A stretch of DNA of 24,000 nt from Aromatoleum aromaticum EbN1 (lineage in GTDB: Bacteria > Pseudomonadota > Gammaproteobacteria > Burkholderiales > Rhodocyclaceae): the NCBI RefSeq assembly GCF_000025965.1, contig NC_006513.1, positions 3,751,400 through 3,775,399 on the forward strand. The letters are read 5' to 3'. The stretch's first letter is position 1. Each line of letters opens with the position of its first letter. The notes below the pieces were generated by a model. The model was not told the DNA's origin and searched no databases. It saw only the letters and a list, made by a program, of their open reading frames with translations. Below, piece by piece: positions 1 to 24,000 of this stretch. A program made the translations under genes and the position numbers.

Positions 1-85
1 GCAGCTCCTGTCCTGTCGCCCGAACCGGTACCCTTGAAAATGGAGCTGCTATCCTGAACCGGAATGCAAAGGACGTGGAAAGAAC

Positions 86-3000
86 ATGATCGGCAAATGG
101 CTTTCCAGAATGCACGTCCGCCTGCTGCTGCTGATATTGATCACGGCACTCCCTGCCCTGGCGATCATCGTCAATACGGGTCTCGAGCAACGCAGGGAGG
201 CGAGTGCTGCTGCCGAGAAAATGGCGCTGTTCACGGCGCGGCAGATCGCCACTCGCCAGCGGGACATGGTGAGCCACCTCCAGCGGCTGCTCGAAGGGCT
301 CGCCCGGTCTCCGGAAATTCGGCAGCTCAATAATTCCACCGAAAAATGCAACGTATGGCTCGCGAAACTGGCCAGGCTCCACGAGCTGTATGCGGAAGTC
401 TTCGTCGCCGGACTCGACGGCAAGATCACCTGCCGCTCGCAGTCCTTCAGCCATACGGTCGATATCTCCGATCGCAGCTATTTCCGCCGCGTTCTGGAGC
501 GGCAGGATTTCGCCATGGGCGATTACCAGAACAGCCTTTTCGACGGCCAACCGATCGTCGTCTCGGCGCATCCGGTGTTCGGTGACGACGACGAGATCAC
601 AGCGGTAGTCGGGGTCGGCGTAACCCCGAGCGCGTTCGCCGCGCTGCTGCGTGAAACCACCCTGCCCGATGGCTCGGTGGTGACGATCGTCGACAAGCAG
701 GGCGTCATCCTCGCTCGCCTCCCCGATCCGACGGGTCTGGCCGGGAGCACGATTCCCGAACTGAGCCAGTTCAAGGCTGCGCTCACGGGCGCCGGCGACC
801 TGCTGATGAAATCGGTATGGCTCGACGGGGTGCCGCGGATCATGGCGATTGCACCCGTGCTGACCAGGTTCGGCGACCTCTACGTGCGTGTCGGCATTCC
901 CTCGGCGATCATCGAGAACGCAGGGGCCGTCGTCGCCCAGCGCAATCTCCTGCTCCTCGCCGGCGCCGCCGTGCCGCTGCTGCTGCTCGGCTGGTTCGTC
1001 GCGCAGCGGCTCGTGTTGCGACCGCTGCAGGATCTCACCGAAACCGCAAGACGTCTGGGCGAGGGAGATCTGCAGGCTCGCACCCGCATGCCTTCCGGCA
1101 GCGGCGAACTCGGAGACCTCGCCCGGACGCTGGACCAGATGGCGGACGGCATCGGACAGTCAGTGGCGCGCATCGAGACCGCAGAGCGGGAGCTGCGCCG
1201 CAGCAACCGCGCGTTGCGGGTGCTCAATGAAGTCACTCGGGCGGTGGCGCAGGCCGACGACGAAGTACAGCTGATGGAATTGATCTGCAGCGCGGCCGTC
1301 GATGCGGGCGGTTATCGCATGACCTGGGTTGGTGTGGCCATGCAGGATGCGGAAAAATTCGTGCGACCGGTAGCTTGGGCCGGGCATGAAGCGGGCTTCC
1401 TCGACGTGGTGAAGGAGACTCTGAACGACAGCGAAAGCGCACTGAGTCCGTCGTCGATCGCCCTTGGCAACCGCCAGACCTGCATCGTCAGGGACATCGC
1501 GAACGACAGTCGCTTCCCCGCCTGGCGCGATGAGGCGCTGCGGCGCGGGTATGTCTCCCTTATCAGCGTTCCGCTGGTGGCCGACCAAGCGTTCGGCGTG
1601 CTCACGGTGCTGACCGGCGAAGCGGGGGCTTTCGACGCCGAGGAAACGCGCCTGCTGGAAAATGCTGCGCGCGAACTCGCGTTCGGCCTCGTCGCGCTGC
1701 GCAGGAGAACCGCACAGGAGAAGGCCGAAGCCGAGGTGCAATTGCGCAACCGCGCGATCGAGGCGAGCCACAACGGCCTGGTCATCTACCGCTATGCCCC
1801 GCCGGCCGGCATCGTCAGCGCCAACCCGGCGCTCCTTCGGCTGCTGGGGATGGACGAAGAGCAACTCATCGCCATGGACCTGCCGACGCTCGCACGACAG
1901 GGTTTCGACGAAAACGGCTGGGAGCAGCTCGACGGGCTGGTCACTGCCCGGCAAGCCGGTGAAGTGCCGCTGAGCCTCGTCCGTGCATCGGGTGACGTGT
2001 GCTGGCTCGATACCAGCGTGACGCTGGTCGGGGACGACGTTGCCGGCATCGACCACGCGGTCATCGAATTCCGCGATGTTACGGAAAGACACCGCTACCA
2101 GGAACAGCTGGCCTACCAGGCCAACCATGATTCGCTGACCGGATTGCCGAACCGCAACCTGCTCGGCGATCGCCTGCAGCAGTCCCTCGCGCTCGCCGCA
2201 TGCAACTCGAGCCTGCGTTTCGTGCTGTGGGTCGATATCGACCGCTTCCAGGTCGTTCATGACAGCTTTGGCAACGAAATCGCCAATGCCACGCTGGTCG
2301 TCCTCAGTCAGCGCCTGGCGGGCGCTGCAACCGGTTGCAGCATCGTTGCGCGGGTCGCCAGCGACGAATTCGTCCTGATCACCGAGGAGCTGCCGAGCCA
2401 GCAGGCCGTGGTGTCGCTCGCCACCCGGCTTCTCGACGCCTTGCGGGCGCCGATTTCGGCAGGCGGCGAGGAACTGTGGCTCACCGGCAGCATCGGCGTT
2501 GCGGCGATGGGCGGGGCCGACCTGGACGTCGATACGCTGCTGCGCAATGCCAACGTGGCCCTGTTCCGCGCCAAGGAAATGGGGCGCGATACCTTCTGCT
2601 TCTACGAGACGGGCCTGAACGTGCGGACCGCCCCGCGGCTGCGCCTCGAGCTCGCGCTGCGGCGCGCCATCGAGCAGGACGAGCTGTTTCTCGCCTACCA
2701 GCCGAAAGTCGATCTGCTGACCGGCGAAGTGGTGGGCAGCGAGGCGCTGTGCCGCTGGCGGCATCCTGAACTGGGACTGGTGTCGCCGGGTGAATTCATT
2801 CCGATCGCCGAGGAAAGCGGGCTCATCCTGCCGATCGGCCGCTGGGTGCTGGAAACCGCCTGCGCCCAGGCTCGCCGATGGATTGACGACGGCATCGACT
2901 ACCGCCGCGTCGCGGTAAACGTCTCGCCGCTGCAGTTCTTCCGCGACGATCTCGTGGCCGACGTCGCTGCATTGCTGTCCCGCTATCGCCTCGAGCCCGC

Positions 3001-3826
3001 GTCGCTGATGCTCGAAATCACCGAAAGCGCAATCATGGGCAACCCTGCGCGGGCCATCGTGATGATGCAGCAGCTGAAGGCGATCGGCGTGAAGCTGGCG
3101 ATCGACGATTTCGGCACCGGCTATTCGTCGCTCAGCGCACTCAAGCGCTTCCCCATCGATTATCTGAAAATCGACCGCGCCTTCGTCACCGACATCACGA
3201 CCAATGCCAGCGATGCGGCGATCGCCGTATCGATCATCTCCCTCGCCCACAGCCTCAACTTGCGCGTGATCGCAGAAGGGGTCGAAACGGAAGGGCAAGT
3301 GCTCTACCTGCGCGGTCGCGGGTGTGACGAGATGCAGGGTTACCATTTTTCCCCCCCGGTCGCCCCGGAGGCGTTGGCCACGCTGATCCGCGACCGCCAG
3401 CAACTGGTTTTCCCGATGCAGATCGACCGGCCCGACCGCACGTTGCTGCTGGTCGATGACGAGCCGTCGATACAGTCGGCGCTACGCCGCGTCCTGCGCA
3501 GCGAAGGCTACATCCTGCTGTTCGCTGGCAACGCCGCCGAAGCGCTCGATCTGCTTGCAAAGCACGCGGTCGGAGTCGTGATGTCGGACTTCCGCATACC
3601 CGGTATGGATGGCATTCAGCTGCTCGACAGGGTGAAAACCCTGTATCCGGACACCGTGCGCCTGGTCCTCTCCGGCTATTCCGATATCGGCACCCTTACC
3701 GACGCGATCGACCGCGGCTCGATTTTTCGCTTCCTGCACAAACCGTGGGACGACCGTGAGCTGCTGCAGTCGGTGCGCGACGCGTTCGAGCGTTTTGACC
3801 GTCGAAGGAATACATGCGCCGCTTGA
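86..3826 (+). CDS. Multidomain membrane c-di-GMP signalling protein: periplasmic Cache-like sensor, HAMP, GAF, PAS, degenerate GGDEF, EAL and C-terminal CheY-like receiver
   Basis: 1246-aa ORF with ATG at 86 behind GGAAAG. Two hydrophobic segments (LLLLILITALPALAIIV and LLLLAGAAVPLLLLGWFVA) bracket about 270 aa. HAMP-like LRPLQDLTETARRLGEGDL. GGDEF-domain context (DSLTGLPNR ... RVASDEFVLI) with SDEF in place of GGDEF. EAL motifs EALCRW, DDFGTGYSSL, EGVETE, QGY. Receiver motifs LLLVDDEPS, MSDFRIPGMDG, LSGY, HKPW. Confidence 0.85.
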   Translation: MIGKWLSRMHVRLLLLILITALPALAIIVNTGLEQRREASAAAEKMALFTARQIATRQRDMVSHLQRLLEGLARSPEIRQLNNSTEKCNVWLAKLARLHELYAEVFVAGLDGKITCRSQSFSHTVDISDRSYFRRVLERQDFAMGDYQNSLFDGQPIVVSAHPVFGDDDEITAVVGVGVTPSAFAALLRETTLPDGSVVTIVDKQGVILARLPDPTGLAGSTIPELSQFKAALTGAGDLLMKSVWLDGVPRIMAIAPVLTRFGDLYVRVGIPSAIIENAGAVVAQRNLLLLAGAAVPLLLLGWFVAQRLVLRPLQDLTETARRLGEGDLQARTRMPSGSGELGDLARTLDQMADGIGQSVARIETAERELRRSNRALRVLNEVTRAVAQADDEVQLMELICSAAVDAGGYRMTWVGVAMQDAEKFVRPVAWAGHEAGFLDVVKETLNDSESALSPSSIALGNRQTCIVRDIANDSRFPAWRDEALRRGYVSLISVPLVADQAFGVLTVLTGEAGAFDAEETRLLENAARELAFGLVALRRRTAQEKAEAEVQLRNRAIEASHNGLVIYRYAPPAGIVSANPALLRLLGMDEEQLIAMDLPTLARQGFDENGWEQLDGLVTARQAGEVPLSLVRASGDVCWLDTSVTLVGDDVAGIDHAVIEFRDVTERHRYQEQLAYQANHDSLTGLPNRNLLGDRLQQSLALAACNSSLRFVLWVDIDRFQVVHDSFGNEIANATLVVLSQRLAGAATGCSIVARVASDEFVLITEELPSQQAVVSLATRLLDALRAPISAGGEELWLTGSIGVAAMGGADLDVDTLLRNANVALFRAKEMGRDTFCFYETGLNVRTAPRLRLELALRRAIEQDELFLAYQPKVDLLTGEVVGSEALCRWRHPELGLVSPGEFIPIAEESGLILPIGRWVLETACAQARRWIDDGIDYRRVAVNVSPLQFFRDDLVADVAALLSRYRLEPASLMLEITESAIMGNPARAIVMMQQLKAIGVKLAIDDFGTGYSSLSALKRFPIDYLKIDRAFVTDITTNASDAAIAVSIISLAHSLNLRVIAEGVETEGQVLYLRGRGCDEMQGYHFSPPVAPEALATLIRDRQQLVFPMQIDRPDRTLLLVDDEPSIQSALRRVLRSEGYILLFAGNAAEALDLLAKHAVGVVMSDFRIPGMDGIQLLDRVKTLYPDTVRLVLSGYSDIGTLTDAIDRGSIFRFLHKPWDDRELLQSVRDAFERFDRRRNTCAA

Positions 3827-4150
3827 GCGCACAGTGCTTTGGAAAGGTGCCGGCAGCGATCGCCTGCAGACCGGCGTAAAGTTCGTCATCAACAGTCACC
3901 GCATCGCCCGGAACGCTTGCGAGGCTGGGCTGGGGCGCGATTATACCCCGCCGTCAAGCGCCCGAAGCCGCGGCGCTGTCGCGCCGTTGCCGGTAGCACA
4001 CGGCGAGGCTTTGCGGCTGTTCCGGTCGAACAAGTTGTCGTCTGTAGCTGTATGCGAAGCGCAGATCGCGGGACAATCTACGGGTTATCCGGCGCAGGAG
4101 GTTCGAAAAAAACGCCTTCGCCTGTCCCGTTCGTCACCGAGGTCCGGATC

Positions 4151-4744
4151 GTGAATTCCGCCGCAACGTTTCCGCTGCATGCGCCAGTGCTGGGCCGAAT
4201 CCCCGGCAACAAGGCCATCTGGGTAGGCATCTACTGCGAAGTCACCGAGTTCGTCCTGATGTTCCTGGTGTATTTCATCGCCCGCGCGCACCACCCCGGC
4301 AGCTTCAGTGGCGGCCCCGCGCAGTTGTCGCTGCTGGCCGGCACCGCCTATACCGTCGCCCTGCTGACCAGCGGCTACTGCGTGGCGCGCGGCCTCGTGG
4401 CAATGCGCAGGGCGCGCCGGCAGGCCTGCCTGCGCTGGCTGGCAGCGGCTTTCGTCATCGGCGCGATCTATCCGCTCGTCAAGTTTTTCGAGGTGCGCTG
4501 GAACCTCGCGAACGGGCTCGACGGCGATGCGGGCGTGTTCTTCGTCACCTACTATTACCTGACTTTCAACCACCTCGTTCACGTGTTCTGGGGGCTGCTC
4601 GGCCTGCTGTGGGTCATGGTGCGTACGGGCACTGGCAGCTATACCGCCGAGGAACACGACGGGTTGGAGGCCTTCGCGTGCTACTGGCACACGACCGACA
4701 TCATCTGGCTGATGATTTTCCCGCTGTTCTACATGCTGCGCTGA
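4151..4744 (+). CDS. Cytochrome c oxidase subunit III family membrane protein (NorE-like)
   Basis: The protein-like, hydrophobic part of ORF 3839..4744 starts at GTG 4151, with GAGG at 4139-4142. Multi-pass membrane sequence ending YWHTTDIIWLMIFPLFYML, the H..D..W signature of CoxIII/NorE C-termini. The roughly 100 upstream codons of the ORF are R/P-rich and not protein-like. Confidence 0.7.
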   Translation: MNSAATFPLHAPVLGRIPGNKAIWVGIYCEVTEFVLMFLVYFIARAHHPGSFSGGPAQLSLLAGTAYTVALLTSGYCVARGLVAMRRARRQACLRWLAAAFVIGAIYPLVKFFEVRWNLANGLDGDAGVFFVTYYYLTFNHLVHVFWGLLGLLWVMVRTGTGSYTAEEHDGLEAFACYWHTTDIIWLMIFPLFYMLR

Positions 4745-4758
4745 CCGAGGAGCGAACG

Positions 4759-5049
4759 ATGAGCGAAACGCGGAAACTCGATCTCGCCTGGATCACGCTG
4801 GTCCTGCTCAGCATCGGCAGCGCCGGCGTCGGCGGGACGGCAGACCCCGATCTCGGCGTGACGGCGATCATCGCGCTGGTGATGAGCATCAAGGTGCGCA
4901 TCGTCTGCACGTATTTCATGGAACTGGACACGGCGTCGCGCCGGATCCGCCGCTCGATGTATGCGTTCTGCTACGGCATGCCCACAGTCGTCGTGCTGAC
5001 GAGCGTGTTTGGCGACGTCATCGCGAGACTCACCGCTGTGCTCGTGTAG
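4759..5049 (+). CDS. Small membrane protein, prokaryotic cytochrome oxidase subunit IV-like (NorF-like partner of the preceding gene)
   Basis: ATG 4759 lies 6 nt after GAGGAG (4747-4752) and 14 nt after the upstream stop. The 96-aa product has three hydrophobic helices and a K-x6-YFMEL motif resembling the COX4_pro family. Its position directly after a CoxIII-like gene matches norE-norF arrangements. Confidence 0.55.
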   Translation: MSETRKLDLAWITLVLLSIGSAGVGGTADPDLGVTAIIALVMSIKVRIVCTYFMELDTASRRIRRSMYAFCYGMPTVVVLTSVFGDVIARLTAVLV

Positions 5050-5103
5050 CGCCTCGTCCGGCCTGGCGTTCTTCACCATACCGGACGACGGTCTGCGGAC
5101 CGG

Positions 5104-5325
5104 TCAGCCCGCGCGGTTCAGCGCCTCGTCGAGGTAGCGGACGGTGCGCTCGACGTCGTGCAGCTTGTCCAGGCCGAAGAGGCCGATGCGGAACGTGCGG
5201 AAGTCCGCCGGTTCGTCGCACGGCAGCGGCACGCCCGCGGCGATCTGCAGGCCCTGTGCAGACAAGGCCCGGCCGGACTGGATTTCCGGGTCGTCGGTGT
5301 AGCTGACGACCACTCCGGGCGCCTG
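5104..5325 (-). pseudogene. 3'-terminal remnant of a class-V (serine/alanine-glyoxylate type) aminotransferase-like gene
   Basis: Only the last ~73 codons of the 588-aa minus ORF look like real protein: APGVVVSYTDDPEIQSG..GLQIAAGVPLPCDEPADFRTFRIGLFGLDKLHDVERTVRYLDEALNRAG. The FRIG(H/L).G block is typical of class-V aminotransferase C-termini. Upstream codons become R-rich and run antisense to a well-supported plus-strand gene, with no N-terminal PLP-lysine region present. The 5' limit is uncertain and could reach about 5480 with frameshifts. Confidence 0.45.
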
Positions 5326-5548
5326 GACCCTTCGGCGGCGAATCTCGCCGCACGGCCGGCTCGCGCTGATCCTCCTTATCGACCAGTTCCCGCGGAATAT
5401 CCCTCGTGCACGTCGCAAGCTTTCGCCTTCGACCCGCTCGCCTGCGGTAAACTTCCCGTCCGTGCCGAGCAGCCATACCGCGCGCAGACGCTTGTGCGGA
5501 ACGGACTCGGTTCGGCGCCAGCCGTTCGAGCGAACCTCTCCTCGGCCG

Positions 5549-5561
5549 CCCCCCCCCCCCC
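5549..5561. repeat. Homopolymeric C13 tract (G13 on the other strand)
   Basis: Read directly: gccg-CCCCCCCCCCCCC-gact. It ends 22 nt upstream of ATG 5584. Confidence 0.95.
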
Positions 5562-5583
5562 GACTCGATACGAACCGATCTCC

Positions 5584-7122
5584 ATGCATCAAGACGACAC
5601 CAACGCCCTGGACGCGCTCCATGAACTCTTCGACCACATCATCGACGAAGGCATCGGGGTCATCCTCGACACACACTCCTTCGACGCCCTGCACGCCCGC
5701 CTGCGCGAGTTGATGCGGCCGTTGGCCCAGGCCATCGTCAGCGAGGCGGGCGAGGACGCCGACGACAGCCAGGTGGATCAGGCCGCCCGCGCCATCGCCA
5801 CGCGCGCCGCGCTCGACCTGTGGAACCACACGCCGATTCCCGACAACCACTTCCGGCCGTACAAGATGGACAAGCCGGAGCGCAACGCCCCGTGCCCATG
5901 CGGCTCGCAGCGCAAGTACAAGCAGTGTTGCGGCGCTGTCGAGTCGCCGAGCCTCACGCTGCCCCCGGACGAGATGGCCGGGCGGGTGCTCAAGCGCCTG
6001 CCGAAGGAGCGTATCGGCGAGATCGGCGCCCTCGGCGTGCCGGTGCACGCGCTCGGCATGGTGGCGCAGGCCTGGTTCGAGCAGGAACGATTCGACGACG
6101 TCGTCGCCTTGCTCGAACCCGTGTTCAACGATGTGCGCGGGCTCGACGAGCGCGCCGAGCTGGCCGCCGACGTGCTGGGCAACGCCTGGCTCGCCCTCGG
6201 CGACGAAGCCCGGCGGCTTGAGCTCATCGCCACGTTGAAGCGTGCGCCGGACAAGACGCTGAAGAGCGCTGCATTTCAACGCGAGGCCACGCTGAACTGC
6301 GACCGCGGCGACTTCCCGGCCGCGTGGGCCGCCTTCGGGCAGGCTCAACGCCTGACACCGAACAACCCGACGCTGGCGCACCTCGAAGTCCTGCTGCTGC
6401 TCGCCGAGGGGCGGGAGGCCGAAGCGCGGGCGCGAGTCGATTTCTGGGCCGCAAAACTTGCCCGCGACCCCGAGTTCGACCATTCGGAGCTCATCGGCCT
6501 GCTCCACCAGATGCTCGACGTCGGCCGGGTGGACGAGCGCCTCGCAGCGTTGCCCGAAGACTACCCGGAACGGCGCTTGCTGCTGCACATCGAACTCGAG
6601 GGCATCGAGCCGCCGATCTGGCGCCGCCTGGAAGTCGAAAACAGCCTGACATTCGCCGAGCTGCACGACATCCTGCAGGCGGCAATGGGGTGGGAGGACG
6701 AGCATCTTCACGAGTTCATCGTCGGCGACCACCATATCGGGCCTACGACCGACGTCGAGCTGGCTTGGGACGATCCGGCCTTGCCGAGCGAAGAGGTCGA
6801 GCTCGGCCAGGTGATTGGGCGCAAAAAGTCCTTCCGCTACCTGTACGACTTCGGCGACGGCTGGAGCCACCGCATCACCATCGAACAGCGCCTGCCATCG
6901 ACGCCGACCGAGCGGCCCGCCGTCCTCCTCGCCGGCAAGCGCGCCTGCCCGCCGGAAGACTGCGGCGGCGTGTCGGGCTATTACCGGCTCCTCGATGCCC
7001 TCGCCCGGCCGGACAGCGAAGAAAACCGCGAAACGCTCGAGTGGCTGGGCGACTACAAGCCGGACGCGTTCAGCCTCGCGAGTGTTCGCAAGGCAGTGGC
7101 GTCGCTGTTTACGCGCATCTGA
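5584..7122 (+). CDS. SEC-C motif / TPR-like helical repeat / MM3350 (plasmid pRiA4b ORF-3-like) domain protein
   Basis: In-frame ATG at 5584 within ORF 5158..7122. SEC-C zinc motif CPCGSQRKYKQCCG at 5893-5934. Central A/L-rich helical repeats. C-terminal LLLHIELEGIEPPIWRRLEVENSLTFAELHDILQAAMGWEDEHLHEF ... FRYLYDFGDGWSHRITIE ... CPPEDCGGVSGY, which matches the conserved blocks of the PRiA4_ORF3/MM3350 fold. Confidence 0.75.
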   Translation: MHQDDTNALDALHELFDHIIDEGIGVILDTHSFDALHARLRELMRPLAQAIVSEAGEDADDSQVDQAARAIATRAALDLWNHTPIPDNHFRPYKMDKPERNAPCPCGSQRKYKQCCGAVESPSLTLPPDEMAGRVLKRLPKERIGEIGALGVPVHALGMVAQAWFEQERFDDVVALLEPVFNDVRGLDERAELAADVLGNAWLALGDEARRLELIATLKRAPDKTLKSAAFQREATLNCDRGDFPAAWAAFGQAQRLTPNNPTLAHLEVLLLLAEGREAEARARVDFWAAKLARDPEFDHSELIGLLHQMLDVGRVDERLAALPEDYPERRLLLHIELEGIEPPIWRRLEVENSLTFAELHDILQAAMGWEDEHLHEFIVGDHHIGPTTDVELAWDDPALPSEEVELGQVIGRKKSFRYLYDFGDGWSHRITIEQRLPSTPTERPAVLLAGKRACPPEDCGGVSGYYRLLDALARPDSEENRETLEWLGDYKPDAFSLASVRKAVASLFTRI

Positions 7123-7123
7123 G

Positions 7124-7163
7124 TTTCGAGCGCGCGAAGATGCGCGGCCTCAGGCGCTCGAAA
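7124..7163 (+). terminator. Stem-loop immediately after the SEC-C/MM3350 gene stop (10-bp stem, 20-nt loop)
   Basis: TTTCGAGCGC (7124-7133) pairs with GCGCTCGAAA (7154-7163). It starts 2 nt after the TGA at 7120-7122. There is no U-tract, so terminator function is inferred only. Confidence 0.3.
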
Positions 7164-7199
7164 TCCTGTCCGAATGCTCGCCGCGCCAGAAGCGAAGCA

Positions 7200-7236
7200 C
7201 ATCGGGCGCAATGCGCATCGCCTATTGCGCCCGATG
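7200..7236. terminator. Perfect 13-bp stem / 11-nt loop hairpin in a convergent intergenic region (possible bidirectional terminator or REP-like element)
   Basis: CATCGGGCGCAAT (7200-7212) is the exact reverse complement of ATTGCGCCCGATG (7224-7236). It lies between the convergent stops at 7122 (+) and 7273 (-). Confidence 0.35.
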
Positions 7237-7272
7237 CGTCCTGATCCTCGATGACGCGCCATGTCGCCGCCG

Positions 7273-7734
7273 TTACGCGTCGGGTCGTCTCAGATGCTCG
7301 AGGAAGAACGCCGCATTGACGATCGGACAAATGAAACCCGCCGCCACGGCATGCAGGTCGGCATCGCCCGTCACGAGCCAAGCCGCGTCGCCGGCAATCG
7401 CCAGCTCGAGAAAGGGCAGGTCATGCGCGTCACGACAGGCCGGCGTGCGCGGCGGCGGATCAGGGATGGTGGCCGTCTCGCAGAACGGCAGGTAATCGGC
7501 GAGCAGTTCTTCCTGCTCGGCGGCGCCCAGTCTGAACTTGGGGTAAGTCAGCACCCGCACGAGCTCGGCCGCGGTGACGCGCGAGACCAGCGGCAGGAAG
7601 TCCCCACGCTGCCACGCCCTTCGCAGCGCACCGGGAACCCCGCCGCCGAAAACCAGCGCGGACAGCACCACGTTGGTGTCGAGCACCGCGCGCGGCACGG
7701 CGGCCGCCGCGTCCCGCCCCTCGATCTGCCCCAT
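7273..7734 (-). CDS. PIN-domain toxin (PIN_3 / TIGR00305-like) of a type II TA pair
   Basis: VLDTNVVLSAL ... DAHDLPFLELA ... LVTGDADL carries the acidic PIN residues. ATG 7734 lies 2 nt after the antitoxin stop (TGAcgATG). The longer ORF start at 7779 would overlap the antitoxin by 43 nt. Confidence 0.8.
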   Translation of the reverse strand: MGQIEGRDAAAAVPRAVLDTNVVLSALVFGGGVPGALRRAWQRGDFLPLVSRVTAAELVRVLTYPKFRLGAAEQEELLADYLPFCETATIPDPPPRTPACRDAHDLPFLELAIAGDAAWLVTGDADLHAVAAGFICPIVNAAFFLEHLRRPDA

Positions 7735-7736
7735 CG

Positions 7737-7982
7737 TCACTGCTTGCCGCGCGGCGAATCTACGCTCGCGCGCGCCCACGCGACGGCATCGGCCACATCC
7801 TGCTCCGTAAGGTCGAGCTCGGCGAGCTTGGCGCGCACCGCGTCGGCACGCTGAATGCGTACAGGCGTGAGGATGATCTGGCCATTGCGGGCTTCAACCT
7901 CGAAGTAAGGGCCGGCACCGACCGCCTCGGTCACGCTCTTCGGAAGGGTGAGCTGGTTCTTGGAAGTCATTTTGGCAAGCAT
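7737..7982 (-). CDS. AbrB/MazE/SpoVT-family antitoxin
   Basis: The 81-aa product has MTSKNQLTLPKSV ... G.YFEVEARNGQIILTP, the swapped-hairpin AbrB-type motif. It sits immediately upstream of, and coupled to, the PIN gene. The start could instead be the ATG at 7970. Confidence 0.75.
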   Translation of the reverse strand: MLAKMTSKNQLTLPKSVTEAVGAGPYFEVEARNGQIILTPVRIQRADAVRAKLAELDLTEQDVADAVAWARASVDSPRGKQ

Positions 7983-7997
7983 CTCGGCAATCCCGTA

Positions 7998-8040
7998 AGT
8001 AAGGTTTCCTTACTCTATCGCTGTGCGTGAACCATTGCAA
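7998..8040 (-). promoter_or_regulatory. Putative sigma-70 promoter with overlapping palindromic operator for the AbrB-PIN operon
   Basis: On the minus strand: TTGCAA (8035-8040), a 17-nt spacer, then TAGAGT (8012-8017). The perfect inverted repeat AGTAAGG-N3-CCTTACT (7998-8014) overlaps the -10 and start region, about 16 nt upstream of ATG 7982. Confidence 0.4.
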
Positions 8041-8157
8041 TGCGCTTGACGGTGCCGATACGGCCCTGAGGTTGACCACGTGGGGTCGCGTCGATCGCCG
8101 TGTGCCCCATTCTGTGCGCGGCACCATTCTGGTAGCATCATGCAAATCCGTGGCAAC

Positions 8158-8631
8158 TCAAACTGCTCCATGTGCCTCATTCGGCGATGTCGGCCATTCC
8201 CGATACGTGCTCACGCCGGTTTTCAGCTCGGCGGCAACCGCAACAAGAAGGTCACTCAAGTCGTTCGCCCTGAGCGCGCATTCCCAGATCACGAATACCC
8301 GCCAACCCGCTTGCTGCAGCAGAGCGATCTGCCTCCTGTCGCGCTCGACGTTGGCTTTGAATTTTTCGACCCATTTGTGGCCGTTGTCAGATGGGGTATA
8401 AGCCAGCCTGCAGGAGTCGTGCCGGTGCCAGAAGCAGCCGTGGACGAACAAGGCTGCTCGATACTTCGGAAAGACAAGATCGGGGCTGCCGGGCAGATCC
8501 CGACGATGCAGCCTGAAACGCACGCCCAGCTGATGCAAGCCCCGGCGAACCTGAAGCTCAGGCTTGGTATTCTTGCCTCGTATGGAGGCCATGATCTTCG
8601 AGCGCGTAGCGGGATCGACGATATCAGCCAT
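8158..8631 (-). CDS. vsr: Very short patch repair endonuclease
   Basis: The 157-aa product has TRSKIMASIRGKNTKPEL, LPGSPDLVFPKYRAALFVHGCFWHRH and GWRVFVIWECAL, the canonical Vsr blocks. It is adjacent to a C5 methyltransferase. Confidence 0.9.
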   Translation of the reverse strand: MADIVDPATRSKIMASIRGKNTKPELQVRRGLHQLGVRFRLHRRDLPGSPDLVFPKYRAALFVHGCFWHRHDSCRLAYTPSDNGHKWVEKFKANVERDRRQIALLQQAGWRVFVIWECALRANDLSDLLVAVAAELKTGVSTYREWPTSPNEAHGAV

Positions 8632-8646
8632 TCCTGGTAACCTGGC

Positions 8647-10266
8647 TTGATGAAACAGAAAATCTCAGGGCAGGCCAAGCCAGCCAAAGCAATCATCAAA
8701 ATCGTAGACCTTTTTGCAGGCCCCGGGGGCCTCGGCGAGGGCTTCTCTTCTCATTCTTCATTTCAGATTGCCGTCTCGGCCGAGATGGAGTCTTCAGCTC
8801 ACGCTACGCTGCGCCTTCGCGCCTTCTACCGAAATCTGAAACGGATGGGACAAGGCGCCGCAGCGCCTTACTTCGAGCTGTGCAACGGCGAGTATCCCTT
8901 GCCAACGAACAGGAAAGCTCTCCAGCACTGGAACGACCAAACGAGAAAGGCATGGGAAAACGCCTGTGAGGAGGCCCTCCGGCTAACTCTGGGAGAGGAA
9001 GAGAGTAATGCCGAGCTGGACAAAGCCATCAAGGCTAACAAAATTGGCCCTGACCAACCTTGGGTATTGATTGGTGGGCCGCCATGCCAAGCCTACTCAC
9101 TGGTAGGCCGTGCGCGTAACAAAGGCAAGGCTGACTACAAAGCAGAGGATGACCATCGCCACTTCCTCTACAAGGAGTATCTGCGAATAATCGCGGAGAA
9201 CAGGCCGCACGTTTTTGTCATGGAAAACGTCAAGGGGATTCTGTCTTCCAAGGTGGGAGGACAACAAATATTCCACAGCATCCTGAGGGATCTCGCCGGT
9301 TGCGGATACCGGATTCATTCACTGGTGACTGACACCTGCTTTCATCAGGGAGACAATCCTGCTGACGTAGACGCCCGTGACTTCATCGTGCGCGCCGAGC
9401 GGCACGGAGTTCCACAGGCGAGACACCGCGTGATCCTTCTGGGAATTCGTGAGGATGTCTGCAATGCAAAGGGGGCAGGCTGGAAGCTTCCGGTTCTTCA
9501 GGAAGACCCTCCGGTGTCAGTCTTTGAGGCCATTGGCGACTTGCCGCCGCTTCGCAGCCGGATCTCGAGAGGTAAAGATGACGAGAAGCTATGGGCGTTA
9601 CTCCTTGCCAGGCACTGTCGTGAGATGGCGGAACAAGCCGGATTGAAGAAACATGGCTTGTACGGCGTCGCTGAAGTACTGGGCTCGGTTTCAGCCAGAA
9701 CCAGTTTTCTAGCCAATGCAGGTGCAGCATCAAGGCGCTATCAACCTCCCAAGCTTTGCCCTGAGGCACTTTCTGCCTGGTATACGGCCCAAGGAGTGGC
9801 AAGGCAACTGCGTTACTTCATGAACCATGAAGCACGTGGGCACATGGAGAGTGATCTGAGGCGCTACGTCTACGCTGCTGCCTTTGCCGAGGCTACCGGT
9901 GTATCGCCCAAGGGGCACGAGGAGTTTGCCTTAAAGGGCCTTGCACCAGACCACGAGAACTGGGAAAGCGGGAAGTTTGCAGATCGCTTCCGCGTTCAAC
10001 TTAAAAATCGGCCTTCGACCACAATAACCAGCCACATTGCCAAGGACGGGCACTACTTCATTCACTATGATCCGGCGCAATGTCGCAGCCTGACTGTTCG
10101 TGAGGCTGCCCGTCTTCAGACCTTTCCGGATGATTACTTTTTTCAGGGGAACAGGACGCAGCAGTATCACCAGGTCGGGAACGCTGTTCCACCGTTTCTC
10201 GCTGGAAAAATTGCAGTGATTGTGATTGGAATCCTTGATGAACAGGCCTGCGCCCGGGCCGCGTAA
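8647..10266 (+). CDS. dcm: DNA (cytosine-5)-methyltransferase, specificity unknown
   Basis: Motif I DLFAGPGGLGEGF; motif IV GGPPCQAYS; motif VI ENVKGIL; motif VIII RHGVPQARHRVILLG; motif IX REAARLQTFPDDY; motif X YHQVGNAVPPFLA. The start is TTG 8647 or ATG 8650. There is an unusually long (~85 aa) insert between motifs II/III and IV and a long variable region before motif IX. Confidence 0.9.
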   Translation: MMKQKISGQAKPAKAIIKIVDLFAGPGGLGEGFSSHSSFQIAVSAEMESSAHATLRLRAFYRNLKRMGQGAAAPYFELCNGEYPLPTNRKALQHWNDQTRKAWENACEEALRLTLGEEESNAELDKAIKANKIGPDQPWVLIGGPPCQAYSLVGRARNKGKADYKAEDDHRHFLYKEYLRIIAENRPHVFVMENVKGILSSKVGGQQIFHSILRDLAGCGYRIHSLVTDTCFHQGDNPADVDARDFIVRAERHGVPQARHRVILLGIREDVCNAKGAGWKLPVLQEDPPVSVFEAIGDLPPLRSRISRGKDDEKLWALLLARHCREMAEQAGLKKHGLYGVAEVLGSVSARTSFLANAGAASRRYQPPKLCPEALSAWYTAQGVARQLRYFMNHEARGHMESDLRRYVYAAAFAEATGVSPKGHEEFALKGLAPDHENWESGKFADRFRVQLKNRPSTTITSHIAKDGHYFIHYDPAQCRSLTVREAARLQTFPDDYFFQGNRTQQYHQVGNAVPPFLAGKIAVIVIGILDEQACARAA

Positions 10267-10334
10267 ATACTTCGCTTGATTCGTTCGCGCTGCGCGAAAA
10301 ACTCGTTTCTGCCGAAATCAGACACCTCGCCCGT

Positions 10335-10373
10335 TCAACCTGCGCTGGGTGCATGGATGCCGATCTGGTCAGT
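10335..10373 (-). pseudogene. Displaced native 3' end (last 10 codons plus stop, plus the TSD copy) of the AIPR gene, cut off by IS21 insertion
   Basis: Joining 15240.. to ..10367 through one copy of GTCAGT continues the AIPR frame as ...LTD-QIGIHAPSAG-stop (TGA = 10335-10337). Confidence 0.6.
10368..10373. repeat. Left target-site duplication GTCAGT of the outer IS21-family element
   Basis: An identical hexamer at 15240-15245 abuts the other IS end. Confidence 0.8.
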
Positions 10374-10530
10374 TGCGGATTCCGACCCAACGTGACCGCT
10401 GATTCCGAAATAGTGTGACCGGTGAATCCGCGGTCGTGACCGCGGATTCCGATTTGATCGTGACCGATTTCGGCGAGTTGTCGGAATGGGCGGTCACGAT
10501 GTCGGAATCAATGGTCACGATCAAATCGGA
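10374..10530. repeat. Left-end multi-repeat region of the outer IS21 (probable IstA binding sites)
   Basis: GTGACCG occurs at 10392, 10415, 10436 and 10460, with inverted (C)GGTCAC at 10491 and 10513. Perfect 12-bp palindrome arms GAATCCGCGGTC / GACCGCGGATTC at 10424-10435 and 10438-10449. 15-bp inverted repeat GATTTGATCGTGACC (10451-10465) / GGTCACGATCAAATC (10513-10527). Confidence 0.8.
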
Positions 10531-10628
10531 ACGGGTTTGTGAGGCCAAGCGTGGCAACGTCGTTTGTCAGGCCGGCTACCCTCGCGCGCTTTGCGCGGAG
10601 ACCGAGGATGCCGGCGGAGCGGATTGCC

Positions 10629-11821
10629 ATGCACAAGATCAGGGAGCTGTTACGGCTCAAATACGACTGCGCGCTGTCGCATGAGCGCATTGCCCGCGCG
10701 CTGTCGATTTCCAAAGGAGTGGTCGCCAAGTATGTGAAGGCGGCCGAGGAGTGCGGCCGGCCGTGGGCCGAGTTGTCGGCGGCCGACGAGGCCGAGTTGC
10801 GCCGGGTGCTGGGGGTCGCCCGGCGTGGACGTGGCGCGAGCGTCGCGAATGTGCCGCCGGATCTGGCGGCGGTGCATCAGGGGCTCAAGCGAAAGAACGT
10901 CACGCTGGCGCTGCTGTGGGAAGAGTACGTGCAGACGGCCGACGGGCCGAGCTATCAGTACTCGCGCTTTTGCGACCTGTACCGCGCGTTCGCCCGCACG
11001 CTCAAGCGCTCGATGCGCCAGGTGCACCGCGCCGGCGAGAAACTCTTCATCGATTACGCGGGCGACACGGTGCCGATCGTCGACGCCGACACGGGCGAGA
11101 TTTCGCGCGCGCAGATCTTCGTCGCGGTGCTCGGCGCCTCGAGCTATACGTTCGCCTGCGCCACGGCGACGCAGTCGCAGGCCGACTGGCTGGGCTCGCT
11201 CGCCCGGGCGCTGGCCTTCATCGGCGGCGTGCCCGAGCTCGTGGTGCCCGACAATACGCGCTCGCTCGTCGGGCAGGCCGACCGCTACGAGCCGCAACTG
11301 CAGCGCACCACCGCCGAGTTCGCCGCGCACTACGGCGTGGCGATCCTGCCCGCGCGCCCCTACAAGCCGCAGGACAAGGCCAAGGTCGAAGTCGGCGTAC
11401 AGATCGTGCAGCGCTGGATTCTGGCGCGGCTGCGGCATCGACGTTTCTTCTCGCTGGGAGAGTTGAACGAGGCGATCGCCGCGTTACTCGAGCCGCTGAA
11501 CACGCGTGCCTTCCGGCGCCTGCCAGGCTCGCGCCACGAAGCGTTCGAGACGCTCGATCGGCCGGCGCTGCGCCCGTTGCCCGCCACCGCGTTCCAGTTC
11601 GCCCAGTGGAAACGGGCCAAGCCCAATATCGATTACCACGTCGAGTTCGACGGGCATTACTACAGCGTGCCGTATGCGCTCGCCGGCCAAGCGGTGGAGT
11701 TGCGCATCACCGCGAGCAGCATCGAATGCTTTGCCGCGGGCCGTCGCGTCGCGGTGCATGCGAGAAGCCACCGGCCCGGCGTCTACTCCACGCTCACCGA
11801 ACACATGCCCGCATCCCATCA
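10629..11821 (+). pseudogene. istA: IS21-family transposase IstA (outer element), 5' part interrupted by the nested IS
   Basis: MHKIRELLRLKYDCALSHERIARALSISKGVVAKY (HTH). DDE candidates FIDYAGDT, VVPDNTRSLV, KAKVEVGV. The frame breaks at 11821/11822, where the inner IS begins. Confidence 0.85.
11817..11821. repeat. Left target-site duplication CATCA of the inner IS21-family element
   Basis: An identical pentamer at 13917-13921 directly abuts the other inner IS end. Confidence 0.75.
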
Positions 11822-11861
11822 TGTCACTGCCGGATGTAAGTTGATACGGGCTGCCGATTGA

Positions 11862-13771
<1,910 letters not shown>

Positions 13772-13778
13772 GGGCCGC

Positions 13779-13835
13779 GCGACGGAGCGCCCCTGCGGTC
13801 GGGCCTTCGGCCCTCCCTTCGGGGCGCTCCGTCGC
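13779..13835. terminator. Nested GC-rich hairpin after the inner istB (15-bp perfect outer stem enclosing a 5-bp inner stem)
   Basis: GCGACGGAGCGCCCC (13779-13793) is the exact reverse complement of GGGGCGCTCCGTCGC (13821-13835). The inner stem-loop GGGCC-TTC-GGCCC lies at 13801-13813. Confidence 0.4.
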
Positions 13836-13860
13836 ACATGTCAATGGGATAGAGGTGTAT

Positions 13861-13910
13861 CAGTTTTAAATCGGCAACCGCCGGGAAAGCGTGTCAGTTT
13901 TAAATCGGCA
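13861..13910. repeat. Two direct copies of CAGTTTTAAATCGGCA in the right end of the inner IS21
   Basis: Copies at 13861-13876 and 13895-13910. Related inverted copies (GCCGATTGAAAGTTGATAC) occur at the left end. Confidence 0.8.
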
Positions 13911-13916
13911 TTGACA

Positions 13917-13921
13917 CATCA
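13917..13921. repeat. Right target-site duplication CATCA of the inner IS21-family element
   Basis: Matches 11817-11821. Confidence 0.75.
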
Positions 13922-14276
13922 GGCGCATCGCCAGTGGTCGCCCGGCAAACTCATCGCCTGGGGCGCCACCGTCGGCCCGCACACCGAGCAGGTGGTCAGC
14001 CACCAACTCGAACGCATGCCGCACCCCGAGCAGGGCTACCGGGCGTGCCTCGGGCTGATGCGCCTCGGTCGCCAATACGGCAACGAACGGCTCGAAGCCG
14101 CGGCGACCCGCGCCGTCACCCTCGGGGCGATGCGTTACCGCAACGTCGCCTCGATCCTCAAGAGCGGGCTCGACCGCGCACCGCTCCCCACTCCCACTCC
14201 CACTGCCGCTAGCCAAACCGAACTGGCGCTTCCCACCGTGCACGAGAACCTGCGCGGTGCGCGCTACTACCACTGA
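13917..14276 (+). pseudogene. istA: IS21-family transposase IstA (outer element), 3' part
   Basis: Removing 11822..13921 joins ...EHMPASH to QAHRQWSPGKLIAWG... in frame. The pieces are 1193 + 355 nt = 516 codons including the stop, i.e. a 515-aa IstA. The C-terminal block resembles IstA tails. Confidence 0.8.
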
Positions 14277-14298
14277 TTCCACCCACCGGAGAACATCG

Positions 14299-15033
14299 AT
14301 GCTGATGCAACACAGCCTGCAACAACTGCATGCCCTGCGCCTGGAAGGCATGGCGCGCGCCTTCGAGGAGCAGCTCACCCAGCCCGCCATCACCGCGCTC
14401 AGCTTCGAGGAGCGCTTCGCCCAGCTCATCGATCGCGAGATCCTGCTGCGCGACGGCAAACGCATCGACCGGCTGCTCAAGGCAGCCCGCATCAAAGCCG
14501 CTGCAGCCTGCCTGGAGGACGTCGACTACCGCGCCGGGCGCGGGCTCGAGCGCAGCCAGATCGCCGCGCTCGGCACCGGGCAATGGATCCGCCATCACCA
14601 GAACTGCCTCATCACCGGGCCCACCGGCAGCGGCAAGACCTGGCTCGCCTGCGCGCTCGCCAATGCCGCGTGCCGGCAGGGCCTCGCGGCCTATTACGTG
14701 CGTCTGCCGCGGCTCTTCGAAGAGCTGCGCATCGCGCATGCCGACGGCAGCTTCAGCCGACGCCTCATGCAGCTCGCGCGCATGGATCTCATCGTCATCG
14801 ACGATTGGGGCCTGGCCGCGCCGTCGGCGCAGGAGCGAAGCGACCTGCTGGAGCTGCTCGACGACCGCGTCGGCACGCGTTCGACCGTGATCACCAGCCA
14901 GCTGCCGATCGAGCACTGGCACACCTACCTGGGCGACCCGACCTTCGCCGATGCGATCCTCGATCGCGTCGTGCACGCCGCGCACAAGCTCGCCCTCAAG
15001 GGCGAGTCGATGAGAAGAAAGGAAAAGGCATGA
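14299..15033 (+). CDS. istB: IS21-family helper ATPase IstB (outer element)
   Basis: ATG 14299 lies 6 nt after GGAGA. Walker [12 protein letters not shown], Walker B LIVIDDWG, and TSQLPIEHW. Confidence 0.9.
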
Positions 15034-15057
15034 GGCCGTGCGCGCGAGACGCCTTAC

Positions 15058-15108
15058 CCACAGGCGCCCGCCCGCCAGCGTATGAGGCGCGCTGGCGGCC
15101 GCCTGTGG
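15058..15108. terminator. Extended interrupted hairpin after the outer istB (two 9-bp stems)
   Basis: CCACAGGCG (15058-15066) pairs with CGCCTGTGG (15100-15108). Inside it, CCGCCAGCG pairs with CGCTGGCGG around a 9-nt loop. Confidence 0.35.
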
Positions 15109-15193
15109 ATAAGCCTGCGCCGTGCCTCGAATTGACCGTGATCGTGACCGACGCGGTTAGAATCTGAACACCACGCTTCGCGCGCAGACCCCC

Positions 15194-15239
15194 CGGTCAC
15201 GTTCGTCGGTGCAGGCGGTCACGTTCGTCGGAATGCGCA
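15194..15239. repeat. Right-end repeats and terminal IR of the outer IS21
   Basis: CGGTCACGTTCGTCGG occurs twice (15194-15209 and 15216-15231). The terminal ...GTCGGAATGCGCA is the inverted copy of the left end. Confidence 0.8.
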
Positions 15240-17318
15240 GTCAGTCAGGTCGATTGATAGAACTCCCTGCTCTTTCAGCCGTTCGAGAACGGTGATCGCG
15301 TGCTTGGACTGCTTTTCGGTCGGAATTTGACGCGGCAGGGAAGCGCAGACCTTCAGGATCTGCGCTTCCTTCATCGTCAGCTCGCGCGCTGCGTTCCCTT
15401 GCTCCCACACCCTGTGCCAGAAATCCGCCCCGAGCCTCACCGCCAGCGATTGAGCCTCGATTCCAGCCATCTCGCGCTGCATCTCCTTGGCGTCGTGCTC
15501 GTTCTTCTTTGCATTTTCTTTCGACATCAGACAGTGCTCAAAGTCACCGTCATAATCGATTTTGCGAGCCTCAAGCACGCTCCAGCAAGCCTGTTGCTTG
15601 GCCCATTCTGACAGGTTGCGCATGCCCGCAGCGGGCTGCGTAATGACTTTATGAGCTTCTTCTGCCGCCAGCAGCAGGGCTCGAACCAAGGCGTCGGAGA
15701 GCATCTGCCGTTTCGAGATCGTGTCGAGGTCGAGTACTTCATTGGCCCGGTTCGCATCGTGGAAGACCTTTGCCATGGCGTAGGTTACGATGTTGGCGCG
15801 GTAGCCCCCCTCGTACCAGGGTTGTTTTGGAATCTCGGCTTCGAGCTTCCGGAAGATGATGGCCTTCGCGACTAACCTGCGATACCAGAGCTCGTCATAC
15901 TTCGCCTCGTTCTTTGACCACGTCTCACCTATTTCCTTGGCGAACAGCGCGAAGTTCTTCTGCGCACCGCGCGAGACAATGTGGGGCTGCCCGGCCGCCG
16001 AGTTTTCGAACTTGGCCAGATCGGTCTTGCTGAACAGTTGCTCCTTCGGGAACTCAAGATCGAATTTCCTCTGGTCGCTGCCCGTACGTCGGCCACGTTC
16101 GTTGATGTACTGCCCGCGGGCGCGCTCGTAGAACCATTTGCTGTCGTGCCGTTCTCCCTCGCGCGCGGCAAAAATCACGTTGCGCGAAAACTGCTCGATC
16201 CGGATGTGGAAGGGGTGGTTCGAGAAGAAGTCAGCGGCGTTGACCTTGTTCTGGGTGTTCGCATATTCCGAGATCTTCGGCACGATTTCCTCCGAGCGAT
16301 CGGGCGGTACGACCGTCAGCTTCATCTGCACAAAGACGTTTGCCAACTGTTCCCGAGCGGTTCTCAGCGCGGCATGGATCGAGCCTGTTGTCTGTGCGCC
16401 GTTAACGATCTGGAGGTTGCCGATCGACGAGATTGCCAAGCCGGAATCTGTCAGGACGCAATCCACATGCTCGGCCGTTGCCGACAGACCGTTGTTGTAG
16501 GGAAAGAAGAGTTCCGGTTCTTCCTTGATGGTTCTCTGGATACCCTTGTTGGTCTTGGCCCTGGCCTGAAGGAAGGTACGGACATTGGCCTCAAGAAGGC
16601 GGGCGCCCCAGAGATCATAGATTGCGGCCACCAGCTGACCGGGCATGATCAGCAGATAGCTTTCGAGAGCCGCACCAGTCTGCGAAGCTTTGAGCGCTGG
16701 AAGCGGAGCGCCGAAGTCACCCAAGAAATCAATGACCATGTCTTCGCGGGCTTGGCCGGAGCGGTCGAATCGCTCAAACCGGGCCAGATCCCAGACGGAC
16801 CAGGTTACCGGAACGTCATCCAGATCCTGCAGTTTTACGGAGTCGTCGCGGCTGATGTACCGGCGGTTTGATACAAGAATCAGCTTGACCTTGGTGACCT
16901 GCGACCACGTCGCGATGATCAGGTCGGAAATCTGAAATGCAGGGTTCACCTCGTTCAGAGCGTCGCGAAACTCCTCGGTCCGGGCCTTCTTCAGGAAGCG
17001 GATAAGCGGATTGAGGATGGGCGGGACATCGGTCTTGCCAAATGTCAGGAGCTCGTCACTGTCGGCGAAGTCGCAGACGATAAGGCCAAGAACCCCTTCG
17101 CTGTCTCGCGGGTCGCCCGCGTATCCGTCGATCCTGATCCTCTGGGTGCCCCCACCGTTCTCGTAGAAAGCACGGTCGGCCGTTTCGAGTTCGCCCGCCT
17201 CTGTCAGCCGAGCTGTCATCTGGTCGAAGAATGCCTCGACCATCAGCACGCCGCTTGCGTCCGCCTCACGGCGGATGTCCGCCATAAGATTCTGGTGATA
17301 CTCCTGAATCTCGCTCAT
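15219..17318 (-). CDS. AIPR (abortive infection phage resistance) family protein, with a C-terminus altered by IS21 insertion
   Basis: ATG 17318 overlaps the upstream gene stop (ATGA). AIPR-type blocks LQIVNGAQTTGSIHAAL, ISEYANTQNKV and FFSNHPFHIRIE. The last 6 codons (CAFRRT) and the stop at 15219 are encoded by the IS21 right IR. Confidence 0.8.
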   Translation of the reverse strand: MSEIQEYHQNLMADIRREADASGVLMVEAFFDQMTARLTEAGELETADRAFYENGGGTQRIRIDGYAGDPRDSEGVLGLIVCDFADSDELLTFGKTDVPPILNPLIRFLKKARTEEFRDALNEVNPAFQISDLIIATWSQVTKVKLILVSNRRYISRDDSVKLQDLDDVPVTWSVWDLARFERFDRSGQAREDMVIDFLGDFGAPLPALKASQTGAALESYLLIMPGQLVAAIYDLWGARLLEANVRTFLQARAKTNKGIQRTIKEEPELFFPYNNGLSATAEHVDCVLTDSGLAISSIGNLQIVNGAQTTGSIHAALRTAREQLANVFVQMKLTVVPPDRSEEIVPKISEYANTQNKVNAADFFSNHPFHIRIEQFSRNVIFAAREGERHDSKWFYERARGQYINERGRRTGSDQRKFDLEFPKEQLFSKTDLAKFENSAAGQPHIVSRGAQKNFALFAKEIGETWSKNEAKYDELWYRRLVAKAIIFRKLEAEIPKQPWYEGGYRANIVTYAMAKVFHDANRANEVLDLDTISKRQMLSDALVRALLLAAEEAHKVITQPAAGMRNLSEWAKQQACWSVLEARKIDYDGDFEHCLMSKENAKKNEHDAKEMQREMAGIEAQSLAVRLGADFWHRVWEQGNAARELTMKEAQILKVCASLPRQIPTEKQSKHAITVLERLKEQGVLSIDLTDCAFRRT
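15240..15245. repeat. Right target-site duplication GTCAGT of the outer IS21-family element
   Basis: Matches 10368-10373. Confidence 0.8.
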
Positions 17319-18289
17319 GGCTGGTCCTCCTCGACGAGATTCGATCGCACGGCGTTCCAGTCTGTCCTGAAGGGAGTGCAGGCCGACAGCGCGAGTGCAT
17401 AGGTCACCCCCGAAACCCCAAGCGGGACGGGAGCGGTAATCCGGGGAAATCCTTCTGCGACGGAATGAAACTCTGGAGGCGAGACGATCCAGCGCCAAGG
17501 CGAGTAGTCGTGCAGTACATCGTAGCCCGCATCGGCAAGATGCAGGTCCCAGTCCATTATCGCTGATGGCTCCGTTCGTTCGAGAAGCTCTGTCACCTCG
17601 TCCACATACTCCGTCAGTGTCCGGCCATGGGGTGGCTGGACCTTGTCCACAGCGAGTACTCCCAGCCAGAGACGGCGATCCGACACGTCGGCAAGCTGGT
17701 GCTCATTGGCGATCTTCACAAACGGCTTCGAGGCGCCGCGTCTTGCCTTGACCTCGATGCAGCCTGCCTTGAGCTCGAAGTCCTTCGGGGCACCGGAGGG
17801 CCCCGTCCATGCTGCAAGGGCCGGCTTTGCGCCCAGACTGGCTATCAGGAGCTTCAGAACCTCAATTTCACCGATCAGGCCTTTCTGTGCCTCTTCCGCC
17901 AACGCTTCAAGCTTCCCGCCGCGCAGCAGGTAGTGCCAACGGAAGGCGCGCCCGATGGCTCGTTCAAGCGCCTCGGCCTCGGTGCCAGCAAACTCGCCCG
18001 CGGCCATGACGTCGCGGCAGAGAGTATCGAACAGTTCGAGTTGTGCACTGTCCTTGAGGCGTATGTAGAGGATCGGGCCGCCCGGCAGCGTTTGAAAGCG
18101 GATTTCCAAATTCCTGAGCTTGGGCAGATCCGGCACCGGATTCGGAAGGTCCGAAAGCTGAAGGACCAAGGCCACGTCGGTGCGCGGCATGACGGCCCAG
18201 AACCAATTCCAGCGTGCTGTTGCATCTACGCGTCGCGTATCGGTTTTTCCGGCCTCGAGGCCCGACCATGGATTGTCATTCGGAATCAC
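17315..18289 (-). CDS. PD-(D/E)XK motif nuclease-like protein
   Basis: GTG 18289 lies 6 nt after GGAGG and overlaps the Z1 stop by 14 nt. Putative catalytic D-x10-E-x-K in GAPKDFELKAGCIEVKARR. Its position between Z1 and AIPR genes is as in related cassettes. Confidence 0.7.
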   Translation of the reverse strand: MIPNDNPWSGLEAGKTDTRRVDATARWNWFWAVMPRTDVALVLQLSDLPNPVPDLPKLRNLEIRFQTLPGGPILYIRLKDSAQLELFDTLCRDVMAAGEFAGTEAEALERAIGRAFRWHYLLRGGKLEALAEEAQKGLIGEIEVLKLLIASLGAKPALAAWTGPSGAPKDFELKAGCIEVKARRGASKPFVKIANEHQLADVSDRRLWLGVLAVDKVQPPHGRTLTEYVDEVTELLERTEPSAIMDWDLHLADAGYDVLHDYSPWRWIVSPPEFHSVAEGFPRITAPVPLGVSGVTYALALSACTPFRTDWNAVRSNLVEEDQP

Positions 18290-20858
18290 CAAGCGCCTCC
18301 TCTTCGATTTCCTCCTCGCCGAACATCTCGCGCATTCGGATGGTGTTGACGACGTATTCGACGGTGCCTCCGCCAATCTGGCTCGACGGGAAGGACAGGC
18401 CCCATGCGAGTACGCCTTCTACATCTTCGCCAGCCGACCTTGTAGCGTCGAGTTTTGGTTTGACGAGACGCAGGATCAGCAGCGGATGCCTGCCGGAAAC
18501 CTGCCTGTAGATCCTCGGATTGACGGTCTTGGGCAACTTCTTGTCATCTCGCGACAGGCGAAATTTTTCCTTCGCATCAGTTATCTGCTGTTCTTCCAGT
18601 CCCTCACTCTCGTCCTCGGCTGAACCAATCCTGCGGCTTGCACCGCTGAATGCTAGGACGCCACTCTTGGCGAGGTCTGCATCGACCGACAGTTCGTAAG
18701 GAACGATATCCAGCCCCGCAAATGGCAGCGGCTTCATATCCTTGCGCGTGGAACTGGCGATGAAGATGTCCCACTCTGCAAGTTCACTTGCTGCACGTGC
18801 TTCGATGTAATCGTTGATCAACTTCGGGTCCGTCAAGGGATTGACCGGCCGGACGCCAAGCTCGGTACGGTACTCCCGAAGGAAATCCATGATCGAATTC
18901 ACCCTAACACCTTTAAGCAGGTATCCCCTCGGACGCGATACGACTAAAACGCCCGCTTTGACGGCGGCAGCCAGCAGCCCCTCGCCCGCGCGGATGTTGG
19001 CCTCCAGCTGCGGGCTATCCAGAACGATCCGGGTTGTCTCGATCAGGTTTTCGGCGAGCCCCACCTTGACCGGCAGCTCTTTCCCGCTCCCCATCTTGTT
19101 CCGTGCGGTCACGATCAGGGACTCCGGATGGCTGCGAACGGTCAGCCCGAACTGTTCCGGCGTGGCCTTCGCCAGCTCCATGCGCTTCAGCTGGGCCTGC
19201 AGGTCGTCCATCGCCTCATGGATGTGGGCGTACCAGCCCACGCCATCCGCGGGGATCCACACGCGGCACAGATCTTCATAGCCCGGCCGATAGCCGAACC
19301 AGCGCCCCATCTGCATGAGCGTGTCGTACATCATGGAGTTCCGCAGGAAGTAGCTGATCGTCAGCCCTTCCAGTGTCAACCCTCGAGACAGGGAGAAGCC
19401 GCCAACGGCGATGACAGTCACGCCATGTTCGCCACCCTGCTCATAGTCGAGCGGCTGAGACCGCTTCGAGGCATTGACCTCGACGACCCTTGCGGCAACC
19501 AGAACCTCGTGCAGTCGAGCCTGCACCTCAGACCAGCCGGCGCCCTCAGCGTCTGCGTATTCTGCCTCCCAGACCGCATGGAGGGCCGCGATCTCCGGGT
19601 TCTGCAGGAGGGCGGCACGGCCCTTGCCGCCGTCGACCGCAACCGCGTCCCTGATGTGGCTGACGACATCGGCCACCTTGGATCGTAGCCGCCCCTGAAC
19701 ATCCGTGAAGCGCGAGGCATTGACCAGCATTGATGCATGCGACGCCTGCTGGCCCCGTGCATTGCGGATTGCCCGGGCGACGATGAAGGCGCGCACGGCT
19801 CGCACGAGGCTGTCTGGCAGCACATCGACCGGATGGTCGATCTTGTGCTTCATCGGCAGGATGTCCTCGTTGTCGTCGATCAGGCGAACGTGCCGGTCGC
19901 GGGCGTCGAGGAAGACCTTTTGCGCGCCGAAATAATTCGACGGCGCGTCCAGGCCGATAATGAAATGGCGTGGGAAGAGGTCCTGTTTCAGCGCCTCGTC
20001 GTCGGTATCCGGATCGATGAAGATGTTGGCAAAGGGCGTGGCCGTGTAGCCGACATAGCAGCTGCGGTGGAACAGCGAGAGCAGTTCGCGGATCTGGCCG
20101 TTGATACGGGTGACCTCGTCGCGGGAATAGGCGGTGTTGATCGAGGCGTTGTCGGCTTCGTCGTCGATCAGCAGCATCGGCTGGCTCACCATCTGGGTAC
20201 CTTGATGGACTGAATGCTCCTTGAGCCATTCCAGCAGATTCTTCAGTGTGCTGGAATTCTTCTTGATCACCAGCACGACGGGAACATTGTATTGCCCGAT
20301 CTGGCTTGTGTTCGTGGTGGCGGTCGCCTTGTTGAAATCTCGCAGAGTGTTGGTCAGCGAGACCGGAAACTCCCGCTGATCGAACGTGCCGACCCCAATG
20401 ATTTTCTGCCGTTGCGCCTTGTTGGCATGAGCCAGCCGTCCGGTGTCGCGGCCTATGAACCCTTCGTCAATCCGCGCTTGGGTTTGATTGCGCAGATTGT
20501 TGTGGATGCCGGCGATCACTACGATCAGGCGATAGCCAGCGTCGGCAGCCTTGCATATCAAGCCGGTGTAGTTCGCCGTCTTGCCGCTCTGGACGTGCCC
20601 GACGACCATGCCGCGGCGGCTCCACGGAGTCATGTTCTTCGGATCACCGAGGCGGTCCAGCACACGATCAGTCACCTCGTCGGTCGCGTCGATCACCGAT
20701 TTCGGCAGTCCCTTGAGGTTCAGGAGCCTGCGGTACCGGCTCCAGTAGAAATCCCCGATCTCGCCGTTGATCCGCGCATCATGCAGCCACGGACGGAAGT
20801 CCTCGGCATCAACGACGGCGCCGAGGCCCATGCTAATGCCGTACTTCTCTTCGATCAT
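18276..20858 (-). CDS. Z1-domain P-loop NTPase, 5'-truncated by IS insertion (largest remaining ORF)
   Basis: Walker A GHVQSGKTANYTG; Walker B/DEAD-like LLIDDEADNAS; Z1 block YDTLMQMGRWFGYRPGYEDLCRVW. The frame stays open upstream to the IS junction at 20898, and the true N-terminus lies at 22480..22377. Confidence 0.85.
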   Translation of the reverse strand: MIEEKYGISMGLGAVVDAEDFRPWLHDARINGEIGDFYWSRYRRLLNLKGLPKSVIDATDEVTDRVLDRLGDPKNMTPWSRRGMVVGHVQSGKTANYTGLICKAADAGYRLIVVIAGIHNNLRNQTQARIDEGFIGRDTGRLAHANKAQRQKIIGVGTFDQREFPVSLTNTLRDFNKATATTNTSQIGQYNVPVVLVIKKNSSTLKNLLEWLKEHSVHQGTQMVSQPMLLIDDEADNASINTAYSRDEVTRINGQIRELLSLFHRSCYVGYTATPFANIFIDPDTDDEALKQDLFPRHFIIGLDAPSNYFGAQKVFLDARDRHVRLIDDNEDILPMKHKIDHPVDVLPDSLVRAVRAFIVARAIRNARGQQASHASMLVNASRFTDVQGRLRSKVADVVSHIRDAVAVDGGKGRAALLQNPEIAALHAVWEAEYADAEGAGWSEVQARLHEVLVAARVVEVNASKRSQPLDYEQGGEHGVTVIAVGGFSLSRGLTLEGLTISYFLRNSMMYDTLMQMGRWFGYRPGYEDLCRVWIPADGVGWYAHIHEAMDDLQAQLKRMELAKATPEQFGLTVRSHPESLIVTARNKMGSGKELPVKVGLAENLIETTRIVLDSPQLEANIRAGEGLLAAAVKAGVLVVSRPRGYLLKGVRVNSIMDFLREYRTELGVRPVNPLTDPKLINDYIEARAASELAEWDIFIASSTRKDMKPLPFAGLDIVPYELSVDADLAKSGVLAFSGASRRIGSAEDESEGLEEQQITDAKEKFRLSRDDKKLPKTVNPRIYRQVSGRHPLLILRLVKPKLDATRSAGEDVEGVLAWGLSFPSSQIGGGTVEYVVNTIRMREMFGEEEIEEEALGDSE

Positions 20859-20889
20859 ACGCGCAAGTTCCTCGGCATCATCGTCCTCG

Positions 20890-20898
20890 ACCTTTCCT
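20890..20898. repeat. Left target-site duplication ACCTTTCCT of the IS4-family element
   Basis: An identical 9-mer at 22377-22385 abuts the other IS end. Confidence 0.85.
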
Positions 20899-22376
20899 CA
20901 TCTCGTTATACACAACTCCGCACCGCCGGCACGCCGATCTGAATAATCGTTGACCTTCAATGACTTACACGAAGTGCTTGTAAACCCATATAAAAACGCG
21001 TCTACTTTTGCAATTTGGGTGACCTGTTGGCGACGAAGAGCTGGGTGGTGGAGGAGTTTGCGGGGATGGCGCTGGGCGACGAGAGACTGAACAAGCGGGC
21101 GAAGGTGCTGATGGAGCGGTTGTCGGCGAAGCCGACGGCGGGCATTCCGATGGCGTGCCGGGGCTGGGGCGAGACGGTTGGCGCGTACCGCTTCCTGGGC
21201 AACGACGAGGTCGACTGGCAGGCGATCCTGGCGCCGCATTGGGAGCGCACCCGCAGCCGCATGCGTGCCCATCCGGTGGTGTTGTGCCTGCAGGACACGA
21301 CCGAGCTGGACTTCAACGGGCAGGGCATCGCGGGTCTGGGGCGGCTGAACTACGAGGCGCGCCGCGGCATGTACCTGCACCCGACCTATGCGGTGACGCC
21401 CGAGCGCGAACCGCTGGGCGTGCTCGATGCGTGGATGTGGGCGCGCGAGGATGTCGATGAACCAGGCGAGCGCACCAGCATCAAGGAGAGCGCGCGCTGG
21501 CCCGAAGGCTACGAGCGGGTCGCGGAGTTGGCCACGGGGATGGCGACCACCCGCCTGGTGTATGTAGCCGACCGCGAAGCGGATCTGATGGAAATGATGC
21601 TGCGCGCCCAGACGCTGGGCACGCCGGCCGACTGGCTGGTGCGGGCCAAGCACAACCGTTGCTTGCCAGAGGGCGCGAAGCTGTGGTCGCACACCTGCGC
21701 AGGCGAGCCGCTGGGCGAGATCGTGTTCACGATGGGCTCGCGCCACGGCCAGAAGGCGCGCGAGGTGCGCCAGCAACTGTGGGCCCGACGGGTCAGCCTG
21801 CCTGCGGGCAAGGCGGGCACGGTATCGGCCACCTGCATCGTGGCGCGCGAGATCGGCGCGCCGGCCGGCACCAAGCCCGTGGAGTGGCGCCTGCTCACCA
21901 ACCGGGAAGCTGCGACGGCTGCCGACGTGGTCGAGCTGATCGACTGGTATCGGGCGCGCTGGGAGATCGAGACTTTCTTTCACGTGCTCAAGAACGGCTG
22001 TCGGATCGAAGCGCTGCAACTGTCCGCCATCGAGCGCCTGGAGCGCGCGCTGGCGTTGTTCATGGTCGTCGCCTGGCGCATCGCGCATCTGATGCGCACC
22101 GGCCGAACCTGCCCCGAGCTGGATGCCACGCTCTTCTTCGACCCCGACGAGATCCGCGGCGCGTATCTGCTCACGAAGAAGAAACCGCCCGCCACCCCGC
22201 CCACCATCAACGAAGTGCTGCGCCTGATCGCCACCCTCGGCGGCTTCCTGGCGCGCAAGGGCGACGGCGAGCCGGGTGTGAAGACCATCTGGCTGGGCTT
22301 GCAGCGCGTCATGGATGCCGCCGCCACCATACAGGCGCTACGCGATGAGGCGGCCTGAGTTGTGTATAACGACATG
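20899..22376 (+). mobile_element. IS4-family (IS50/Tn5-like) insertion sequence, 1478 bp
   Basis: 20-bp IRs CATCTCGTTATACACAACTC (20899-20918) versus the reverse complement of 22357-22376, CATGTCGTTATACACAACTC (19/20). They share the TTATACACA core of Tn5 ends. 9-bp TSD and a single transposase ORF. Confidence 0.9.
21015..22358 (+). CDS. IS4-family transposase (Tn5 Tnp-like)
   Basis: N-terminal ALGDERLNKRAKVLMERL ... GAYRFLGN matches the Tn5 DNA-binding region. DDE blocks LQDTTELDF and YVADREADL, then DWYRARWEIETFFHVLKNGCRIE (YREK region). The start codon is uncertain: TTG 21015 is the first in-frame candidate. Confidence 0.85.
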   Translation: MGDLLATKSWVVEEFAGMALGDERLNKRAKVLMERLSAKPTAGIPMACRGWGETVGAYRFLGNDEVDWQAILAPHWERTRSRMRAHPVVLCLQDTTELDFNGQGIAGLGRLNYEARRGMYLHPTYAVTPEREPLGVLDAWMWAREDVDEPGERTSIKESARWPEGYERVAELATGMATTRLVYVADREADLMEMMLRAQTLGTPADWLVRAKHNRCLPEGAKLWSHTCAGEPLGEIVFTMGSRHGQKAREVRQQLWARRVSLPAGKAGTVSATCIVAREIGAPAGTKPVEWRLLTNREAATAADVVELIDWYRARWEIETFFHVLKNGCRIEALQLSAIERLERALALFMVVAWRIAHLMRTGRTCPELDATLFFDPDEIRGAYLLTKKKPPATPPTINEVLRLIATLGGFLARKGDGEPGVKTIWLGLQRVMDAAATIQALRDEAA

Positions 22377-22385
22377 ACCTTTCCT
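22377..22385. repeat. Right target-site duplication ACCTTTCCT of the IS4-family element
   Basis: Matches 20890-20898. Confidence 0.85.
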
Positions 22386-22480
22386 GCGAACATCGGCGTG
22401 TTGCGCAATTGCCCGATGATGTCCCGGATCGACTGGGCCGTGTGAGGTCCTTGTTGCGACGCCATATACATCGCTGTCAT
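22377..22480 (-). pseudogene. Detached 5' end (about 35 codons) of the Z1-domain gene
   Basis: ATG 22480 (alternatives 22471 and 22465) lies 26 nt downstream of the GHKL ATPase stop and behind GAGGG. It encodes MTAMYMASQQGPHTAQSIRDIIGQLRNTPMFAGKV, then runs into the IS. Removing the IS and one TSD copy fuses it in frame to EDDDAEELARMIEEKYG... (2718 nt = 906 codons including the stop). Confidence 0.75.
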
Positions 22481-22506
22481 GCCCTCGAGGCTGCTCAGGA
22501 GGGGAG

Positions 22507-24000
22507 TCACTTGTCTTCCTTCGTCTCTATCGTTGCTGCGATGATGCGCTGAGTGTCCTCCCAAGCCGAACGGAAGGGATCGACGTCCTTCATCAGCGAG
22601 ATGATTTCCTTGATGTCTTTCCGAGCCCCCAGGAGGACGGACAGCGTCGCCTGCACGGCCTGGGCCAGCGTGTCCTCATCGATGCGGTCGGGAACAATCT
22701 GCTCGGCTGTGCCGGCCATGTCGGCATGCAGGGCTTCGATGGGTAGCGAAGCACCTACGAGGGCGATACAGTTGAAAAAACCGCGCCGTAGGTCGGGTGG
22801 CAGCCTCTCGGCAAAATCCGAGAATGCGGGATGCCCGATGTTCGGCCGATACCGGATCTGTCCGTCAGCCTGAACGCGATTCCACATAGGCAGCCGCTCG
22901 TGGTCGACAAGCTTCTGCCCGCGCTTGAGATAGGTCCGCTTCGAGCCGTCCTGAATGCGTTCGATCACTTTCCTGAGGCGGTCACGGACGACAGGAGGCA
23001 GCTGGGCGGAGGACTTCTTGACGTCGATCTTCCAGTCGGCGTCCATGCTGTTCGGAATATCGATCCTGACCCGGGAAAGCTTGGTTAGCTCGGACTGTCG
23101 GCAGAGCCCAAACCACGTTCCGTAAAGGATAAGGCGCCTACCTCGGTACAGATAGAACCCCTGCGATTTCAGATGGCCCTCAGGGCCGGCAATATCATCC
23201 CAGTCGGCCTTGCTCATCTGCTTGTGGTGAGGAAGCGTGAAACTCTGGATTTCCACTTCACCGCGGATCAGAGTCAGCTTTTCTTCAGGGTCGGAAATGG
23301 TCGCAGGATTTTTTCGGGCAAAGGGATCGAGTGGCCGAAGCGGACGACCGTTCAATAGGATACGGAGCAACTTCGTATCCTCTGTGAAGCGGTGAAAAAC
23401 CAGACGTAGATGTCGTTCGGTTTCGGCAATTCTCCTGTTGATGATTTCTGCACGCTTGGCAGTGCTGTGCGAAACGCCCCCAGTCAATCGATCGAGCTTT
23501 TGCCACAGAACCAACGTACCCGTAGCGCCAAGCTGGTCCACCCCCGGAATTCCCGTAACGTCATCAGGCAGCTGCACCGCCCATTCGTTCCGCTCCGCAA
23601 CGTCATCGAGATCCCAGACCGCGGCGGAAGTCTTGCCGTCTTTCCGAGACACGACTGTCAGTCGTCGGCATTGCGAGAAACTCGCACTCTTCAAACCAAG
23701 TCCGAACCTTCCGAGGTCGGGCTCATCACGTGTTGCAAGAGGATTCCGGCTCCCCGGGCGCATGGCGGCAATGAGCTCGTCTTCGGCCATCCCTTCGCCG
23801 TCATCCACGATCGCGATCAGGGGTTCGTCGATGCATGCTTCGGTGATGATACGAATCTGCCTTGCACCCGCTGTGACGGAGTTATCGATGATGTCGGATA
23901 TGGCGGTCTCTAGCGAGTATCCAATATCCCTCAGTCCCTCGATCAGAGAAGCTGCATGGGGAGTGGCATCGGCCCGTCTTGAGGTGGTTTTTTGATGCAC
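22507..24000 (-). CDS. GHKL-superfamily (HATPase_c_3, MORC/MutL-like) ATPase, first gene of the operon; 5' end at or beyond the window edge
   Basis: Bergerat-fold motifs AISDIIDNSVTAGA (N box), IVDDGEGM (G1) and GRFGLGLKSASF (G2). The ORF is open to position 24000, where the first codon is GTG, so the true start cannot be fixed. Confidence 0.8.
   Translation of the reverse strand: MHQKTTSRRADATPHAASLIEGLRDIGYSLETAISDIIDNSVTAGARQIRIITEACIDEPLIAIVDDGEGMAEDELIAAMRPGSRNPLATRDEPDLGRFGLGLKSASFSQCRRLTVVSRKDGKTSAAVWDLDDVAERNEWAVQLPDDVTGIPGVDQLGATGTLVLWQKLDRLTGGVSHSTAKRAEIINRRIAETERHLRLVFHRFTEDTKLLRILLNGRPLRPLDPFARKNPATISDPEEKLTLIRGEVEIQSFTLPHHKQMSKADWDDIAGPEGHLKSQGFYLYRGRRLILYGTWFGLCRQSELTKLSRVRIDIPNSMDADWKIDVKKSSAQLPPVVRDRLRKVIERIQDGSKRTYLKRGQKLVDHERLPMWNRVQADGQIRYRPNIGHPAFSDFAERLPPDLRRGFFNCIALVGASLPIEALHADMAGTAEQIVPDRIDEDTLAQAVQATLSVLLGARKDIKEIISLMKDVDPFRSAWEDTQRIIAATIETKEDK

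Follow-up and report, generated by a model that had tools for sequence, protein, structure and literature searches.

The window (the whole 24,000-nt stretch of Aromatoleum aromaticum EbN1 DNA that was analyzed) carries on its minus strand a four-gene operon encoding a GHKL ATPase, a Z1 protein, a DUF4420 PD-(D/E)XK protein and an AIPR protein, in this order, and convergent to a Vsr/C5-methyltransferase gene pair. The GHKL gene (HATPase_c_3, MzaB-like; 22507..24000, minus strand) was intact, its start lying 15–21 nt beyond the end of the window and its TGA overlapping the GTG start of Z1. The second gene, encoding Z1 (an MzaC-like P-loop NTPase), was found in two parts on either side of a complete insertion sequence (IS): a 5′ fragment with the GTG start and codons 1–45 (22376..22510, minus strand), and a 3′ part with codons 43–915 and the stop (18276..20898, minus strand), codons 43–45 being doubled through duplication. 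Downstream of Z1, the DUF4420 (MzaD-like) gene (17315..18289, minus strand) was intact and collinear with an IS-free reference. In the AIPR (MzaE-like) gene, the last of the operon (15219..17318, minus strand), residues 1–692 of 693 were collinear with the reference and the extreme 3′ end abutted an IS21-family insertion. Compared with the proteins of L019, an IS-free metagenome contig described below, the other genes of the cassette were collinear, with no gaps and no stops, and the only lesion in the rest of the cassette was this separate IS21 insertion at the AIPR end.

The four consecutive genes matched the MzaB, MzaC, MzaD and MzaE models in order (PADLOC, NCBIfam), with scores that all remained far below the NCBIfam equivalog cut-offs (322 vs. 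850, 540 vs. 1500, 94 vs. 420, and 312 vs. 1050 bits, respectively). Judged by these matches, the operon genes are Mza relatives and not equivalogs. The cassette shares with the anti-phage system MzaABCDE the domain order of GHKL/MutL-like ATPase, Z1 NTPase, PD-(D/E)XK protein and AIPR protein; in contrast, it is paired with a C5-methyltransferase and Vsr, and no MzaA match was obtained among the neighboring Mrr_cat gene, the methyltransferase, Vsr and the gene upstream in L019. In survey papers, Mza is given only as a known nuclease-type system.

Structure and Classification of the Inserted Element

The element within Z1 measured 1478 bp from outermost to outermost base of its terminal inverted repeats (20899..22376, plus strand), and its transposase gene runs antiparallel to the defence operon. 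The left inverted repeat, CATCTCGTTATACACAACTC (20899..20918, plus strand), and the right one (22357..22376, minus strand; reverse complement CATGTCGTTATACACAACTC), which overlaps the transposase stop codon, were identical at 19 of 20 positions. Both are flanked by perfect copies of a 9-bp target-site duplication, ACCTTTCCT (left copy 20890..20898, right copy 22377..22385); these repeats had been described at the same positions in an earlier, sequence-only reading of this DNA and were confirmed here. On the coding strand the duplication reads AGGAAAGGT and runs from the third base of the A42 codon through G43 and K44 to the second base of V45. One further base also matches (G 20889/G 22376), by coincidence, and is the terminal base of the IS. 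An antisense ORF of 396 aa within the IS (22088–20898) was not accepted as a gene, since the GC content at its three codon positions mirrors that of the transposase frame.

The transposase gene (21015..22358, plus strand; 447 aa, with the TTG start as listed) was recognized by its domains and catalytic residues. Three Pfam domains were present, Tnp_DNA_bind, DDE_Tnp_1 and Dimer_Tnp_Tn5, with scores above the cut-offs for both the N-terminal DNA-binding domain (PF14706, 71 bits) and the C-terminal dimerization domain (PF02281, 111 bits). The protein reached 404 bits against NCBIfam transpos_IS4_3 (cut-off 160), and its best PDB match was the Tn5 transposase 1MUS (E = 4.7e-33, 118 bits, ~360 residues). 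Alignment to Tn5 placed the catalytic residues at D94, D186 and E319, with D94 and D186 corresponding to Tn5 D97 and D188, R210 conserved, and a complete YREK motif (Y312/R315/E319/K326, equivalent to Tn5 Y319/R322/E326/K333).

The IS50 subgroup is defined by the signature Y-(2)-R-(3)-E-(6)-K, a length of 1350–1550 bp and a direct repeat of 8–9 bp (PMC2266710, Table 1), together with the terminal consensus CW------Y---CA-A--W- and a transposase with Tn5-type DNA-binding (N-terminal) and dimerization (C-terminal) domains, and is further characterized by cut-and-paste transposition via a hairpin intermediate and by an inhibitor protein made from an internal start (PMC2266710). Both the length of the element and its 9-bp direct repeat fall within these ranges, and CATCTCGTTATACACAACTC agreed with the consensus at all seven conserved positions (C1, A2, T9, C13, A14, A16, and T19). 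All the published criteria at the sequence level were found in the element, which is accordingly placed here in family IS4, subgroup IS50 (Tn5-like). The sequence-only reading had reached the same assignment from two hallmarks, a 9-bp target duplication and an end containing TTATACACA, both of which are present; it had made the assignment dependent on similarity of the transposase to IS4/IS50, and such similarity was evident in the three Tn5 domains, the transpos_IS4_3 score and the 1MUS match.

The resemblance to IS50/Tn5 thus covers a single transposase with a Tn5 DNA-binding domain, a DDE core and a Tn5 dimerization domain, the DDE, YREK and R210 residues, the 9-bp target duplication, and ends of about 19–20 bp with TTATACACA, common to the Tn5 outside end (PMC2566895). 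Unlike IS50/Tn5, however, the element is a solo IS and no composite transposon, its ends begin with CAT (CTG in Tn5), both ends are outside-end-like with no Dam-regulated inside end, and the transposase is shorter (447 aa vs. 476–477 aa) and only distantly similar to that of Tn5.

Full copies of the element numbered eight in the genome, all of 1478 bp with 0–2 mismatches, and six of them were 100% identical; seven of the eight had their own perfect 9-bp duplication, with six different duplication sequences. This indicated that the element is active, or was so very recently. Relatives of the transposase in Thauera, Pseudothauera and Aromatoleum showed 91–94% amino acid identity and shared ends, most of them with 9-bp duplications. 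These IS50-subgroup relatives (for example L026–L036) resemble the element in their length (1478–1484 bp), CAT(C/T)TCGTTATACACAACT ends and 9-bp duplications, but are other isoforms, a few percent divergent, at other insertion sites.

Start and Interruption of the Z1 Gene

The IS had inserted into codon 45 of Z1, a gene of 915 codons. The third base of this codon (22376) is now the terminal base of the IS, so that the valine is kept by chance. From here the frame of the 5′ fragment continues into the antisense strand of the IS up to a stop at 21982–21980, giving a predicted product of 176 aa (45 from Z1 and 131 from IS antisense). The first usable start in the 3′ part is ATG 20858 (Met56), which opens a residual ORF of 860 aa with the Pfam Z1 domain retained; about 1.1 kb between the stop of the 5′ fragment and Met56 would be untranslated. 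As had been proposed, Walker A (GHVQSGKT, residues 142–149 of the full-length protein) lies within this residual ORF. The 860-aa ORF has been entered as an ordinary protein in a public protein collection (P0001).

The gene starts at GTG 22510, ATG 22480 being the unlikely candidate. This GTG and the GHKL stop share a 4-nt overlap (GTGA, where homologues carry ATGA), the GTG is preceded by AAGGAAG, and the peptide that it opens matched the MTPLLSSLEG start of the homologues; the same 4-nt overlap of Z1 start and GHKL stop was found in the IS-free loci L019 and L020. The sequence-only reading had started the frame at ATG 22480, which indeed lies 26 nt from the GHKL stop (22507–22509), whereas this ATG did not hold as the gene start given the overlapping GTG. 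Deletion of 20899–22385 did join the peptides named on the two sides of the element in a single frame, of 905 aa plus stop if counted from ATG 22480. The break "after codon 35" and the 906 codons proposed with it have to be corrected: since the start is GTG 22510, the insertion falls in codon 45 and the intact frame encodes 915 aa plus stop.

Comparison with Uninterrupted Loci

The cassette was not found in 40 related genomes searched (19 same-genus), where the only match, in one of them, was a fragment of 69% identity, and among these genomes it is strain-specific. For this reason the empty site was taken from distant IS-free homologues, the metagenome contig L019 and the locus L020 from an Accumulibacter genome. 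Contig L019 carries all six genes, arranged as in the window, at 88–90% nucleotide identity, and it aligned to 15243–20898 and 22376–24000 of the window, the two pieces overlapping by 10 nt at the duplication. The joined flanks aligned to both L019 and L020 without indels at the nucleotide level. At the protein level, 115 of the 119 close homologues were collinear with the repaired N-terminus, as expected under the sequence-only reading, which homologues starting near the break would have contradicted; only 4 of the 119 did so, and two of these four represent one lineage that also lacks the GHKL gene. Two homologues, P0017 and P0035, are annotated with starts at the equivalent of Met56, which may be artefacts of start calling. 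Taken together, these comparisons indicated that a Tn5-like element split Z1 and that its removal in silico restores the gene exactly.

The Vsr/Dcm-linked GHKL-Z1-DUF4420-AIPR cassettes of L019 and L020 are like that of the window in their six genes, gene order and GHKL/Z1 stop/start overlap, and differ in having no IS inside the cassette, whereas the window copy has the Tn5-like IS in Z1. Downstream of AIPR, a small DDE_Tnp_1 ORF is found in the L020 and L021 loci and nested IS21 elements in the window copy.

The lineage L022–L025 lacks the GHKL gene and approximately the first 49 codons of Z1, with DUF4420 and AIPR intact. For its Z1, which starts 4–5 codons from the IS site, dN/dS was 0.06, a sign of strong purifying selection; the N-terminal peptide of Z1 is accordingly not always essential. 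AlphaFold2 prediction for P0002, an intact homologue, aligned with 40 close sequences (mean pLDDT 52.7, pTM 0.36) was poor overall and confident only for residues 1–60; within this range, the first 45–50 residues displayed two or three confident predicted helices ahead of the NTPase core.

Discussion

The best overall explanation of the locus, to which we assign a probability of about 85%, is a recent IS50-type insertion in Z1 that probably left the effector arm off or crippled. The IS would have entered by cut-and-paste of Tn5 type, with staggered target cuts duplicating the 9-bp target. Full-length Z1 would then no longer be producible, the native GTG yielding instead the predicted chimera of 45 Z1 and 131 IS-antisense residues, and because of the ~1.1 kb of untranslated RNA ahead of Met56 the expression of Z1, DUF4420 and AIPR would probably be strongly reduced by polarity. 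The insertion leaves the genes for the GHKL ATPase, the methyltransferase and Vsr untouched. On balance, the nuclease/effector arm of this Mza-like system would probably be inactive or impaired, with methylation continuing. The recent date, also favored by the sequence-only reading, gains support from the identical IS copies, and the other five cassette genes, free of frameshifts and stops, are consistent with it. The event is best read as an ordinary knockout. Z1 has likely lost its function, with some doubt left by the GHKL-less lineage, in which purifying selection acts on a Z1 truncated in a similar way.

It is rather unlikely that the system is still alive, with the residual Z1 transcribed (through the IS from the operon promoter, or from a weak promoter at the left end of the IS), translated from Met56 and working with DUF4420 and AIPR while the IS rewires or attenuates the system. 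The residual ORF still carries the Walker A, Walker B-like and Z1 domains, and a Shine-Dalgarno-like GAGGAA stands 9–14 nt upstream of ATG 20858, which would allow its translation. A consensus scan detected no intrinsic terminator in the IS on the operon strand and read-through transcription is therefore possible; a scan for an outward sigma-70-like promoter in the left end of the IS on the same strand, by consensus and at relaxed stringency, found none that was convincing, both results being no evidence either way in a genome of 65% GC. Moreover, the untranslated antisense IS RNA should favor Rho-dependent polarity. The GHKL-less lineage offers a living example of a Z1 starting 4–5 codons from the same point beside intact DUF4420 and AIPR at low dN/dS, but a start at Met56 loses 6–10 residues more than this natural truncation and cuts a predicted helix (47–60) in the confident part of the model. 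The absence of decay in the downstream genes fits a functioning system, yet a very recent knockout predicts it equally. An error of assembly, with an IS copy misplaced into an intact Z1, or a mixed culture, is extremely improbable: short-read assemblies do err at identical multi-copy repeats such as this one, whereas a perfect 9-bp duplication exactly at both junctions points to true transposition and not to a mis-join, and the genome consists of three contigs with a 4.3-Mb chromosome; a mixed population in which the site is empty in some cells is conceivable.

Two further proposals concern what the insertion did for the cell, and both seem less convincing than a simple knockout. Selection for the insertion, loss of the effector arm having relieved self-toxicity or let in foreign DNA, is unlikely. 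It would account for two IS families (the Tn5-like element within Z1, and IS21 next to the end of AIPR) having independently struck the effector operon or its end while the methylation module of methyltransferase and Vsr stayed untouched, and it would suit a cassette that was not found in the 19 same-genus genomes searched and is on this ground a recent acquisition. However, the IS21 insertion need not inactivate anything, since 692 of the 693 AIPR residues remain; an active IS present in eight copies can be expected to land neutrally in a non-essential island; and a single genome allows no statistics. Quite unlikely, too, is the idea that the N-terminal 45–50 residues of Z1 form a separable module coupling it to GHKL, so that the IS would sever the link between effector arm and ATPase regulator and not simply kill the arm. 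If this were true, Z1 without the N-terminal module would work independently of GHKL, as in the GHKL-less lineage.

With the recent knockout as the preferred reading, Z1 in this genome should be annotated as a pseudogene or split gene whose start is the GTG overlapping the GHKL stop; without this correction, predictors of defence systems will miscount. Beyond its bearing on annotation, the finding has little importance. The element itself represents an IS50-type IS that is, or was until very recently, active in this genome. In this strain, nature would have knocked out the effector arm of an Mza-like system linked to a methylase; taken with the GHKL-less, N-terminally truncated lineage, this draws attention to the ~50 N-terminal residues of Z1.

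Structure and Empty Site of the Insertion

The left end of the element interrupting Z1 was CATCTCGTTATACACAACTC (20899-20918), with a near-perfect inverse at 22357-22376; the two ends were identical in 19 of 20 positions, the mismatch being position 4, and ACCTTTCCT abutted each of them on the outer side (20890-20898 and 22377-22385). The inverted and direct repeats described at this break by the sequence-only reading were therefore borne out by the sequence at 20880-20920 and 22350-22390. A repeat search returned a direct repeat of 10 nt and an inverted repeat of 21 nt; both come out one base too long since the last base of the IS happens to match the flank. What fixes the boundaries is that the seven other copies in the genome are all 1478 bp long, with the same first and last bases.

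An IS-free locus in a Logan contig (L019) matched the cassette in all six genes and in their order. By blastn, window positions 15243-20898 matched L019 8584-2935 (88.8% identity), 22376-24000 matched 2944-1320 (90.2%), and 8144-10247 matched 10951-8848 (87.5%). The first two pieces share 10 nt in L019, nine of which are the duplication and the tenth a chance match, the pattern left by a simple insertion. A second IS-free locus, from an Accumulibacter genome (L020), had an identical AGGAAAGGTCGAGGAC at the insertion site, and the joined Z1 flanks aligned with both loci in MAFFT with zero indels. The repair on paper proposed earlier also held: deletion of 20899-22385 gave a single uninterrupted frame, 905 aa when counted from ATG 22480, containing exactly the peptides quoted.

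Transposase and Membership of the IS50 Subgroup

The transposase gene (21015-22358, plus strand, 447 aa) was the sole long ORF in the element with coding-type composition, its third-codon-position GC being 0.89 vs. 0.65 in the antisense shadow ORF. This antisense ORF (396 aa; 20898-22088, minus strand) was rejected as a gene, as its GC by codon position (0.84/0.50/0.65) was that of a shadow of the transposase frame; it is in frame with what remains of Z1, and its stop is a TGA to which the IS end and the duplication both contribute.

The transposase contained the Pfam domains Tnp_DNA_bind, DDE_Tnp_1, and Dimer_Tnp_Tn5, each above its cut-off, and scored 404 bits against NCBIfam transpos_IS4_3 (cut-off 160). 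Its closest solved relative was the Tn5 transposase (1MUS, E = 4.7e-33), in whose alignment the catalytic D97, D188, and E326 of Tn5 corresponded to D94, D186, and E319, the YREK residues Y319, R322, E326, and K333 to Y312, R315, E319, and K326, and R210 to R210 (roles of the Tn5 residues as given in PMC2566895). Four features define the IS50 subgroup (De Palmenaer et al., PMC2266710, Table 1): a size of 1350-1550 bp, ends of the form CW------Y---CA-A--W-, the YREK motif, and direct repeats of 8-9 bp. With its 1478 bp the element falls within this size range; it fits all seven conserved end positions, encodes the YREK motif, and is flanked by 9-bp repeats in Z1; the Tn5 outside end, CTGACTCTTATACACAAGT (PMC2566895), has the TTATACACA core in common with its ends. 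The element at 20899-22376 is thus a typical IS4-family element of the IS50 subgroup.

The genome (a 4.30-Mb chromosome and two replicons of 207 and 224 kb; 65% GC) held eight full copies, six identical and two with a 2-base difference, together with one short diverged remnant. Perfect 9-bp duplications flanked seven of the eight. The copies L002 and L003 had identical flanks and therefore both lie in a duplicated segment, and L006 (G000:C1:40958-42435; flanks tttctacgc and actttgacc) was the copy without a target duplication, which suggests that it later recombined with another IS or that DNA next to it was deleted. Elsewhere, the closest transposases (91-94% identity) occurred in Thauera, Pseudothauera, and Aromatoleum; those about 70% identical formed a large clade found in Massilia, Janthinobacterium, Paraburkholderia, and genera like them. 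The end pattern CA(T/C)nnnnTTATACA(C/T)A was conserved over 60 loci of these relatives, and where both flanks could be read (48 copies), 34 copies had perfect 9-bp duplications. These relatives point to a host that is probably a Thauera-like betaproteobacterium. The relatives collected (L026-L105) formed a large betaproteobacterial clade of Tn5-like elements of 1478-1504 bp with common ends CA(T/C)nnnnTTATACACA. A central T(A/T)A between G-rich and C-rich flanks was seen in many of the 9-bp duplications of this clade, e.g., GGTTTAGGG and GCCTAAGGC.

The Interrupted Cassette

Pfam identified four consecutive minus-strand operon genes: a GHKL ATPase (HATPase_c_3), Z1 (PF10593), DUF4420 (PD-(D/E)XK), and AIPR. 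A C5-methyltransferase gene (8650-10266, plus strand), paired with Vsr (8631-8164, minus strand), was convergent to the operon. The operon genes matched the MzaB, MzaC, MzaD, and MzaE models of PADLOC and NCBIfam, although with scores far below the NCBIfam equivalog cut-offs, and no match to MzaA was found among the tested genes next to the operon. The IS has inserted into a relative of the Mza anti-phage system that is linked to a methylase. Mza was reportedly first described by Gao et al. in 2020. Survey papers class it among nuclease-type defences.

Two IS21-family elements occupied 10248-15242, between the methyltransferase and AIPR genes, with IstA-like genes at 10539-11861 and 11865-12995 and IstB genes at 12992-13771 and 14257-15033; homology to L019 ends at window position 15243, leaving AIPR residues 1-692 of 693. 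Immediately upstream of the GHKL gene lay a gene for an Mrr_cat restriction endonuclease of 344 aa with a topoisomerase-type zinc ribbon (L018:1848-2882, equivalent to window coordinates 24248-25282, past the window end; minus strand); it was absent from the L019 cassette and was followed by class-V aminotransferase genes.

Start Codon of Z1 and Consequences of the Insertion

The insertion had been observed correctly and well in the earlier reading, whereas the Z1 start, placed 26 nt after the GHKL stop, had been mis-assigned. Nearly all full-length homologues start MxPLLSSLEGMTSMYMASQ, ten residues ahead of that Met, and the window encodes V-TPLLSSLEG-MTAMYMASQ from GTG 22510, with AAGGAAG 6-12 nt upstream. 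This GTG overlaps the GHKL stop (22509-22507) as GTGA (22507-22510); in L019 and L020 the called start lies 4 nt before the GHKL end, as ATGA in the alignment. By these N-termini and the 4-nt overlap the start is GTG 22510, and the overlap implies that translation of Z1 would be coupled to that of the GHKL gene, linking the two ATPases. Intact Z1 thus has 915 aa (910-914 aa in homologues); the duplication spans the last base of codon 42 to the second base of codon 45, and the residual ATG 20858 is Met56. The Walker A motif GHVQSGKT (residues 142-149), invariant in 40 homologues, lies downstream of Met56 and, as previously noted, is kept in the residual ORF.

From the native start, 45 Z1 codons are now followed by antisense IS sequence up to a stop at 21982-21980 (product of 176 aa). 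Just upstream of the 3' part, the Z1 frame is closed by the TGA from the IS end and the first duplication base, and no in-frame ATG, GTG, or TTG precedes ATG 20858 in that part. About 1.1 kb of RNA would remain untranslated in the operon direction and should exert polarity on Z1, DUF4420, and AIPR. Consensus scans found no sigma-70-type promoter or intrinsic terminator in either strand of the IS; a relaxed promoter scan of the left end, operon strand, gave a single 8/12 match, which overlaps the ATG and lies beyond the IS.

With the six L019 proteins as tblastn queries, gap-free and stop-free collinearity covered GHKL 2-502/502, DUF4420 1-321/324, AIPR 1-692/693, Dcm 1-530/531, and Vsr 1-156/157. 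Since these genes have not decayed, the interruption of Z1 is recent relative to the time needed for decay, which fits the identical IS copies. Knockout of a defence gene by an IS is common biology.

A Naturally Short Z1 Lineage

The N-terminal peptide of Z1 was absent from 4 of the 119 closest homologues. P0017 and P0035 have the equivalent of Met56 as annotated start (protein annotation only), and P0015 and P0028 represent one lineage from marine metagenomes and Sulfitobacter (L022:2942-5557, L024:5001-7601, and also L023 and L025). These four loci have no GHKL gene and are arranged as Vsr and Dcm, divergent, followed by an unrelated gene, Z1 (866-871 aa), DUF4420, and AIPR; their homology to full-length Z1 starts at codon 49-50, 4-5 codons away from where the IS sits in the window. 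L022 and L024 have the same upstream junction sequence, so a single event underlies both. Between their truncated genes dS was 0.25 and dN 0.015 (dN/dS 0.06); hence selection has maintained Z1 in this form, lacking the first ~49 residues and unaccompanied by GHKL.

The AlphaFold2 model of an intact homologue, P0002, was poor overall (pLDDT 52.7), with residues 1-60 confident (block means 77-90) and helices predicted at 3-18, 25-36, and 47-60; the insertion point maps to the loop leading into the third helix, and Met56 is part of that helix. Taken together, the short lineage and the N-terminal model keep open a working residual ORF in strain EbN1, if expressed, to which we attach a modest probability, and suggest that the N-terminal helices of Z1 may be linked to its GHKL partner.
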